This document shows positions 1-64,000 of a stretch of DNA of 64,000 nucleotides, one piece after another. The DNA is from Anaerolineales bacterium (lineage in GTDB: Bacteria; Chloroflexota; Anaerolineae; Anaerolineales; UBA11579). Positions within the stretch are counted from its first letter, which is position 1. The number at the start of each line of letters is the position of its first letter. Below the pieces are notes generated by a model, which did not search any database, had not been told where the DNA came from, and saw only the letters and a program-made list of their open reading frames with translations. The position numbers were made by a program, and so were the translations under genes. The stretch covers positions 20,927 to 84,926 of the forward strand of contig DATDRZ010000085.1 in assembly GCA_035291465.1 (NCBI GenBank), written 5' to 3'.

Positions 1-892
1 TGCGATAGAAGAGACCGAGGTCATGGCGTTTCTCCTTCGCCCAATCACTAAAGCGCGTTGATGCCAGCGCCGGCTCGCCGATGTAGAGTCGCTCTTCCAT
101 CAAGCCTTGCAGCTCCTCGCTGGTCAAGGTTAAGTCGCGCAATAGCAAACCGACTAACTTAGCCATGAGCAATGTGAGCCATGGTGGCGTGTGCAGGATT
201 ATTGCGCGGCTGCCAATAATCTGTTTGAGCAAATTTATTAGTTCCGCGTACGTATAAATCTCGGGTCCGGCGGCAGGCAGGATCTCATTGCGCGTAGTGC
301 CCGCGGCCTTTGCCGCCATGGCTGCCAAGTCCTCGACGAAGATGGGTTGCACGCGATACCTGCCATCGCTGGCGATCACAAAGATGGGAAAATGGCGCAG
401 CAGCCAGGCGATGTTGTGTATCAGCACCTCTTTTTTGCCGAAAATCAATGTGGGTTGTAGGATCGCCCAAGACATCTTCGAAGCCTTGACGATTTCCTCC
501 ACTTGGGCTTTGCCGCGATAGTAGGGCAGGTCCGAATTGAGATCCGGATTGCTGACACTGATATGAATGATACGCTTTACTCCTGCACGCTCAGCCGCGG
601 CAATCAGCGTCTGGCTGTTTTCCACCGCCTGTTCGAACGACGACCCCGGATAATTGAATCGCACCCAATAGGTGTTCACGACCGTGTGTGCGCCGCGTAG
701 ATTCGCTTCCAGTTGCTCCGGCCGCGAAAAATCCAGCGAAGAAGCCTTGACACGCGCCTGCAACTGATGCGGGCGACCGGGGTCGCGGGTCAGCGTAATG
801 ACATCCCACCCGCGTTCCAGCAGCGCGCGGGCAATATACGACCCCGTGTAGCTGAAGGCGCCGGTGACCGCGGCAGTCCGCTTAAGTACCAT
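1..892 (-). CDS. NAD(P)-binding NmrA/atypical-SDR-like protein; C-terminus lies beyond the window edge
   Basis: Hand translation of the minus strand from ATG at 892-890 stays open to position 1 (~297 codons): MVLKRTAAVTGAFSYTGSYIARALLERGWDVITLTR... It has a glycine-rich Rossmann-type N-terminus. It is missing from the ORF track only because it has no in-window stop. Confidence 0.6.
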   Translation of the reverse strand, partial: MVLKRTAAVTGAFSYTGSYIARALLERGWDVITLTRDPGRPHQLQARVKASSLDFSRPEQLEANLRGAHTVVNTYWVRFNYPGSSFEQAVENSQTLIAAAERAGVKRIIHISVSNPDLNSDLPYYRGKAQVEEIVKASKMSWAILQPTLIFGKKEVLIHNIAWLLRHFPIFVIASDGRYRVQPIFVEDLAAMAAKAAGTTRNEILPAAGPEIYTYAELINLLKQIIGSRAIILHTPPWLTLLMAKLVGLLLRDLTLTSEELQGLMEERLYIGEPALASTRFSDWAKEKRHDLGLFYR

Positions 893-917
893 CTTCTCAA
901 AAATCAAACATCATTTA

Positions 918-941
918 CCACGGAGACACGGAAACACAGAG
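918..941. repeat. 24-nt dispersed motif CCACGGAGACACGGAAACACAGAG
   Basis: Near-identical (23/24) to 25567-25590. It is intergenic, between the SDR-like gene start and the upstream gene end. Confidence 0.6.
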
Positions 942-951
942 GTTTTTATTT

Positions 952-1869
952 TCACGGATAAAAGCGCAAGATCGCCGGCGCCACATCCGCCAAATCTTTC
1001 AGATACTTGCAGAATTTTTCGCGCAGTCCCTTTGCCCCGATCACCAGGGCCGGCACCGGGTTCAGCGTGTGGTGCCGAGTGCTCAGGTCTTCCATGTTGC
1101 CATGGTCCGATGTGATCAGAATCAACCCCTTGTCGTCATCCCACGCCGCCAGAAGCCCGCCGAAAACCGCATCGAAACTTTCCATAAGACGCACCGCGCC
1201 TTTCATATCCTGGTGGTGCCCCACAAAATCACTGACCCAGAAATCGAAGAACGCCAGGTCGTACTTCGCCGTCACCGCGGCCAGCCTGCGGCCTGCGGCG
1301 GGCGCCTCCATCAATGGCGAGTCCTTGTAGCCCAACTGCTCGCGCCATCCTTGGCCCGTGAAATCCACCGAGAACCCTTCACCCCTTGTCAGATCTTCCG
1401 CCGTTTTCAAAGCGATCCCCGCACTAGTCACTGCCAGCGGGATCGCAGAATACAGCCGGTGCCCGCTGGAGATGCCGTCGAAGTAGCGCTGCGGGTAAGC
1501 GTTCAGCAAACACGCCCTGTAACCGCGCTGCGTCAATTGAATAAAGAGATTATCTTGCCTCACTATCTCGGCAACCGCTTTGTTGGGTTTCGGCCCGTAA
1601 TGTTCGCCGACCAGCTGCGGCACATTCTTCCCGGTCACCAGCGCCGCCTGCCCGGTGGCTGACTGCGGCAGGCCGTCGACGCCCATCGAAGCGTCCAATT
1701 CCAGCAGGGTGGCGCGCTCAGTTTCCAGGGGCGCCCAGCCTTTCACCATGCGCTTGTCCCCCAGGAGCGCCTGCATGTTCGGCATGTGAACTGTAGCGAA
1801 CGGGTTCGTTTCCGAGTTTTCATCGCTAAGGCCAATGCCATCCATGAATAGGAAGAGGAAGCGCATCAA
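952..1869 (-). CDS. Alkaline-phosphatase-superfamily metalloenzyme (cofactor-independent phosphoglycerate mutase / phosphopentomutase-like)
   Basis: 305-aa ORF. The N-terminal FLFMDGIGL and C-terminal ILITSDHGNMED motifs are typical of the metal-binding core of this superfamily. Confidence 0.6.
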   Translation of the reverse strand: MMRFLFLFMDGIGLSDENSETNPFATVHMPNMQALLGDKRMVKGWAPLETERATLLELDASMGVDGLPQSATGQAALVTGKNVPQLVGEHYGPKPNKAVAEIVRQDNLFIQLTQRGYRACLLNAYPQRYFDGISSGHRLYSAIPLAVTSAGIALKTAEDLTRGEGFSVDFTGQGWREQLGYKDSPLMEAPAAGRRLAAVTAKYDLAFFDFWVSDFVGHHQDMKGAVRLMESFDAVFGGLLAAWDDDKGLILITSDHGNMEDLSTRHHTLNPVPALVIGAKGLREKFCKYLKDLADVAPAILRFYP

Positions 1870-2007
1870 AGCATTTTACTTGAGTGACAGTTGCCCCTGA
1901 CACCTGCCCTTTGACAAGCCCTTCCTCTTCCCTTAGAATCCTCGCTCTTCCCTTCGACTATCTTTTCGATTAACCAATTAGCTGATCAATAGATTGAGGT
2001 TATTTAC

Positions 2008-4080
2008 ATGCAAGAGTACACCACTGAACAGATCCGCAACATCGCTATGGTCTCGCACAGCGGCGCAGGCAAGACGATGCTGGGTGAGGCCTTTTTGTTT
2101 TATACCAAGGCCATCAATCGTATGGGCTCGGTCAGCGAAGGCAGTGCCGTTGGGGACTTCGAGGCTGAAGAGCAGCGCCGCGGCCTTTCCCTCTCCACGG
2201 CGGTCCTGCCCATTGAATACCAGAAGCACAAGATCAACCTGCTCGACACCCCAGGCGCGCCCGACTTCGTTGGCGAGGCTATTTCGGCGCTCAGCGTCAG
2301 CGACGCCGCGCTGGTGGTTGTGGATTCCGTTGCCGGCGTCCAGGTCGGCACCGAGTTGGCCTGGACCTATTGCGACAAGTTCAAGTTGCCGCGTTTTGTG
2401 CTGGTCAACCGCATGCACCGCGAATCGGCAAACTTCTACCAGGCCAAGGATTCCGTTGCCCATCTCACCGACAAGCGTCTCATCCCAGTGCAACTTCCAT
2501 GGGGCGAAGGTATGGGCTTTAAGGGCCTGGTCGATCTGATGGCGATGAAGGCTTTCCCGGTAGGTGGAGGTGAAGCGGTGGACATTCCCGCCGAGATGGC
2601 GGACGCGGCCAAGACGGCGCGCATGCAACTGGTGGAAGCAGCCGCCGAAGGCTCCGACAAGTTGCTGGAGAAATACCTGGAAACCGGCGAGCTGACCGCC
2701 GATGAGATCATGCAAGGACTGCAAGGAGTCGTGCGCAACGGCATCTTCGTGCCCGTGTTCCTCGCCGACGCAAGTGACCAGGTCGGAATTACGCAATTGT
2801 TGGATGCATTCCTGACACTGATGCCGTCACCTGCTCAGGCCATCCCTGTGAAAGCGAAGGGCAAGGGAGGGGAGGAAGAATTGAAAGCCAGCGACGCGGG
2901 TCCGCTGGCCGTGTATGTTTGGAAGACCACTGCCGATCCCTATGTAGGCAAGATCACCTACGGACGCGTCTACTCAGGCGTGTTTACCTCTGATAGCCGC
3001 GTGTGGAATCGGAACAAAGAGATCGAGGAGCGCATCGGCAACCTGGCAGTGATCCGTGGCAAAGAGCAGATGGCAGTGAAATCTGTGCATGCAGGCGATA
3101 TTTTCGCGGTTCCCAAGCTGAGCGACACGGGCACCGGCGACACCTTGTGCGACAAGGGACATCCGCTCACGCTGCCCGCGCCTGAATTCCCCAATGCGCT
3201 GTACCGCGTGGCGGTGACTCCTAAGACCCAGGCGGATGCTGCCAAGATGGGCACCACGCTCTCGCGCCTGGCCGAAGAAGATATGACACTTTCCTGGCAT
3301 AACGAAGCTGCCACGCGGCAAACTATCCTTCAAGGGATGGGCGACCAGCATATCGACGTTGCCATCCGCAAAGCTCACGATAAGTTCCAGGTGGGACTGG
3401 AAACCCATCAACCGGATGTGCCTTATTTAGAGACCATTACCAAGACCGGCGAATCGATGTACCGCCACAAAAAGCAGAGCGGCGGCTCGGGTCAATTTGC
3501 TGAGGTGCACATGCGCGTGGAGCCCCTGGCCAGCGAAGAATTCGAATTTGCCAGCGAAGTCTTCGGCGGCGCCATCTCCACCAATTATTTCCCGGCTATT
3601 GAAAAAGGTGTGCGCTCTGTGCTGACCGACGGCGCGGTGGCCGGATACCCAGTGCAAAAAGTGAAAGCGATTGTCACGGATGGCAAAGAGCACCCGGTGG
3701 ATTCCAAGCCAGTGGCATTCGAAATCGCCGGGCGTCAAGCATTCAAGTTGGCGATCAAAGAGGCGGGTCCGGTACTCCTGGAGCCGATCATGAATGTGCG
3801 TATCACTGTGCCCGAGACCCACATGGGCGATGTGATGGGTGACTTGAATTCAAGACGAGCTCGTGTGCAAGGTATGGAACAGGAGATGGGACGCTCAGTG
3901 ATCAGCGCCCAGGTACCCATGGCAGAAATGCTGCGCTACACCACGGAATTACGCTCCATCACCGGCGGCCGCGGCGTCTTTACCATGGAGCACTCGCACT
4001 ACGAGCAGGTGCCCCCGCATATCGCCGAAGGCGTGATCGCCTCCCGCGCCAAGAAGAACGGTGCTGAGGAAGAAGAGTAA
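2008..4080 (+). CDS. Elongation factor G-like translational GTPase paralog with degenerate G3/G4 motifs
   Basis: 690 aa with EF-G five-domain length and architecture. P-loop SHSGAGKT and DTPG are present. The catalytic His position reads Ala (DTPGAPDF) and NKxD reads NRMH. Confidence 0.8.
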   Translation: MQEYTTEQIRNIAMVSHSGAGKTMLGEAFLFYTKAINRMGSVSEGSAVGDFEAEEQRRGLSLSTAVLPIEYQKHKINLLDTPGAPDFVGEAISALSVSDAALVVVDSVAGVQVGTELAWTYCDKFKLPRFVLVNRMHRESANFYQAKDSVAHLTDKRLIPVQLPWGEGMGFKGLVDLMAMKAFPVGGGEAVDIPAEMADAAKTARMQLVEAAAEGSDKLLEKYLETGELTADEIMQGLQGVVRNGIFVPVFLADASDQVGITQLLDAFLTLMPSPAQAIPVKAKGKGGEEELKASDAGPLAVYVWKTTADPYVGKITYGRVYSGVFTSDSRVWNRNKEIEERIGNLAVIRGKEQMAVKSVHAGDIFAVPKLSDTGTGDTLCDKGHPLTLPAPEFPNALYRVAVTPKTQADAAKMGTTLSRLAEEDMTLSWHNEAATRQTILQGMGDQHIDVAIRKAHDKFQVGLETHQPDVPYLETITKTGESMYRHKKQSGGSGQFAEVHMRVEPLASEEFEFASEVFGGAISTNYFPAIEKGVRSVLTDGAVAGYPVQKVKAIVTDGKEHPVDSKPVAFEIAGRQAFKLAIKEAGPVLLEPIMNVRITVPETHMGDVMGDLNSRRARVQGMEQEMGRSVISAQVPMAEMLRYTTELRSITGGRGVFTMEHSHYEQVPPHIAEGVIASRAKKNGAEEEE

Positions 4081-4136
4081 ACAGTAGACAGAAGGCAGAA
4101 GACGGTAGACAGAGGAAGAGACAGAAGACCGATAAA

Positions 4137-4163
4137 AGCCGATCGCCTAGGCGATCGGCTTTG
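4137..4163 (+). terminator. Stem-loop downstream of the EF-G-like gene
   Basis: Perfect 24-nt palindrome AGCCGATCGCCTAGGCGATCGGCT at 4137-4160, followed by TT. It is preceded by a purine-rich imperfect repeat tract at 4083-4131. Confidence 0.5.
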
Positions 4164-4333
4164 CAATTACCTTGTACCTCATTGCGAATACGATGACCCT
4201 GTCAAGGCCAAAGGCTGGACAGGGCGATCGTTCTGAATGAAGGCCGTATTGGAGCGCATTGGAGAAAGAATCACGTTAATCAATGGACTCGAGTAGTACG
4301 GTGGAGTCTGTTTAACTTAGTAGTAAATTGCCA

Positions 4334-4359
4334 CGCCTCGCTCGCAGTGACGGAAAGGG
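4334..4359. repeat. Repeat family R1-related core
   Basis: CGCCTCGCTCGCAGTGACGGAAAGGG shares the CCTCGC...G(A/C)CGGAAAG core. Confidence 0.35.
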
Positions 4360-4416
4360 CCAAACTCCCTTCCCCTTTCTAAAGGGAAAGGTTGGGGATG
4401 GGATTGAATGATTGAA

Positions 4417-5550
4417 TCAACCAATCACACGTAACTCGCGAGGGGAGCTGCTTAGCGTGCGGGCGCCATCTTCGGTGATGACAACGTTGTCCTCGATACG
4501 CACGCCACCACGGCCAACTAGATAGATGCCGGGCTCTACGGTGAAGGTCATTCCTGGCTCCAGCGGCATGCTATTACCTGCGCGCATATAGGGTTCCTCG
4601 TGCGGCTCAAGGCCCAATCCGTGGCCCGTGCGATGGGTAAAGTATTCGCCGTACCCCGAATCTTCAATGACGTCGCGGGCGCCTTCGTCAACGGCGGAGC
4701 AAGGGGCGCCGGGTTTGGCAGCATCGCGTCCTGCCTGGTTGGCGAGTTTCACAATTTCGTAGATGCGCTTAAGCTCCTCGTCGATTTCGCCGACGGCGAA
4801 GGTGCGTGTGAGATCTGAGAAGTAGCCGCCCACATTGGCGCCCCAATCGAATAGCAGCAGATCGCCTTTTTGCACTTTGCGATCGCTGACTGTGGCATGC
4901 GGGTTGGCGCTGTTGGCGCCGGCGGCAATGATGGGCAGGAAAGGCAGCTCAGGGTCGCAGCCGCGGGTGTAGAGATTCTGGATCAGTATGCCGGAGATCT
5001 CGCGCTCGGTCATGCCGATCTTGACCTTCGTGACCGTGGCTTCCAGAGCAGCTTCGGCGATTTCGACAGCCTTCTGCATGGCGTCGATCTCGGCCTCGTC
5101 CTTGTGCATACGAAGCTGAGCGATGAGCGGCTCGGCCTGTTCGAACTTCGCGCCCGGTAATGCGCCTTCTAAGTAGCGCAGCTCCATCACCCGCATGCGC
5201 AATCCTTCCACGCCGATGCGCTTTGGCGGTGCAATCAGTTCAGCCGCCGCTCGGCTGAAGCTTTCCTGCCAGAGAGCAGGATCCTCTCCGTAAGTAACAA
5301 CGGTCAAATCTTTGATGCCTTCTGTTTTGCCTTTTTCGAATTCAGGTAACACAATGATCGGAAATTGATTTGGCATCAGGAACACAACAACCGGGCGCTC
5401 CATGAGATGGAAATGCAGGTCGGTGAAATAGGTCTGCATTGGCCCTGCATTCAAGGCAACGGCGTCCAAGCCCTGTTGTGGGAGCAAGGAGTTGAGTTTC
5501 TCTCGCCGGCTGGCAAAAACGCTCGCGTCAGTTGTCATTGTTCTCTCCAA
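4417..5550 (-). CDS. M24 family Xaa-Pro peptidase
   Basis: 377 aa with a creatinase-like N-domain plus pita-bread C-domain. Metal-ligand contexts are present (FDWGANVGGYFSD, HRTGHGLGLEPHE, VEPGIY, RIED). Confidence 0.8.
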   Translation of the reverse strand: MERTMTTDASVFASRREKLNSLLPQQGLDAVALNAGPMQTYFTDLHFHLMERPVVVFLMPNQFPIIVLPEFEKGKTEGIKDLTVVTYGEDPALWQESFSRAAAELIAPPKRIGVEGLRMRVMELRYLEGALPGAKFEQAEPLIAQLRMHKDEAEIDAMQKAVEIAEAALEATVTKVKIGMTEREISGILIQNLYTRGCDPELPFLPIIAAGANSANPHATVSDRKVQKGDLLLFDWGANVGGYFSDLTRTFAVGEIDEELKRIYEIVKLANQAGRDAAKPGAPCSAVDEGARDVIEDSGYGEYFTHRTGHGLGLEPHEEPYMRAGNSMPLEPGMTFTVEPGIYLVGRGGVRIEDNVVITEDGARTLSSSPRELRVIG

Positions 5551-5645
5551 ATCAAATCGTCTTTGCGAGGGTGCACATTCGCTTCGCTCAGTGTAAACTC
5601 CGCACCCGAAGCAATCTCCAAGATTATATAGGGGATTGCTTCATC

Positions 5646-5683
5646 AGCCTTGCTTCGCAAGGCTTCCTCGCAAAGACGATAAG
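5646..5683. repeat. Repeat family R1-related copy between cysW and the M24 peptidase gene
   Basis: Hairpin AGCCTTGC-TTC-GCAAGGCT, then TCCTCGCAAAGACGATAAG. Confidence 0.45.
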
Positions 5684-6517
5684 TCAGTGCTGGCTGCGTC
5701 GACGTACAAAGTCGGCGAGGGAGACGATGAAGACGGAGCCGAGGCCGAGGAGGATAGCCGCCGTGTAGGCTTCGACGTATTGGCGTTCTTCGAGTGCGTG
5801 GAAGATATAAAGCGTAGTGGTGGCGGTACGGCCTTGTACGCCGCCGCCGATCACCAACACGGCGCCGAATTCACCCATGGCGCGCGCCATGGTGAGAGCG
5901 ATGCCGTAGAACAGCGCCGTGCGCAGCCCGGGAAAGATCACCCGCCAAAACGTGGTCCAGTGTGAGGCGCCCAGCGTGCTGGCGGCCAGCTCTTGCGAGC
6001 TGTCGAGGTTTTGGATCACAGGGATCATTTCCCGGATCATGAAGGGCAAGGAGACGAAGAGTGTGGCCAGGAAAATTCCGGGTACCGCAAAGGCGACCTG
6101 CCAATCAAAAATCTGCAGTAACGGATTCAAGATGCCGTTGCGCCCGAATATCAACAGCAGTATGTAACCCACGACGACCGGAGAAATGGCAAAGGGGATA
6201 TCTATGATGCCGTTGTAAAGGGATTTGCCGTGGAAACTGTGGCGCACGATCACCCAGGCAGTGATCGTGCCCAGAATGCCCTGAATCGCAATCACGCCAA
6301 TCGCAATCTCAAAGGAGAGGGTGAAAGCCTGCCAAAGCTCGGGAGCGGCGAGTGCATTGGTGAAACCCGGTAGCCCTTTTTGCAGCGCCGCGCCGATTAG
6401 CGCAGTGATGGGTGCCAGAACCAGGAAGGTCACATAGGCAATCACAACCAGAATCAAAACGCGCGGTCCCCGGCCGGCTTCTTTTTTGCGAAGCGCATCG
6501 ATCTTGTGGACGGCCAT
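5684..6517 (-). CDS. cysW: Sulfate ABC transporter permease CysW
   Basis: 277-aa polytopic permease with the EAA-type loop (ARAMGEFGAVLVIGG). It overlaps the upstream permease gene by 1 nt and is last in the sbp-cysT-cysW order. Confidence 0.8.
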   Translation of the reverse strand: MAVHKIDALRKKEAGRGPRVLILVVIAYVTFLVLAPITALIGAALQKGLPGFTNALAAPELWQAFTLSFEIAIGVIAIQGILGTITAWVIVRHSFHGKSLYNGIIDIPFAISPVVVGYILLLIFGRNGILNPLLQIFDWQVAFAVPGIFLATLFVSLPFMIREMIPVIQNLDSSQELAASTLGASHWTTFWRVIFPGLRTALFYGIALTMARAMGEFGAVLVIGGGVQGRTATTTLYIFHALEERQYVEAYTAAILLGLGSVFIVSLADFVRRRSQH

Positions 6518-7368
6518 CAGCTTTCTGGCCTTCGAGCCAACACACGATTAGTAACCAGGATCACCGCCAGGGAAATTGCGATCAGCACCACCGAGATGGC
6601 GCTGGCCGCCAGCCGGTTCTCTGATTCCACCGCGCCCAACACGTAAACAGCCGCGGTTTGTGACTTGAACGGGATGTTCCCTGCCACGATGACCACGGCG
6701 CCAAATTCGCCCACGGCGCGGGCAAAGCCGAGCAGCGAGCCACTCAACGTGGGCAGCGCCAGCGCCGGGAAAATCACCCGGCGGAAGATGGTCCAGCCGC
6801 GCGCACCGAGGGTAGCCGCGGCGTGCTCTTGCGCCTGATCCAGTTCCAGCAGCACTGGTTGGATGGTGCGTACAACGAACGGAAATGTAATGAACAATAA
6901 AGCCAGCACAATACCTGGCGGCGCAAAGATGATTTCAAAGCCGAGCCCTTCCTTCAAGAAGGCACCCAGTGTTTGCTGAGGGCCGTAAAGGATCACCAGC
7001 ATCACGCCGGTCACCAGGGTGGGGATGGCTAACGGTAAATCGATGATTGCATTGAAGATTCTTTTTCCAGGGAATTCATAGCGCACCAGCACGAATGCAG
7101 TCATCAGGCCCATCAAGGCATTGATTGCCGTCATTAACGCTGAAGTCCACAGCGTGAGAATGATGGCGCTGGCTGCGATGGGCGCGGTCACTTGGTGCCA
7201 GAATTCGTCGAAGCCCTCGCGAAACGCATCTTGCACGATGACGAGCATGGGAATGACGATCAGCACGGCGATAAAAGTGAAGCTGAGGACACGCAGCCCC
7301 ATTTCGGGGCTGCGTGTTTTCTTGGTCTTTAGGCGCGGACCTAACTTTTCCATGAGCCTCTTTATCAT
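6517..7368 (-). CDS. cysT: Sulfate ABC transporter permease CysT
   Basis: 283-aa permease paralogous to the downstream CysW, with loop ARAVGEFGAVVIVAGN. Confidence 0.8.
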   Translation of the reverse strand: MIKRLMEKLGPRLKTKKTRSPEMGLRVLSFTFIAVLIVIPMLVIVQDAFREGFDEFWHQVTAPIAASAIILTLWTSALMTAINALMGLMTAFVLVRYEFPGKRIFNAIIDLPLAIPTLVTGVMLVILYGPQQTLGAFLKEGLGFEIIFAPPGIVLALLFITFPFVVRTIQPVLLELDQAQEHAAATLGARGWTIFRRVIFPALALPTLSGSLLGFARAVGEFGAVVIVAGNIPFKSQTAAVYVLGAVESENRLAASAISVVLIAISLAVILVTNRVLARRPES

Positions 7369-7370
7369 GG

Positions 7371-7436
7371 GGAGGAGCTTGCTTCGTCGGACGCAAGCGC
7401 CCTCCTCGCAACTGCGGAAAGCATAGCTTTCCTTGA
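7371..7436. repeat. Intergenic repeat family R1, copy between sbp and cysT
   Basis: GGAGGAGCTTGCTTCGTCGG...CCTCCTCGCAACTGCGGAAAGCATAGCTTTCCTTGA. Its reverse complement matches 21670-21734 over the outer ~34 nt (1 mismatch and a 2-nt indel) and the terminal 12 nt. It contains the hairpin GGAAAGC-ATA-GCTTTCC. Confidence 0.7.
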
Positions 7437-8480
7437 CTACTGTCCTTGCACTTCCTGGATGGCTGAATTGAACACTCCGGTCTCGCCGAAGATCTTTTCG
7501 CGTGCCTTTGGCCAGCCACCGAAATACTCGATGGTGAAAAGATCGGCCACTGGCGGATATTGATCGCCTCTTGAAGCCGCCACATCCGGGTCCACAGAGC
7601 GTAGCCCGTATTTGGCGAAGATCTGCTGGGCTTCAGGTGTGAAGAGAAATTCCACGAACGCTTCTGCGACTAACCGGGTGCCATGTTCGTCGACATACTC
7701 ATCAACCACGGCTACCGGGTTTTCAATAAGGATCGTGGAAGAGGGGATGACCAATTCGTAATCTGAACCGGCCTGCTGGCCTACCAAGGCCTCGTTTTCA
7801 TAGGTGATCGCAACATCACCTACCCCCGCCTCATAGTTGGTGATGCTGTCGCGGGCGCTGTCATCCATCACGATGACATTTGCCAGCACGGATTTCAAGA
7901 ACTCCTTGGCAGCGCCCGGATCGCCGCCAGGTACACCACTGATCTGGCCGCGCAATGCCGCTCCGTAGAGTGCCAGCACGTTCCACATGGCGCCGCCGCT
8001 GGTGGCCGGGTTCGGCGTCAATACTTCGACGCCTTCCGCGGCAAGATCCTCCCAATCGTCAATAACTAGCGGGTTGCCAGCGCGGACGGCAAAGGCCACC
8101 ACTGAGGTGCTCACCATTCCGCTAGCGCCCACAACTTTCCAGTCGTGGGTGATGAGCCCTGCGTCCACGATGCGAGTCACGTCGGCCTCCAGGGAAAGAG
8201 CCACCACATCGGCTTCAAAGCCCTCGACCACGGCACGAGATTGTGCGCCCGAGCCCTGGTAGGATTCCTCGAAGGTGACCGTTTGCCCATGCTCTGCCTG
8301 CCACATGGCCTGGAATAGCGGGATAATTTCTCCGTAGGCTTCGCGCGGGGTGGTGTAGGCGGCCAGGATGAGGTGGACCCCTCCGGCGCCGCTCTCGTCT
8401 GCGGGCGGGTTGCCGGCGCACCCCGCCAGGGTGAGAACCAACAATATTACGAATAAGACTTTGCCGGAAAGCTGTTTCAT
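7437..8480 (-). CDS. sbp: Sulfate/thiosulfate-binding lipoprotein (Sbp/CysP family)
   Basis: 347 aa with lipoprotein signal LTLAGC. Sbp-like segments are present (SYQGSGAQSRAV, VAFAVRAGNP, LTPNPATSGGAMWN). Confidence 0.8.
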   Translation of the reverse strand: MKQLSGKVLFVILLVLTLAGCAGNPPADESGAGGVHLILAAYTTPREAYGEIIPLFQAMWQAEHGQTVTFEESYQGSGAQSRAVVEGFEADVVALSLEADVTRIVDAGLITHDWKVVGASGMVSTSVVAFAVRAGNPLVIDDWEDLAAEGVEVLTPNPATSGGAMWNVLALYGAALRGQISGVPGGDPGAAKEFLKSVLANVIVMDDSARDSITNYEAGVGDVAITYENEALVGQQAGSDYELVIPSSTILIENPVAVVDEYVDEHGTRLVAEAFVEFLFTPEAQQIFAKYGLRSVDPDVAASRGDQYPPVADLFTIEYFGGWPKAREKIFGETGVFNSAIQEVQGQ

Positions 8481-8499
8481 TCAAACTCCTTGGGTCAGA

Positions 8500-10392
8500 C
8501 TAACGAAGGATGCGCCTGCCCTGGTACTCGTTATGGGAACGGACGATCAAGAACGAACAATTTTGTGCAGATTGCAATACCGATCCCACGACACCATGCA
8601 GAGCCAATCTGCCAGACCGACCGGGCAATGGCGCGCCCATGATGACCAGGTCATATTTACCGGTCTTAATTTCATCCAGGATGATCACCAGCGGGTCTCC
8701 TTTGTCGATCTTCTTGGTGGCTTTGATTCCGAAACGTGCCAGGCTCTGTACGCCCCCGGTCATAAAGCGTCCCATTTGATCGAGTTGAAACTCGTCAGTG
8801 AGGATTGGATTCTGCACGGTCATCAAGGTGGCCTTTGCGCCGATATGGCGCAGCAGGCGGCCGGCGAACATCACGTCGTCCTTGCCGGGTTCACCGCTGG
8901 CTGCGCAGATCAGCGCATTGGTCAACTGTGGATCGGCCGCGGTGGCAAGTAGTACATGATGATTGCCTGCCCGCAACACCTCTTCCGGGATTTCAAGGCC
9001 ATCACTGGGGCGCCAACTTAGAACCACCAGATCAGCAGGGCGCTCGAGGATAACTTTGGAGATCGCCCGCGAGGTCGCCGCGGCCGAAGTCTGGGTTTCG
9101 ATCGACGCCATGCCGCTGCCTATTTGCTTGCGCGCCTCTTGCAGCTGTCGCCTTAGCTTTTCTTCTTTCTTCCCTAATCCCAGCAGAGTGACTCGCGCGT
9201 GAGCCAACCGCGCCAAGTGCCCGCCGGTTACCAGTGCCGGCTCACTGCGGTTCGATCCATCTGTGACCAGCAGGAAATGCAAACCGGGATGCGCCAGTGT
9301 ATGCAGGCGGCGAATTCCGACCCAGGCTTTCTTGCCGGGCTTAAGTGGGAACAATGAAGATTGCTCCGGCGAGCGACTGGCCTCGACAGCGATATTCTTA
9401 TCGCCGAATGGAACTGCGGGTGCAATGGCGCGAACACCTTCGATTGGAGGCAACTCGACGCGCAGTCGCTCGGTGGGACCGCTAAACCCTATTTCAACGA
9501 CCTTGCCTTGGACAAGTGGGAAGCAATGGAGTTCTTCGGCTTTTTCAGCAAGGGCTACATCTTCCGGCCTAAACAGGGTTTGCACGCGGCCATCGGAAGT
9601 AAGCCGCGCAGTCTCTTTGGGCAGCGGGAAAGTGTGTTTGCCAAGCTGGACCTGTCTGCCATCTGATTCGCCCAACAAGATGTTCGCTGTTCCCAGGAAT
9701 GAGGCTACAAATTCCGTTTGGGGACTCTGATAAAGGTCCTGGGGGGTGCCGACCTCGATCAATCGCCCGAAGCTCATCACACCAACACGGTCAGCTAGAT
9801 CGAAGGCTTCTTCCTGATCGTGCGTGACAAGAATAGCGGCGACGCCAAATTGGCGCTGGATATTCTTGAGGATGCGGCGCAGTTCGACGCGGATCTTGGC
9901 GTCGAGCGCGCCCAACGGCTCGTCGAGCAGGAGCACGTCGGGTTCCAGGGCCAGGGCGCGGGCCAGCGCAACGCGCTGCTGTTGGCCGCCGGAAAGTTGC
10001 CGCGGCATGCGATTGCCCAATCCGACAAGCCCGACCATTTCCAGCAGCTCGTCGCGCTTGCGGCGGCGCTCGCTTCCCTTGACTTTACGGACGCGCAAGC
10101 CGAATTCGACATTGTCAGCCACAGTCATGTATTGAAATAACGCGTAGTTTTGGAATACGAACCCCACTTTGCGATCCTGAGTCGTCATGTGGGTCACATC
10201 GCGTTTATGGAGCAAGACCCTGCCTTCATCGGCATCGATGAGCCCCGCGATGATGTTGAGGACTGTGGTCTTTCCGCTGCCGCTGGAGCCGAGCAGAACG
10301 AAGAATTCGCCATTCTTGACTTCCAGCGAAACATTGTTGACGACGACTTGCTCGCCATACAGTTTGGTGACGCCTTCAAGCACAATGGACAT
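8500..10392 (-). CDS. cysA: Sulfate ABC transporter ATPase CysA fused to C-terminal tandem universal-stress-protein (USP) domains
   Basis: 630 aa. Walker A GSSGSGKT, signature LSGGQQQR, Walker B LLLDEP and H-loop VTHD lie in aa 1-200. A CysA-type beta regulatory domain runs to about aa 360. Residues ~370-630 form two USP-like alpha/beta units, ending in DLVIMGAPLPGRSG...GSV. Confidence 0.75.
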   Translation of the reverse strand: MSIVLEGVTKLYGEQVVVNNVSLEVKNGEFFVLLGSSGSGKTTVLNIIAGLIDADEGRVLLHKRDVTHMTTQDRKVGFVFQNYALFQYMTVADNVEFGLRVRKVKGSERRRKRDELLEMVGLVGLGNRMPRQLSGGQQQRVALARALALEPDVLLLDEPLGALDAKIRVELRRILKNIQRQFGVAAILVTHDQEEAFDLADRVGVMSFGRLIEVGTPQDLYQSPQTEFVASFLGTANILLGESDGRQVQLGKHTFPLPKETARLTSDGRVQTLFRPEDVALAEKAEELHCFPLVQGKVVEIGFSGPTERLRVELPPIEGVRAIAPAVPFGDKNIAVEASRSPEQSSLFPLKPGKKAWVGIRRLHTLAHPGLHFLLVTDGSNRSEPALVTGGHLARLAHARVTLLGLGKKEEKLRRQLQEARKQIGSGMASIETQTSAAATSRAISKVILERPADLVVLSWRPSDGLEIPEEVLRAGNHHVLLATAADPQLTNALICAASGEPGKDDVMFAGRLLRHIGAKATLMTVQNPILTDEFQLDQMGRFMTGGVQSLARFGIKATKKIDKGDPLVIILDEIKTGKYDLVIMGAPLPGRSGRLALHGVVGSVLQSAQNCSFLIVRSHNEYQGRRILR

Positions 10393-10502
10393 CGAATCTC
10401 CGAAATTAAGCGAGCGGACTAGACAAGTACATCATACAGGGAATCTTCGAATTACTGAGTCGTGTAAGGCCCTATGGAGATTGGGGGGATTAATGATCTG
10501 CG

Positions 10503-10943
10503 TCAGGTCGCGGTGCCCAGCCCTGATGAGCGGCTAACGACATCGGCTAAAGTCGTGTTATCCATAACATTTGCAATGCTATTGCGCACGTCCAGCATAG
10601 CCAGGCGCAGGCTGCAGGTCTTTTCATCCGGGCAATCGCAGGGCTCATATGCCATTTGACTGACGCAGTTGACGGGAGCTAGCGGACCATCCAAAGTTCG
10701 GACGATCTGGCCCAGGCTGATGGTGTCCGCGGATTTGGCCAGGGAATACCCGCCGCCGATACCCATTCGGCTGTGGAGCAGGCCGGCATGGCGCAGGGAG
10801 AGCAGGATCTGCTCTAAATATTTGGCGGGGATGTGTTCCTTCGCAGCTATTTGTTTCAGCTGAATCAATTCTCCGGGCGATGAATGTTTTGCCAGATAAA
10901 GCATGGACCTGATACCGTATTCGCCGCGTTTTGACAGTCTCAT
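10503..10943 (-). CDS. Rrf2 family transcriptional regulator (CymR/IscR-like)
   Basis: 146 aa. N-terminal MRLSKRGEYGIRSMLYLA wHTH and GGGYSLA are typical of Rrf2. A Cys cluster (CVSQMAYEPCDCPDEKTC) suggests Fe-S or redox sensing. It sits co-directionally upstream of cysA. Confidence 0.85.
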   Translation of the reverse strand: MRLSKRGEYGIRSMLYLAKHSSPGELIQLKQIAAKEHIPAKYLEQILLSLRHAGLLHSRMGIGGGYSLAKSADTISLGQIVRTLDGPLAPVNCVSQMAYEPCDCPDEKTCSLRLAMLDVRNSIANVMDNTTLADVVSRSSGLGTAT

Positions 10944-11013
10944 TCAAAAGTCCTATATTTACATAGACATTTAGTAATTATTCGTAGCCATCATATGCTC
11001 CAATCAGTATTCC

Positions 11014-11086
11014 TGTCAATACCGATATTGACAAAGGACAGATTTCCACTTATTATTGCGAAAATTCTCAGTTGCGAATATTCGCA
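11014..11086 (+). promoter_or_regulatory. Divergent promoter/operator region between the Rrf2 and Fur-family genes
   Basis: Inverted repeat TGTCAATA-CCGA-TATTGACA at 11014-11033 gives a TTGACA hexamer on each strand. Plus-strand promoter: TTGACA (11028-11033), 17 nt, TATTAT (11051-11056). A perfect 14-bp palindrome TGCGAATATTCGCA (11073-11086) ends 2 nt before the ATG at 11089. A half-related copy TTGCGAAAATTCTCA lies at 11056-11070. Confidence 0.6.
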
Positions 11087-11088
11087 TC

Positions 11089-11598
11089 ATGGCTAATCCC
11101 TACCCCAACCCAAAGATAGAGCGGCGCATCCGCAATTTTGGGTTCCGCCTGACTCCGCAGCGTGAAGTGATCCTAAAAGCCATCGCCAATCTCGGTGAGC
11201 ATGCAACTTTTGATGAGATCCTTCGCGATGTGCGCCGTATATCCCCGCGTATCAGCGCGGCTACGGTGTATCGAACGCTGGAAAGTTTTAGCCGTTGTCG
11301 CCTGGTCCATGGAAATGAAGTGGCGGGGGGCAAGCTGTATGAATTAGCCGGCGAGGAAGATCACCATCACCTCATCTGCCATAAATGTTGGGGCGATATC
11401 AAAATCCCTGCTACCACCGTTAAGAAGTTATTCAAACAACTCGATAAGCAAACAGGCTTTCTGGTGCTGGGAGAGCACTATATTTTTATGGGCCTCTGCC
11501 CGGAATGCCGACTCGCGGAAGGAGATACACTCGGTCGATTTCATATTCATCCCAAATTTCGTCCATCCGATCCAGAGAAGGAGAAACAAAATGAATAA
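11089..11598 (+). CDS. Fur family metalloregulator (Fur/Zur/Nur-type; metal not assignable)
   Basis: DNA-binding helix region RLTPQREVILKAI and ATVYRTLE. Metal sites HHHLICHKC and CPEC. The ATG at 11089 is preferred over the track TTG at 11056, which falls inside the predicted -10 element. Confidence 0.8.
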   Translation: MANPYPNPKIERRIRNFGFRLTPQREVILKAIANLGEHATFDEILRDVRRISPRISAATVYRTLESFSRCRLVHGNEVAGGKLYELAGEEDHHHLICHKCWGDIKIPATTVKKLFKQLDKQTGFLVLGEHYIFMGLCPECRLAEGDTLGRFHIHPKFRPSDPEKEKQNE

Positions 11599-13114
11599 GG
11601 TAGTTCGCATCAAGACTTTGATTTCGCTCGCCTTTGTCCTCGGTCTGCTGGCGGCTTGCGCTCCCGCAGAATCCCAGCCCAGCGGTGAAACGGGCGGCAC
11701 GTTGCGCGTGGCATTCCAAGCCCTCGTGCAGACTGATCCCGCCCTCATTTCATCAGACGCAGAAGTATTCGTCGCTAACGCAGTTTTTGATTACCTGGTG
11801 GATATCGATCCGGTAAGCAATCAACCGATCCCGCGCCTGGCTTCGGATTGGACGGTAAGCGATGATGGCTTGACTTATGTCTTCACCCTAGTCGATGGCG
11901 CCACCTTCCATGATGGGAGTCCCCTGACCGCGCAAGATGTCGTTTGGACTTTCGACCGCCTGCGCAATCCCGAATCTGGATTTGCCACGGTTGACTTATA
12001 TTCCAACATCGCTTCGATCGAGGCGACCGGGGATTTGGAGATTACCTTCAATCTTACAAATCCGAATCCCTTCTTCCTCTATGATCTCAGTGACAATCAC
12101 GCCTTGATCCTCAAGGCGAATACAGAAGACCTCGCCAATTTCAATGGAACAGGTCCATTCATGGTGGAAAGTTATAGCCCAGAGGATCGCATCACTCTGG
12201 CGGCTAATCCAGATTATTTTGTGGATGGTCAGCCATCCCTCGCCAATGTGGAAATCATCTTCTTCGCCGACGAAGGCGCCATGGTCGATGCGCTGCGCGG
12301 CGGGCAAGTGGATCTGGTGATGCGCATGAGCACGCCGCTGTTCGAAAGCCTGCAAGATGTGGACGGCATCGAGACCACGGTCATCCCCACAAACGGGTTC
12401 GATCTGGTGCGCTTGCGCGCTGACCGCGAACCGGGCAATGACCCGCGTGTAATCCAGGCGATGAAACTTGCCACGAATCGCGAAGCAATTCTCGAATTGG
12501 TGCAGCAGGGTTATGGCGCGGTGGGCAACGACAGCCCAATCGGCCCATTGTATGAGTCCTATCACGATCCAGATGTTGCTCCGCCGGTACGCGATGTAGA
12601 AGCAGCCCGCGCTCTTTTGACTGAAGCAGGTTATGAAGATGGCCTGGACTTAACCATGCACGTACCCAATACTGGTGGGCGCCCTGACCTGGCTGCAGTG
12701 CTCAAAGAGCAGTGGGCAGAGGCGGGCATCAATATCGAGATCAGCCTGGAGCCCGAAGAGGTGTACTATGGCGAAGACGGCTGGCTCGAAGTAGACCTAG
12801 GCATCACCGGCTGGGGTTCGCGTCCTTACCCGCAGTTCTATCTCGATACCATGTTGGTGACTGGCGCGGTGTGGAATGAATCCCATTTCTCTGATGAAGA
12901 ATTCGATGCGCTTGCTGCAACGACCGGCATGACACCGGATGAAAGCGAACGCGTGGATGCATACTCGCAGATCCAGCAGCTCTTGGCTGAACGCGGACCC
13001 GTGATCATCCCTTACTACTTCCCGCAATTCGGCGCGATCAGCGACCAGTTCACCGGCTTCCAGTTGGAGGCTTTCGCCGGCCGAACTGACCTGCATACCA
13101 TTAGCTTAAAGTAA
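11591..13114 (+). CDS. ABC transporter substrate-binding lipoprotein, family 5 (Opp/Dpp/Nik type)
   Basis: 507 aa with lipoprotein signal LLAAC. It has family-5 SBP length and overlaps the Fur-family stop by 8 nt. Confidence 0.75.
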   Translation: MNKVVRIKTLISLAFVLGLLAACAPAESQPSGETGGTLRVAFQALVQTDPALISSDAEVFVANAVFDYLVDIDPVSNQPIPRLASDWTVSDDGLTYVFTLVDGATFHDGSPLTAQDVVWTFDRLRNPESGFATVDLYSNIASIEATGDLEITFNLTNPNPFFLYDLSDNHALILKANTEDLANFNGTGPFMVESYSPEDRITLAANPDYFVDGQPSLANVEIIFFADEGAMVDALRGGQVDLVMRMSTPLFESLQDVDGIETTVIPTNGFDLVRLRADREPGNDPRVIQAMKLATNREAILELVQQGYGAVGNDSPIGPLYESYHDPDVAPPVRDVEAARALLTEAGYEDGLDLTMHVPNTGGRPDLAAVLKEQWAEAGINIEISLEPEEVYYGEDGWLEVDLGITGWGSRPYPQFYLDTMLVTGAVWNESHFSDEEFDALAATTGMTPDESERVDAYSQIQQLLAERGPVIIPYYFPQFGAISDQFTGFQLEAFAGRTDLHTISLK

Positions 13115-13117
13115 GCT

Positions 13118-14011
13118 TTGTCCGTTACCGCAGGTGCAAGTACAAAGAATGGAAGCGCTGTTTCCGAAAGGAGACAGCGCTTCTTAGCTTTCCTTAGCGC
13201 GCTTATACGCCGTCCGGCTCACGCGGTGGGCACAGCTCTTTTCGCGCTTTTCTTGCTTGCGGCGATCCTTGGACCGTACATTGCTCCTTACGGCAGCAAT
13301 GAGCAGATCGTTGCCGACGCCCGGCAAGCGCCTTCGGCTGCTCATTGGTTTGGCGTGGACCATCTGGGTCGCGATGTTTTCAGTCGCGTTTTGTTGGGGG
13401 CGCGAGACATCTTTTCGCTGGCGGGAACCGGTACCCTGATTGCCGTTGCCATCGGAACCAGCCTGGGACTGCTCAGCGGCTACCGCGGCGGATGGTTCGA
13501 TGAGCTCTTGATGCGCTTCTTCGATAGCCTATTGGCACTGCCGGCTTTGCTGCTGGCCTTGTTGCTTTTGGGCACCCTGGGGACTTCGCGCCAATCTGTA
13601 TTGCTGGTAATCATTGTTGTCTATATCCCGATTGTGGCCCGCGTCGTGCGAAGCGTAGTGCTATCTGTCAAGACGCGAGCCTATATCGACGCGGCGCGCA
13701 TCCAGGGCGAATCTTCTGCGCGCATCCTGTTCCGCGAGATCCTGCCTGCAGTACTGCCGGCATTGGCAGTAGAGGCCGCGCTGCGATTCTCGTATGCCAT
13801 CTTCTTGGCCTCTTCGCTGGGCTTTCTCGGCGTCGGTGTGCAGCCTCCCAGCCCCGATTGGGGGCTGATGGTGAACGAAGCCCGTGACACTCTTTCGCAG
13901 ACCCCCTGGGCTATGTATTTCCCGGCTGCGGCTATATCCGTTGTGGTCATGTCTGTAAACCTGATGGCCGACGGCTTGAAACGCGCGCTGCAAGTCGGGA
14001 TTGTGATTTAG
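13118..14011 (+). CDS. ABC transporter permease (DppC/OppC/NikC type)
   Basis: 297-aa polytopic protein with N-terminal FLLAAILGPYIAPYG, typical of DppC-like permeases. The start is a TTG in the track and is uncertain. Confidence 0.75.
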   Translation: MSVTAGASTKNGSAVSERRQRFLAFLSALIRRPAHAVGTALFALFLLAAILGPYIAPYGSNEQIVADARQAPSAAHWFGVDHLGRDVFSRVLLGARDIFSLAGTGTLIAVAIGTSLGLLSGYRGGWFDELLMRFFDSLLALPALLLALLLLGTLGTSRQSVLLVIIVVYIPIVARVVRSVVLSVKTRAYIDAARIQGESSARILFREILPAVLPALAVEAALRFSYAIFLASSLGFLGVGVQPPSPDWGLMVNEARDTLSQTPWAMYFPAAAISVVVMSVNLMADGLKRALQVGIVI

Positions 14012-16066
14012 ATGAGTGAACCCCTGCTGAACGTGGAAGACCTGGAGGTTGCCTATAAGGTCAACGGCGGCGAACAGGATGTTTTGCGCGATATTCAACT
14101 GTCCATTGAACCTGGGCAAACCGTCGGACTGGTGGGAGAGAGCGGATCCGGGAAATCAACCTTGGCCTTGACGGTGATGCGCCAGCTAGCTGCAAATGCT
14201 CAAGTTCGCCGCGGAAAAATCGACTTCGCTGGCCGAGACTTGCTGGGCCTTGCCGGGGAGGAGCTGCGTGCCGTATGGGGTCGTGAGTTGTCGTTTGTCC
14301 CGCAGAATCCCACCACCGCACTTAACCCTGCCATGCGAGTTGGCGAACAGCTGGCCGAAGCCCTGCGTCTTTATGGCGCAAGCGCTGGAGAGTCTTCCGC
14401 GCAGGCAACGGAACTTCTAAAGCAGATTCGCATTGCTGAGCCAGATCGTGTAGCACATTCCTACCCGCATCAATTAAGCGGCGGCATGCAGCAGCGGGTC
14501 ATGATCGCCCTGGCGCTCAGCGGTCAGCCGCGGCTGTTGGTGCTGGACGAACCGACTACCGCATTGGACGTGACGACTGAGGCCGCAGTACTCGATCTGT
14601 TGCAAGAGGCAGTCTCCCAGCGCAACGCGTCCATGCTTTATGTCACTCATAACCTCGGCGTGGTGGCAACGATCAGCGATCGCGTTGTTGTCCTTTACGC
14701 TGGCGAACTTGCAGAGGAGGCTCCCACCGAACAGCTATTCCGGAAGCCGCTGCATCCGTATACACGTGGTCTGCTGGATGCGGTGCCGAGGTTAGGACAG
14801 CACAAAGATCAAAGGCCCCTGCAAGCGATTCCGGGGCAGGTGCCTCGGCTGGAGGATTTTCCCAATGCCTGCGTGTTCGCCCCACGCTGCCCATTGGCCA
14901 TCGAACGATGTTGGAACGAGCGGCCAACCCTTGACGCGCCGACTCCAGACCGCCGCGTGCGTTGCCATCGCTGGCCGGAGATCGCGGCAGACAGGGTCAG
15001 CGCGCATCGCGAAGAGGCTCAGCCGATTCGAACTAAAACACAAAGGGTCCAACCGGTTTTGAAGGTTGAAGGTTTGAATGTTTCATATCCGGTTTCGCGT
15101 TCCTTGCTGCAGCCCCCGGCTTCTTTGCAAGCCGTTCGAGACATTGACCTCGTTGCTAATAGCGCACAGACTATCGGGGTCGTCGGTGAGAGTGGCAGCG
15201 GCAAAAGCAGCCTGGCGCGCGCCGTGATTGGTCTGGTGGAGCGCGATTCGGGGAACGTGGAACTGCTGGGACTGCATCTTCCACCCCGGTTAGGTGCGCG
15301 CACGCGTGAAATGCTGTCTCACCTGCAAATGGTGTTCCAGAATCCCGACGAGGCGCTGAACCCTGCATTGACCGTAGGCGAGTCGTTGACTCGCCCGTTA
15401 GTCCGCTTGCGCGGTCTGAGCGCGGCGCAAGCCAGGCAGCAGGTACTCGGGCTTATGGCTGCCGTTCGCTTGCCCGAAGATTACGCCCGCCGTTTTCCCG
15501 GCCAACTTAGTGGCGGCGAGAAACAGCGCGTGGCTATCGCCCGCGCCTTCGCCAGCCAGCCGGAGTTGCTATTGGCGGATGAGCCGGTGTCGGCCTTGGA
15601 TGTTTCTGTGCAGGCAAACATCTTGAACCTTTTGGCTGAGCTGCAGGTTGAGCAGCAGACTGCACTAGTTTTGATTTCCCATGATATTGCTTCTGTGGGC
15701 TATCTTGCTGACCAGATCGCGGTGATGTATCTCGGCGAGTTCATGCAAACCGGAGCCGCTGAGAACATTTTCGATCCCCCTTATCACCCCTATACCGAGG
15801 CCCTGCTTTCCTCGGTTCCTCCGCCGGACCCATTTGTCGAGCAAAAGCGCATTCGCCTGGAAGGCGAATTACCCAGCGCGATCGACCCGCCAACCGGTTG
15901 CCCCTTCCACACGCGCTGCCCGCGTTTCCTGGGTGATATATGCGTGCAGCAGACTCCACCCTGGCGCGAGACTCGCGACGGCAAACGCATCTTCTGCCAC
16001 ATTCCCGAGGATGAATTGGTCCGGATTCAGGAACCTGTGCTCCGCTTCGAGGAGTCCAATTCATGA
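14012..16066 (+). CDS. Fused double ABC ATPase (DppD-DppF/OppD-OppF type)
   Basis: 684 aa with two cassettes (GESGSGKST twice; LSGGMQQR and LSGGEKQR). Each is followed by a Cys-rich Opp-type C-terminal extension ([14 protein letters not shown]...C; [15 protein letters not shown]...C). Confidence 0.85.
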
Positions 16067-16144
16067 TGTCATCCTCAATCGCCATTGCGATCAATGCGAG
16101 GTTTGCATCGCCGACAACGCAATCCCCAACACTCCTTGGAGAAT

Positions 16145-16184
16145 GCTTCGGCACTCCGTGCCTCGCAAAGACGGAAAGCTTGAC
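16145..16184. repeat. Repeat family R1, short copy inside the Opp/Nik-type ABC operon
   Basis: GCTTCGGCACTCCGTGCCTCGCAAAGACGGAAAGCTTGAC shares the GCTTCG / CCTCGCAA / CGGAAAGC / TTGA blocks, in the same order. Confidence 0.5.
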
Positions 16185-16193
16185 GAATAATCA

Positions 16194-17138
16194 ATGACGA
16201 CGTATCTTCTCCGCCGCATTGCCTTTCTTTTCCTCACCTTGGTGCTCACCTCACTGATCATTTTTGCCATTACTCAGCTTTTGCCCGGCGATGTATGCCG
16301 CGTCATTCTAGGTCGCGAAGTGGGCGAAGCGGCGCTGCGAAACTGTCGCGAAGACCTGGGGTTGGACCAGCCCGCGATTACCCGTTACTTTATTTGGCTG
16401 GGCGATTTCGTGCGCGGCGATTGGGGCAACTCTTACAGCACCGACGTCGAGATCTTTCCGTTGGTGGCCGAACGCCTGGGCAATTCGTTGCGCCTGGCGG
16501 CGCTCGTTATGCTGATCGGCGTTCCGCTGGCTGCCGGTCTCGGTGCGCTGGCCGCGCTCAATGAAAGCCGCTGGGTTGACAACACCATCAGCGTGTTCTC
16601 ACTGGCGGTGGTGGGGTTGCCCGAATTCGTTACGGGCATCATCCTGATCGAAGTGCTGGCCTTCCGATTCGGGCTGCCTGCAAATTCGTCGATCCGTGCC
16701 GGCACTTCATTTCTTGAGGCATTACCAAGTCTGATCCTGCCCGCGCTCACAGCTACCTTCGTGTTGCTCGCTTATGTGGCGCGTCTTACACGCGCGGGGG
16801 TGCTTGAAGAATTAAAGCAAGACTATGTGCGCACGGCTATCTTGAAAGGCTTGTCGCGTCGCATGGTGATCTGGAAACATGTATTGCGCAACGCGTTGTT
16901 GCCAACGATCACGGTAGTCGCCATCAGCTTTGGCTGGCTAATTAGCGGCCTGGTGGTGATCGAGAATGTATTCAACTACCCCGGCCTTGGCCGCCTGATG
17001 GTATTCGCCATCAACCACCGAGACCTGCCCCTGCTGCAGTCCATCAGTATGATTACCGTGTTCGTTTTCGCGCTGGCAAACCTGGCGGCTGATCTGGCTT
17101 ATGCCTGGCTCAACCCGCGCATCCGTATCGGGCATTAG
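16194..17138 (+). CDS. ABC transporter permease (DppB/OppB/NikB type)
   Basis: 314 aa. N-terminal YLLRRIAFLFLTLV and LPGD are typical of DppB-like permeases. Confidence 0.8.
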   Translation: MTTYLLRRIAFLFLTLVLTSLIIFAITQLLPGDVCRVILGREVGEAALRNCREDLGLDQPAITRYFIWLGDFVRGDWGNSYSTDVEIFPLVAERLGNSLRLAALVMLIGVPLAAGLGALAALNESRWVDNTISVFSLAVVGLPEFVTGIILIEVLAFRFGLPANSSIRAGTSFLEALPSLILPALTATFVLLAYVARLTRAGVLEELKQDYVRTAILKGLSRRMVIWKHVLRNALLPTITVVAISFGWLISGLVVIENVFNYPGLGRLMVFAINHRDLPLLQSISMITVFVFALANLAADLAYAWLNPRIRIGH

Positions 17139-17139
17139 C

Positions 17140-17766
17140 ATGCAGGAATTCCTCGACCTGGCAGACTACCGCCGCAAAGTACATGCCATCTATTCCGGGG
17201 TGCGCGATCACCGCATTCCCATCGAGCAGCGCTGGTCGTATTGGAAGCAGGCCCGCGATGAGTTGATCGGTCGCCATCCGCAGTCGGCGTTATCGCCAGA
17301 GCAGCGGGCAAACTTTCAGGGTTTGAGCTACTACTCCTATGATCTCTCCCTTCGGTTTCTTGTCGACGTCGATCTTGATGTGGAACCAGAGATCCTTGAG
17401 ATACCGCTGCAGGAGGACGGCGATTTTAGGATGCAGAGGATAGGCCGGGTGCATTTTCTGGTTAAGGGCGACTCGGTTTTGCTTTCCCTGTTCCGAATTC
17501 GTTCTTATGCGGGCGGGCTCTTCCTGCCTTTCCGTGACGCGAGCAAGGAAAGCTACCCTGGCACGCGCTATTTAATCGACACGATCAAAGGCGCCGACCT
17601 CGGGATGGAGCGGGACAAACTGGTCCTCGATTTCAACTTCGCCTACAACCCGTCTTGCGCCTATGATCCCCGCTGGCACTGCCCACTGGCGCCGGTCGAG
17701 AATTGGCTGAAGCTCCCACTCAAATCTGGCGAGAAGGCTTATCCCGGCACCTCATTATCTGGATAG
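17140..17766 (+). CDS. DUF1684-like protein
   Basis: The ATG at 17140 lies 1 nt after the permease stop; the track start at 17101 overlaps the permease. C-terminal FNFAYNPSCAY...WHCPLAP matches my recollection of DUF1684. Confidence 0.55.
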   Translation: MQEFLDLADYRRKVHAIYSGVRDHRIPIEQRWSYWKQARDELIGRHPQSALSPEQRANFQGLSYYSYDLSLRFLVDVDLDVEPEILEIPLQEDGDFRMQRIGRVHFLVKGDSVLLSLFRIRSYAGGLFLPFRDASKESYPGTRYLIDTIKGADLGMERDKLVLDFNFAYNPSCAYDPRWHCPLAPVENWLKLPLKSGEKAYPGTSLSG

Positions 17767-18210
17767 CAACAAATAAACCCCGCCGCCCAAAAGCAATAAA
17801 CCGAGCACTCGCTCGATCGAAAGTGGGATCGCGGCCGTGCTTCCCAGTCCGCGGGAGTCGATAATTACAGAGACCAACATTTGACCCAGCAGGATGCTGG
17901 CCAAGGCTGCGGTCACACCGACTCTTTGCGACGAAAATGAAATGCCCACCAGCGCCGCCGTTCCCAGGGCTCCGCCGAGGATTAAAGCGATCCAGGTGGA
18001 GGTAGTCCATTGCCAGTCCAAGGGATTCTGGCGCCAAAGGAAAATCAGGATCGCTGTGGCGAGTACGGCGCCGGTGACCGTCGTCAGAAGCCCGCTGCGT
18101 GCTGCGCCGACGTTGGCACCGCTGCGGCTGAGGAATGCGGTTTGAACGGCGATCACGGAACCCGTTCCCAGCGCCACGGCAAAGCCCATTAGCAACTCAT
18201 TTTTCAGCAT
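17755..18210 (-). CDS. DMT-superfamily small membrane protein (DUF606/YdcZ-like)
   Basis: 151 aa, about 5 TM segments, Gly/Ala-rich helices similar to YdcZ-type half-transporters. Confidence 0.5.
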   Translation of the reverse strand: MLKNELLMGFAVALGTGSVIAVQTAFLSRSGANVGAARSGLLTTVTGAVLATAILIFLWRQNPLDWQWTTSTWIALILGGALGTAALVGISFSSQRVGVTAALASILLGQMLVSVIIDSRGLGSTAAIPLSIERVLGLLLLGGGVYLLLSR

Positions 18211-18289
18211 TGTTCTCCTTTGTCAGATACGTGGTTTGACGAACGTTGACCTGTTATACATCCATGTTATAGTTAGGTACACCTAAATT

Positions 18290-18817
18290 ATGGAGTTCGT
18301 CGTGTTAGCTTTCAACAAAATCCTTATCGACGGCGGCATCCTGACCGCCGCCTTCCTCATGATCGTCTACGTCATCGGTCGCACCAATCCTCGCCTCTTC
18401 CTGACCAAGAACGACATGCCTGCCGATATCCTGGCCGCTGTCCCACCACAAACGGAAAAGGAGAAGAAGCAGGCTACGCTGGCTGTCATCCCGCTGATGC
18501 TGATTCTGACTGCAGGCACCCTATATTCGACCTATACCTTCCATTTGGAAAGTGGGGCTGGTCTTCTTGCTTTATTTTTGCACGCCTTCATTATTTTGGT
18601 GATGATCAGCGGCAGCGATTTGATTCTCATGGATTGGCTGATCCTGAACACCTTAAGCCCCAAGTGGGCAGTCTACCTCGGCACCGAAGGCTTTGCTGGC
18701 TACAAGGATTACGGCTTCCACGGCCGCGCCCACCTGAAGGCGCTGCCGCTGCTACTTATCGGTGCCGTGATTTCCGCGGGCTTTGCCTTGTTGTTGCCAA
18801 TGATTTTTCTAAAATAA
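18290..18817 (+). CDS. Hypothetical integral membrane protein
   Basis: 175-aa ORF with 4-5 hydrophobic segments. No motif recognised. Confidence 0.5.
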   Translation: MEFVVLAFNKILIDGGILTAAFLMIVYVIGRTNPRLFLTKNDMPADILAAVPPQTEKEKKQATLAVIPLMLILTAGTLYSTYTFHLESGAGLLALFLHAFIILVMISGSDLILMDWLILNTLSPKWAVYLGTEGFAGYKDYGFHGRAHLKALPLLLIGAVISAGFALLLPMIFLK

Positions 18818-18839
18818 AGTGAATCCAACTTCTTTCGTT

Positions 18840-18863
18840 AGTGGCGCACCGCGGTGCGCCACT
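18840..18863. terminator. Perfect 24-bp palindrome between convergent genes (probable bidirectional stem-loop)
   Basis: AGTGGCGCACCGCGGTGCGCCACT is its own reverse complement. It lies between the 18817 (+) and 18894 (-) gene ends. There is no flanking U-tract. Confidence 0.5.
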
Positions 18864-18893
18864 ACGTCCTATGCGCATCCTGGCTAAAGAGAC

Positions 18894-20078
18894 CTATTTT
18901 TTCTCCTCTCCTAATTCAGTCTGCAGTTGCAACCAGCGCAGAATGTCGCGTCGGCGCACCAACCCCAGCAGCTTTCCGTCCTCTATCACCGGCAGCTGCC
19001 GCACCTCGAGTTCCCGCAGCCGGCTAAGCGCGTCGGCAGCATCTTCTTCCGGACTGATGGATTTCACCCGGCTGACCGGCGTCATGATCTGCTTCACGGT
19101 AGATGTCCCCCATTCCCTTCGCGGCGCTTTGCGCAGATCGTCCAGCGTCACGATTCCTTCCAAGTGGCCATCATCCAATACCGGGAAGGCACGCTCGCCG
19201 CTGCCCATCAAGTGATCGTCAACCAACGAGTCCAAACTTAGGTCGCTAGGCACGGTAGGCGGATCCTTGCGCATCATTCGGCGCACCGGCACGTCCTCCA
19301 AAATGTCTTGCACCACCACTTGCTGATAGCTGGCTTGGGCGGCACCGTTCAAGAACCAGCCGATGAAAGACAACCAGACCCCGCCTATGATGCCGGATCC
19401 AAAGAACGGCAGCTCAGCGCCGAAGACCATCGAAACCCCGCCTAATATCATCGCCCAAGCCACCAACTGGCCAACGTTGGCCGCCCAGCGCGTGGCGCGC
19501 TTTACATTATTGGTGAGCGCCCACAGAAAGGAGCGCAGGATGCGACCGCCGTCCAGCGGGAAACCGGGAATGAGATTGAAGATCGCCAGGATCATGTTGA
19601 GCGGACCCAGCCAAAGTAGGATGGTGCTGACCGGGCTGAGTTGAGAACTGAGCAGTTGCAAATTGGCGAAGGGCGAATTGAATAAATCGGCGGCACCCGA
19701 TAGAGAGGTCAAGATCAATCCCAGGATGAAACTGGTCGCCGGGCCCACGATGGTGATCAGAAATTCGGCCTTGGGCGAGGGCGGGTCGCGCTCGATGTTG
19801 GAGACTCCGCCGAACATGTGAAGCATGATAGAGCGGACTTTCACTCCCTGCGCGATCGCCACCAAGGAGTGCGCCAGTTCGTGCAACAGAACCGACCCAA
19901 AGAACAGGATGGCCGTGGTTGCCGCAAACCCCCAGCGTAGCAGGCCCGTCCAGTCAGAGTGAAGTTGGCCGAAAGTTGTTGACAAATTCCAGGTAATCAA
20001 GAAGAAGATCAAAAACCAGGAGGGATCGATGGATATATGGATGCCGAAGATTTTGAAAAGACGGATTCCTCGTTGCAT
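18894..20078 (-). CDS. Site-2 protease family (M50) zinc metalloprotease with C-terminal CBS pair
   Basis: 394 aa. HELAH (HExxH) sits in TM context, with multiple TM helices. The C-terminal ~130 aa has two CBS-like repeats (VPSDLSLDSLVDD...; VSRVKSISPEEDAADAL...). Confidence 0.8.
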   Translation of the reverse strand: MQRGIRLFKIFGIHISIDPSWFLIFFLITWNLSTTFGQLHSDWTGLLRWGFAATTAILFFGSVLLHELAHSLVAIAQGVKVRSIMLHMFGGVSNIERDPPSPKAEFLITIVGPATSFILGLILTSLSGAADLFNSPFANLQLLSSQLSPVSTILLWLGPLNMILAIFNLIPGFPLDGGRILRSFLWALTNNVKRATRWAANVGQLVAWAMILGGVSMVFGAELPFFGSGIIGGVWLSFIGWFLNGAAQASYQQVVVQDILEDVPVRRMMRKDPPTVPSDLSLDSLVDDHLMGSGERAFPVLDDGHLEGIVTLDDLRKAPRREWGTSTVKQIMTPVSRVKSISPEEDAADALSRLRELEVRQLPVIEDGKLLGLVRRRDILRWLQLQTELGEEKK

Positions 20079-20144
20079 GATTACTCCTTGAGTGGTCCTC
20101 CTGTTATCAATGTAGGCTGACGTATGGGCGGGGTTTCCCTGCCC

Positions 20145-21080
20145 TTACCGAGATTGGTGGTGTTTTTCTTTCTCCTCTTCCGGTTTGGGCAATTCGTCCA
20201 CTGCCGGGAGCGAAGCTCGATGTCTTGCAAAATCCTTCCACGGGTCTCCTTTGCGCCCCAAGCGCTTGAAGATATTCTCCATCGTATAGCCTTGCGGGTC
20301 AAGTTTGGATTCGGATAGCTCGTCCCAATCCAGGGGCGCGGCTACCGGGGCGCCGGGCTTAGGACGCAGCGCATAAGGCGCCACGCTGGTCTGGGCATAC
20401 TCGTTGCGCAAATAATCCACAAAGACCCGCCCACGCCGTTTCTCCTTGCGCACTTTGGTGGTGAACTTCGGATCCTCGGCCTCGAGGTTTTGCGCTGCCG
20501 CCTTGGTGAACTCCTTCACGATGTTGTAATCGTGCTCAGGCTTGATGGGGCAGGCCACGTGCAGTCCCCGTGACCCAGTGGTCATCACGAAACAAGTCAG
20601 GCCCAGATATTCCAGCAACTTGCGCAGGTCGTGGGCCCCTTCCTTGACTACCGCAAAATCGTCGTCAGAGGGATCCAGGTCGAAGACGATCTTGTCCGGC
20701 TTACGGATGGCCTCCGTTGTACTCAGCCAGACGTGAGGCGTGATCACGGCCAGGTTGGCTAAATAAACGAGAGTTACCGCGTTGTTGCACACGATCTCAT
20801 TTTGCTTTGAACCATCTTCGAGAGTGATGCGCACGGTTTCAATGAAATCCGGGAAATAGACAGCGGCTTCCTTTTGATAAAAGCCCTCCTCATCGATGCC
20901 ATCGGGAAAACGTTGTAGCGCCAGCGGTCTGCCCTTCATGTGCGGCAGCATGGTCTCGGCAATGCGTTGGTAATAATCCACGACTTCGCTTTTGGTAATC
21001 CCGTCGTCGGGAAATAACTCCTTGTCGGCGTTGGTGATTTCAATTTTGTGTCCGCCAATTTTCTTGAATGTCTTGCTCAC
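20145..21080 (-). CDS. Stand-alone LigD-type primase-polymerase domain protein (NHEJ PolDom)
   Basis: 311 aa with a GTG start. It has segments typical of the LigD Pol domain (LQRFPDGI, IVFDLDP, TTGSRGLHV, VFVDYLRN, APYALRP). Confidence 0.75.
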   Translation of the reverse strand: MSKTFKKIGGHKIEITNADKELFPDDGITKSEVVDYYQRIAETMLPHMKGRPLALQRFPDGIDEEGFYQKEAAVYFPDFIETVRITLEDGSKQNEIVCNNAVTLVYLANLAVITPHVWLSTTEAIRKPDKIVFDLDPSDDDFAVVKEGAHDLRKLLEYLGLTCFVMTTGSRGLHVACPIKPEHDYNIVKEFTKAAAQNLEAEDPKFTTKVRKEKRRGRVFVDYLRNEYAQTSVAPYALRPKPGAPVAAPLDWDELSESKLDPQGYTMENIFKRLGRKGDPWKDFARHRASLPAVDELPKPEEEKEKHHQSR

Positions 21081-21416
21081 TTCGCACTCGCTCCTTCTGT
21101 CGCTGCAGCAACTGGGCGGCTTCAGTTTTACACACTGGCCCCGCTGTTTACGCTAAATCGCGGTTAGCGCGTTGAAGCATTGGGCAGGCGTTCTTCTCGG
21201 CATGCTTTTCGGGCTAACGTTGGGAGTAGGGTGGGTGTTAGGTGGGCCGACTGGCTGCCCATCCCGGAGGCGAACGAACTCTTCTCCCGCGGAGGGAATT
21301 CGAATTCTGAGACCAATTACGATAAGCTGGAGAGGGTGGTAAGCCTGAGGGCTATTTAATTCGCAAACAGCCTCGCTCCCGCGAGGCTGTCAACTGTGAC
21401 TGTCCACTGTCCCCTT

Positions 21417-21644
21417 CTACTGCAGCGTCTGCTTCCTGATCTGCTGCAAATGCATGGGGCAGGCCGATTTGTCCAGCAGGAAGCAGTCGAATTCGTGGGA
21501 GCAGGTGCGGTTCAGGATGCGCTGCGGCATTTCGGCGAACAGGTCGCTGGGATACACCACCTTGCTCTCAATGAGTACCGGGATGTCATAGTGGGCGCAA
21601 TGATAGACGGCTTTTTGGACTTCGGATCGAGCGGGAAATGACAT
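21417..21644 (-). CDS. Hypothetical small Cys/His-containing protein
   Basis: 75-aa ORF followed by hairpin ACAGCCTCG-N-CGAGGCTGT at ~21371-21394. No family recognised, so its coding status is uncertain. Confidence 0.35.
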   Translation of the reverse strand: MSFPARSEVQKAVYHCAHYDIPVLIESKVVYPSDLFAEMPQRILNRTCSHEFDCFLLDKSACPMHLQQIRKQTLQ

Positions 21645-21669
21645 AGTAATCCTCCGACTCTAGGGCGGA

Positions 21670-21734
21670 TCAAGGAAAGCTTTGCTTTCCAGTTGCGAGG
21701 AGCTGAGCGCCAGCGAGGCGACGAAGCAAGCCCC
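21670..21734. repeat. Intergenic repeat family R1, inverted copy upstream of nifJ
   Basis: TCAAGGAAAGCTTTGCTTTCCAGTTGCGAGGAG...GACGAAGCAAGC. See 7371-7436. Confidence 0.7.
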
Positions 21735-22000
21735 AAGCCGGACACGGAACTGCTTTCAAATGAAAATGTACATCTTTTACCCTTTTTCCTTTACAGAGAT
21801 TCGTACCCTGTTAGAGGGGACGTATGTCCATGCCTAAAAGAAAGGTGCACGGCTATGCTTACCGTGGGACGCAGCCGTAATCGGTTACGTTTCGCCTTTG
21901 CATATAGCTTCATAAACGAATATCAGCCTTGCGAAGGGTGGCTTTGAGACCAACCATGCCTTAAATCAACCTTCGCAGGCTAGATCTAGGTAGGTGCCTA

Positions 22001-25000
22001 ATGTCAAAGCAGATCGCAATCGTAGACGGCAATGAGGCGGTGGCCTCGGTGGCTTACCGCACCAACGAAGTCATTGCCATTTATCCCATTACCCCCGCCT
22101 CCGCCATGGGCGAGTACGCCGACCTGTGGGCGGCCGAAGGCAAGCCCAACGTCTGGGGCTCGGTGCCCTCGGTGATCGAGATGCAGAGTGAGGGCGGCGC
22201 CGCCGGCGCCGTGCACGGCGCCCTGCAGGCCGGGTCGCTGGCCACCACCTTCACAGCCTCCCAGGGCTTGCTACTGATGATCCCCAATATGTATAAGATC
22301 GCTGGGGAGCTGACCCCCGCCGTCTTCCACATCGCCGCCCGCACCATCGCCGCCCATGCCCTGTCCATTTTCGGCGACCACTCCGACGTGATGGCCGCCC
22401 GCCAGACCGGCTGGGCGCTCCTGGCGTCCAATTCGGTGCAAGAAGCGCACGACCTGGCGCTGATCGCGGAGGTAGCCACTCTTGAAGCGCGAATCCCGTT
22501 CCTTCACTTCTTCGACGGCTTTCGCACCTCGCACGAGATTGGCAAGATCAAACTAATCACCGACGAAATTATTCGCAAGCTGCTGCCTGAAGACAAAATT
22601 CACGAACACCGCCAGCGCGCCCTGACCCCCGAGCGCCCGGTGGTGCGCGGCACAGCGCAGAACCCGGACCATTTCTTCCAGGGACGCGAGGCGGCCAATC
22701 CTTACTACGCGGCCTGCCCCGAGATCGTGCAGAAGGCTATGGATGCCTTCGCCGCCGAAACCGGGCGCCGCTACAACCTCTTCGATTACTACGGCGCACC
22801 CGGTGCCGAGCGCGCTATCGTGCTGATGGGCTCAGGCGCTGGCGCCGTCGAAGAAGCGGTGGATGCGCTACAGACGCGCGGAGAAAAAGTCGGCGTGCTA
22901 AAGGTTCGGCTGTATCGACCGTTCTCCCCCGAACATTTCCTGGCTGCGCTACCTCCCACCGTGCGCTCCCTGGCTGTGCTGGACCGCTGTAAGGAGCCCG
23001 GCGCGGTGGGTGAGCCGCTGTATCTGGATGTGCAATCCGCCTTCCGCGAGGCGCCGCTGGGAACCTGGGCACCCAAAGTTATCGGCGGGCGTTTTGGACT
23101 GTCCTCAAAAGAATTCACTCCGGCGATGGCTGCGGCCGTCTTTGCCGAACTGGGCAAGGCCGAACCCAAGTTGCACTTTAGTGTTGGCATCAAAGATGAT
23201 GTCAGCCACCAGAGCTTGGATGTCGACCCCGAATTCTCTGCCGACGATGCGACCGCACACCAAGCGATATTCTTCGGCCTGGGGTCGGATGGCACGGTGA
23301 GCGCCAACAAAGCCAGTATCAAGATCATCGGTGAAGAGACCGATAAATATGTTCAAGGATACTTCTCATACGACTCGAAAAAAGCCGGGACGGTGACCGA
23401 GTCGCATCTGCGTTTCGGTGGCAATCCGATCCGCTCGACCTATTTGGTTGAACGGGCCAATTTTGTGGCTTGCCATCAATTTGGCTTCCTAGAGAAGTTC
23501 GATGTGCTTGAGAAGATCGATAAAGGTGGAACGTTCTTGCTCAATAGCCCATTCAATGCGAAGGAAGTTTGGGAAAACCTGCCTCGTCTCACGCAGGAAC
23601 ATATCATCGACAAGAAATTGAAATTCTATGTGATCGATGCCAACAAGTTGGCCGACGAGATCGGTCTGGGCGGGCATATCAACACGAGTTTGCAGACCTG
23701 CTTCTTCCATATAACAGGAGTGATTCCAGAAGAATTGGCGTTGGGCAAGATACGCGAAGCTATTCATAAGAGTTACGGTAAGAAGGGCGAAAAGGTGGTC
23801 GCGCAGAACATTGCCGCCGTCGATCAGGCGCTGGCGCGACTGGAAAAAGTGGAAATACCACAGGGAGCCGATAGCCAACGCGAACTGCGTGGCGCTGTTT
23901 CCGAGCAAGCGCCGGAATTCGTGCGCAGCACCCTTGGCGCCATCATCGAACGCCGTGGCAACTCGCTGCCGGTCAGCGCCTTCCCCGTGGATGGCACCTT
24001 CCCGGTTGGCACTACCCAGTGGGAGAAACGCGCCCTGGCTGACGAGATCCCGGTCTGGGATCCGCAGGATTGCATCCAGTGCGGCAAATGCGTATTCGTT
24101 TGCCCGCATGCGGTGATCCGCGAAAAAGTGTATGCGGCCGCAGACCTGGTTGGCGCGCCGGTGTCATTCCAGTCGGTTGAGGCGCATTGGAAAGAATTCC
24201 CCGATCAGATCTACACGCTGCAAGTCTCGCCGGAAGATTGCACCGGTTGCACGCTGTGCGTGGATGCCTGCCCCGTGACCGACAAAGTGACCGGCAAGAA
24301 ACCGATCGAAATGCAACCCATCGGCGCGCACCGAGAAACCGAAAAGGTCAACTGGGAATATTTTCTCACGCTGCCGGAAGTGGATCGCAGTGTGATCAAG
24401 CTGAATACCGTCAAGAATTCACAACTCTTGCAGCCGCTGTTCGAGTTCTCCGGCGCCTGCTCTGGTTGCGGTGAGACACCTTATCTCAAGTTGATCAGCC
24501 AGCTGTACGGCGAACGAGCCATCATCGCCAATGCAACCGGCTGCTCTTCTATTTATGGGGCCAACCTGCCTACCACGCCGTGGGCCAAGAACCGCGAGGG
24601 CCGCGGTCCGGCCTGGGCAAACTCGCTGTTCGAAGATAACGCTGAGTTCGGCCTGGGCATCCGTATCTCGCTGGATAAGCAGGAAGCCATGGCGCGTGAA
24701 CTGCTGGCCAAGCTATCGGTCGCCATTGGCCCGGAACTGGTGCAGCGATTGCTGACGGCAGATCAATCCTCCGAGGCTGGCATTTCCGAGCAGCGATTGC
24801 GGGTGGCCGAGCTCAAAGGTCGCCTAAGCGGTGTTGACAACCCTGAAGCCCGCAACCTTATGCAGCTTGCCGACGCCCTGGTGAAGAAAGTCGTGTGGAT
24901 CGTAGGCGGCGACGGCTGGGCCTATGACATCGGCTACGGGGGCCTGGATCACGTGCTGGCTTCCGGGCGCAAAGTAAACATTTTGGTCATGGACACCGAG

Positions 25001-25558
25001 GTGTATTCCAACACCGGCGGTCAGGCCTCCAAGGCCACCCCGCGAGCCTCCACGGCGCGCTTTGCTGTCAACGGCAAAGAAACTGCCAAGAAGAACCTGG
25101 GTCTGTTGGCGATCAGTTATGGCAGCGTGTATGTGGCCAGCATCGCCATGGGCGCCAGCGACGCGCAGACCATGAAGGCCATCACCGAAGCTGAGGCCTA
25201 CAATGGGCCTGCGCTGGTGATCGCTTACGCGCACTGCGTAGAACACGGCATCGAGATGACCAAGGGCTTGCAGGAGCAGAACCTGGCCGTGGAATCCGGC
25301 ATGTGGCCGCTCTACCGATACAACCCGGATTTGGCCGCTCAGGGCAAACCCGCGCTGATCCTGGATTCCAAAGAGCCTAGCATCTCGGTGAAGGATTACA
25401 TCTACAACGAGAACCGCTACCGCCGCCTGGTGGCCGCCGACGAAGAGCGCGCCGAGCAACTGCTCGCCAAGCTGGAAAAGGATGTCCAGCGCCAGCGAGC
25501 CACCTTCAAGCGTTTGGCGCAGGGCGAGGAATTGCAGAAGGCGGTTGTTAACAACTAA
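22001..25558 (+). CDS. nifJ: Pyruvate:ferredoxin (flavodoxin) oxidoreductase, single-polypeptide type
   Basis: 1185 aa. Two ferredoxin-type motifs (CIQCGKCVFVCP, CTGCTLCVDACP) and a TPP-binding region (GGDGWAYDIGYGGLDH). Confidence 0.9.
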   Translation: MSKQIAIVDGNEAVASVAYRTNEVIAIYPITPASAMGEYADLWAAEGKPNVWGSVPSVIEMQSEGGAAGAVHGALQAGSLATTFTASQGLLLMIPNMYKIAGELTPAVFHIAARTIAAHALSIFGDHSDVMAARQTGWALLASNSVQEAHDLALIAEVATLEARIPFLHFFDGFRTSHEIGKIKLITDEIIRKLLPEDKIHEHRQRALTPERPVVRGTAQNPDHFFQGREAANPYYAACPEIVQKAMDAFAAETGRRYNLFDYYGAPGAERAIVLMGSGAGAVEEAVDALQTRGEKVGVLKVRLYRPFSPEHFLAALPPTVRSLAVLDRCKEPGAVGEPLYLDVQSAFREAPLGTWAPKVIGGRFGLSSKEFTPAMAAAVFAELGKAEPKLHFSVGIKDDVSHQSLDVDPEFSADDATAHQAIFFGLGSDGTVSANKASIKIIGEETDKYVQGYFSYDSKKAGTVTESHLRFGGNPIRSTYLVERANFVACHQFGFLEKFDVLEKIDKGGTFLLNSPFNAKEVWENLPRLTQEHIIDKKLKFYVIDANKLADEIGLGGHINTSLQTCFFHITGVIPEELALGKIREAIHKSYGKKGEKVVAQNIAAVDQALARLEKVEIPQGADSQRELRGAVSEQAPEFVRSTLGAIIERRGNSLPVSAFPVDGTFPVGTTQWEKRALADEIPVWDPQDCIQCGKCVFVCPHAVIREKVYAAADLVGAPVSFQSVEAHWKEFPDQIYTLQVSPEDCTGCTLCVDACPVTDKVTGKKPIEMQPIGAHRETEKVNWEYFLTLPEVDRSVIKLNTVKNSQLLQPLFEFSGACSGCGETPYLKLISQLYGERAIIANATGCSSIYGANLPTTPWAKNREGRGPAWANSLFEDNAEFGLGIRISLDKQEAMARELLAKLSVAIGPELVQRLLTADQSSEAGISEQRLRVAELKGRLSGVDNPEARNLMQLADALVKKVVWIVGGDGWAYDIGYGGLDHVLASGRKVNILVMDTEVYSNTGGQASKATPRASTARFAVNGKETAKKNLGLLAISYGSVYVASIAMGASDAQTMKAITEAEAYNGPALVIAYAHCVEHGIEMTKGLQEQNLAVESGMWPLYRYNPDLAAQGKPALILDSKEPSISVKDYIYNENRYRRLVAADEERAEQLLAKLEKDVQRQRATFKRLAQGEELQKAVVNN

Positions 25559-25566
25559 ACGGATAA

Positions 25567-25628
25567 CCACGGAGACACGGAAACACGGAGCTTTTTAATG
25601 TTTTCTCCGTGTCTCAGCGCCTCCGTGG
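25567..25628. repeat. Repeat-derived stem-loop between convergent nifJ and polB; second copy of the 24-nt motif seen at 918-941
   Basis: CCACGGAGACACGGAAACACGGAG (25567-25590) differs by 1 nt from 918-941. Downstream CTCCGTGTCTC (25605-25615) and CTCCGTGG (25621-25628) are complementary to parts of it. Confidence 0.6.
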
Positions 25629-25649
25629 TTTGTTTTTGTATTTAGGCGG

Positions 25650-27956
25650 TTAGACAGAACGGGGTTTGCGGGAAAATGAGTGTCGAGCAATCTGCTCCAA
25701 CAGGGGCCAGCGAATCGGCGTTCCGCGCACATAATCCTCAGGCGCCCAGTAGACGCCTTGATTCTTAAGCCAAGCCGATAGCACATCTTTTGGCACCCCG
25801 AGCGGTGACAAGACCTCGTCGGCGGCCCTCACCAGCTGCTCGCAGTACCAGTCCGTGTCCAGGTCTACTCGTTGGTCTGCGCGCACCAGATGCCAGGAAA
25901 GTGAATGTGGTGCATTGGTCACACGCAGGAATTCCACACTTTGCCCGGCGCGGACTATCTTGCCCTCCGCCTCCAGTTGACGGGCAGCCGCGCTGGCAGG
26001 GGAGATGACTCTGAAATCTTCGATATCTCGGCTCAAAGTTTGGGAAATTACTAACTTCTCAAGGGGTACTTCTTGGTTGGCGATTTTTGAGTAGTGCGAC
26101 TTAAAGAAATTAACTAAGCGGGGAATGAGCGTACGCAGTCCATCCAGATCGGCCTTCGCAGCCATCACCCGAATCGCCTTCATTTGCACGTCGGCAATAT
26201 ACAAAGGGGTGTCACCGCGGCGAGCCATGATGCCCCGGCACTTCAGCTCTCCGTTTTCAAAGACGCCGAAATAGCAATTGGGCACGGGCACGGCCTCGTT
26301 TTGCTTCGAGGGCAAGAACGCGATCCAATGTAACACGCCCTCAAGATCTACCTTGAGGCCAGTGCGATTTTTGATCTCGGCCAACAAATCGTCTAATTGC
26401 GCTTGACTGTGCCCGTCTACGCGTGCAAACAGGCTGTCTACATAGACATGCAATACCTCGAAGCCGGCGTCCTCGGCGGCCTCTTTCGCGTGCAAGATCA
26501 CATCGCGGCTGACGGCGTTGATCGCCTCGTGAGCTTCGATGCTGCCAATGCGGTTGCCGCTGAAACCCTGGTAGCCGTAAGAAACCCAGCCAAGACCCTT
26601 GAGGAATTCGTACGCAGTCTGAAGGTATTCCTTGTCATAGCCCAGGGTGTTGCCAGCTTCTAACAGGTCTTTGGCCGCAGCGCGTTTGGCCAGGATCGGC
26701 CTGAGCACCTCCGCCACAATGCCGGGTCGATCCTGATCAATCGGCGCACCAATGCCGGGCGCTATTCGGTTATTCGCTCCCACCGCGCCCACGGTTTCCG
26801 CCGAGATGTTCCAGCCGGTCATGATGTGCGGGTACATGGAAAAAAAGTCGATCTCTGCGACGTTGGCATGCAGGCCGGTGATCGGCTTGAAGATGACGCC
26901 GCCATTATCGGCGGCGATCATTTGGGTGGCGCTCTTGAAGCGTTCACGCTGTTCTTTGCGGATCGGGATCAGAATGCCTTTTTCCAGTGAGGCGGTTACC
27001 TGCATGCCTACGAAAGCGCCGCCCGCGCTGCGCCGGGCAGCATTCTGGATGGGCAGATTGCTTAAGCGCGCAGTTTCGAAGGTGCCGCCGGACCCCCAAT
27101 CCTTGAAGGCCATGGAGTTCTGCGGGTCGAGGTGCAGGCGCCCGAAAAGCAGGGTTTGCTGGTCACGATGCACCAGCCTGCCATAGCTTTCGAATTGGTT
27201 GGCTTCCACTCGCAGGGGCGGGCGGGTCTTGTCGCGGTTGGGATTGAACGGTATATGCGCTGCCTTCGCAGTGGAGAACAAATAAGGAAACATCCACGCA
27301 TCTCCATAACGAGTGCGAATGATGTCGGGATCGTACAGTTCAACCCACTCCGCGAAACGCCTCACCAGGCCAGGCGGGTCTTTCGTGCCAAGAGTTTCTG
27401 TTTTATTCCCAAAGCTGACGCGAAGGGAGGGAGGCAGAGACTTGTAGGGTGAGCCGGTGGGTTCCACTTCCAACGTACGCAGCTCAGGCAGACGGGGTTT
27501 TAAGCTCCACTTGTTGTCCTGGGTCGCAATTTTCGTAATTCGATTTTGTCCGTCGGCCCACAGTTTCGAAAAGGCAAGCGGAAATGTTTTGGTGGCGACG
27601 AAGTAGTGAACCGGCAAGGCCAGATCGGCATTGTAGTAATCCAAGCCGGGGAATAAACCGTGCAGCTTGCGAAATATTGATCGTTGCACTGCGCCGTTGG
27701 GAACCGTGATGGCCACCACGTCAATGTCGCCGTGAAAGAGGTGCTTGCGCTTCACTGTTTGGAACTGGAGCCGGCCCTTTTTTAAATATCCGCAAAGATC
27801 AGTCAGCTCATGTTGATCGCCAGCTATGTAGAAGGCAATCGACAGGTCCTGCACGAAACGCAAGCGGCGCCCATCTTCGCAAACCAACCAGACAACCGCG
27901 CCCTTACCCTTGTCGGCGTAAACGTCCAGTATCCAGCCTGAATATTCAGTGGCCAT
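25650..27956 (-). CDS. Family-B DNA polymerase (archaeal-type architecture) with degenerate 3'-5' exonuclease motifs
   Basis: 768 aa from ATG 27956; the track start at 28187 overlaps the upstream gene in another frame. N-terminal WILDVYADKG...FYIAG. Motif A DFFSMYPH. Motif B region KGLGWVSYGYQG. Motif C reads YVDS instead of DTDS. KxY region CRGIMARRGD. ExoI reads LEVE instead of FDIE. ExoII reads YGDAWMFPYL instead of NGxxFDxPYL. No YxxxD ExoIII segment was found. Confidence 0.85.
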   Translation of the reverse strand: MATEYSGWILDVYADKGKGAVVWLVCEDGRRLRFVQDLSIAFYIAGDQHELTDLCGYLKKGRLQFQTVKRKHLFHGDIDVVAITVPNGAVQRSIFRKLHGLFPGLDYYNADLALPVHYFVATKTFPLAFSKLWADGQNRITKIATQDNKWSLKPRLPELRTLEVEPTGSPYKSLPPSLRVSFGNKTETLGTKDPPGLVRRFAEWVELYDPDIIRTRYGDAWMFPYLFSTAKAAHIPFNPNRDKTRPPLRVEANQFESYGRLVHRDQQTLLFGRLHLDPQNSMAFKDWGSGGTFETARLSNLPIQNAARRSAGGAFVGMQVTASLEKGILIPIRKEQRERFKSATQMIAADNGGVIFKPITGLHANVAEIDFFSMYPHIMTGWNISAETVGAVGANNRIAPGIGAPIDQDRPGIVAEVLRPILAKRAAAKDLLEAGNTLGYDKEYLQTAYEFLKGLGWVSYGYQGFSGNRIGSIEAHEAINAVSRDVILHAKEAAEDAGFEVLHVYVDSLFARVDGHSQAQLDDLLAEIKNRTGLKVDLEGVLHWIAFLPSKQNEAVPVPNCYFGVFENGELKCRGIMARRGDTPLYIADVQMKAIRVMAAKADLDGLRTLIPRLVNFFKSHYSKIANQEVPLEKLVISQTLSRDIEDFRVISPASAAARQLEAEGKIVRAGQSVEFLRVTNAPHSLSWHLVRADQRVDLDTDWYCEQLVRAADEVLSPLGVPKDVLSAWLKNQGVYWAPEDYVRGTPIRWPLLEQIARHSFSRKPRSV

Positions 27957-28302
27957 TTGGGGCGCCCCTAGGCAGGAAGATCTCCGTGCGCAGTTTGCCG
28001 AGTTCTGTGGAAAACTCTTTGCGACTTTTTTCCAGTTCACGCCCGAAGTCCATGCGCTGGTTTTCGATCTCGGCTTCAAGCCGCAATACTTGCTTGTGTT
28101 TTTCCAGTAACAGGGCAAGCAAGAACCCGATGCCAGGCAGCAGGTTAGCAGCATAACCGGCGGCGGGCAGATGTTGGTTGGCTTCATCGAGTAAAGCGTC
28201 TAGCGCCAACTGGTCGGACTTACGCAAGGCCCGTTTGAACGGCTGTACATAGGCCAGGAAGCGCTGATAGTTCTGGGTGACGGTAGAAAGCGTATGGCCC
28301 AT
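27946..28302 (-). CDS. Small helical protein of unknown family (middle gene of the SOS-box cassette)
   Basis: 118 aa. Its start lies 2 nt after the upstream stop and its end overlaps the polB ATG by 11 nt. It has a central hydrophobic stretch (LLPGIGFLLALLL) and a charged heptad-like C-terminal half (LRLEAEIENQRMDFGRELEKSRKEF). Confidence 0.65.
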   Translation of the reverse strand: MGHTLSTVTQNYQRFLAYVQPFKRALRKSDQLALDALLDEANQHLPAAGYAANLLPGIGFLLALLLEKHKQVLRLEAEIENQRMDFGRELEKSRKEFSTELGKLRTEIFLPRGAPNGH

Positions 28303-28304
28303 TT

Positions 28305-28895
28305 CTAGATTCCCGGCAAGGCCGGTTGGATAACCAGGTTGATCTGGTCGAAGGGTTGGAAGTAAAAGCGCTCGTCGGAGTTCTGCTCAACCAGTTTAAG
28401 CAGATCTGGTCGTGCGGGATCGGGATTAGCGCTGATGAGAACCGGTGCGGCCTCGCTAAGCTGATGAATGCGCTTGATGCACTTTTGCAGTAGCAGGGTG
28501 ACTTCCTGGGGCGTCAGGTCCTCTTCGTAGAAGGATTCCAGCATATCGGTGATCACGATGGGCAGGGGGCTGGGCTCCAGCGAGGCGAGCACATCCTTCA
28601 TCTGGTAGCAGGTTTCGGCCCGCGAGACCAGGATACGGTCCATGATCTCGTAGACCCTGCCGACCTGTTCGCCCATTATTAGCGGCAGGTGTTCGAAGGA
28701 GATGCGGTTGCCGCCGACGATTACCTGAACCGCTCCGCGTATCCCCAGGCGGTCGACGAACTCCTGCATGGCGGCGTGCAAAACGTCGGCATCCCCCTGG
28801 AACAGGTACACCGAGCCCTGGCTCAGGGGCACCATCTGGCGCACGCTGGAAAGCGCAAATGGGCCAGGAATTTGGGTGACCGCCGAGCTGCTCAT
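28305..28895 (-). CDS. RecA/RadA/Rad51-fold protein lacking a Walker A P-loop (ImuA-like in logic)
   Basis: 196 aa. RILVSRAETCYQ resembles the Rad51/RadA ARAxNxxHQ segment. A hydrophobic strand plus Asp (LPIVITDMLESFY) sits at the Walker B position. There is no GxxxxGK[ST] anywhere; the equivalent position reads VYLFQGDADVLH. Confidence 0.6.
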   Translation of the reverse strand: MSSSAVTQIPGPFALSSVRQMVPLSQGSVYLFQGDADVLHAAMQEFVDRLGIRGAVQVIVGGNRISFEHLPLIMGEQVGRVYEIMDRILVSRAETCYQMKDVLASLEPSPLPIVITDMLESFYEEDLTPQEVTLLLQKCIKRIHQLSEAAPVLISANPDPARPDLLKLVEQNSDERFYFQPFDQINLVIQPALPGI

Positions 28896-28910
28896 CTCTA
28901 GGGGTTAGAG

Positions 28911-28939
28911 ATGATAATAGAACTTATGTTCTATGTCAA
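28911..28939 (-). promoter_or_regulatory. Sigma-A-type promoter with embedded LexA (Cheo-type) SOS box
   Basis: On the minus strand: TTGACA (28939-28934), a 17-nt spacer, TATCAT (28916-28911). The perfect palindrome GAACATAAGTTC (plus-strand GAACTTATGTTC, 28920-28931) lies within the spacer. The ATG at 28895 is 15 nt downstream of the -10. Confidence 0.7.
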
Positions 28940-29188
28940 GATGGGACTGCTTGACTGGTCCCTGATGCTCAAAGGAGGAGGTCAAGTTGTTGTTCCTGAT
29001 AACAGGGGTGGGGTCGTACATCTTTGACAAACCTCGGACGCTTAGAAGAGCGCTTTTTTCAGCCCGAAGTTGAAGCTGAAAGAGAAACCTTTTAAGATTC
29101 TTTTGTAGTTGAGTCATGATCGCCTCTTTTATCTCCCTCTAGCTAAACCCACATTTGGCAATATAGCAAAAAAAAAAGTTTAGAAGGA

Positions 29189-30313
29189 TCATCCCCCTAG
29201 CACTTCCCTCAACCGATCTAAGAATCCGCTTTCGCGCGGGTGGGCTTCGGTGCCCATAGTGGCGGCGAGCTGCTCGAAGAGCTTGCGCTGTTCGGCGTTC
29301 AGCTTGTTGGGGATGGATACGCTGACCATCACCAACTGGTCGCCACGGCCGGAGCCGCGCAGGTGCGGCACACCCTTGTTGCGCATGCGCAGCACCTTTC
29401 CGGGCTGAACGCCCGTGGGGATGCTGAGCTCGGCGGGCCCGTCGACCGTGGGCACCTCAACGTCCGCGCCCAATGTGGCCTGGGCCACGTTGATGTCCAG
29501 GTCCAGCAAGATGTCGTCATCGCGGCGATGAAAGTATTTGTGCGGGCGCACGTTGAGCGCGATGTATAGATCGCCTTGAGGGCCGCCGTTTAGACCCGGC
29601 TGCCCTTCCCCATTCAGACGCACTTGGGTTCCGGAGTCCACGCCTGCGGGGACAGCCACTTTCTTCTTAACGGTTTTGCGTTCCAAGCCACGACCATTAC
29701 AAACTTTGCAAGGTGAACCGACGATGGTGCCAGTGCCGCGGCAGTTGGGACAGGTGGTCACCTGCACCATGGAGCCGAAGATGGTCTGGCGCGAAGCGCG
29801 CACTTCGCCGCTGCCGCCGCAGGTGGGGCAGGTCGATTTGCTGGTGCCGGGCTCGGCGCCCTCACCATCGCAGCGGGTGCAGACCTCGTCGCGAGTGAAT
29901 TCGACTTCCTTCTCCGCGCCGAAGACGGCTTCTTCGAAATCGAGGGTCAAGTTGTATTGCAGATCTGCGCCACGGCGAGGTGCGTTGCGCTGCTGGCGCC
30001 CGGAGCGGCGACCGAATCCGAAGCCAAAGAGCTCCTCGAAGATGTCGCCCAGATCCACGTTGGTGAAATCGGGCATGCCGCCGAAGCCGTCCAGGCCGGC
30101 ATGGCCGTAGCGATCGAAAGCAGCGCGCTTTTGCGGGTCGGCCAAGACGGCGTAAGCTTCGTTAAGCTCCTTGAACTTTTCTTCAGCATCGTGGGACTTA
30201 TTGACGTCGGGGTGATATTGACGCGCCAAACGCCGGAAAGATGACTTGATCTCTTCCGGCGAGGCGTCGCGATGGACACCCAAAATATCGTAGTAGTCGC
30301 GTTTAGTGGCCAA
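29189..30313 (-). CDS. dnaJ: Molecular chaperone DnaJ
   Basis: 374 aa with J-domain and HPD (YHPDVN), a G/F-rich linker and four CxxCxG repeats. Confidence 0.95.
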
Positions 30314-30358
30314 AGTGTGAATTAATAAATGGGCGGGTAAAAACCCCGCCCATTTGAA

Positions 30359-32266
<1,908 letters not shown>

Positions 32267-32279
32267 GTTCTCTCCTCAA

Positions 32280-32846
32280 TTACTTCGCAACTTTAACCGC
32301 CGCCGGGCGCAGCACGCGCTCCGCCAGCAGGTAACCCGGCCGCAGCACTTCGATGATCGTGCCGCTTTCGTGGTCGGGGCTATGTTCTTGCGTGACGGCT
32401 TCATGCCTATTCGGATCGAAATGCTCGCCTAGAGGATCCATTCGGGTTAGGCCTTCGCTCTCCAGATAAGCAATCAGCTTCTTATATATCAATTCGATGC
32501 CTTGCGCCCATTCGGCGCCAGCGTCCTCTTTCGGAGCAGTTTTGAGTGCGCGTTCGAGATCGTCGACGACCTCCAAATAGCGCTTGATGACGCGCCCGCG
32601 CACTTCGGCGGTTTGCTGCTCCTGTTCGCGGGCCAGGCGTTTTTTGTAGTTAGCGAACTCCGCCTGGGCGCGCTGCCAGCCGTCCAGATGCTCGGCGGCC
32701 TTGGCTTCAGTCTCGGCGAGCTTTTCTTGGAGAGCGATCAAATCCTTATTGCCATCCGGCGACTGGTCGTCTTTAGTTGCCTCGGCCTCGGCCGCAGCCT
32801 CTTCTGGTTTTTCTTTCTCAATTTCTTTATGTTTATCGCTCATCAT
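32280..32846 (-). CDS. grpE: Nucleotide exchange factor GrpE
   Basis: 188 aa. It has an acidic N-terminus, a coiled coil and a C-terminal beta domain, and sits between hrcA and dnaK. Confidence 0.9.
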   Translation of the reverse strand: MMSDKHKEIEKEKPEEAAAEAEATKDDQSPDGNKDLIALQEKLAETEAKAAEHLDGWQRAQAEFANYKKRLAREQEQQTAEVRGRVIKRYLEVVDDLERALKTAPKEDAGAEWAQGIELIYKKLIAYLESEGLTRMDPLGEHFDPNRHEAVTQEHSPDHESGTIIEVLRPGYLLAERVLRPAAVKVAK

Positions 32847-32856
32847 TCAATAATTC

Positions 32857-33897
32857 CTAATCGTGAGTGTTCAAAGATTCGGTCACCATCTCGCTGAGCA
32901 GGCCAGCCACATAATCCACTGCAGACACAGCTCGTCCATAGGACATGCGAATGGGACCGAGCACGCCCACGTAACCGCTGGCGGCTTCCGGCGCGCCATA
33001 GCGGGCCACCACCAGTGAAAAGTCGTTCAGCTCTTCCCAGCGACCCTCGCCCCCGATGAGCACTTGCACGCCACCGATCTCGGCGCCGGTCATGGTTTGG
33101 GTGAGAAGCGTATCGAGTAGCGGGCGTTCTTCGAGCACGCGCAAAGCGCGCTGGGCCGCGTCGGCATCGCTGAACTCGGGCTCGGCAAGCACGTTGGTCC
33201 AGCCATCGTGATAGACCTCGCCGCCGAGGCCTTGTTCGAGAGCCTGAAACTCGCCTTTGATCAGCTTGAAAATTTCTTCGGCAAGTGTGCCCGTTTCTGC
33301 TGGGGGCGTGGTTAACGTGGAAATGGTAGCGCCGCGCAGATGATCGGTAAGTTGGCTGGCGGAGGCGCTCAGTTTTTCCTGACTGAAAGCTTCTTTGAGC
33401 ACCAGCATCTGCTGGATCACCTGGCCGCTTTCCAGCACCAGCACCATGAGCACCTGGCGACCAGCCGTTAGGATTAGCTCCAGGTGTTTGAAACGCGCTT
33501 GTTGGGATTTCGGCGTAGTAATCAGCGAGGCCGCTTTGGACTGCGCCGCCAGCACCGAGGCTGCCAACCGCATCCATTGCTGTACTTCGTGGCGGGCCTG
33601 GTAGAACTGGTGGCTGATCGTGTGCTTTGTGGATGCAGGCAGTTCCTGCCTATGCATCAACTCGCCGACGAAGAAGCGGAAGCCCTCTTCGGTGGGCACG
33701 CGCCCTGCAGAAGTGAACGGCTGGCGCAGGAAGCCGCTCTCGGTGAGCTCGAGCATTTCGTTGCGCACCGTGGCAGAACTCACATCGAGGCCGAATTGAT
33801 CGACCAGGTGCTTCGAGCCGACGGGTTGGGCATGCTCGACATATTCCTGGACAATTAGTCCGAGGATCAGTTTTTGGCGTTCGCTAAGGCGTTCCAT
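32857..33897 (-). CDS. hrcA: Heat-inducible transcription repressor HrcA
   Basis: 346 aa. N-terminal LSERQKLILGLIVQEYV...PVGSK wHTH. A CIRCE operator lies directly upstream. Confidence 0.9.
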   Translation of the reverse strand: MERLSERQKLILGLIVQEYVEHAQPVGSKHLVDQFGLDVSSATVRNEMLELTESGFLRQPFTSAGRVPTEEGFRFFVGELMHRQELPASTKHTISHQFYQARHEVQQWMRLAASVLAAQSKAASLITTPKSQQARFKHLELILTAGRQVLMVLVLESGQVIQQMLVLKEAFSQEKLSASASQLTDHLRGATISTLTTPPAETGTLAEEIFKLIKGEFQALEQGLGGEVYHDGWTNVLAEPEFSDADAAQRALRVLEERPLLDTLLTQTMTGAEIGGVQVLIGGEGRWEELNDFSLVVARYGAPEAASGYVGVLGPIRMSYGRAVSAVDYVAGLLSEMVTESLNTHD

Positions 33898-33912
33898 GAT
33901 AAGACCTGCGTT

Positions 33913-33983
33913 TTAGCACTCTAAGGTTGAGAGTGCTAAAAAAGTTATCAAATGATTCTAACAAGCGTAGATAGGCTAGTCAA
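33913..33983 (-). promoter_or_regulatory. hrcA operon promoter plus CIRCE operator
   Basis: Perfect CIRCE TTAGCACTC-N9-GAGTGCTAA at 33913-33939. On the minus strand: TTGACT (33983-33978), 17 nt, TAGAAT (33960-33955). Confidence 0.9.
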
Positions 33984-34141
33984 GAAAACGACCGAACAAG
34001 CCAGTGGTTCTAATAAAAGGTTAAGAGAAACCATTCGCGTAGACCGCAGTTAGTCGCCAGTTATGCTTGCAGTCTCTATCGTGTTGCGGCATATAATGGA
34101 GATATCCCTCAAGCCGCCAGTCTCCCGCAAGGAAAGAAATC

Positions 34142-34980
34142 TTGTTGCGTGGAAAAAGTCTGGCGAAATTAGCATGGTGGGGGCTGTTGCTTGTTTCCTT
34201 GGGGGTAATTATTCTTGGGATCCAGGCTGCCCCGGAATCTACCATGTTCTTATCATCGGCCCCTGAGGAGCTTTCGCAAGTCGACTTCTCTCCTCCGGTC
34301 GCTCAGATCCCGGCGTTCACCGCGCTCTTTCTTAGAGTCGTTATGGTGGCAGGCTTCCTGACCGCCTCGCTGATCATCTATTGGCAGCGCTCCGATGATC
34401 GGGCAGCCTTGCTTTTCTCGGCGCTGCTAATGACGGTCGGCGTGACCAATGGTGTCATCAATTACGTGCCCGAGCCCTCCGCGGCGCTCAAGGGGGTTTG
34501 AGATCCTCTCCGATTTCCTTTCCCTGTTGGTCCTGTTCACTTTTCCGGACGGCAGTCTGGTCCCGAGCTGGGCTAGCAGGGTGCTTGCGACCTGGCTCCT
34601 CTGTTTGTTTGCCAACCAGCTCGATCTGCTCCCTGGAGAGGCCACCGAGGATCTCTTCGACCTCGTCTTCCTCGGCAGTGGCCTGTTAGCCATGATTTTT
34701 CGCTATCGAACAACCTATGCGGACAACGCTAGCAGATCAAATGGGTGGTGTTTGGAACCTCGCGTTAGCAGGGTGGGATTGGATGGACTGTATCGAGCCA
34801 GCGTTTCGGGCAAGCCGGCGCTCGTCCGCGGGGAATGGTGGGGACGAGTCCACCTTCCGCATCGAGTACAACGAAGGACCCAGGCTCAACCTTTTGACGT
34901 TCATCATGACGTTTGAAGGAAACCAAATCCAACTGAAAATCACAGGTGTTAGCACTTTTGTGGGGGTGATGGAAGAATAA
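34142..34980 (+). pseudogene. Frameshifted remnant of a membrane sensor-type N-terminal domain
   Basis: Three overlapping ORFs in three frames (34142-34501, 34449-34916, 34717-34980) read as one membrane protein. It includes the segment LFTFPDGSLVPSW...IFRYR, which is common in N-terminal membrane modules of sensor kinases. No kinase or output domain follows. Confidence 0.45.
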
Positions 34981-34995
34981 GGACGGAAGGCGGAC

Positions 34996-35025
34996 AAATA
35001 GCGCAGGCACTTGCCTGCGCTATTT
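34996..35025. terminator. Stem-loop overlapping the stop of the 50-codon ORF
   Basis: AAATAGCGCAGGC-loop-GCCTGCGCTATTT, with A/T-rich runs inside both stem arms. Confidence 0.55.
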
Positions 35026-35172
35026 CTGCCTTTTGAAATATTGCACTTCGCGTTCGTGCTTTTTGGCCGCGGCACGCGTTTTGAAGGTACCCAAATTGCG
35101 GCGTTTGCCAGTCTTGGGATCTTTCTTCTTTGAATAAAGTCGGTATTTGCCGTTCTTCAATTTACGAATCAT
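35020..35172 (-). CDS. Small basic protein (50 aa), below the ORF-track length cutoff
   Basis: Hand translation: MIRKLKNGKYRLYSKKKDPKTGKRRNLGTFKTRAAAKKHEREVQYFKRQK. It runs from ATG 35172 to TAG 35020, with a terminator hairpin at the stop. It fills an otherwise empty gap. Confidence 0.5.
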   Translation of the reverse strand: MIRKLKNGKYRLYSKKKDPKTGKRRNLGTFKTRAAAKKHEREVQYFKRQK

Positions 35173-35263
35173 GGCCTGCTCAATCCCAGAGAACGAACAC
35201 GGCGGTAGGGGTCACAGGCAAACTAGTCTATATTGGGTACGAGCTACTAAAGCAGGCTCTTCC

Positions 35264-35683
35264 TCAAGAGTTCTCTTCCGCCGATTCCGCCTCTTTGCGT
35301 AGGTCGCCGTAGGCAGGCCGGTCTTCTTTTTGCAGCCGTTCCCAATCCTGGTCTCGATAGGCATTCAAAGTGAAGGCTATCTGCTCGTCGAAGGCGGCGG
35401 GGCTATACGAGAAGATTAAGGGATGCATCTCAACCTGCCAACCAGGCAGGTGCTCGCCATCCAGGAGGAGGTCGCGCTGCTTGATGTCCTCCACGAAGAA
35501 GATGGCCAAGCCGCCGGGATTTCCGATAAAGTGATCGTGGAACACGACCAGTGGAAGCGCCCAATCCCCCACGAATTCGTTGAAGATACGGTTGGCTTCG
35601 GCAGCCGGCATGCCCTCAGGCGCAAGCGCGTAGACCAGAAAGCAACGCGGATTTACTGTGCGATGAGTCTTTCTAACGCTCAT
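35264..35683 (-). CDS. Hypothetical protein
   Basis: 139-aa ORF with a non-repetitive composition. No motif recognised. Confidence 0.5.
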   Translation of the reverse strand: MSVRKTHRTVNPRCFLVYALAPEGMPAAEANRIFNEFVGDWALPLVVFHDHFIGNPGGLAIFFVEDIKQRDLLLDGEHLPGWQVEMHPLIFSYSPAAFDEQIAFTLNAYRDQDWERLQKEDRPAYGDLRKEAESAEENS

Positions 35684-35750
35684 GGCGTGATTATAGCTAA
35701 CGGGTTCTAGAAGGTGCGCATGATAAAATCGAAAATCGGTAGCAACATTA

Positions 35751-35822
35751 GCCCCTATAGCTCAGTGGATAGAGCACTGCCCTCCGGAGGCAGGGACCTG
35801 CGTTCGAGTCGCAGTAGGGGTA
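35751..35822 (+). tRNA. tRNA-Arg (anticodon CCG)
   Basis: Hand-folded cloverleaf. Acceptor GCCCCTA/TAGGGGT, D-arm GCTC-AGTGGATA-GAGC, anticodon arm CTGCC-CTCCGGA-GGCAG, T-arm CTGCG-TTCGAGT-CGCAG, discriminator A. No encoded CCA. Confidence 0.85.
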
Positions 35823-35830
35823 CAAAAAAA

Positions 35831-35851
35831 AGCGAGCAACGCTCGCTTTTT
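35831..35851 (+). terminator. Rho-independent terminator after tRNA-Arg
   Basis: AGCGAGC-AAC-GCTCGCT followed by TTTTT. Confidence 0.7.
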
Positions 35852-35973
35852 GCGAACAATGATAAAACTCCCTACCTGAAGCAAAGGACGAGAACTATAA
35901 TCGCCTGAAACTTGTCCCGAGGAGCTGCCTAGGCAGCGACGAGGGATCTGCAGACACTAATTGGAGGTGTAAC

Positions 35974-36975
35974 ATGGCACGCGTTGCGATTAATGGGTTG
36001 GGCCGCATTGGCCGGGCCGCCCTGAGGTTGATCCTGGAATCCAAGGAGCTCGAGTTGGTGGCGGTGAACGACATCGCCCCTGCCGATAACATTGCCTACC
36101 TGGTCAAGTACGACTCGGTCTATGGCCGATATGGGGAGGACGTTTACGCTAAGGACGGGGCCTTGCAGGTGGACAAAAAGAGCTTTAAATTCCTCAGCGA
36201 AAAGGATCCGGCGGCGCTCCCTTGGAAGGACCTCAAGGTCGATATTGTGATCGAAAGTACAGGGCGATTCACCGAAAAGCAAGACGCGGCCAAGCACCTT
36301 CAGGCTGGAGCCCAATACGTAATTATTTCTGCCCCCACCAAGAGCGAAGATGTTCCCACCGTGGTATTTGGCGTCAATGATTCCAAAAAAGAAGACTCCA
36401 TCATTTCGTGCGCAAGCTGCACCACCAATTCACTGACGCCCGTGGTTGAAGTAATCGGCCGCACCCTTGGCATCCAAAAGGCGATCATGACCACAGTGCA
36501 TGGGTATACCGCCGGCCAAAGCATCGTCGATGGGCCGAATAAGAATCTTCGTCGCGGTCGGGCAGGCGCTATAAACATCGTGCCCACCACAACTGGGGCA
36601 GCCGTTGCCACCACCAAAGCGCTGCCGCAGTATGCCGGCAAGTTCGACGGCGTGGCATTGCGGGTACCCGTGCCCGTCGGCTCGGTCTCTGATGTCGTTC
36701 TCCTAACGGAAAAGAGCACAACCAAAGAAGAAGTGAACGACATTCTGACTAAAGAATCCGGGACCTCGCGTTATAGAGACATCATCCGCGTCACCAATGA
36801 TCCCATCGTCTCCTCGGATATCATAGGTGATCCGCATGCCTGCATCATCGATCTGCAAATGACCAAGGTAGTGGACGGCAACCTGGTGAAGATCTTCGCC
36901 TGGTATGACAACGAGTGGGGATACACCAACCAAATGATTCGACAGGCAAAGGACATTGCTAAAAATATAAAGTAG
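35974..36975 (+). CDS. gap: Type I glyceraldehyde-3-phosphate dehydrogenase
   Basis: 333 aa with INGLGRIGR and catalytic SCTTNS. Confidence 0.95.
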   Translation: MARVAINGLGRIGRAALRLILESKELELVAVNDIAPADNIAYLVKYDSVYGRYGEDVYAKDGALQVDKKSFKFLSEKDPAALPWKDLKVDIVIESTGRFTEKQDAAKHLQAGAQYVIISAPTKSEDVPTVVFGVNDSKKEDSIISCASCTTNSLTPVVEVIGRTLGIQKAIMTTVHGYTAGQSIVDGPNKNLRRGRAGAINIVPTTTGAAVATTKALPQYAGKFDGVALRVPVPVGSVSDVVLLTEKSTTKEEVNDILTKESGTSRYRDIIRVTNDPIVSSDIIGDPHACIIDLQMTKVVDGNLVKIFAWYDNEWGYTNQMIRQAKDIAKNIK

Positions 36976-36993
36976 GTGGAAGAGGCTTCCATC

Positions 36994-37022
36994 AGAGGCC
37001 CGAATCATCGGGCCTCTTTTTG
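36994..37022 (+). terminator. Rho-independent terminator after gap
   Basis: AGAGGCCCGA-ATCA-TCGGGCCTCT followed by TTTTT. Confidence 0.8.
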
Positions 37023-37086
37023 TATGTCAATCCCGCCCAGCCGCTTGTGATAATATTTACAAACAAAGGCAATTCGCCCGAGCCAC

Positions 37087-37785
37087 ATGTCGCCGCGTGC
37101 ATTCCTGCAGATCGAAAACCTCTCCAAAACCTATACCGAGGGCGAGCAGCGCCATTTCGTATTGCGCGGGGCGGACCTCACTGTTGGACGTGGGGAGTTC
37201 ATCGCGTTACTAGGCGCCAGCGGCAGCGGCAAGAGTACTCTGCTGAATTTGCTGAGCGGCATCGATACCGCCGATGACGGCGCCATCTGGCTGGATGGCG
37301 AAAACCTGGTGACTATGAATGAAGCCCAGCGCACGCTGTTTCGCCGTAACTACATCGGCTTTGTCTTCCAATTCTTCAACCTGCTGCCTACGCTGACCAT
37401 CCTTGAAAATGCGTCGCTGCCACTGGAACTGGCTGGCGCAACGAGCGCTGCGGCCAAAGAAAAAGCGCGCAGCTTGCTGGATGCGGTGGGCTTGGCTGGT
37501 CGCGAGCAAAGCTACCCCGACCGGCTATCCGGCGGCGAGCAGCAGCGCGTGGCTATCGCCCGCGCCTTGGTGCACGATCCCTTGTTGGTGCTCGCCGATG
37601 AGCCAACCGGCAACCTGGACGAGGATACCGGTTCCCAGATCATGGATCTGCTGGTGCGGCTTACCCGCGAAGCTGGCAAGAACCTGATCATGGCAACCCA
37701 TAATCTCGACAACGTCCGTCGCGCCGATCACGTCTTCCACTTGCACGAAGGCAAGCTTGTCGAGGAAGCGGATGAGCGCGGATGA
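37087..37785 (+). CDS. ABC transporter ATP-binding protein (MacB/LolD/FtsE type)
   Basis: 232 aa with [17 protein letters not shown] and [12 protein letters not shown]. Confidence 0.9.
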
Positions 37786-40391
37786 ACGTAAACATCAGTG
37801 TCCATCCGCGTTCATCCGCGTCAAATTCATTCTTCGCTTTTCCAAACAGCCTGTTCAGATTCACCTGGCGTTATTTGCTCAGCCATCCATTGCAGAGCGC
37901 CTTGATGTTGCTGGGCATCAGCCTGGGAGTGGCCGTGGCAGTGAGCGTGGATATTGCCAACGCCAGCGCGGCGCGTGCCTTCGATCTCAGCGTGGAAGCT
38001 GTGGTTGGCCGCAGTACTCATTACATTGCGGGGGGGCCGAGCGGGTTGCCCGAGGAAACCTACGTCGAGCTCCGCCTGGCCGGTTTGGAAATCCCGATGG
38101 CGCCCATCCTCAGCCAACTGGCTGTCTCTCCCGATCTTGGCGACATTCCCTTACAGCTTCTGGGCGTCGACCCTTTCGCAGAACAGCCATTCCGCAGCTA
38201 TTTGTTCAGCGAAGAAACACAGGCCAGCCTTGACCAGATCGGGGCGTTTTACTCTGTGCCCGGCGCAATCTTAATCTCCGTCGATTTAGCGAGGCGATAT
38301 GGAGTCGCCACGGGGGACACCATTCAGCTCATTGTTAGCGGTCAAAGTCGGACCGGGTATATCGCCGGCCTGGTTGAGCCGCGCGACGCGCTCAGCCGTC
38401 GCGCGCTAGAGAATTTGATGCTAGCAGACATTTCTACAGTTCAAGAATTAAGCGGCCGGCTCGGGGTTCTTGAACGCATTGACCTGATCCTGCCTTCCGA
38501 AAAACCGGGCGAGGCCATCCAGCAGATCCAATCACTTCTCCCGGAGGGCGCGGAGATCCTTCCATCAGAAGGCCGTAGCCAGGCTGTCGAACAAATGACG
38601 TCAGCATTTCGCACCAACCTCACGGCACTCAGCCTTCTCGGTCTTACTGTTGGGCTCTTTCTTATCTATAACACGATGACCTTTTCCGTAGTACAGCGTC
38701 GGCAAGTCTTTGGTACTTTACGTGCTTTGGGAGTCAGCGGCCGCGAAATCTTCATTCTAGTCCTCGGCGAAGCGCTTCTGGTGGGCCTGCTCGGCTCGCT
38801 GCTGGGCATTTTGTTCGGTATCGCGCTTGGTCGCGGCGCGGTGGATCAGGTTTCGCAGACGATCAACGACGTGTTCTTTACCCTGACGGTGCGCGAGGTA
38901 AGCCTGCCCACATCCAGTTTGATCAAAGGCGGCCTGCTTGGCCTGGCTGCCACATTTTTCGCGGCGCTGTTGCCCGCCTGGGAAGCAGCTAAATCGCCGC
39001 CCAGGCGTATTTTGTCGCGTTCGCAACTTGAGTTGATATCCGCGAAGATCCTGGCGCGAGCGGCTTTCTTCGGCGCACTGATGGCGGTGGCTTCAGGAGT
39101 ACTCCTGGCCACGGTTGAACTCAGCCTGGGCGCTAGTTTTGCTTGCATATTCGGCGTCACAATAGGGCTGGCCCTGACAACGCCCTGGCTAACCCAGCGG
39201 TTGATGCCAACGGCCTCCCGTCTGCTTGCGTTCATCGGACCGCTGGGGCGACTTGGGCCACGCGAGGTTTCGGGATCTGCAAGTCGAACCTCGTCCGCGA
39301 TGGCGGCGCTTATGGTGGCGGTGGCTGTCACCATCGGCGCCAGCCTCATGGTCGGCAGCTTCCGTGCTTCGGTAATCAATTGGCTGGATCAAATTCTCAG
39401 CAATGACATCTATGGCTCAGTTGCAGGCGCTTCGCTTTCGGAGCCGGCTATTCCAATTGACGCGGAAATCCTGGCGCAAGTGAGTTCATGGCCGGGTGTG
39501 GAAGCAGTCCATCTGTTGCGGAACGTGGAGGTGGATTCGCCTTATGGGCCGGTCACGGTGAGCGCCAACGACAACCCGAATGATGGCAACGAACAGGTCT
39601 ATGTCGCTATACAGGGCTCGGGAAGCGAAGTCTGGGTTGAAGTTCAAGCCGGGGCGGTGTTGATCTCAGAGCCTTTGGCCAATCGGCTGGGTTTGTGGAT
39701 GGGTGATCAGATCACGCTATTCACCGGACGGGGCGAGCGCAGTTTCCCAATCGTGGCCGTGTTCAGAGATTACAGCTCCAGCCGTGGCAATGTGACCATG
39801 TGGCTGGAGAATTACCGAGATCTATGGAATGATGACGCCGTAACTGCGTTTTCAGCCCGAGTCGAAGTGGGAAAAAATGTGGATGCCATTGTGGCCGAAA
39901 TGCAAAAGGAGTTGAACCGGATTCAGTTCGTCAACATCCGTTCTAACCAAGGATTGCGCATCGAAACGCTGGAAATCTTCGACAGAACCTTCCTAATCAC
40001 ACGCGCCCTACAACTGATCACCACTGCCGTCGCTTTCGTAGGTGTATTGAGTGCGATGCTGGCTTTGCAATTGGAAAAACAGCGCCAAATGGGAATTCTG
40101 AAAGCCATTGGCCTCAGTGTGCGCCAACTCTGGGTTCTTACACTCCTGGAAACCGGGTTGATCGGCGCCGTGGCTGGAATCTTTGCGTTGCCTACAGGTT
40201 ATATAATCGCGCAAATACTTCTGCAAATAATAAACAAGCGTTCTTTTGGTTGGACATTGCAGCTGCAACTCGAAGCGGCGCCATTCATCCAGGCGTTCCT
40301 TATCGCAGTAAGCGCGGCTTTATTGGCCGGGTTGTATCCAGCATTCCGCGCCAGCCGCCGGTCCGCGGCAGATACCATCAGGTTTGATTGA
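37782..40391 (+). CDS. FtsX-family ABC permease with duplicated 4-TM modules (YbbP/MacB-like)
   Basis: 869 aa. It overlaps the ATPase gene by 4 nt and has two FtsX-like TM bundles separated by a large extracytoplasmic region. Confidence 0.8.
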
Positions 40392-40393
40392 AA

Positions 40394-41548
40394 ATGCGGC
40401 GCGTTTTAGTCATCCTAATTGTTATCGGCATTGGCTTATTAGCCGTGGTATTCCTTGCGCGCCGCGAGGAAAAGGCCAGCAATCTTTCGGCGCAAGTGAT
40501 TTCGACATCTATTCCCATTGAAGGCTTTGCGCGCGCGGATGGCACGCACTCGCTGAGTTTCCCTGCGGACTTCGGACCCCATCATGATTACCAGACAGAG
40601 TGGTGGTATTACACGGGCAACCTGGACACTGCGGAAGGCCGCCACTTTGGTTACGAACTCACCTTTTTCCGCGTGGCCATGCAACCCCCGGACCAGGCCG
40701 CCTTGCGCGCAAGTGAGTGGGCCGCGGACCAGATCTATATGGCTCATTTCGCCATAACCGATGTTGAAGGAGGCGAATTCCATGCTTTCCAACGTTTCGC
40801 GCGGGGCGCCATTGATCTCGCCGGCGCCGAGGTGCAGCCCTACCGCGTTTGGCTGGAAGATTGGAACGTCGAGCAGACCGGAAGCAATAGTTATCTGCTC
40901 ACTGCATCCAACGAGGGTTTGTGGATTACGCTTAATCTAATCGATGAAAAGGGCCCTGTGCTTCAAGGGGAAGCAGGCTACAGTCGCAAAGGATCTGATC
41001 CCAGCAGCGCATCTTATTATTACAGCCAGTCTCGGTTGTTGACACTGGGCGAGATTGGGATCGGCGACGAAATCTTTGCGGTCACCGGGTTAAGCTGGAA
41101 GGATCACGAATTCAGCACTAATGTGTTGGAACCAAACCAGATTGGTTGGGACTGGTTCTCTATCCAGCTTGATGACAATTATGAGATCATGCTCTATCAA
41201 ATTCGCCATGAAGACGGCTCCATTGATCCGTTTTCGAGCGGCGCCTTGATCATGCCTGACGGCACCACGCAACCATTAGCCTCGGGAGATTATGAGATCG
41301 AGACTCACGATACTTGGCGCAGTCCATATTCAGATGCGGTCTACCCGATGGGATGGACCATCCGAATCATCGGTGCAGGGCTCGAATTGGATTTGGCCCC
41401 TTATCTATTGGACCAGGAGCTCAATCTATCAACCATCTATTGGGAAGGCGCGGTTCGGGTGACAGGTCAGCACAATGGGAACCCGGTCGGCGGTGTTGGC
41501 TATGTTGAAATGACCGGATATGCGGAGCCTTTGAGCCCCGGCTTATAA
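40394..41548 (+). CDS. AttH/CrtC-like (lipocalin-like, carotenoid 1,2-hydratase family) secreted or anchored protein
   Basis: The ATG lies 2 nt after the permease stop, and there is an N-terminal TM/signal segment. HHDYQTEWWYYTGNL and FGYELTFFR resemble the CrtC/AttH family. The ATPase-permease-AttH gene order matches the att-type ABC loci I recall. Confidence 0.6.
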   Translation: MRRVLVILIVIGIGLLAVVFLARREEKASNLSAQVISTSIPIEGFARADGTHSLSFPADFGPHHDYQTEWWYYTGNLDTAEGRHFGYELTFFRVAMQPPDQAALRASEWAADQIYMAHFAITDVEGGEFHAFQRFARGAIDLAGAEVQPYRVWLEDWNVEQTGSNSYLLTASNEGLWITLNLIDEKGPVLQGEAGYSRKGSDPSSASYYYSQSRLLTLGEIGIGDEIFAVTGLSWKDHEFSTNVLEPNQIGWDWFSIQLDDNYEIMLYQIRHEDGSIDPFSSGALIMPDGTTQPLASGDYEIETHDTWRSPYSDAVYPMGWTIRIIGAGLELDLAPYLLDQELNLSTIYWEGAVRVTGQHNGNPVGGVGYVEMTGYAEPLSPGL

Positions 41549-41590
41549 GTGATAAAATCCACAAATAAATCTAGCGAAGGAGAGATTCGC

Positions 41591-41944
41591 ATGAAGCTTA
41601 GCAGAACCAATTTGACCCTTGGATTGCTGGCCATCCTGGCCAGCATCCTAGTTGCTTGTGGGACTCCCACACTGAAAGTAACCCTGATTGCCAGTGATAT
41701 CGAGTGGAACATCACTACGATCAATGCCAAAGTCGGCCAGCCTATCGAGATCACGGTGACCAATGCAGGCGCCCTGGATCATGACTTGGTCATCGAGGAA
41801 CTAGGTGTGGACATCTTGTTGTCGCCAGGCGACACCGAAGTGATCACCGTTACACCTGACCACGCTGGAACCTTTGCCTACATCTGCAGCATCCCCGGGC
41901 ACGAAGAGGCCGGGATGGTCGGGGAAATCGTAGTTGCCCAGTAG
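41591..41944 (+). CDS. Cupredoxin (plastocyanin/amicyanin-like type-1 copper) lipoprotein
   Basis: The ATG at 41591 is preceded by GAAGGAGAG. Lipobox LVACG. Cu ligand pattern H...C-x-x-P-G-H-x4-M (CSIPGHEEAGM). Confidence 0.75.
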   Translation: MKLSRTNLTLGLLAILASILVACGTPTLKVTLIASDIEWNITTINAKVGQPIEITVTNAGALDHDLVIEELGVDILLSPGDTEVITVTPDHAGTFAYICSIPGHEEAGMVGEIVVAQ

Positions 41945-41950
41945 CGAGCT

Positions 41951-41982
41951 AAAGAGCCGGTGGAAGCCGGCTCTTTATTTTT
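41951..41982 (+). terminator. Rho-independent terminator after the cupredoxin gene
   Basis: AAAGAGCCGG-TGGAAG-CCGGCTCTTT followed by ATTTTT. Confidence 0.8.
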
Positions 41983-42063
41983 CGGGTAACTGTAGGTTAA
42001 TCGCAGGTAAGCACGAAATCTGTTTTGATTTCGTATCGGGTAAAATCCCGCCCGGAATCAGAC

Positions 42064-42801
42064 ATGCGCTATAAACCTCCTTATACATTGTTGAAGACGC
42101 GCCGAGCGCGCGTTGGTGGCGGCGGTGGCATCCGCCGCGGCAACATCCTGCTGTATGGCCTGGGCGCCGTATCGCTCTTGCTCACGGCCGGCGGATTGCT
42201 GGTGACCACGAACTGGGTGCGAGCTGGTGGCCCGGGTGCGCTGTTCCCGAGCGACACGCCCACTCCAACGATGACCTTCACGCCTAGCAATACCCCCACC
42301 ATAACCGAAACCCCGACCCTGACTCCCATCCCGTCCACGCCAACAGCATCTGCTCCTTTTGAGTACATAGTCCAATCCGGAGACACGATCACCGCCCTGG
42401 CGGCACGCTTTGGCTTAGACCCGACACTAGGACCTATCATCATCATGCTGCTCAATGGACTGGATAACGACTCGGTCTTGACCGTGGGACAGGTGCTGAT
42501 CATCCCAGATCCCAACATGGAAGTACCAACGCCAACGCTGCTTCCGGATGACCTAGCGGATTTTGGCCGAGGGCACGAAATCCTCTATTTCGTTATGCCC
42601 GGAGACACCGTAGCAGCGATTGCCGAGCGCTTCTTCAGCACCGAAGATGCCATTATTGAGGCCAATGATCTGGAAAATCCCAATTCGATCTTTGCGGGCC
42701 AATTGTTGATCGTGCCTGTGAAATTGGTCACGCCAACACCTGGCCCATCGCCGACACCACTCGGCACACCGCCGCCCAACACATTGACCCCAACACCGTA
42801 A
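42064..42801 (+). CDS. LysM-domain protein with membrane anchor and Pro/Thr-rich linkers
   Basis: The ATG at 42064 is preferred. There is one TM segment, PT-rich linkers and two LysM-like units (YIVQSGDTITALAARFG...; YFVMPGDTVAAIAERF...GQLLIVP). Confidence 0.75.
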   Translation: MRYKPPYTLLKTRRARVGGGGGIRRGNILLYGLGAVSLLLTAGGLLVTTNWVRAGGPGALFPSDTPTPTMTFTPSNTPTITETPTLTPIPSTPTASAPFEYIVQSGDTITALAARFGLDPTLGPIIIMLLNGLDNDSVLTVGQVLIIPDPNMEVPTPTLLPDDLADFGRGHEILYFVMPGDTVAAIAERFFSTEDAIIEANDLENPNSIFAGQLLIVPVKLVTPTPGPSPTPLGTPPPNTLTPTP

Positions 42802-42805
42802 AATG

Positions 42806-42840
42806 AAAAAATCGCCTGGCAGGGGCCAGGCGATTTTTTT
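42806..42840. terminator. Bidirectional terminator between the LysM gene and rnj
   Basis: AAAAAATCGCCTGGC-AGGG-GCCAGGCGATTTTTTT. A/T-runs on both sides extend the stem. Confidence 0.85.
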
Positions 42841-44488
42841 AGTCCTCATTAACCACTACGAAGATCATCGGCCTTCGCTTGGTCGAGTCATAGAAGAAGG
42901 TGCGCAGCATCTGCTCCATATCCTGCTGTAAATTGCCGTTAGCCTGAGATACCACTTTTTCTATATGGCGCCTTGTCTCGGCCAGCAACTGCTCGGAATC
43001 GCGTAGGTACACAAAACCCCGCGTGATGATCTCCGGCTCGCGCAGCAACTTGCCACTGCTTGAATCCAGGCGCAGGTTCACGAAGATAAAACCATCGCGG
43101 GCTAACGCTTCGCGCTCGCGCATCACCGAGGGGCCGATGTCGCCCACGCCGGAGCCGTCCACGAAGACATAGCCGCCGGGGACGCGTTCGGCCAGGTGCA
43201 TCTTGCCCGCGCGGAATTCGATCGCCTGGCCATTCTCCACCACGGCGATGTGATCGGGCGGCAACCCAACCTGTTCCGCCAGCTTGGAATGCTGGTGAAG
43301 GTGGCGCATCTCGCCGTGCACCGGAATCAGGTACTTGGGGCGGATGAGATTGAGCATGAACTTCATCTCTTCCTGGCCGGCGTGACCCGAGACGTGCACC
43401 GGGCTGATGGGATCATAGACTACTTCTGCGCCGCGCTTGAACAAGCGGTTGATGGTTCGGAACACACTCTCTTCGTTGCCGGGAATTGGGTGCGACGAAA
43501 GCACCACAGTGTCACCAGGGATCAAATCAAATTGGCGATTCGTGCCCGTAGCTAAACGCCCCACAATCGATGAAGGCTCACCTTGAGAACCCGTGCACAT
43601 CAGCACAAGGGTCTCCGGCTTCATCTTAAGGGCTTCTTCGATAGGAACCAATAAATCATTGGGCAAGTCCAAATAACCAAGCTGTTTAGCCATTTTTGCG
43701 TTCTCGCGCATGCTGGTACCAACAAAGGCCATCTTGCGTCCGTGGCGCAGAGCGGCTTCCCCCACCTGATGGATGCGTGAGATCAACGAAGCAAACGTGG
43801 CCACCAATATTCGGCCTTTTGCGTCACGGAAGACTCTGTCAAACGCAGGATCGATTAACCGCTCGGATGGCGTCCAGCCAGGTTTATCCGCGTTGGTTGA
43901 GTCGGCCAGCATGGCTAAAACGCCGCGACCGGCGAACTCTGCCAACTTGGCGTAGTCGGTCGGCCAGCTATCCACGGGAGTGTGGTCAAGTTTGTAATCG
44001 CCGGTGTGGACAATGAGGCCTGCGGGTGTGGTGATGCCTAACGCCACGCAGTCCGGGATGGAATGGCATACATGGCAGAACTCGACTTGAAAGGGTCCGA
44101 TCTGTACGGTGTCGCCTGCCTTCACCGTCTGCAACTTGGCTTTATCCAACAGGCTACCACGGGCAAGCTTGACTTCCAGCAAACCGCGGGTCAGCGGGGT
44201 CGCGTAGATAGGTGCGTTGATTTCCTGCAATACGTGATGGATGGCACCGGTATGATCCTCGTGACCGTGAGTGATCACAATGCCTTTCACTTGGTCACGT
44301 TTATCCATCAGATACTGGAAATCGGGGATGATGTAATCGATCCCCAGCATGTCATTTTCGGGGAACATGATGCCCGTATCGACGATCAGGATCTCTCCCC
44401 CGAATTCGAACACGGTCATATTCTTGCCGATTTCGCCCAGCCCCCCTAACGGGACGATACGTAAAACCTTACTGCTTTTTTTACTCAT
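42839..44488 (-). CDS. rnj: Ribonuclease J
   Basis: 549 aa with a metallo-beta-lactamase HGHEDHTG motif, and beta-CASP and C-terminal domain length typical of RNase J. Confidence 0.9.
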   Translation of the reverse strand: MSKKSSKVLRIVPLGGLGEIGKNMTVFEFGGEILIVDTGIMFPENDMLGIDYIIPDFQYLMDKRDQVKGIVITHGHEDHTGAIHHVLQEINAPIYATPLTRGLLEVKLARGSLLDKAKLQTVKAGDTVQIGPFQVEFCHVCHSIPDCVALGITTPAGLIVHTGDYKLDHTPVDSWPTDYAKLAEFAGRGVLAMLADSTNADKPGWTPSERLIDPAFDRVFRDAKGRILVATFASLISRIHQVGEAALRHGRKMAFVGTSMRENAKMAKQLGYLDLPNDLLVPIEEALKMKPETLVLMCTGSQGEPSSIVGRLATGTNRQFDLIPGDTVVLSSHPIPGNEESVFRTINRLFKRGAEVVYDPISPVHVSGHAGQEEMKFMLNLIRPKYLIPVHGEMRHLHQHSKLAEQVGLPPDHIAVVENGQAIEFRAGKMHLAERVPGGYVFVDGSGVGDIGPSVMREREALARDGFIFVNLRLDSSSGKLLREPEIITRGFVYLRDSEQLLAETRRHIEKVVSQANGNLQQDMEQMLRTFFYDSTKRRPMIFVVVNED

Positions 44489-44718
44489 TTAAGACTATTC
44501 TCCTTGCCGGAGTGGGAACCCCGGCAATATTTAATTTGCAGATGGGAAATCTTCAGCCGACAAAAAAAAGACCCCGGCAGGTGGCTCCGGCCAGGGTACT
44601 CATCTGTATCAAGGTCTAGTGCCCAAACAATTATCAGATCAGTCAAACCAGGCCGATTATCAGGCCAAGAATATCAAACCAAAAGCTGCAAAAGTATAGC
44701 ATGACCTAGCTTCAGCGT

Positions 44719-44748
44719 CAAAAAAGAAGCCCTGCATCGCAGGGCTTC
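44719..44748 (-). terminator. Rho-independent terminator of the groES-groEL operon
   Basis: GAAGCCCTGC-GAT-GCAGGGCTTC on the minus strand, followed by TTTTTTG. Confidence 0.8.
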
Positions 44749-44751
44749 TGT

Positions 44752-44842
44752 GCGAAAGGCGCAACGCGCTATGGTTTAAGAATGATGCCTTGCGCCTTTC
44801 GCTTTAGGAGTTTCTGGTGGGCCTCACCCACCACGAAACTCC
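44752..44842 (-). repeat. Two long stem-loops between the groEL stop and its terminator
   Basis: GCGAAAGGCGCAA (44752-44764) pairs with TTGCGCCTTTCGC (44790-44802), a 13-bp stem. GGAGTTTCTGGTGGG-CCTCA-CCCACCACGAAACTCC (44807-44842) has one bulge. Confidence 0.55.
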
Positions 44843-44859
44843 AGGTTTTGGCACTTTGT

Positions 44860-46488
44860 TTAGTACTCCGGCATCGGAGGCGGAGCGGGTTTCTCTTTCT
44901 CAGGCTTGTCGGTCACCAAAGCCTCGGTGGTCAGGATCATGGCCGCGATAGAAGCAGCGTTCTCCAAAGCACCGCGGGTCACCTTGGCAGGGTCGATCCA
45001 ACCTTTTTCGACCATGTCCACGTAGTCTTCAGCCAACACGTCGTAGCCTATGTTCTTATTCTTGGTGTCGGCATGCATGCGCAGCACAGTATCAAGAACC
45101 ACGGCCCCGTCTTGTCCCGCGTTCTCGGCGATGCGGCGCATGGGCATTTCAAGCGCCTTGCGTACGATCTGGATGCCGACTTTGGCATCGTCGTCTTCGG
45201 CTTTGACCTTATTCAGCGCGGCGCGAGCGTTGATCAACGCCACACCGCCGCCAGGCACGATGCCATCTTCAATGGCGGCGCGCGTAGCCGAAACGGCGTC
45301 TTCCACGCGATGTTTCTTTTCTTTCAACTCGGTTTCCGTTGCCGCACCGACGCGGATGATAGCTACGCCGCCCGACAACTTGGCCAGGCGCTCATCCAGC
45401 TTCTCTTTATCGTAGTCACTCGTGCTGTTTTCCTTCTCGACGCGGATCTCTTCAATGCGGCCCTTGATTGCTTTAGGGTCCCCTTTGCCACCAACAATGG
45501 TGGTATTGTCCTTATCTGATACCACCTTTTCGGCTTGGCCAAGATCTTCAAGCGTGGCGGATTCCAGCTTACGGCCGACTTCCTCAGAGATCACTGTGGC
45601 GCCAGTTAGGATGGCAATATCCTGGAGCATGGCTTTGCGGCGATCCCCGAAGCCCGGCGCCTTTACGGCTAGAACATTCAGCATGCCGCGCAACTTGTTC
45701 AACACCAGGGTGGCCAAAGCTTCACCATCGATGTCTTCGGCAATGATCAACAGGTTTCGCTTGCCCGTCTGGACCAGCTTCTCGAGCAACGGCACCATAT
45801 CCTGAGCGGCGGAAATCTTCTTGTCATGAATGAGGATCTGAACATCCTCAATCACGGCTTCCATGCGTTCCGGATTGGTGACAAAGTAGGCGGAAAGGTA
45901 ACCGCGGTCAAACTGCATCCCTTCCACGTATTCGGTTTCGAATTGCAGACCCTGCGAGTCTTCAACCGTGATGACCCCGTCGTTGCCCACCTTGTCGAAC
46001 ACATCGGCGATAAGTTCGCCGATCTCGCGATCCTGCGCCGAGACCGAGGCCACGTTGGCGATATCCTCTTTGGTCTTCAGCTCGATGGCTGTCTTGCTGA
46101 TCTCCTCGGCGACAGCCTTGGTGGCGGATTCAATGCCGCGTTTCAACATCATTGGATTGGCCCCGGCGGCCAGATTCTTCATGCCATCGGTGACGATAGC
46201 ATGCGCCAACAGCGTTGAGGTGGTCGTACCATCACCGGCAATGTCATTAGTCTTGGATGCAGCCTCTTTGAGCAGCTGGGCTCCCATGTTCTCAAATGGG
46301 TCTTCCAACTCAATTTCTTTGGCCACCGTCACGCCATCGTGGGTAATGGTTGGGGCGCCGAACTTGCGATCCAGAGCCACATTGCGGCCTTTGGGGCCCA
46401 AGGTGGTGACCACCGCTTCGGCAACAGCGTCCACGCCGGCCATTAAGTGGCGACGTGCTTCCTCGGAAAAGGCGAGTATCTTTGCCAT
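44860..46488 (-). CDS. groL: Chaperonin GroEL
   Basis: 542 aa with [19 protein letters not shown] and [12 protein letters not shown]. Confidence 0.97.
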
Positions 46489-46523
46489 AGATTGGTTCTC
46501 CTTAATAACTGATTGATTTGGGA

Positions 46524-46817
46524 TTAAGCCACAATTGCCAGCAGATCCGATTGGCGCAAGATCAACATCTTCTTGCCTTCCACCTTGATCTCGGTGCCGG
46601 AGTATTTGGCAAATAGCACGGTTTCGCCCACCTTCACTTCCATAGTGATGAGCTTGCCGTCCTCATCGCGCCCTCCCGGCCCCACAGCCAGCACTTTGCC
46701 GCGCTGCGGTTTTTCCTTGGCGGTCTCAGGGAGAACGATGCCACCGGGGGTGACTTCTTCGTCCTCGATGGGCTCCACCAACACGCGGTCGGCGAGCGGT
46801 TTGAGTGATATAGCCAT
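46524..46817 (-). CDS. groS: Co-chaperonin GroES
   Basis: 97 aa with [12 protein letters not shown]...GGIVLP. Confidence 0.95.
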
Positions 46818-46871
46818 AAAATGCCTCCTCGAAGTTGAGTTTTTGACGCCCTTTGGCGTTGTCTAACAAGT

Positions 46872-46934
46872 TTAGCACTCTGGTCAAATGAGTGCTAACT
46901 CTCCCCATCATACCATCTTGAAAAGATGAGTCAA
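46872..46934 (-). promoter_or_regulatory. groESL promoter plus CIRCE operator
   Basis: Perfect CIRCE TTAGCACTC-N9-GAGTGCTAA at 46872-46898. On the minus strand: TTGACT (46934-46929), 16 nt, TATGAT (46912-46907), with a TG at the extended -10 position. Confidence 0.9.
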
Positions 46935-46979
46935 GATTTAATGTTGGCTTCCGCAGAAACTCTTACGAAACTCTGATAC

Positions 46980-48296
46980 TTATTGGCTGGAACCAGAGGA
47001 GGATGCCGCAAGGTTCTCACACACCGTGTAACTTTCGTTTACGATACCTATGACGATGGCGTCGCCGGGGTAGGCGGCCGCCACCTCATCGAGGATCGGG
47101 GTCGCCCTGTCACATTGGTTCAGGGCCGCCAAACGAGAGCCATAGGTGTAGTAGTAGATGAGGGTGTTGTTGTCTAGGGGCAATCCGCGCACCGAGATCG
47201 TCCAGCGGCCGTCGCTGTCGGCAGTGTTCTGGATATCGGAGCAGCCTTCGACGGCGCAGCGCAGCACCAGGATGGCGCTCTCGAAATTGCGCGCCTTGTC
47301 GTAGATGATTCCCAACTGGCCATACCAATCCGGATTGGTCGGGTCCAAGTCGACGGCTTTTTCGGCGTTCAGTGCGGCAGCAAAAAATTCACCCATGCGT
47401 GAATAGGTTTTGGCGATGGCAATGTAGGGTAGGGGGTCGTCGATGCCGAGCACTTCATTGATGTTGGCGGCACGGTCGAAGTACTCCAGCGCCTGGTCAT
47501 ACAGTTCCAGCTCGCGGTAATTCTGGCCGATGCGGATGTACAAGAAGGTCTGGTTAGGCGCAACCTCGGCGGCTTGCTTGTACAGCTCGATAGCGGATGA
47601 ATAATTGGCGCCGGCCTCCTGGACGTAGCCGCTCACGCGCAGGGTGTCCAGAGAATTCGGCTCCAGCGCCAGAGCGCGCTTGGCGTATTCGCCGGCCTGC
47701 ACGAACTGCTGCTGATCGACATAGATCTCGGCCTGGTAGGCCAGCGCCAGCACGTTGTTGTTGTCCAATTGCAGGGCCAGCGCCGCCTCGCGGCTGGCGT
47801 CGGCGATGTAGGCTTCGTAATCGGCAGTGGTGCCCGACGCGCTGGCGGTCCAGTCCAGCACAAAAGCTCGCACCGCGTGCGCGGCCGAGTCTTCCGGGGC
47901 CAGCTCGATGGCGTTGTCGATGCTTTCCAGCGCTTCCGCCAGGCGGGCGCGCTGCCGCTCTTGAGTGAGCAGCGCGGAAGAATACGTCTGAATACGCGCC
48001 AGTTCCGTCCAGCCGATGTAGTCCTCCGGGTTGACCGCTAGCGCGTCCTGGTAGGCTTTGATGGCCTGATTGAGGTTGCCGGCTTCAAAGAACGCGCTGC
48101 CTTCCTGGCGAAACGACGCCACGCTGCGGGTGGCGGTTTGCGTTGGCACGAACAGCGGCTGCACTCTGCCGATATCGATGCCATACAGCAAATAGAGGCC
48201 AGCCAAGATCAACACGCCCCACAAGATCAACCGATACGGGTTCGATGTCGACCCGCGGTCGTGGAAAAGCTCGGAACGTCGCTGTCGTACGCGCAT
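46980..48296 (-). CDS. Membrane-anchored tetratricopeptide-repeat protein
   Basis: 438 aa with one N-terminal TM segment, then repeated A-x-x-x-Y/F...A...P TPR-like units. Confidence 0.7.
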   Translation of the reverse strand: MRVRQRRSELFHDRGSTSNPYRLILWGVLILAGLYLLYGIDIGRVQPLFVPTQTATRSVASFRQEGSAFFEAGNLNQAIKAYQDALAVNPEDYIGWTELARIQTYSSALLTQERQRARLAEALESIDNAIELAPEDSAAHAVRAFVLDWTASASGTTADYEAYIADASREAALALQLDNNNVLALAYQAEIYVDQQQFVQAGEYAKRALALEPNSLDTLRVSGYVQEAGANYSSAIELYKQAAEVAPNQTFLYIRIGQNYRELELYDQALEYFDRAANINEVLGIDDPLPYIAIAKTYSRMGEFFAAALNAEKAVDLDPTNPDWYGQLGIIYDKARNFESAILVLRCAVEGCSDIQNTADSDGRWTISVRGLPLDNNTLIYYYTYGSRLAALNQCDRATPILDEVAAAYPGDAIVIGIVNESYTVCENLAASSSGSSQ

Positions 48297-48302
48297 GGTC
48301 GG

Positions 48303-49568
48303 CTAGTTGGACATCATATCTTCAGTGGCTGTCGGCGGCACGGTCGCGGTTGGCGTCGCGGTAGGCTGCAGTCGGCCTACCTGGTCTTCGCAGATCTCCT
48401 CCATCGTTTCCGCATTGTCGAAAGCGATCTCGTCGTCCGGCACCGCGGCCTTGAGCGCCGAGGCGATGGGCAGCGCTTCGCCGCAGCGACCAGCGCGCGC
48501 CAGCTCCAATCCGTACATGTAGTAATAGGGGACTACGTCCGGGCGATCCAGCAGCAATGCATTGACCACGAGGCCGTCGGCGTTCGTCCCACCGCGCAGC
48601 GCCAGTTGGAAAGCATTCAGCGCTTCTTCCGGCTGCCGGTTGCGATAAAAAGCCACTCCTAGGTTAGCATAACGCACGGGGTTGGTCGGATCGTCGCGCA
48701 CGGCTTGCTGCATGGCCTGCACCGCCTTGCCGAATTCGCCGATGGTGATGTAAATGAGTCCCTGGTATGTGTCCGGCAGCGGGTCGCTGGGGTTCAATGA
48801 GTCGGCAATGACGAATTCGTTGATGGCGTCTTCGTAGCGTTCATCGGCGCGGTAGGCGCGGCCCAGCGACAGGTGCAAATCGGCAATGCGATCGTTGATG
48901 GTCAAAGCGGCTTCATACTGGATGATGGCGTCTTCGTAGTTGCCGGTGGCTTCGAGCACGTAGCCGCGCGAGCGGCGCACTTCCAACGAATTGGGTTCCA
49001 ACTCCACCGCTCTGCGCGACTCCTCGGCAGCTTGCTCGTATTGTTCTTGGTCGGCAAGCAATTCTGCATAGAAGCCGTGAGCGATAGCCAGGTTGCCATC
49101 GAGCGCCAGCGCCCGCTCGAGCGCGGTCTCCGCCCCGGCCTGGTCCCCGAGGAAGTTCAGCGCCTGCCCCAGGATGGCCAGCGCCGTGGGGTTGTCGGGG
49201 CTGAGCAGCAGCGCGTTGCTGGCGCTGGTCTGGGAAGCTTCATAGCGTCCAGCGAAGACCTGCACACGAGCTAATTCGATGTAGATGGCGGGATTATCTG
49301 GATCGGCCATCACCGCCTGCTCATAGGACGAAATAGCCTGCAACAAATTGCCTTCAACAAAGAAGGCCGCGCCGGCATTTGCATAAGCTTCGGCATCCAG
49401 TGTTGGGGTTAACGTAGGCGATTGTGGTAAGGGCAGGGTGGGCACCACATATTGGTTGAAGTAACAGGCTGCCAAAATCAGCATGATCATCAGCCCAATA
49501 AACGCCGGGTTCGTCCGGCGTTTAGTCCTCTGCCGCTGCATGTGCCAGCGGCTTCCTCTTAAGTACAT
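48303..49568 (-). CDS. Membrane-anchored tetratricopeptide-repeat protein (tandem paralog)
   Basis: 421 aa with the same architecture as the downstream gene. Confidence 0.7.
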   Translation of the reverse strand: MYLRGSRWHMQRQRTKRRTNPAFIGLMIMLILAACYFNQYVVPTLPLPQSPTLTPTLDAEAYANAGAAFFVEGNLLQAISSYEQAVMADPDNPAIYIELARVQVFAGRYEASQTSASNALLLSPDNPTALAILGQALNFLGDQAGAETALERALALDGNLAIAHGFYAELLADQEQYEQAAEESRRAVELEPNSLEVRRSRGYVLEATGNYEDAIIQYEAALTINDRIADLHLSLGRAYRADERYEDAINEFVIADSLNPSDPLPDTYQGLIYITIGEFGKAVQAMQQAVRDDPTNPVRYANLGVAFYRNRQPEEALNAFQLALRGGTNADGLVVNALLLDRPDVVPYYYMYGLELARAGRCGEALPIASALKAAVPDDEIAFDNAETMEEICEDQVGRLQPTATPTATVPPTATEDMMSN

Positions 49569-49663
49569 GCCCGCATTCTACCGTCTGCGGAAAATTAGCG
49601 TCAAGAACGCGTGATTAGGGATTGATAAACGGCGGAATGGCCTTGCACGGTTAGAATGTACCC

Positions 49664-50398
49664 ATGCTCATCGATGTCTTCACCTTGTTCCCCGAGTTGT
49701 TTGGAACTTACTTGGAAACCAGCATCCTCGGTCGCGCTCGACAAGCGGGACTACTGGATGTTCAGTTACACAATATCCGTGATTTTGCCTCCGACAAACA
49801 CCAGGTGACCGACGATGAGCCTTATGGTGGAGGCGGGGGCATGGTGATGAAGCCCGAACCTATTTTCTCTGCTATAGAAGGCGTGCTTGCAGAGGGGTCA
49901 TCGGTACCGGTAATTTTGCTAAGCCCACAAGGAAGGCTTTTCAACCAAAAAGTAGCCCAGGAGTTAAGCGCCAACGAGCGCATGGCTCTGATTTGCGGTC
50001 GTTACGAAGGTGTGGACGAGCGTGTGCGAGAGCATCTGGTCACCGACGAAATCTCGGTGGGGGATTATGTGCTCACAGGCGGCGAGTTGCCCGCTTTGAT
50101 CATCATCGACGCAGTAGCCCGCCTGCTGCCAGGCGCCCTGGGCGACCCTACCGGAGCGATCACCGATTCGCATGCCAGCGGGCTGCTGGAGTATCCCCAC
50201 TACACCCGCCCGCCCGAGTTTCGCAGCTGGGGGGTTCCTGAGGTGCTGAAGTCTGGCGACCACGCCCGCATACGGCAGTGGCGGCGGAAACAGTCGCTGC
50301 TGCGCACCGCGCAGAGAAGGCCAGATTTGCTGGCGCGGGCTGAGTTGAGTAAGAAAGACAGGCAATTGCTGGAAGAGGCAAAAGAGGAACAGAAATGA
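49664..50398 (+). CDS. trmD: tRNA (guanine37-N1)-methyltransferase
   Basis: 244 aa with [10 protein letters not shown] and [10 protein letters not shown]. Confidence 0.92.
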
Positions 50399-50970
50399 AA
50401 GCGGTCTGTGTTTTTTGCGGGTCCTCAGACGAAGTGGGCGAACGCTACATTAAGGCGGCGCGGAATATGGGTGAGGTAATGGCTGCGCGTGGATTGCAGT
50501 TGGTTTTTGGCGGCGGCAGCACGGGGCTAATGGGCGCGGTGGCAGACGCCGTGCTGGACGCGGGCGGCGAGGTGATCGGCGTGCTGCCAGAGCACTTCAA
50601 CAAGCCTGAGCTAGCCCACAGTCGCCTGACGCGGCTAGAACTCGTCGATGGCATGCACACTCGCAAGGCGCGCATGGCCGAGTTGGCGGACGCTTTCGTG
50701 GCGCTGCCGGGCGGCTTCGGTACCCTGGAAGAATTCTTCGAGATTCTGACCTGGGCTCAAATCGGTTTGCACCGGAAGTCGGTAGGGTTGCTGAATATCT
50801 ACTCTTATTTCGACGAGCTGCTGAAATTCCTTGAGCACGCCAACCGGGAAGGCTTTACCTTCTGGGAACATCAACGGTTGTATTGCCAAGCCGAGCACCC
50901 AGAAGAGCTGCTGGATGCCCTGGCGGCCTATCAGCCGCCTGAGGGGTTAGAGCGATGGATGCAACGATAA
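50395..50970 (+). CDS. LOG family nucleotide phosphoribohydrolase (TIGR00730-type Rossmann protein)
   Basis: 191 aa with GGGSTGLMG and PGGFGTLEE. It overlaps the trmD stop by 4 nt. Confidence 0.85.
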
Positions 50971-51009
50971 TTCAAGGCAGGTCGTCTGCGGAAAAAGCCA
51001 ATAGCATTG

Positions 51010-51924
51010 TTAATTTAACTTAGTCGCTATCCCTAACCAATCCTCAATCCTGCGCTCTTCGATAATATGTAAGTTCTTTTTTTCCAAACTTTTCTTCATT
51101 TCCGCTTCCTGTTCAGCCAATATTCCAGAAAGAATTAACTCGCCGTCCGGTTTTATCAGACTTGCCAATCCTTGATTGAGCAAGCGGATGAGCACTGGTG
51201 CCAGAATGTTCGCGACCACCACATCGGCTCTCTCCAAACCAAACTGACCGGCCAATAGTTCTGCCAAAGAGCCCTGGCCGATATCGACAGCTACACCATT
51301 CAAGCGCGCATTGTGGCGCGCGTTGTCCAGCGCCTGGGCGTCGAGGTCCACTGCGACTACCGGCTCGGCGCCCATTTTAGCGGCCGCGATAGCTAGAATC
51401 GCTGAGCCACAACCGAGATCGATGACTGAATTGCCTCGCTTTATGTAGTTTTCGAGTAACTGCAAGCTTAGTTGAGTAGTCGGATGCACGCCGGTGCCAA
51501 AAGCCATGCCGGGCTCGATGCGGATCGGGATGCGGTTGCTGGTTGCTGTAGTCTCCCACGCGGGCAGGACAAGCAGGCGCTCACCGATGGGCAGAGGCCT
51601 GTAGTGCTTTTTCCAAGCCTCCATCCAATTTTCCTCTTGGACGGTCTGGTAATCGGGTTCGGGGATTGGCCGAATGAGCGACAGATATCGCAGCCCTTGC
51701 TCAATTTTCGTCCGGGTGTTCTCCAGTTCGCTATCGGCAGGTATATAGCCGCTGACGCGCAGAGGACCCACGGCGCGGCCCTCTTCTTCGATGCTTGCTT
51801 CGATCGAGGTACTCTCGATGACTACGCCGCCGGGAATGTGGCGGGCGAGCAATTCGGAGACGGCTTCGGCGAGCTCGGGTTCGACCACAAGAGAAATTCG
51901 CAGCCAGGCGGATTTTTCAGACAT
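51010..51924 (-). CDS. prmA: Ribosomal protein L11 methyltransferase
   Basis: The start at ATG 51924 (MSEKSAWLRISLVV) is preferred over the track start at 51975. SAM motif VIDLGCGSAILAIAA. Confidence 0.85.
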   Translation of the reverse strand: MSEKSAWLRISLVVEPELAEAVSELLARHIPGGVVIESTSIEASIEEEGRAVGPLRVSGYIPADSELENTRTKIEQGLRYLSLIRPIPEPDYQTVQEENWMEAWKKHYRPLPIGERLLVLPAWETTATSNRIPIRIEPGMAFGTGVHPTTQLSLQLLENYIKRGNSVIDLGCGSAILAIAAAKMGAEPVVAVDLDAQALDNARHNARLNGVAVDIGQGSLAELLAGQFGLERADVVVANILAPVLIRLLNQGLASLIKPDGELILSGILAEQEAEMKKSLEKKNLHIIEERRIEDWLGIATKLN

Positions 51925-51985
51925 CGTCGCGGAATATAGCCTTCGGGATTCGTCCCATCCTTGCGCGCTTATCAAAAAATCAAGC

Positions 51986-54040
51986 CTAGTCGGAACAACT
52001 TAAGCTGTTCTTTACCAAATCATGGGCCGATTTCTGCTCCGTTTTGTCAGGGAACTCAATTGCAAGTTTCGTCCATTCAGCGCAAATCATTGACTGTGAT
52101 TTTGGGCTGAGCTCATAGGCGTGTAAACTTAAATCGCTGGCTGTGTCCCACTCGCCTGTGTAAGCAAAAGCCTGAATAATCGGAAGATATTCGGTTCCGA
52201 AATATGGTTCGAACCCCATTTGGCTGGCCTGACTCCAAAGATTCCTAATCCTTCCCCAATCTCCAAACTGGCTGGCAAGACTTGCTTGCTGAAAAACCTT
52301 ACACCAACGGGAGCCAGGCTCTGGGCCAAAGATGTCAATGAGCGACTGAAGTTCGTTACTGACCTCGCGGCGAATAGGCTGCAAGTTGATATAGGCCGCC
52401 GCCGCAGCCATGTCCGGTTTGACGGCTTTGTTATCAATGTCTGCGGCAGTTAGGAACCACCAGCAGGGAGATTCAGATGAATAGTAAGCGATGATCGATT
52501 GCCCGGTGTTGCCAATAAAGTCGATGCCCGGGAAATCTGCTTTAACGGTCGCGCCGTCAGCAAAATTCCCAGGACTTGCGATATGCAATCCAGAAAAAAA
52601 AGAACGATACCAATAGGCTGGGGAATCCGATTTCGTGGTTTGGGAATACCAGGTATTGATCGCAAAGGCGGAATTATATTCGTCAAGATAGCTAGCAAGC
52701 GAGCCGTCTCCGATGACCAGCGTGCCGGGTTGTAAGGTTGGAGCGCGCCAGTGGAATTGCCAGGCGATGTCCTTTTGCCTGATCCAGTTGAGCCGGTAGG
52801 AATTTGCCTGGCGAAAATGAGAGCCAATTGCCAGACTAACTAAGACAACCAGCACAAGGTTGCGATGGAAGCGATTCGGGATCAAGGTAAACAGGAAAAG
52901 CGCCACCAGAATGCTAGCCCCAAGCATTGCCGGGATGGACAAGCGGTCGCTGAACAGCCCGCTGGAAACCTGCCTTCCAACAATCCAACTCGTGGCCAGA
53001 CCCAAAAGCAAACTGGCCAAACCCAGCACCAGAATGCCAGCCCCCTGGTCGCCTGCAGTCTTCGGAGCCTTCTTAACCGAGATGCGGCTCCAGAGAAAGA
53101 GTAACACAGGGATCAAGAAAACTACTAGAGTCCAGGAAAACAATTCGAATTTATCGGTGAAGGCCAATATCGAGGGTGATAGCAAATCTGCCCATGGAGT
53201 CCAAAGAACGGCAACCAAATCCTGAATAGCCGTTCTTAATAATCCAGCCGCGGTGGACAGAGGGTTGTTAAGGAGGTTAAAGATTAGAACTGGAGGATTC
53301 GGATCTTCAGCCAGATTTAAAAAGAATACTCGCCAGACTACAAAACCCAGCCCGACCAGAAGATACGGTAGCCACCTGAGGGATACATTGCGCACCTTTT
53401 GCCGCCAACTCACTTTTCCAGTCGGGATCGAGATCCATAGGAGAATCGGGCGTAGGGTTTCCAGACCGACCAGGTATTCGGTGGTCAACAAATGGGCCAA
53501 CATTGTGGTCAGACTTAGCAACAGCAGCGCGAATTGGCGAGAGCCTTTTTGACGGATCGAGTCGAGCATAAAAAGCAAGGAGAGTAAGAAGAAAACATAA
53601 GTGGTCCAATGCTGGCGATAGACCAGGGCACTTGACTGCTGATGGAAGCTGGGATAGATGGCAAACACAACCGCTACCCAGTTGGCGAATTCCTTAGCTG
53701 AAGGAAAAACCCGGCGCATTGTTAGCCAAACCAGAATGACAGAGCACCACCTTAACAAAAGAGAGAGGATATGCCACCCGAGGGGAGATGGGCCGAGCAG
53801 GCGGAATTCGAGTACATCCAAGAGAGCATGCAATGGACGATAAGGCCCATAGATGAAATCAGCGGGATTGCTGGTAGTCTTCATGAAGTACAAGGTCATC
53901 CAGTCGTCCCAGTAGTAGCCCAGAAAGGGAATGAGCAGGCCAAAGGCGGCGATGCAAATCCCCAAAAAAAGCCAGGGGAGACTTTGATCTTCGATCCGAT
54001 AATTGCTGATCCGGCTAACTAGATTCTTCATTATTGACAT
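51986..54040 (-). CDS. Large polytopic membrane protein, possible GT-C-fold glycosyltransferase
   Basis: 684 aa with more than 10 TM segments. An acidic pair sits in the first loop (YYWDDW) and there is a soluble C-terminal domain. It lies directly downstream of a GT2 gene. The functional call is tentative. Confidence 0.5.
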   Translation of the reverse strand: MSIMKNLVSRISNYRIEDQSLPWLFLGICIAAFGLLIPFLGYYWDDWMTLYFMKTTSNPADFIYGPYRPLHALLDVLEFRLLGPSPLGWHILSLLLRWCSVILVWLTMRRVFPSAKEFANWVAVVFAIYPSFHQQSSALVYRQHWTTYVFFLLSLLFMLDSIRQKGSRQFALLLLSLTTMLAHLLTTEYLVGLETLRPILLWISIPTGKVSWRQKVRNVSLRWLPYLLVGLGFVVWRVFFLNLAEDPNPPVLIFNLLNNPLSTAAGLLRTAIQDLVAVLWTPWADLLSPSILAFTDKFELFSWTLVVFLIPVLLFLWSRISVKKAPKTAGDQGAGILVLGLASLLLGLATSWIVGRQVSSGLFSDRLSIPAMLGASILVALFLFTLIPNRFHRNLVLVVLVSLAIGSHFRQANSYRLNWIRQKDIAWQFHWRAPTLQPGTLVIGDGSLASYLDEYNSAFAINTWYSQTTKSDSPAYWYRSFFSGLHIASPGNFADGATVKADFPGIDFIGNTGQSIIAYYSSESPCWWFLTAADIDNKAVKPDMAAAAAYINLQPIRREVSNELQSLIDIFGPEPGSRWCKVFQQASLASQFGDWGRIRNLWSQASQMGFEPYFGTEYLPIIQAFAYTGEWDTASDLSLHAYELSPKSQSMICAEWTKLAIEFPDKTEQKSAHDLVKNSLSCSD

Positions 54041-54052
54041 TGCGGATTCACA

Positions 54053-54787
54053 TCAAGTCGATTTGTAAGCGCCCGCCCCGAGAAAGTATCGTATGCGCAG
54101 CAGATCCCTGCACATGGCAAGACCATCTTTGAGGATGCTCACGTCAGAATCTTGCCAAACTCGCAGCTGCACAGGTAGGCGTCCAATGGAAAGACCCTGT
54201 AACTTGGCAATGCATAACGCCTCAACATCCATGGCGAATCGATCGATCCGTGTCTTGTTGAAGGTAGCCTGGGCCGACCTGGCCGTGAACCCTTTGAAAC
54301 CACACTGGGTATCGTAGTTTTCTCCCAGGAGCATGGCCCGCACAATCCATGAAAAGATCCGACTGCTGATCTTTCGCCCGCTGGGAATGAGTTCGAAATA
54401 AGCCGACTGCGGAAGTGTGCGATCGCCAACCACCAGGTCAAATTGTTCGTTTCGAAGCAATAAGTATGCTTCCCCGATCGATTCCAGTTTGTAGGGTAGA
54501 TCGGCGTCTGTGAAAATCCGTACATCGCCATTGGCGGCCAGCATCCCCTTCCGGACGGCCGCTCCTTTTCCCTGGTTTTTTATATTCGCCAGGAACAGGG
54601 CCCCGTTCTCTGAGGCCGTCGCTCGGCACTTCTTGGGGTCTTCGCTTCCATCATCAACCACTAGCACTTGACTTTGTACGGAGAGGCGAGAAAGGTAGTT
54701 GTTCAATAAGGGTAGATTTTCTTTAAGGAGATGGGCCCCTCGATAGACCGGTATGACGATGCTAAGGTCGCTCTTTCCGGTCGTCAC
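54053..54787 (-). CDS. Family 2 glycosyltransferase (polyprenol-phosphate sugar synthase-like)
   Basis: 244 aa with SIVIPVYRG, VLVVDDGSED and TDADL. Confidence 0.8.
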   Translation of the reverse strand: MTTGKSDLSIVIPVYRGAHLLKENLPLLNNYLSRLSVQSQVLVVDDGSEDPKKCRATASENGALFLANIKNQGKGAAVRKGMLAANGDVRIFTDADLPYKLESIGEAYLLLRNEQFDLVVGDRTLPQSAYFELIPSGRKISSRIFSWIVRAMLLGENYDTQCGFKGFTARSAQATFNKTRIDRFAMDVEALCIAKLQGLSIGRLPVQLRVWQDSDVSILKDGLAMCRDLLRIRYFLGAGAYKST

Positions 54788-54928
54788 GGACGGTTATTAT
54801 AGCCTGCAAAGACCTCGAAGTTGACAGCCCCTACGCGCTACAGTACAATCTCGCGGCTTTAACAAACTGGGAGGTTGTTTTGTCGCACTGCGAGTGCTCC
54901 TCGCATCTGCTGAGTCAAAGCCTTCCCT

Positions 54929-55001
54929 GGGCCTGTAGCGCAGTTGGGAGCGCGCATCAATCGCACTGATGAGGTCGCGGGTTCGAATCCCGCCAGGTCC
55001 A
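54929..55001 (+). tRNA. tRNA-Ala (anticodon CGC)
   Basis: Hand-folded cloverleaf. Acceptor GGGCCTG/CAGGTCC with the G3:U70 identity pair, anticodon loop ATCGCAC, T-loop TTCGAAT. Confidence 0.85.
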
Positions 55002-55090
55002 CTGGTGCGATTGATGGCCAAAAGGTTGGCCATGATGTGTGGAGTTGCCTAGTGGCCTCCTTGCAACGGCGGAATCGCAAGCAAAGAGGT

Positions 55091-55189
55091 TGCTTTCCCT
55101 CGTCGCCGCAGAGCGGCTCGCTCGGGACAGGCTCTGGTCTGCGGGCAATACTCCTCGTAACTGCGAAACCGCAATAAACAAGCGGTTTC
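55091..55189. repeat. Long R1-related repeat in the spacer between the two tRNA-Ala genes
   Basis: It contains CCCTCGTCGCCGCAGAGCGGCTCGCTCGGGACAGGCTCT (55097-55135), then ACTCCTCGTAACTGCGAAACCGC-loop-GCGGTTTC. The first block recurs at 55660-55696. Confidence 0.6.
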
Positions 55190-55191
55190 TT

Positions 55192-55264
55192 GGGCCCATA
55201 GCGCAGTTGGGAGCGCGTCTCAATGGCATTGAGAAGGTCGTGGGTTCGAATCCCACTGGGTCCA
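55192..55264 (+). tRNA. tRNA-Ala (anticodon GGC)
   Basis: Hand-folded cloverleaf. Acceptor GGGCCCA/TGGGTCC with G3:U70, anticodon loop ATGGCAT, T-loop TTCGAAT. Confidence 0.85.
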
Positions 55265-55334
55265 CTGAGGATTGAGAGCGGGTCTAAAACCCACCCACAA
55301 AAGAATATTCAAAGCCATGGCAGGAGTACTAAGC

Positions 55335-55640
55335 CATCTGCCCAGAGAGCCGGATGATGTGGTGAAAGTCCGGTAGAGGTCTGCAGAACTACTGAGCAAA
55401 GCACTCAGTTTGGGCCTAACTCGCCTGCCGCTTCCAGTGGAAGCAGGCTCCGCGGCTGAACTGCATGCTTCGCATGCTTGAGTAAGCCGCGGCGGAGGTC
55501 GCCCGTTAGCGCAATCAAAGAGGTTTACATTTCAGGCAATGTTTTGTGAAACAGAACTTTGCCGAAATGTTGAACAATGCGGGTGGTACCGCGGGAGTCA
55601 CACTCTCGTCCCGGTGAGGGATTGGAGTGTTTTTGTTTAA
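55335..55640 (+). promoter_or_regulatory. T-box riboswitch leader of leuS (leucine specifier)
   Basis: AGAGAG bulge (55344-55349) with a distal-loop GGTGAAA. The candidate specifier region GAACUACUGA (55386-55395) contains CUA and CUG, both Leu codons. Conserved T-box sequence AATGCGGGTGGTACCGCG (55576-55593). A terminator hairpin at ~55598-55630 is followed by TTTTTGTTT. Confidence 0.8.
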
Positions 55641-55659
55641 GCAGACCCATCCCCGGCTG

Positions 55660-55696
55660 CCCTCGTCGCCGCGAGCGGCTCGTCGGGACAGGCTCT
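55660..55696. repeat. Copy of the CCCTCGTCGCCGC(A)GAGCGGCTCG(C)TCGGGACAGGCTCT block between the T-box terminator and the leuS start
   Basis: CCCTCGTCGCCGCGAGCGGCTCGTCGGGACAGGCTCT differs from 55097-55135 only by two 1-nt indels. Confidence 0.65.
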
Positions 55697-55781
55697 TGCC
55701 CTTGGAAAAGGGAGGAGTGCCTTGCAATCGAAGAGCAATTGCTTAAGCAGCTGGGTAGAGGTTAGCTCTTAGGAGAAGAGA

Positions 55782-58229
55782 ATGGCAGACAAATACAATC
55801 CTGCAGACATCGAGCCCAAATGGCAACAGCGCTGGGAGGCGGATGGTCTTTACCATTCCGATATCGATCCCAAGCGGCCCAAATATTACGCGCTGACCAT
55901 GCTTCCTTACCCCTCCGGGGATCTGCACATGGGGCACTGGTACACCATGGCGCCTGCTGATGCGCAAGCACGGCAAATGCGCATGCGCGGTTACAACGTG
56001 CTCTTCCCCATGGGCTTCGACGCCTTCGGCCTGCCGGCGGAGAATGCTGCCATCAAGCGCAATATCCACCCCAAGGAATGGACCTACTCGAACATCGCTA
56101 ATATGCGCCAGCAATTGCGCAGCATGGGTGCCATGTTCGACTGGCGGCGCGAAGCGATTTCGTCTGATCCTGAGTATTACCGCTGGACACAATGGCTGTT
56201 CCTGCAGCTTTACAAAAAGGGCCTCGCTTATCGAAAGATGGCTGCGGTGGATTGGTGCCCCAAAGACAACACTACTCTGGCTCGCGAACAGGTGGTGGGA
56301 GAGAACCGCGTGTGCGAACGCTGCGGCACTCCGGTGATCAAAAAGAACCTGGAGCAATGGTTTTTCCGCATCACCAACTATGCCGATCAACTGCTGAATT
56401 TCGATGGCATCGATTGGCCCGAAAAGATACGTACTCTGCAGACGAACTGGATCGGCCGCTCCGAAGGCGCCAACGTCATATTTAGGACTGAAGGCGGGGA
56501 TGAGTTCTCCATCTTTACGACGCGGCCAGACACTTTGTGGGGGGCAACGTTTGTGGTGCTGGCGCCCGAGCATCCGCTGGTGGCCAAAGTAACCGCCAAA
56601 AATCACAAGGCCGCGGTGGAAGCCTACGTGGCAGAATCCACGCGGCGAACTGATATCGAGCGCGAATCCACCGAGCGCGAGAAAACCGGCGTGTTCACCG
56701 GCGGTTATGCAATCAATCCGGTGAATGGCGAGCGGGTACCAATCTGGATCGCGGATTACGTGCTGATGACCTATGGCACCGGCGCCATCATGGCGGTGCC
56801 GGCGCACGATGAGCGCGACTTTGAGTTTGCGCGCAAATACGGCCTGGAGGTGCGCCCTGTGATCCAACCGCCAGACAGCGAGCCATTGGATGGCAACACC
56901 ATGAAGGAGGCGACCGCCCATTTTGGCGAGATGATCAACAGTGGACCGCTGACAGGTACCAACGCCGACGAGGGAGTGAAGAAGACCATCGCGTACTTGG
57001 AAAAGAACAAGATTGGCGAAGGCGCGGTGGGGTACCGCATCCGCGATTGGTTGATCTCGCGCCAGCGCTACTGGGGCGCGCCTATCCCCATGGTCTATTG
57101 CAAGACCTGCGGCGTGCAGCCAGTGCCTGATGACCAACTACCGGTGCTGCTGCCGGACGACGTGGAATGGAAACCGACGGGTGAAAGCCCGTTGAAACTG
57201 CATCCCAGCTGGAAGCAGACTATCTGCCCTAATTGCAACGAGCCCGCCGAGCGCGACACCGACACCATGGATACTTTCATGTGCTCGTCTTGGTATTTCC
57301 TGCGCTATCTGAGCCCGCACTATGAGAAGGCGCTATTCGATCCAAAGGAGTATGACTACTGGATGCCAATCGATGTGTACACCGGCGGTGCCGAGCACGC
57401 GGTGATGCATCTGCTATACGTGCGCTTCTTTTGGAAGGCGTTGCGCGATCTCGGCATCGTGGAAGGGCATGAGCCCATGTTGAAGCTGCGCAACCAGGGT
57501 CAGATCCTCAGTACAGATCATCAACGTATGAGCAAATCCCGCGGAAACGTGGTCGACCCGGATGAACTGGTGCGGCAGTATGGCGCCGATACGGTGCGCG
57601 CCTACCTGATGTTTGCCTATCGTTGGTCCGAAGGCGGACCGTGGAGCGACGAGAATATCCAGGGCGTGGTGCGCTGGTTGTATCGTGTTTGGGATCTGTT
57701 TACAGGCAAGGAAGAAGGCGGAAGGATGAGGGATAAGGACGTTGGGCGTTCTCTTCGGCGAAAGGTCCATCAAACCATCAAGCGAGTCACGACCGATATC
57801 AACGAGTTCGAGTTCAACACTATCGTCTCAGCGCTGATGGAGTTGACCAATGCAATATTGGAAGCCAAAGATGCCGGCGCTGTTGGCAGTCCGGAGTGGG
57901 TAGAAGCTCAGGATGTCCTGTTGCGTCTGATAGCGCCCGTGACCCCACACATCGCAGAGGAACTATGGACACGCATTGGGAAGCCCTATTCGGTGCACCT
58001 GCAGCCCTGGCCCGAGGCCAATGACGAGGCCGCCAAGGAGGATGAGATTACACTAGTGGTGCAGGTGAATGGGAAGTTACGCGATCGCATCACCGTTCCG
58101 GCGGGCATCAGTGATACCGAGGCGGAGAAGCGGGCGCTGGCATCTGAGGCGGTTCAGAGGCAATTGGATGGAAAGAAACCCAGGCAAGTCATCGTGGTGA
58201 AAGGGAAGCTTGTAAATATCGTCGTGTAA
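55782..58229 (+). CDS. leuS: Leucine--tRNA ligase
   Basis: 815 aa with a HIGH-type motif (DLHMGH), a KMSKS-type motif (RMSKSRGN) and a CP1 editing-domain length. Confidence 0.95.
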   Translation: MADKYNPADIEPKWQQRWEADGLYHSDIDPKRPKYYALTMLPYPSGDLHMGHWYTMAPADAQARQMRMRGYNVLFPMGFDAFGLPAENAAIKRNIHPKEWTYSNIANMRQQLRSMGAMFDWRREAISSDPEYYRWTQWLFLQLYKKGLAYRKMAAVDWCPKDNTTLAREQVVGENRVCERCGTPVIKKNLEQWFFRITNYADQLLNFDGIDWPEKIRTLQTNWIGRSEGANVIFRTEGGDEFSIFTTRPDTLWGATFVVLAPEHPLVAKVTAKNHKAAVEAYVAESTRRTDIERESTEREKTGVFTGGYAINPVNGERVPIWIADYVLMTYGTGAIMAVPAHDERDFEFARKYGLEVRPVIQPPDSEPLDGNTMKEATAHFGEMINSGPLTGTNADEGVKKTIAYLEKNKIGEGAVGYRIRDWLISRQRYWGAPIPMVYCKTCGVQPVPDDQLPVLLPDDVEWKPTGESPLKLHPSWKQTICPNCNEPAERDTDTMDTFMCSSWYFLRYLSPHYEKALFDPKEYDYWMPIDVYTGGAEHAVMHLLYVRFFWKALRDLGIVEGHEPMLKLRNQGQILSTDHQRMSKSRGNVVDPDELVRQYGADTVRAYLMFAYRWSEGGPWSDENIQGVVRWLYRVWDLFTGKEEGGRMRDKDVGRSLRRKVHQTIKRVTTDINEFEFNTIVSALMELTNAILEAKDAGAVGSPEWVEAQDVLLRLIAPVTPHIAEELWTRIGKPYSVHLQPWPEANDEAAKEDEITLVVQVNGKLRDRITVPAGISDTEAEKRALASEAVQRQLDGKKPRQVIVVKGKLVNIVV

Positions 58230-58231
58230 CC

Positions 58232-58263
58232 AAAACGGCGGCGTTATCGCCGCCGTTTTGTTG
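58232..58263 (+). terminator. Rho-independent terminator after leuS
   Basis: AAAACGGCGGCG-TTAT-CGCCGCCGTTTT followed by GTTG. Confidence 0.8.
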
Positions 58264-58536
58264 AAATTAATAGGCTCCCTCGTTATCTGGTCATGGTCAT
58301 TTCACCCTGCGCTTTAAACCACGCCTAGTAATCGCAAAAGAAGAACAATTAACGCGATCGTGGGCGAGATCAGCAACAGGATGATCAAAAGGATTAGGAA
58401 CTCTGCACTCATGAAATAAAGAACGAAAAAATTTGTTTTTTGTAACGCTCTTTCCAACCTTGCGAAGGCTGGACTTGTGAACAAGATTGATTCCAAGTCG
58501 AACCTTCGCAAGGCTTGTCATAAAAAGCCGCATTAT

Positions 58537-58573
58537 ATATTCCTTGACAGGAATATTCCTTTTGGGGTATATT
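58537..58573 (+). promoter_or_regulatory. ArsR-family gene promoter with overlapping palindromic operator; probably a leaderless transcript
   Basis: TTGACA (58544-58549), 18 nt, TATATT (58568-58573); the ATG at 58580 is 7 nt downstream of the -10. Perfect 12-bp palindrome AGGAATATTCCT (58549-58560), nested with ATATTCCT-TGAC-AGGAATAT (58537-58556). Confidence 0.6.
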
Positions 58574-58579
58574 AGAGGC

Positions 58580-58936
58580 ATGGACCCCGCAACTTTGGCC
58601 GCCCTGGCCGAACCCAATCGCCTGAAGATCGTTGAGTTCTTGCGCGACAAGCCGCGACCCGTCGGCGAAATCGCGGCCCGATTGCGGATTCGGCAGCCGC
58701 AGGTTTCCAAACATCTGCGCGTGCTGGCGGAGGCCGGAATCGTGGATATGCGACCGGCGGCCCAGCAGCGCCTGTACTATTTACAGCCCAAGCCGTTTCA
58801 GGAACTGGATAGGTGGCTGGATACATTCCGCCCGACCTGGGAAGCAAGGCTCGATACGCTTGAGGCCTTTTTGCAGGAGATGCAAGGCAAAGCCAAGAAG
58901 CCTGGAAGTCCCGAAGTCAGGAGATCAAAGACATAG
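58580..58936 (+). CDS. ArsR/SmtB family transcriptional regulator
   Basis: The start at ATG 58580 is preferred. LAEPNRLKIVEFL...VGEIAARLRIRQPQVSKHLRVLAEAGIV wHTH. Confidence 0.85.
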   Translation: MDPATLAALAEPNRLKIVEFLRDKPRPVGEIAARLRIRQPQVSKHLRVLAEAGIVDMRPAAQQRLYYLQPKPFQELDRWLDTFRPTWEARLDTLEAFLQEMQGKAKKPGSPEVRRSKT

Positions 58937-58994
58937 ACTTCGGACTTCCTGACCTCTGGACGTCTTGCCAACAAAGATTCGCCAAAGGAAAAAT

Positions 58995-59498
58995 ATGACA
59001 GACCAACAACCGATCAAGGAAGACATTGTTGTGAAACGAATCATTGATGCGCCGGTCGAATTGGTGTGGAAAGCCTGGACTGATCCCGAGTATGTGATGC
59101 GCTGGTGGGGGCCTTCACATTACACGTCGCCGTCTTGCAGGATCGATCTGCGCGAAGGAGGACAATTCCTGTTCCACATGAAGGCGCCTGAGAACCAGGG
59201 CGGCCTCGAACACTACTCTGTTGGCGTATATCACAAGATCGTTCCGCACAAGCTCCTGGAGTTCACGCAGAGCTTGGCCGATAAAGACGGCAACAAAGTC
59301 GACCCCACATCGGTGGGCATGCCGCCTGATTTCCCGCACGAGATCCATACAGAGATCACCTTTCACGCCATCCGCCCGGATATGACCGAACTGACCATCA
59401 TCGAGCGCGACTGGACCATGGGGCAGATGGCGGTGTATTCGTATGCCGGTATGCAGCAATCGATCGACAAACTGGCTGATAGCCTCAGGAATCAGTGA
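58995..59498 (+). CDS. SRPBCC (AHSA1/START-like) domain protein
   Basis: The start at ATG 58995 is preferred. RIIDAPVELVWKAWTDPEYVMRWWGP is typical of Aha1-domain SRPBCC proteins, which are commonly paired with ArsR regulators. Confidence 0.75.
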   Translation: MTDQQPIKEDIVVKRIIDAPVELVWKAWTDPEYVMRWWGPSHYTSPSCRIDLREGGQFLFHMKAPENQGGLEHYSVGVYHKIVPHKLLEFTQSLADKDGNKVDPTSVGMPPDFPHEIHTEITFHAIRPDMTELTIIERDWTMGQMAVYSYAGMQQSIDKLADSLRNQ

Positions 59499-59574
59499 AC
59501 AGTAATCCGTAATCAGGAAAAACCTTGATCACTGTCCCTGGATTACTGATTACCTTTGACTAAGGGAGAAAAAC

Positions 59575-60051
59575 ATGAGCAAAGTAACACCATTTCTGAC
59601 GTTTGATGGACGCGCCGCCGAGGCCGTGGAACTGTATTGTTCTCTGATCAAGAACTCTAAGGTCCACAACATCCAGCGCTGGGGGCCTGGCGGCCCGGTG
59701 AAAGAGGGCAGCGTTATCAGCGCGAGCTTTGAGCTCGATGGCCAGCCATTCATGGCCATGGATGTCGACGGCGGCTTCCCGCAGGGGGACGGGTTTTCTA
59801 TCTACGTGGATTGCAAAGACCAGTCCGAGGTCGACCGTTTGTGGGCAGGCCTGCTGGCCGGCGGCGGCAAGGAGACGGCGTGCGGCTGGCTGGTGGATCG
59901 CTTTGGGCTTTCGTGGCAGATCATCCCCAAGGCACTCCCCGAGTATCTCAACATGCCGGACAACCCCAAGAAGCGCGCCGTCCTCGATGCTATGCTGAAG
60001 ATGAAGAAGATCATTGTGAAGGATCTGGATGCCGCCTACGAGAACGCATAA
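59575..60051 (+). CDS. VOC-superfamily protein (PhnB / 3-demethylubiquinone-9 methyltransferase-domain-like)
   Basis: 158 aa with VTPFLTFDGRAAEAVELY and CGWLVDRFGLSWQI. Confidence 0.7.
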   Translation: MSKVTPFLTFDGRAAEAVELYCSLIKNSKVHNIQRWGPGGPVKEGSVISASFELDGQPFMAMDVDGGFPQGDGFSIYVDCKDQSEVDRLWAGLLAGGGKETACGWLVDRFGLSWQIIPKALPEYLNMPDNPKKRAVLDAMLKMKKIIVKDLDAAYENA

Positions 60052-60075
60052 ACCCAACTCAAGATTGGAGAACGA

Positions 60076-60654
60076 ATGACCAAAGTTGTTTATGATATCA
60101 GCATCTCCCTGGATGGATACATCAACGCCCGGAACCCGCGGCTTGAAGCAGGATTGGGTGATGGTGGTGAACGTTTGCACGATTGGGCGTTCGCCAGTGA
60201 AGACCCACACAACAAAGAGTTGGTTTCGCACTTTCCGAACATCGGCGCGATGATCGCTGGCCGATTCACATATGACCTTTCGATCCAGTACTGGGGGCCG
60301 AATGGTCCCACGGGACAAGCGCGAGTGCCAACAGTCGTGGTTACCCATGCCGCCCCGAAAGAAGTTCCCGAAAACCATGTGTACTCATTTGTGGAAAGCA
60401 TTGAAGAGGCTGCGAAAAAGGCCAGGCAAATTGCTGGAACTAAAGATATAGCAGTAATGGGCGGAAAGAGTATCGGTAGCCAGTTCCTGCAAGCCGGGTT
60501 ACTGGATGAGGTTTCTGTCCATCTGGTTCCGGTGTTGTTTGGCGGCGGAACGCGCTTGTTCGATGAGTTCGACGGAGAACACGTTCAGTTGGAAAGCATC
60601 GACGTCGTGAATACCAAAGAAGCCCTGCATTTGCGCTTTCGAGTGGTCAAGTAG
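60076..60654 (+). CDS. Dihydrofolate-reductase-like (RibD C-terminal domain) family protein
   Basis: 192 aa. The ISISLDGYI N-terminus, and VMGG...LLDEV...VPVLFGGG, are typical of the RibD_C family. Confidence 0.7.
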   Translation: MTKVVYDISISLDGYINARNPRLEAGLGDGGERLHDWAFASEDPHNKELVSHFPNIGAMIAGRFTYDLSIQYWGPNGPTGQARVPTVVVTHAAPKEVPENHVYSFVESIEEAAKKARQIAGTKDIAVMGGKSIGSQFLQAGLLDEVSVHLVPVLFGGGTRLFDEFDGEHVQLESIDVVNTKEALHLRFRVVK

Positions 60655-60760
60655 GATGCTCCTCACCCCGGCGGCTTCGCCGCCACCTCTCTCCTGCGTT
60701 AGCAGGAGAGAGGGATTAGCTTTGAGACAGCCGCTGAAATCGAGCTAAACGTTCCTCGCA

Positions 60761-61471
60761 ATGACCAAAACAACAAAACTTACTGCCATTGAATTCTTGA
60801 AGCGCCTGAAAGCAAAGGCTTCTTCATCCGAGCGCAAGAAATACGAGCGCTACTTCCCTGATTCCTATAAGGAATTCATCGGGGTGCGCATGGGCATGGT
60901 GTTCGCGCTGGCCAAAGATTTCATCGACATGCCGGTGGCGGAGATCGATAAGCTGCTGGAGAGCAAGGTGCATGAGGCGCGGGCTGGCGCCATGAGCATC
61001 ATGGGCAAGTCCGCGTCGGGCAAGAAGGTGACCCCGGAACGGTTGAAGGAACTGTACGATCTATATATTCGGCGGCATGACCGCATTAACACCTGGGATC
61101 TGGTTGACCTAGCTGCTTATCACGTGGTGGGACGATACCTGGAGGACAAACCGCGAAAGATCTTGTACCGGCTGGCCAAGTCCAAGGAATGGGCCGAGCG
61201 GCGCACCGCCATCGTGGCGACGGCGCACTTCATCCGCAGCGGCGAGGTGGAGGAAACTTACAAGATCGCCGAGCTCTTGTTCAAGGATCCAGAGGACCTG
61301 GTGCACAAGGGCGCGGGCTGGATGCTCCGTTATGCCGGTGATGTTGATCGCAAGCGATTGCTGGCCTGGTTGGACAAGCATGCTGCCAAGATGCCGCGGG
61401 TGATGTTAAGGTACACGATCGAGAAGCTGGATAAGAAGCAACGCGAGCGCTATCTCTCGATGGGCAAGTGA
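60761..61471 (+). CDS. DNA alkylation repair protein (AlkD-like HEAT-repeat family)
   Basis: 236 aa. The N-terminal KYERYFP...FIGVRMG and WDLVD segments are typical of PF08713-type proteins. Confidence 0.7.
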   Translation: MTKTTKLTAIEFLKRLKAKASSSERKKYERYFPDSYKEFIGVRMGMVFALAKDFIDMPVAEIDKLLESKVHEARAGAMSIMGKSASGKKVTPERLKELYDLYIRRHDRINTWDLVDLAAYHVVGRYLEDKPRKILYRLAKSKEWAERRTAIVATAHFIRSGEVEETYKIAELLFKDPEDLVHKGAGWMLRYAGDVDRKRLLAWLDKHAAKMPRVMLRYTIEKLDKKQRERYLSMGK

Positions 61472-61541
61472 CCTATGTCGCTGGTGTAATAGGTGTTTGT
61501 TGGAGTTTTCCCCCTTTCATAGAGGCTTTCGCGCCGATTTT

Positions 61542-63164
61542 TCAGGTCGCCCGTTCGAAGATCAGAATATCAGGATTGAGAAAGGAGCCCGAGATCGGCG
61601 GGATCCAGGGCGGCAGCCGGTAATGGAATTCACCAATCAGCACGTAATTGGTGTTGCCGTCCAGCAGGTTGGTGAAGAATTCGCATTCGATGGGGATGGC
61701 TTCGCACACAAATGGATCCTTGAACCGGTTAAAGGTAAAACTATCCACGACGAAGTAATCCGTCCCTCGCTCGTCAAGACCTGCCTCTCCCTGGTTGTAT
61801 TGGAGGCGCCCGCCCGTAGGAACCGTTTCTCCAGGGTATTTTATGAAATAGAGCGGATAGTTGTGTTGACGCGCGAAAGCGGTTTGGTTCATGTAGGGCG
61901 GATAAAAAGTGTGCTCCAAGGATCTTCCATCGGGTAATTGGGCGATGAACTCACCGGCCGCGATGCGCGCGTCGTTTTCGAACAACAGCATCACTCCAAT
62001 CACGCGCAGGAAGGAAAAGATCAGTAGGCCAGCCACGGCCAAGGTAAAGGCCCAGCTTCCCGCGGGTCTGGCTCGCTTTTCCAGCCAGTGAAACACAGTT
62101 TGGGCAAGCTGCGCGGCGAGCACGGCCAGCAAAGGCACCATAGGCAAGAAGAACCGGGCTTGATAGTTGTACGATAGCATGATGGGCAGATCGATGGCCA
62201 ATATAGCCATAGGGATCACCAATTTCGGCGCGGCTGCGCTGGCGGTTTCATCCTTGATCTGCCTGCCAGCCTCAACTACCGCATAGCCAAATGCAAGAGC
62301 TCCCAAGATCGCGAAGGGCACACCCAGTGCGGAGGTCAGCGTGCCCCATTGGCCGATCAGGCCGCGGACCGAATCGGGCTGGTAACCATAGGCGGCGTGG
62401 GCCAGGAAGTCGGGGACCATGCGCTTGAAATAGAAGGTCATCCAGGTTAGAGCTTTCGGGGTACCTGCGGCGTAACCCAAGAAGGTGAGGACGAGACCCA
62501 GGCCGAGTGTTTCAACCACGCGCAACCACTCGTGCTTCGATTTCCTGATGTCTCCCACAAGGAAGAATAGCACCAGCGGAAGCAACAGCAGGGAGATGCC
62601 GTTGTATTTGCTAGAGGCCGCGAGGCCTACCGTGAAGCAAGCTAAATAGAACCAACCACGCTGCGCAGTTTGCGCGTAGCGCAAGCTGGCCCAAACAGCA
62701 AGCAGGGTGAAGAAGGTAATGTAGATATCGTTGTGCGCGAAATGAGCATTCTGGGCCAGCAAGCTGCTAGTGAATACAAACAGGGCGGCGAGAGAGGCAA
62801 AAACGTTCGAAAGCCCGATCCGACGCGCCAGCACATATGTTAGTGCGACTATGCCGGCACCCAGCGCGGCGGAGATGAGCCGCGCCCACCAGGTTACCTC
62901 CGGGTCGCCGTATCCCAGTCCCAGCACCACCCTCCCAACTGCGAACATTGCGTACTTCGGCAGTGAGGGGTAGGTGAAATCATCCTCATCAAACAGGTAT
63001 TCGCCATGTAATGCCTTAATCACCTTTTGGATGATCTCATCCGGGTTCCATCCGCCACGGATGCCCCAGTCGATGCCGCGAGCAGTGAGTGCGACGAACG
63101 CAAGCCCAAGAAGCAGGGGGATGATCCAGCTTCTGGAGGAAAGGAAGTCGCGAATTTGCTTCAT
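61542..63164 (-). CDS. GT-C glycosyltransferase, family 39 (ArnT/PMT-like)
   Basis: 540 aa with about 11 TM segments. An acidic motif sits in the first periplasmic loop (WNPDEI) and the hydropathy layout is ArnT-like. Confidence 0.65.
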   Translation of the reverse strand: MKQIRDFLSSRSWIIPLLLGLAFVALTARGIDWGIRGGWNPDEIIQKVIKALHGEYLFDEDDFTYPSLPKYAMFAVGRVVLGLGYGDPEVTWWARLISAALGAGIVALTYVLARRIGLSNVFASLAALFVFTSSLLAQNAHFAHNDIYITFFTLLAVWASLRYAQTAQRGWFYLACFTVGLAASSKYNGISLLLLPLVLFFLVGDIRKSKHEWLRVVETLGLGLVLTFLGYAAGTPKALTWMTFYFKRMVPDFLAHAAYGYQPDSVRGLIGQWGTLTSALGVPFAILGALAFGYAVVEAGRQIKDETASAAAPKLVIPMAILAIDLPIMLSYNYQARFFLPMVPLLAVLAAQLAQTVFHWLEKRARPAGSWAFTLAVAGLLIFSFLRVIGVMLLFENDARIAAGEFIAQLPDGRSLEHTFYPPYMNQTAFARQHNYPLYFIKYPGETVPTGGRLQYNQGEAGLDERGTDYFVVDSFTFNRFKDPFVCEAIPIECEFFTNLLDGNTNYVLIGEFHYRLPPWIPPISGSFLNPDILIFERAT

Positions 63165-63178
63165 ATTTCAGGGAATTG

Positions 63179-64000
63179 CTATTCCCCTCCTATGCGATAA
63201 ATGACGCCAAATCTACCGGTGAACGTCGGAGTGAGAGAAACAACCTGCTGGATTAATTCCGGGGTCGGGAGGAACCCTTTGTAATCCAGGTCGCGTTTGA
63301 ACCAGATCAAAATGGCAGTTTCATCATCTTTCGGCCAAGAATCGGACTGCTGCAATGCCTGGGTGAAATCGTCGCAGGATTCATCTTTGCAGTGCGGAAT
63401 GGAATAGACGCGCTGGCGCGTGTAAAGCCAGGCGGCGGCTTCATTGTTGCTGAAAATGCGATCGCCGTCACCGAATTGCATAGTTTGCAGTGCAGCGAAA
63501 ATATCCGATTCGCGTAGGACTCCGGTGTTGTACACGTTGTAATCGCTGACATCTCCCTCTTTCCGCGATGATGAAACGTAATCGATCGCCTGAGTCAGGG
63601 GGAAGGCCAGCCACAACCCGAAGAAAGCGAAGAGGATATTGCGCCAGCCCGGCGTTAGCCTCGGCGCGAAGATTTGAGCGGTTAGCGCGATCAGCACAAG
63701 CAAAGCGGGCAGGATGATCACGTGGATACGCTGACTGCTCAGATAACGATGTTCGCTGTAGCTGATGGCGAAGATCAGCATGGCGCCGTAGACCGCAAAA
63801 AAGAGCGCAATGGGAAGGATGGCAGAACTCTGCAGGCGCTGGAACCAGTCCGCCCAGCGCTCACGCGTGGATAGAGAAATCAACACAAGCAAGGGGATTG
63901 CGACTATCAGGATTTGCAGCAAGCCCGGCCAGTTCGCAGGAAGAAACCAACTGGTAAATTTCTGTGCGGCAGAAATGATATTTCCCACCAAGTCTGCCTG
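63179..64000 (-). CDS. Polytopic membrane protein; N-terminus probably outside the window
   Basis: The track start at 63991 is a TTG, and the frame stays open to position 64000. There are several TM segments, then a soluble C-terminal part. Confidence 0.5.
   Translation of the reverse strand, partial: QADLVGNIISAAQKFTSWFLPANWPGLLQILIVAIPLLVLISLSTRERWADWFQRLQSSAILPIALFFAVYGAMLIFAISYSEHRYLSSQRIHVIILPALLVLIALTAQIFAPRLTPGWRNILFAFFGLWLAFPLTQAIDYVSSSRKEGDVSDYNVYNTGVLRESDIFAALQTMQFGDGDRIFSNNEAAAWLYTRQRVYSIPHCKDESCDDFTQALQQSDSWPKDDETAILIWFKRDLDYKGFLPTPELIQQVVSLTPTFTGRFGVIYRIGGE

Follow-up and report, generated by a model that had tools for sequence, protein, structure and literature searches.

PolB2 (Dpo2) is a B-family polymerase that is found together with the arCOG07300 protein (PPB2) and an inactivated RadA (iRadA). 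This trio was described more than a decade ago, and bacterial copies adjoining lexA were already noted at that time (Makarova et al., 2014; PMC4104785). It has since been modelled as a heteropentameric mutasome (Timinskas et al., 2025; PMC11791011). The supplement of the latter study contains Chloroflexota/Anaerolineae operons of type '1a (iRadA-PPB2-PolB2)' with a YVD motif. lexA genes have been reported to be enriched beside bacterial polB2. With IID as its motif C, the Sulfolobus Dpo2 is active as a translesion extender, and targeted mutagenesis requires it. Here, we analysed a three-gene cassette within a 64-kb stretch of an Anaerolineales genome (the window; GenBank contig DATDRZ010000085.1). 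The cassette is very probably the Anaerolineae (Chloroflexota) PolB2 mutasome operon, iRadA-PPB2-PolB2, under a predicted LexA operator. Judged by its sequence, it is a known kind of predicted damage-inducible error-prone polymerase operon and not a new system.

The cassette and the described PolB2 operons (PMC11791011 group '1a', PMC4104785; the Sulfolobus Dpo2 system) have the same three families in the bacterial gene order. They also share the YVD form of motif C, a dead or decayed exonuclease domain, the DK loop, a conserved N-terminal arm of PPB2, an iRadA that lacks the P-loop and the N-terminal domain and ends in a candidate clamp-type tail, and a predicted link to the SOS response. Like imuA-imuB-dnaE2, the cassette would be a LexA-controlled unit in which an inactive RecA-fold protein accompanies an error-prone replicative-family polymerase. 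However, imuA-imuB-dnaE2 contains the C-family DnaE2 and an inactive Y-family ImuB, whereas the window has the B-family PolB2, and PPB2 has no equivalent there. Identity with ImuA-ImuB-DnaE2 was rejected because the cassette comprises a RecA-fold protein, a helical protein and a B-family polymerase and nothing else; the resemblance is one of analogy and not of cassette homology. Like the complex predicted here, E. coli Pol V (UmuD'2C-RecA) is a damage-induced mutasome, in which a polymerase is joined by a RecA-family protein and by a small oligomeric subunit that bears an N-terminal arm. Pol V uses a Y-family polymerase and the active RecA of the cell, whereas the window has a dedicated inactive paralogue, and UmuD' is a dimer without relation to PPB2. 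E. coli Pol II is a LexA-regulated, beta-clamp-binding B-family polymerase, as is predicted for the polymerase of the window, but it works as one subunit, its proofreading is active, its DxD is intact and it has no partner genes. Identity with Pol II was also rejected, since the exonuclease and DxD motifs are not intact here, the E. coli-type Pol II model NF004421 scores only 39.8 bits and the gene is not stand-alone.

The genes for iRadA, PPB2 and PolB2 (196, 118 and 768 aa) form one tightly packed minus-strand unit (Table 1). The ORF coordinates bear out the packing that was first read from the sequence, with 2 nt between genes 1 and 2 and an 11-nt overlap between genes 2 and 3. The gene 3 ORF was listed mechanically as 845 aa, but its true start is ATG 27956, which gives 768 aa and places the overlap with PPB2 at 27946-27956. 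This start agrees with the N-termini of homologues and with the gene calls of identical public contigs.

Table 1. Features of the PolB2 operon and its boundaries (positions in the 64-kb window).
Feature	Position	Strand	Remarks
-35 hexamer TTGACA	28934..28939	-	promoter scan
LexA-type operator TAGAACTTATGTTCTA	28918..28933	.	core GAAC-N4-GTTC 28920-28931; fills -35/-10 spacer
-10 hexamer TATCAT	28911..28916	-	~15 nt from gene 1 ATG
iRadA, 196 aa	28305..28895	-	RecA/RadA core, no Walker A, no N-terminal RadA domain
PPB2 (DUF8156, PF26485), 118 aa	27946..28302	-	three-helix; MGHTL arm; long C-terminal helix
PolB2, 768 aa	25650..27956	-	decayed exonuclease domain; motif C YVD; NRDK loop 240-243
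25-bp hairpin	25565..25630	.	between convergent PolB2 and pyruvate:ferredoxin oxidoreductase genes; -44.2 kcal/mol, z-score -9.5
Terminator-like hairpin + T10	29167..29199	-	directly 3' of dnaJ stop codon

The TTGACA-17-TATCAT promoter matches the consensus at 11 of 12 positions and is the sole sigma-70-like match in 25400-29400. Its -10 hexamer lies so close to the gene 1 ATG that the iRadA leader is very short. The sequence-only reading had placed a perfect palindrome in the spacer of this promoter. We find the same, and the palindrome extends to a perfect 16-mer, TAGAAC-N4-GTTCTA. The 8-base GAAC-N4-GTTC core is present as a single copy in the 64 kb and is by itself not significant, since about one copy is expected by chance. 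The 16-mer agrees with the consensus upstream of orthologous operons. Gram-positive bacteria and Dehalococcoides have GAAC-N4-GTTC as their established LexA motif, and in the window a palindromic operator of this type overlaps the core promoter.

The box is conserved upstream of orthologous operons. Of 77 loci, 62 have the palindrome in the promoter of the operon, compared with 19 of 411 control windows, and 53 of the 63 exact cores within 820 kb fall no more than 1 kb upstream of the operon. Across orthologous loci the operator lies in the -35/-10 spacer or directly after the -10 hexamer, and in many of them TTGACA directly abuts the box. In metagenomes, ATAGAAC-N4-GTTCTAT is directly upstream of lexA in 12 of 120 matches. 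As it does PolB2 operons, this motif also precedes IMS-family (imuB-like) genes (9 matches), PHP-domain (dnaE2-like) genes (5 matches) and SPL-like genes. The named LexA proteins adjoining the motif are from other phyla (Syntrophales, Kiritimatiellia, Paceibacterota). Unlike the published PolB2 operons, the window has no adjacent lexA and has a LexA-type operator inside the core promoter instead; no lexA gene was found within the 64-kb window or in 80 related loci. In the PolB2-operon literature we found no description of such an operator inside the core promoter. These data support the cassette as a predicted LexA-box-controlled translesion/mutagenesis module.

The palindrome could instead be the operator of a regulator other than LexA, for example the GerE/LuxR-type protein encoded by the first gene of many related operons. 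This extra gene lies between the box and iRadA in 39 of the 80 loci (about half), which makes autoregulation conceivable, and the lack of lexA near any of these loci would fit the same explanation. However, the lineage of the window has no such gene, and the box is retained without it both in this clade and in another. The identical motif also precedes lexA, imuB-like and dnaE2-like genes, and it is the LexA motif of the bacteria named above. We consider a non-LexA regulator unlikely and prefer LexA. It is possible, although we would stop short of calling it probable, that the operator in its promoter makes the Anaerolineae PolB2 mutasome a core part of the LexA regulon, that most lineages add a GerE/LuxR regulator as the first gene, and that this gene was lost in the lineage of the window.

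Gene 3 had been read as a PolB with recognizable motifs A, B and C, mutated ExoI and ExoII and an ExoIII that could not be found, and proper alignment confirms each of these points. Motif A is DFFSMYP. Motif B keeps its K...YG frame but reads KxxxWVxYG in place of KxxxNSxYG. Motif C lies in HVYVDS, where YVD stands in place of the DTD of Pfu and the first Asp is replaced. The exonuclease residues are not intact: ExoI has changed from DxE to ExT, ExoII from N..D to Y..M, and the ExoIII region (profile positions 243-292) cannot be aligned to canonical PolBs, which have about 45 extra residues there. The D(K/R) loop motif, described for PolB2 as following the iRadA-binding segment, is present here in PFNPNRDK at residues 236-243; N240 and R241 are invariant, and NRDK is the consensus in the family. 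With a published Anaerolineaceae PolB2 the protein shares 38% identity (E 4e-89). It is 29% identical to a published Methanoregula PolB2 (E 6e-30) over residues 158-429, from ExoI onwards, in an alignment with few gaps that spans most of the decayed exonuclease region. The best NCBIfam models are those of short archaeal 'type B' polymerases, NF004416 with 306.9 bits (cut-off 516) and NF004418 with 274.4 bits (cut-off 692); both scores are under the curated equivalog cut-offs and the model names do not say PolB2.

The changes in motifs B and C bring up the earlier view of PolB2, published between 2008 and 2014, which holds that the polymerase has no catalytic activity and that the complex acts in a structural or regulatory capacity at stalled forks or origins. 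The loss of the first Asp of motif C and the altered motif B agree with that view. Against it, the metal-binding Asp residues of motifs A and C (D370, D507) and the motif B Lys (K453) are invariant in relatives that are 37-83% identical, and D370, Y505, V506 and D507 do not vary among 24 relatives. The Sulfolobus Dpo2 is active with its IID motif. An inactive polymerase is decidedly unlikely, and we favor an active PolB2.

The two smaller proteins fit the same families. Gene 1 had been described as a RecA/RadA/Rad51-like core without Walker A. The AF2 model of iRadA (pLDDT 85.5, pTM 0.83) has RAD51, DMC1 and RadA as its top Foldseek matches (E 1e-7 to 1e-6, probability 1.00, TM ~0.6), and the protein has no GK[ST] motif, no Lys before residue 100 and LFQGDADVLH at the P-loop position, so the description holds in both respects. 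The protein begins at the RadA core. Its C-terminus, QPALPGI, is a candidate beta-clamp-binding motif that deviates from the canonical QLxLF; many iRadA proteins, though not all, have a clamp-binding motif at this end. Unlike the published operons, the iRadA tails in the clade of the window read Q..LPG[ILMF], with Q190 nearly invariant, whereas the tails in most other loci are Q..LF or ..RLF, as published. Gene 2 had been read as helical, and PPB2 has three helices (residues 3-25, 28-44 and 51-109). Residues M1, G2, H3, T4, L5 and T7 are identical across 25 sequences. The arm is thus MGHT and not the published MGRT, with His instead of Arg at position 3. A PPB2 profile matched 712 protein clusters, nearly all of the matches aligning from residue 1, and some of these proteins are 237-321 aa long, which is consistent with fusions to iRadA. 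ORFs that match both the iRadA and the PPB2 profiles occur in the related loci L032 and L063 and are consistent with a physical association. PPB2 has no match in the PDB; a public protein identical to it carries PF26485 (DUF8156).

Genes 1 and 2 have no model match in the local Pfam and NCBIfam copies and no sequence match in the PDB, and their homologues are all annotated as 'hypothetical'. These facts would suit a genuinely new SOS mutasome, an analogue of ImuA-ImuB-DnaE2 on a PolB scaffold without a described equivalent, which is what the sequence-only reading had proposed. But the same trio, in the same order and with the same motif states, is published (PMC4104785, PMC11791011), Anaerolineae operons included, and PolB2 has measured similarity to published bacterial and archaeal PolB2. 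The literature and this direct similarity refute the claim of a new system, which we hold to be very improbable. The functional part of that proposal, a predicted mutagenesis module of an inactive RecA-family protein, a small helical protein and an exonuclease-dead PolB, is supported. The iRadA-PPB2-PolB2 order, the single order reported for bacteria, is kept in about 73 of 80 Anaerolineae-type loci.

That the cassette is part of a mobile element or prophage with its own PolB is scarcely credible: many bacterial PolBs are published as derived from viruses or casposons, but the neighbors here are housekeeping genes (hrcA-grpE-dnaK-dnaJ and PFOR), the GC content of the cassette matches theirs, no tRNA or integrase was seen adjoining it, and copies of the operon stand in varied contexts in several hundred stretches of species-level genomes. 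The hairpin downstream of PolB2 is likely a bidirectional terminator that ends the operon. It had been suggested that no obvious terminator follows dnaJ and that heat-shock read-through into the cassette is conceivable. However, a hairpin with T10 directly follows dnaJ and is predicted to insulate the cassette from the hrcA-grpE-dnaK-dnaJ operon, which makes read-through unlikely in the window. Adjacency to dnaJ is limited to the closest relatives. In one of them, L003, no terminator separates the dnaJ stop from the -35 hexamer, which follows after about 10 nt, so read-through is possible in some relatives.

A mechanism can be proposed for the PolB2 operon. In undamaged cells, LexA bound to TAGAAC-N4-GTTCTA in the -35/-10 spacer would block RNA polymerase. 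DNA damage would lead to RecA-stimulated self-cleavage of LexA and derepression of the operon. The products may then assemble as one PolB2, one iRadA and a PPB2 trimer, as in the published AlphaFold models of homologues. In such a complex, PolB2 is predicted to contact iRadA through a Rad51-oligomerization-like loop that precedes the conserved DK motif, and the C-terminal motif of iRadA might tether the complex to the beta clamp. PolB2, which lacks proofreading, would act on the model of Sulfolobus Dpo2 and extend mismatched or lesion-opposed primer ends, and the result would be damage tolerance at a mutation cost.

What is added here to a known operon is cis-regulatory evidence, namely that the operator is conserved and that its motif is linked to lexA and other SOS genes. 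To our knowledge, no bacterial PolB2 mutasome has been studied by experiment; the predicted five-subunit architecture and the clamp tethering come from AlphaFold models only. If our reading is true, the operon would be a tractable first bacterial system for the predicted PolB2-iRadA-PPB2-clamp machine, and the conserved LexA-type operator in the core promoter offers a direct and cheap handle on its SOS control. Anaerolineae are common in sediments, soils and wastewater. With this operator, the operon is a likely source of damage-induced mutation in these bacteria, and if it does belong to the core of the LexA regulon, PolB2 could be the chief mutagenic polymerase of the SOS response in this large and mostly uncultured class.

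Makarova et al. (2014; PMC4104785) described PolB2/Dpo2, arCOG07300 and an inactivated RadA as a conserved trio, also in bacteria, where some copies share an operon with lexA. The two partners of PolB2 were later renamed PPB2 and iRadA, a 1:1:3 complex was modelled, and the MGRT arm, the DK loop and the iRadA clamp motifs were described (Timinskas et al., 2025; PMC11791011). The sole order found in bacteria in that study was iRadA-PPB2-PolB2, and its supplement contains Chloroflexota/Anaerolineae group 1a operons with YVD and iRadA clamp motifs. Cultured carriers in that dataset include Ornatilinea apprima, Longilinea arvoryzae, Pelolinea submarina and Bellilinea. Bacterial PolB2 is an established group in a 2026 survey. 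Hence, the novelty proposed in the sequence-only reading, which knew of no described equivalent, is wrong, since the trio had been published twice, Anaerolineae included. Direct comparison agrees with this identity. The window polymerase is 38% identical to a published Anaerolineaceae PolB2 (E 4e-89) and 29% identical to a published Methanoregula PolB2 (E 6e-30), the latter alignment spanning most of the decayed exonuclease region. It contains the NRDK loop, and its partners contain the conserved PPB2 arm and, on iRadA, a candidate clamp-type C-terminal tail.

Features of the PolB2 cassette and its surroundings (window positions)
Feature	Position	Strand	Description
Gene 1 (iRadA)	28305-28895	-	196 aa
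Gene 2 (PPB2)	27946-28302	-	118 aa
Gene 3 (PolB2)	25650-27956	-	768 aa; start = ATG at 27956
Promoter TTGACA-17-TATCAT	28939-28911	-	sole sigma-70-like match in 4-kb region
Operator	28918-28933		perfect 16-mer TAGAACTTATGTTCTA
70-aa ORF	28905-29117	-	gene call in public assemblies; overlies promoter and operator; no family match
25-bp hairpin	25565-25630		between convergent PolB2 and PFOR (pyruvate:ferredoxin oxidoreductase) genes; near-perfect, unusually long; -44 kcal/mol, z-score -9.5
LigD primase-polymerase domain gene	20145-21080	-	stand-alone; PF21686, E 3e-91; ~4.5 kb beyond cassette

Gene 3 is a B-family polymerase (Pfam PF00136, E 8e-23), and its top NCBIfam matches are short archaeal 'type B' models. 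It was listed mechanically as an 845-aa ORF. The N-termini of homologues (MAEY.GWLLD...) and the annotation of identical public contigs place its start at the tabulated ATG, which results in an 11-nt overlap with gene 2; the coordinates and this overlap bear out the three minus-strand ORFs as one packed unit. Against Pyrococcus and Thermococcus polymerases, motif A is intact, motif C reads YVD instead of DTD, and ExoII is changed from N..D to Y..M. The family profile shows ExoI changed from DxE to ExT and no counterpart of the ExoIII segment, as expected of the proofreading-dead enzyme that had been proposed. Relatives with as little as 37% identity all retain D370, K453 and D507, and thus the catalytic core is under selection. 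Near the C-terminus lies a short conserved patch ([LIM]-P-[LM]-[LFW] or QLALF-like; P751 is invariant) that reads …RWPLLEQIA… in the window and is also present in related loci L005-L008, L017, L029, L036, L037 and L040. This patch may act as a second clamp-binding motif, albeit a weak one. Clamp motifs in both PolB2 and iRadA are rare in the published survey.

Searches of Pfam and NCBIfam with genes 1 and 2 returned nothing useful, just a spurious Proteasome match and weak GrpE matches, and PDB sequences gave chance matches alone. The 54 homologues of gene 1 are all 'hypothetical' and all from Chloroflexi or Anaerolineales. Modelled by AF2 from these aligned homologues (pLDDT 85.5), the gene 1 protein matches the cores of RAD51, DMC1 and RadA (Foldseek E ~1e-7, probability 1.00). 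The P-loop position reads LFQGDADVLH and lysine is absent before residue 100, in agreement with the proposed RecA/RadA/Rad51-like core that lacks Walker A. Gene 2 was correctly read as helical: it is a three-helix protein whose MGHTL.T N-terminus is invariant among its homologues. It does belong to a named family: the identical protein on public contigs is assigned to DUF8156 (PF26485), which the Pfam set searched does not contain, and corresponds to the published PPB2. A profile search with gene 2 gave 712 clusters, and the ten examined carry no informative names or taxa; the archaeal link of the cassette comes from the PolB2 comparison and the literature. Among the matches are also proteins of 237-321 aa that carry the PPB2 part C-terminally. 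Single stop-to-stop ORFs in two related loci (L032, 2289-3122; L063, 4175-5008) match both the iRadA and PPB2 profiles, which fits the published iRadA-PPB2 fusions. On the Anaerolineales chromosome OZ252150.1 (L012), the iRadA-PPB2 pair is apparently duplicated and inverted ~3.4 kb upstream of the operon (14-814 (-) vs 4195-4995 (+)), with identical E-values for both copies.

Gene order was scanned with one genome per species. At least 585 stretches were confirmed, and the best 80 are from Chloroflexota/Anaerolineae MAGs, bar one labelled Deltaproteobacteria. The polymerase gene is preceded by gene 1 and then gene 2 in ~73 of these 80 loci, the exceptions being mostly truncated loci, so the synteny is kept in relatives. 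Just one more neighbour is conserved, a GerE/LuxR-type HTH gene (~135 aa; PF00196, E ~1e-14), which 39 of the 80 loci carry upstream of gene 1 and the window lacks. It stands between the LexA-type box and iRadA, with no other gene separating it from the box (L010, L015, L018, L020, L025-L027, L029, L032, L033, L037, L043, L049-L051, L053, L056, L060, L062, L066, L069, L071, L077, L078 and others). The supplement of Timinskas et al. (2025; PMC11791011) tabulates GerE among the enriched neighbours, and the main text is silent on it. In L047, L054 and L055, PolB2 (start ~5000) stands alone directly behind the box (~4942-4955), with no iRadA or PPB2 detectable upstream of it; the gene upstream in L054 is a large divergent TPR/transglycosylase-like ORF. 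The LigD-domain gene is another DNA-repair gene of the window and has no box nearby. A mobile-element origin of the cassette was rejected on its genomic context and base composition.

The proposed promoter, with a palindrome in its spacer, was borne out. The 8-base GAAC-N4-GTTC core occurs once in the 64-kb window, as often as chance alone would give; the box is significant only by its extended consensus and by its presence at orthologous loci. Related loci (820 kb) contain 63 exact cores, and 53 of these are no more than 1 kb upstream of the operon. The extended-consensus palindrome lies upstream of the operon in 62 of 77 loci vs 19 of 411 control windows, confirming its conservation in relatives. 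It is placed either between TTGACA and TATAAT-like hexamers or immediately 3' of the -10 hexamer, two classic locations for a repressor site. In translation, the box and -10 hexamer make up the N-terminal extension of a gene 1 homologue, P0052 ('...LEHTFYYH...'), which shows that the operator is kept at a protein identity as low as 44%. The gene 1 ATG comes just ~15 nt after the -10 hexamer (28895-28916), implying an mRNA leader of at most ~9 nt; the spacing is similar in several related loci. The 70-aa ORF was treated as spurious because it overlaps the promoter and has no family match.

With E. coli LexA as the query, no lexA was detected in the window or in 84 related loci (single match at 58481-58933, E 0.013). 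The box was also examined in a metagenome scan for ATAGAAC-N4-GTTCTAT, which gave 120 matches (L085-L204). A LexA homologue starts just downstream in the correct orientation in 12 of them vs ~0.2 expected by chance. These are named 'repressor LexA' in public sources, and the named ones are from other phyla. Also recurrent downstream of the box are IMS/Y-family genes (imuB-like; 9), PHP-domain genes (dnaE2-like; 5) and PolB2 operons. In these metagenome sequences, the set of neighbours is an SOS regulon signature. The box also lies upstream of an FtsK/SpoIIIE-family ATPase (3 loci), a radical-SAM SPL-like protein (2), an uncharacterised ~280-aa membrane protein (5) and a ~200-aa protein (4), the last divergent from lexA in L118.

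The cassette is preceded by hrcA-grpE-dnaK-dnaJ, an adjacency to dnaJ seen in the nearest relatives only. Contrary to the view that no obvious terminator follows dnaJ, a hairpin and T10 lie immediately 3' of it, and heat-shock read-through into the cassette is unlikely here. Clear terminators stand right before the -35 hexamer in several relatives, and none does in L003. The operon ends in the strong hairpin common to the convergent PFOR gene, which is probably a bidirectional terminator.

Most likely, LexA would repress the cassette promoter and damage would derepress it. A PolB2-iRadA-PPB2(3) complex would assemble on the beta clamp and carry out error-prone extension from distorted primer ends, an activity shown for Sulfolobus Dpo2. 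The earlier functional reading, an SOS mutagenesis or translesion module, is essentially right, with LexA binding, damage induction, complex formation and activity as predicted parts of it. The papers on PolB2 operons consulted here report nearby lexA genes only, and we did not find a conserved LexA-type operator in them. This operator is an incremental addition to the known PolB2 system.

Follow-up and report, generated by a model that had tools for sequence, protein, structure and literature searches.

A bacterial PolB2-type DNA polymerase with a lost proofreading site, encoded with iRadA and PPB2 in an Anaerolineales operon that carries a predicted LexA-type operator

What does a B-family DNA polymerase do once its proofreading residues are gone and its motif C departs from the canonical DTDS? 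The question is raised by a gene in a 64,000-nucleotide stretch of DNA from an Anaerolineales bacterium (hereafter the window), which a preliminary description had read as a family-B polymerase with an inactivated exonuclease, either error-prone or specialised, or else as a non-catalytic scaffold. The gene, polB2, occupies positions 25650 to 27956 of the minus strand, stop codon included, and encodes a B-family DNA polymerase, 768 residues long, that belongs to the PolB2 (Dpo2) group; all coordinates given below for the operon and its promoter are likewise on the minus strand. The start at 27956 is supported by the homologues, which open with MATEYSGW or MVTEYSGW. A longer ORF reaching 28187 was rejected, as the extension merely overlaps the upstream gene. 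The conserved 768-residue ORF has hundreds of homologues and is no chance feature, and PolB2 operons were found by our scan in at least 585 species-level Anaerolineae genomes.

The assignment to the B family draws on several comparisons. Pfam model PF00136 matches the product (E = 8e-23), and the search gave no match to the exonuclease model PF03104; together with the loss of the Exo residues described below, this bears out the initial reading of a family-B polymerase with inactivated proofreading. Pfu and Tgo PolB match the product in HMMER comparisons with an E value of 1e-34. The AF2 model has a pLDDT of 87, and its top fold match in Foldseek is the archaeal PolB 5mdn (TM 0.68), with TM scores of 0.68 to 0.74 against archaeal PolBs over the full length. 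NCBIfam models NF004416 (307 bits) and NF004418 rank highest, well ahead of the PolB1/B3 models (at most 141 bits) and the Pol II models (at most 40 bits); the same two models come out on top for published PolB2s, and the ranking is identical for Sulfolobus islandicus Dpo2 and one euryarchaeal PolB2. A BLASTP alignment with S. islandicus Dpo2 spans motifs A to C (28% identity, E = 5e-27). The closest published relative compared is MCL5428619.1 from a member of the Chloroflexota, entered as a PolB2 of operon group 1a with "YVD at 505" (Timinskas et al. 2025, PMC11791011); identity is 81% over the 399 residues available, a figure that covers these alone, the published PolB2 sequences in the supplement of PMC11791011 being the first 399 residues. 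These sequence comparisons identify the product as a genuine B-family polymerase of the bacterial PolB2 (Dpo2) type that has lost its proofreading site.

The exonuclease domain was examined motif by motif. At ExoI the preliminary description had matched the string LEVE (residues 162-165; 27462-27473) to FDIE, and both the string and its position are correct, but the register is two residues off: in a profile alignment of the family with the Pyrobaculum PolB structure 5mdn, FDIE falls opposite V164-E165-P166-T167, so that within the remnant LEVEPT (residues 162-167; 27456-27473) E165 and T167 stand at the positions of the catalytic Asp and Glu. These two columns vary across the 79 family members (E/S/A/R/K and D/N/E/T), and there is therefore no conserved DxE. 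The ExoII remnant DPDIIRTRYGDAWMFPYL (residues 209-226; 27279-27332) was placed by an HMMER alignment to Pfu residues 189-243, in which Pfu D215 aligns with M222 and Pfu N210 with Y217; all 79 relatives have L, M, F or I in column 222, never D. The catalytic Asp and Asn are thus replaced, as had been noted at the outset, although with a one-codon slip: positions 27279-27308 spell YGDAWMFPYL, and the leading Arg lies at 27309-27311.

At ExoIII the loss involves a whole segment, again as first supposed. Alignment gaps and the AF2 model place it at the GRLHLD strand and the short linker that follows (residues 272-294; 27075-27143). GRLHLD (272-277) is separated from ETARL (294-298) by 17 to 29 residues, depending on the register, compared with 73 residues from D259 to Q332 in Pfu, which corresponds to a deletion of about 45 to 55 residues carrying the ExoIII motif. 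Residues 266-300 contain no Tyr, and in the AF2 model the strand at 274-276 leads directly to a helix at 282-299. An ungapped placement of Pfu D315 (ExoIII) on D277 was rejected, as GRLHLD corresponds to the Pfu strand GRIHFD instead. Neither the profile nor the structural alignments (Pfam, Pfu, 5mdn) placed catalytic residues at all three Exo motifs. We conclude that the exonuclease domain is a folded remnant, predicted to be catalytically dead.

The polymerase active site presents a different picture. Motif A, DFFSMYPH (residues 370-377; 26826-26849), is intact, with the catalytic D370 present in 79 of 79 family members and the steric-gate Y375 in 78. In motif B, KGLGWVSYGYQGF (residues 453-465; 26562-26600), K453 is retained and the NS pair is replaced by WV, the HMMER alignment setting Pfu KLLANSFYGY against KGLGWVSYGY; K453 and G461 are invariant among the 79 relatives, while V, W or Y stands at position 457 and T or V at 458. 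Motif C, VYVDSLF (residues 504-510; 26427-26447), has Tyr in place of the first Asp and keeps the second, D507: in the HMMER alignment Pfu D541-T-D543 lies opposite Y505-V-D507, with YVDS occupying residues 505-508 (26433-26444). Residue 505 is Y or N in the family, never D, whereas D507 is found in 79/79. The relatives used for these counts reach down to 37% identity. On all three polymerase motifs the preliminary description, which had reported an intact motif A, a motif C with a single Asp and a motif B lacking NS, agrees with our alignments. A further motif, KKRY, reads PNCY in the product; because of this change and the motif B without NS, the kinetic properties of the enzyme may differ from those of Dpo2.

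Do these substitutions leave a polymerase or only its shell? The scaffold suggested as an alternative at the outset goes back to a 2008 hypothesis of a catalytically inert PolB paralogue with a structural role only (Rogozin et al. 2008, PMC2527604), which argued for inactivation on the same grounds as could be argued here: substitutions have removed the first Asp from motif C, NS from motif B and the lysines from KKRY. Against this, all 79 relatives share D370, D507 and K453, and 78 of them Y375, as one would expect of an active site; the AF2 model shows palm, fingers and thumb intact. As judged from its alignments, PolB2 keeps both essential metal-binding Asp residues, the motif B Lys and the steric-gate Tyr. 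The BLASTP alignment sets its YVD against IID of S. islandicus Dpo2, and Sulfolobus Dpo2, likewise without the first Asp, polymerises robustly; the enzyme efficiently extends primers that end in a mismatch or opposite a lesion, and no 3'-5' exonuclease activity was detected in it (PMC8764526). The scaffold idea is thus an older view, disfavoured and by analogy largely overturned by the activity of Dpo2, and we regard it as improbable for the window protein. A specialised role, for example in lesion bypass, would be consistent with the PolB2 family as represented by Sulfolobus Dpo2, and "error-prone" fits less well than "extender", Dpo2 having high fidelity on undamaged DNA.

polB2 is the last gene of an operon, iradA-ppb2-polB2, that runs from 28895 down to 25650 with start and stop codons that overlap or abut. 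This is the sole gene order reported for bacteria (PMC11791011), and some 74 of 80 related Anaerolineae (Chloroflexota) genomes share the three-gene arrangement; at these 80 loci PPB2 homologues number 75 and iRadA homologues 74, and in one locus the two are fused. As a PolB2 member within the usual three-gene PolB2 operon, the polymerase belongs to a known kind of lesion-bypass polymerase; polymerase and operon are of the PolB2 kind already described, and nothing is new about the polymerase as a type.

The first gene, iradA (28305-28895), encodes a 196-residue RadA/Rad51-core protein that lacks both the N-terminal domain and Walker A; its sequence contains no GK[ST], and FQGDADVL occupies the P-loop position. 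No Pfam or NCBIfam family matched either of the two small proteins, and a search of PDB sequences with the iRadA profile gave RadA as the best match at a marginal E value of 0.06, so the assignment was decided by the fold search. The AF2 model (pLDDT 83, core beginning near residue 28) has RAD51, DMC1 or RadA as all of its 50 best PDB fold matches, with a probability of 1.00 and E values of about 1e-6. The profile matches the published iRadA MBN29950 (40 bits) and missed the iRadA of S. islandicus. The C-terminal tail (residues 186-196; 28308-28340) is disordered (pLDDT <50) and ends in IQPALPGI, a candidate variant β-clamp motif; clamp motifs have been predicted in iRadA (PMC11791011). Q190 of the tail is invariant, and most relatives end in QLSLF, QPALF, PLRLF or similar, from which the QPALPGI of the window departs.

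The second gene, ppb2 (27946-28302), encodes the "partner of PolB2", a small, presumably helical protein of 118 residues with the N-terminal arm MGHTL; the ppb2 stop codon and the polB2 start overlap (ATGGCCACTGA). A profile built from the window protein and its relatives matches MBN29952 (27 bits) and, with MGRT aligned, the PPB2 of S. islandicus (14 bits). Among relatives the arm reads MGRT in 59, MGHT in 11 and MGKT in 2; MGHTL is invariant in the clade of the window protein. The window protein thus has His in place of the published Arg3, a residue proposed to touch DNA, and at 118 residues against a median of 88 it is some 30 residues longer. All PPB2 homologues carry the precomputed tag PF26485.1; the family identifier of PPB2 is arCOG07300.

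A candidate docking site for iRadA was located on the polymerase. The loop at residues 331-353 (26898-26966) comprises, in the AF2 model, a strand at 335-337 and a helix at 343-349, with F340-K-S-A343 followed by A-D350-N-G-G, and pLDDT dips here. BLASTP aligns 253-DK-254 of S. islandicus Dpo2 (MADKGG) to AADNGG; D350 (in ADxGG), P331 and E338 are invariant, and the residue after D350 is here Asn, not K/R. We infer that the loop is the counterpart of the published iRadA-binding β-α motif and its D(K/R) motif, a role that would carry over from PMC11791011. R241-D242-K243 had been considered for the D(K/R) motif and was dropped, as the BLASTP alignment points to D350-N351.

Could the polymerase instead work alone in repair, as E. 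coli Pol II does with its single subunit, the two small upstream genes being unrelated to it? Purified Dpo2 is active alone in vitro, and the complex is known from modelling only. The coupled codons of the operon speak against such independence, as do the homology of the partners to published iRadA and PPB2, the fusion noted above and the persistence of the trio across some 74 of 80 genomes despite their different flanks; moreover, the exonuclease of Pol II is intact, and that of the window PolB2 is not. We consider a stand-alone enzyme highly improbable. That the gene is a recently acquired polymerase of a mobile element or defence island, for instance of a casposon or a protein-primed PolB, is scarcely credible, since the one weak PADLOC match, to a "homing endonuclease" model (67.7 bits), is confined to the PolB palm within a large fusion model (positions 1378-1604 of 1671) and was therefore treated as an artefact, the flanks in the window are housekeeping genes (hrcA-grpE-dnaK-dnaJ and pyruvate:ferredoxin oxidoreductase) with dnaK-dnaJ synteny persisting in close relatives, the G+C content of 0.556 compares with about 0.56 in the surroundings, and no integrase or Cas1 was found among the neighbours scanned.

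By analogy with Sulfolobus Dpo2 and from published modelling, we put at roughly 85% the probability that iradA-ppb2-polB2 encodes a bacterial PolB2 "mutasome", a damage-induced extender without proofreading. What the analysis itself shows is the identity of the genes, the state of their motifs, the operon and its conservation, two of the three protein folds and the conserved operator; catalytic activity, the role as extender, the stoichiometry, clamp binding and LexA control would follow from the biochemistry and genetics of Sulfolobus Dpo2 and from that modelling. Such a complex might work as follows. In the undamaged cell LexA would occupy the GAAC-N4-GTTC box that separates the -35 from the -10 element, blocking transcription; upon DNA damage LexA would come off, and the three translationally coupled genes would be expressed. 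One PolB2, one iRadA and a PPB2 trimer would assemble, in keeping with the PPB2 trimer and the 1:1:3 complex with PolB2 and iRadA of published modelling (PMC11791011); iRadA would dock on the PolB2 loop at 331-350, and the PPB2 arm (MGHT) would enter near the active site. The flexible iRadA tail may link the complex to the β-clamp. Mismatched or lesion-paired primer ends would be extended, not excised; because the complex could not excise such ends, replication would proceed, with mutations as the cost.

The bacterial operons of group 1a (PMC11791011; among them MCL5428617-19 of Chloroflexota and the Anaerolineae entries) have the same three genes in the same order, YVD at 505 and a dead exonuclease, an iRadA that has a C-terminal tail but no Walker A, and a PPB2 with a conserved N-terminal arm; the closest listed entry has the identical motif B string, GLGWVSYGYQGF, and there is no substantial difference at the family level. 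The subclade of the window differs in having MGHT where MGRT is usual, a PPB2 about 30 residues longer and QPALPGI in place of the usual QxxLF of the iRadA tail. Its operon is without an adjacent lexA, SRAP or GerE gene and has a LexA-type box embedded in the promoter.

Dpo2 of S. islandicus and Saccharolobus solfataricus is homologous across motifs A to C and likewise lacks the exonuclease site; the first Asp of motif C has become Ile there and Tyr here, both hydrophobic. Its N-terminal and exonuclease region is far more decayed than that of the window PolB2. The Dpo2 gene also adjoins iRadA and PPB2 genes, although the archaeal order is PPB2-PolB2-iRadA. The Sulfolobales operon is damage-induced and is required for targeted mutagenesis. 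For archaeal PolB2, Orc1-2 regulation and the PCNA clamp are described (PMC11791011), whereas LexA and the β-clamp would take these places here. In the literature searched, the only members tested are the Sulfolobus Dpo2 enzymes; no biochemical or genetic test of a bacterial PolB2 was found.

E. coli Pol II shares the B-family fold and has, as features of its own, SOS induction, a mainly extender role and a C-terminal β-clamp motif, but it consists of one subunit, its exonuclease is intact (D156, E158, D229, Y331, D335) and its DTD is canonical. Its match to the PolB2 family profile is distant and confined to the polymerase domain (E = 5e-13). Eukaryotic Pol ζ (Rev3-Rev7-Pol31-Pol32) and the E. 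coli Pol V mutasome (UmuD'2C-RecA) are working analogues, each being a damage-induced, multi-subunit, non-proofreading extender or bypass enzyme, and Pol V recruits its RecA-family subunit by a filament-like contact. However, the accessory subunits of Pol ζ are unrelated and the catalytic subunit of Pol V is of the Y family; the window PolB2 belongs with neither.

The promoter region bears on the induction proposed above. A terminator-like hairpin with a T-run (29181-29199, minus strand) follows dnaJ and divides the heat-shock operon from the polB2 operon. Beyond it lies the only sigma-70-like site between 25300 and 29400, which matches at 11 of 12 positions and is 16 bp upstream of the iradA ATG (28911-28939): -35 TTGACA at 28939-28934, -10 TATCAT at 28916-28911 and, between them, the box GAACATAAGTTC at 28931-28920, the sole exact GAAC-N4-GTTC in the 64 kb. 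A 70-residue ORF at 28905-29117 was rejected as a gene; it is without a family match and has the promoter and operator inside it. In the window and its six closest loci CTTGACATAGAAC-N4-GTTCTATTAT is nearly invariant: all seven agree in the -35 TTGACA and in both flanks, while the surroundings diverge; the GAAC half-site has one mismatch in three of the seven. Of 71 loci, 12 have an exact box upstream of iradA, where the expected number per 220 bp is 0.015.

GAAC-N4-GTTC has been reported as a LexA motif for Dehalococcoides, a member of the Chloroflexi. In Firmicutes and Actinobacteria it is the LexA motif (PMC3323433). A search with E. coli LexA, an approximate query, detected no lexA gene in the window, nor any closer than 6 kb to the operon at the 80 related loci; a single weak match at 58487-58936 was dismissed as an ArsR-type helix-turn-helix protein. 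Many relatives have a GerE/LuxR regulator immediately upstream of the operon. Because no lexA lies nearby and these relatives have GerE/LuxR upstream, LexA control of the operon is predicted for the subclade of the window only. Published work notes lexA genes near PolB2 operons, and the accessible part of it describes no operators. Tentatively, and with the odds somewhat against it, we suggest that in this subclade the PolB2 complex belongs directly to the LexA (SOS) regulon, by way of the operator within its promoter, and is a functionally shifted mutasome; if this were confirmed, it would be the first multi-subunit SOS mutasome of the B family in bacteria that is amenable to experiment. Traits that might go with such a shift are His3 for Arg3 and the 30-residue C-terminal extension in PPB2, W457 and Y460 in motif B, and an iRadA tail of the form QxxLPG-hydrophobic in place of QxxLF.

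The main value of the analysis lies in the correct annotation of a recognisable damage-tolerance module. To this the sharply conserved promoter-operator makes a small addition, as a handle on SOS control and stress-induced mutagenesis in Chloroflexota. The partner genes and the SOS-type operator, absent from the preliminary description, hold most of the functional information. In the databases the genes of the operon are labelled "DNA polymerase domain-containing protein" and "hypothetical protein".

The polB2 gene (25650-27956, minus strand) encodes 768 residues with the N-terminus MATEYSGW. The mechanical ORF extends to 28187, with an extra part that merely overlaps the upstream gene, and the start Met is the same as in homologues. 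The sole Pfam match is to the polymerase domain PF00136 (E 8e-23); no exonuclease model was returned by the Pfam scan. Among solved structures, the best-matching relatives were archaeal PolBs, those of Pfu, Tgo, and KOD (E 1e-34), and a family-profile search identified the Pyrobaculum PolB 5mdn as the best structure (E 3e-75). An AlphaFold2 model was confident (pLDDT 87, pTM 0.80) and superposed along its full length on archaeal PolBs (TM 0.68 to 0.74), which indicates that the N-terminal and exonuclease-like regions are, as modeled, folded.

"Inactivated" archaeal PolBs and a small bacterial group were described by Rogozin et al. (2008; PMC2527604), and Dpo2, the Sulfolobus PolB2, was studied by Feng et al. 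(2020 and 2022; PMC7390963, PMC8764526). Timinskas et al. (2025; PMC11791011) describe PolB2 as an archaeal polymerase that was transferred once to bacteria, co-encoded with iRadA, an inactivated RadA, and PPB2, a small helical partner, the bacterial gene order being always iRadA-PPB2-PolB2; their supplementary table includes Anaerolineae "group 1a" operons with motif C entered as YVD. For MCL5428619.1, from a Chloroflexota bacterium, the supplement gives the motif string FLKGLGWVSYGYQGF...HIYVDSLFA, with "YVD" at 505; over the 399 residues given there, it and the window PolB2 share 81% identity. Dpo2 from S. islandicus aligned with the window PolB2 across motifs A to C (28% identity, E 5e-27), with YVD of motif C opposite IID. 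NCBIfam models ranked NF004416 (307 bits) above NF004418 (274 bits) and the PolB1/B3 and Pol II models (≤141 bits), the same ranking as for Dpo2 and a euryarchaeal PolB2. We conclude that the window polymerase is a member of the already described PolB2 family and operon type, and that its YVD motif was known already, having been recorded for near-identical proteins.

Two ORFs lie directly upstream in the operon, iradA (28305-28895, minus strand, 196 aa) and, between it and polB2, ppb2 (27946-28302, minus strand, 118 aa); two bases separate the end of iradA from the start of ppb2, which overlaps the start of polB2 by 11 nt, in ATGGCCACTGA. The 196-aa protein matched no family in Pfam and NCBIfam scans, has no N-terminal domain, and contains no GK[ST] in its sequence. 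Among solved structures, the top 50 matches to its model (pLDDT 83) were all RAD51, DMC1, or RadA, and a profile of the protein and its relatives matched a published archaeal iRadA at 40 bits; it is iRadA. The 118-aa protein is PPB2: its profile matches published PPB2 proteins, including that of S. islandicus, with the N-termini aligned. The N-terminus MGHTL is invariant within its clade, and the relatives begin with MGRT (59), MGHT (11), or MGKT (2), in agreement with the published "MGRT" arm (PMC11791011). Window PPB2 gave no Pfam match in a scan with a version that lacks the PF26485.1 model; its homologues in a large protein collection all carry the precomputed tag PF26485.1, and a newer Pfam release seems to include a family for PPB2.

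In a scan covering one genome per species, at least 585 genomes had a relative. The best 80 of these were almost all Chloroflexota, mostly Anaerolineae, with one labelled Deltaproteobacteria; within this best 80, polB2 adjoins an iRadA gene at 74 loci and a PPB2 gene at 75. At locus L080, in a stretch with masked or unknown bases, a single ORF (337-1119, plus strand) matches both, an iRadA-PPB2 fusion of the kind described in PMC11791011.

The motif strings quoted in the preliminary description were all found in place, save that 27279-27308, assigned to RYGDAWMFPYL, encodes YGDAWMFPYL, the preceding Arg lying at 27309-27311. Its account of the polymerase site also stands. Motif A is intact as DFFSMYPH; motif C, YVDS, places Tyr on the first of the two Asp of DTD and D507 on the second; and motif B has WV in place of NS, with K453 and Y460-G461 kept. 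In the window protein, the KKRY motif is PNCY. Across the window protein and 78 relatives from other genomes (79 sequences, identity down to 37%), no substitution occurs at D370, D507, K453, G461, or N560; 78 of the sequences have the steric-gate Y375, and position 505 is Y or N, never D. Judged from this conservation, selection has retained the residues needed for catalysis and fixed the non-canonical ones; the polymerase site looks alive.

The exonuclease, by comparison with the archaeal enzymes, is dead, as had been proposed. At ExoII, HMMER aligned Pfu DPDIIVTYNGDSFDFPYL with PolB2 DPDIIRTRYGDAWMFPYL, so that M222 stands in for catalytic D215 and Y217 for N210; in the alignment of the window protein and 78 relatives, this column holds L, M, F, or I, never Asp. 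At ExoI, the columns vary freely over the same 79 sequences; the register given earlier was two residues off, since the profile alignment places FDIE of 5mdn on V164-E165-P166-T167. GRLHLD and ETARL are 17 to 29 residues apart in PolB2, depending on alignment register, with no Tyr between them, versus 73 in Pfu; strand 274-276 of the model leads straight into helix 282-299, and the ExoIII helix region, suspected earlier to be deleted, is therefore missing.

By homology, the product would be a damage-induced, non-proofreading polymerase that extends primer termini when these are mismatched or lesion-paired, essentially the specialized enzyme favored in the preliminary description. Purified S. 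islandicus Dpo2 incorporates nucleotides robustly with poor processivity and undetectable exonuclease activity, copies undamaged DNA with high fidelity, and extends mismatches and lesions efficiently (PMC8764526); genetically, Dpo2 is required for damage-induced mutagenesis. The literature searched describes no tested bacterial member. Both the activity of Dpo2 and the invariance of the catalytic residues speak against a non-catalytic scaffold, the alternative raised earlier, and the coupled, conserved iradA-ppb2-polB2 trio argues against a stand-alone Pol II-like enzyme. A mobile-element polymerase is at odds with the housekeeping flanks, the ordinary G+C content, and the dnaK-dnaJ synteny conserved in close relatives.

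PolB2 loop 331-353, with strand 335-337 and helix 343-349, carries the sequence F-K-S-A and an invariant D350 within ADNGG. Published models place an iRadA-binding, Rad51-oligomerization-like motif in PolB2, followed by a D(K/R) motif (PMC11791011); by sequence and model, the loop is the predicted counterpart of both. At its C-terminus, iRadA has a predicted disordered tail of 11 residues, and Q190 is invariant. Most relatives end in beta-clamp-type pentapeptides (QLSLF, QPALF, PLRLF, and similar), in line with PMC11791011. Window iRadA ends in a variant, IQPALPGI, so clamp binding through this tail is a plausible prediction.

A sigma-70-like promoter (28939-28911) is the sole one in the region. 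Its 17-nt spacer contains GAACATAAGTTC (28931-28920), the sole exact GAAC-N4-GTTC in the 64 kb; in Firmicutes and Actinobacteria, the LexA box has this palindromic sequence (PMC3323433). Exact boxes were found upstream of iradA at 12 of 71 related loci, several of them closely related, versus 0.015 expected per 220 bp. A GAAC-N4-GTTC LexA box has been reported in Dehalococcoides as well. Comparison of the window with its six closest loci (PolB2 identity 47 to 79%) showed CTTGACATAGAAC-N4-GTTCTATTAT to be almost unchanged amid diverging surroundings: all seven share the same -35 hexamer and the same sequence on either side of the box, and the GAAC half-site has one mismatch in each of three. 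Together, these observations are good evidence that the box is a functional operator. Beyond published work, the additions are only modest: this conserved LexA-type operator inside the promoter and some subclade-specific details.

No lexA lies within reach of the polB2 operon in the window or in any of the 80 loci, and at 27 of 70 related Anaerolineae loci the gene immediately upstream of iradA, on its strand, encodes a GerE/LuxR-type HTH regulator of ∼160 aa (e.g., L009, 2179-2670, plus strand; PF00196, E 8e-13), so control of the operon may differ between clades. The window has no such regulator upstream of iradA; GerE is among the enriched genes in the published neighborhood table (PMC11791011). 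A 70-aa ORF (28905-29117, minus strand) that overlaps the promoter and operator has no homologue family and is probably not a gene.

The polB2 operon is immediately preceded on its strand by the heat-shock operon hrcA-grpE-dnaK-dnaJ (29189-33897, minus strand), and a terminator-like hairpin (29199-29181) after dnaJ separates the two; loci L002 and L003, the closest relatives, retain the dnaK-dnaJ adjacency. Convergent with the polB2 3' end is a 1,185-aa pyruvate:ferredoxin oxidoreductase-like gene (22001-25558, plus strand), identified from its translation alone, the stop codons being ∼90 bp apart. At 9 of 64 related loci, polB2 is closely followed by a same-strand gene of the Asp23 family (PF03780; e.g., L033, 8783-9184, plus strand). 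About 4.5 kb from the operon, a stand-alone LigD primase-polymerase domain gene (20145-21080, minus strand; PF21686, E 3e-91) encodes a putative non-homologous end-joining repair polymerase.
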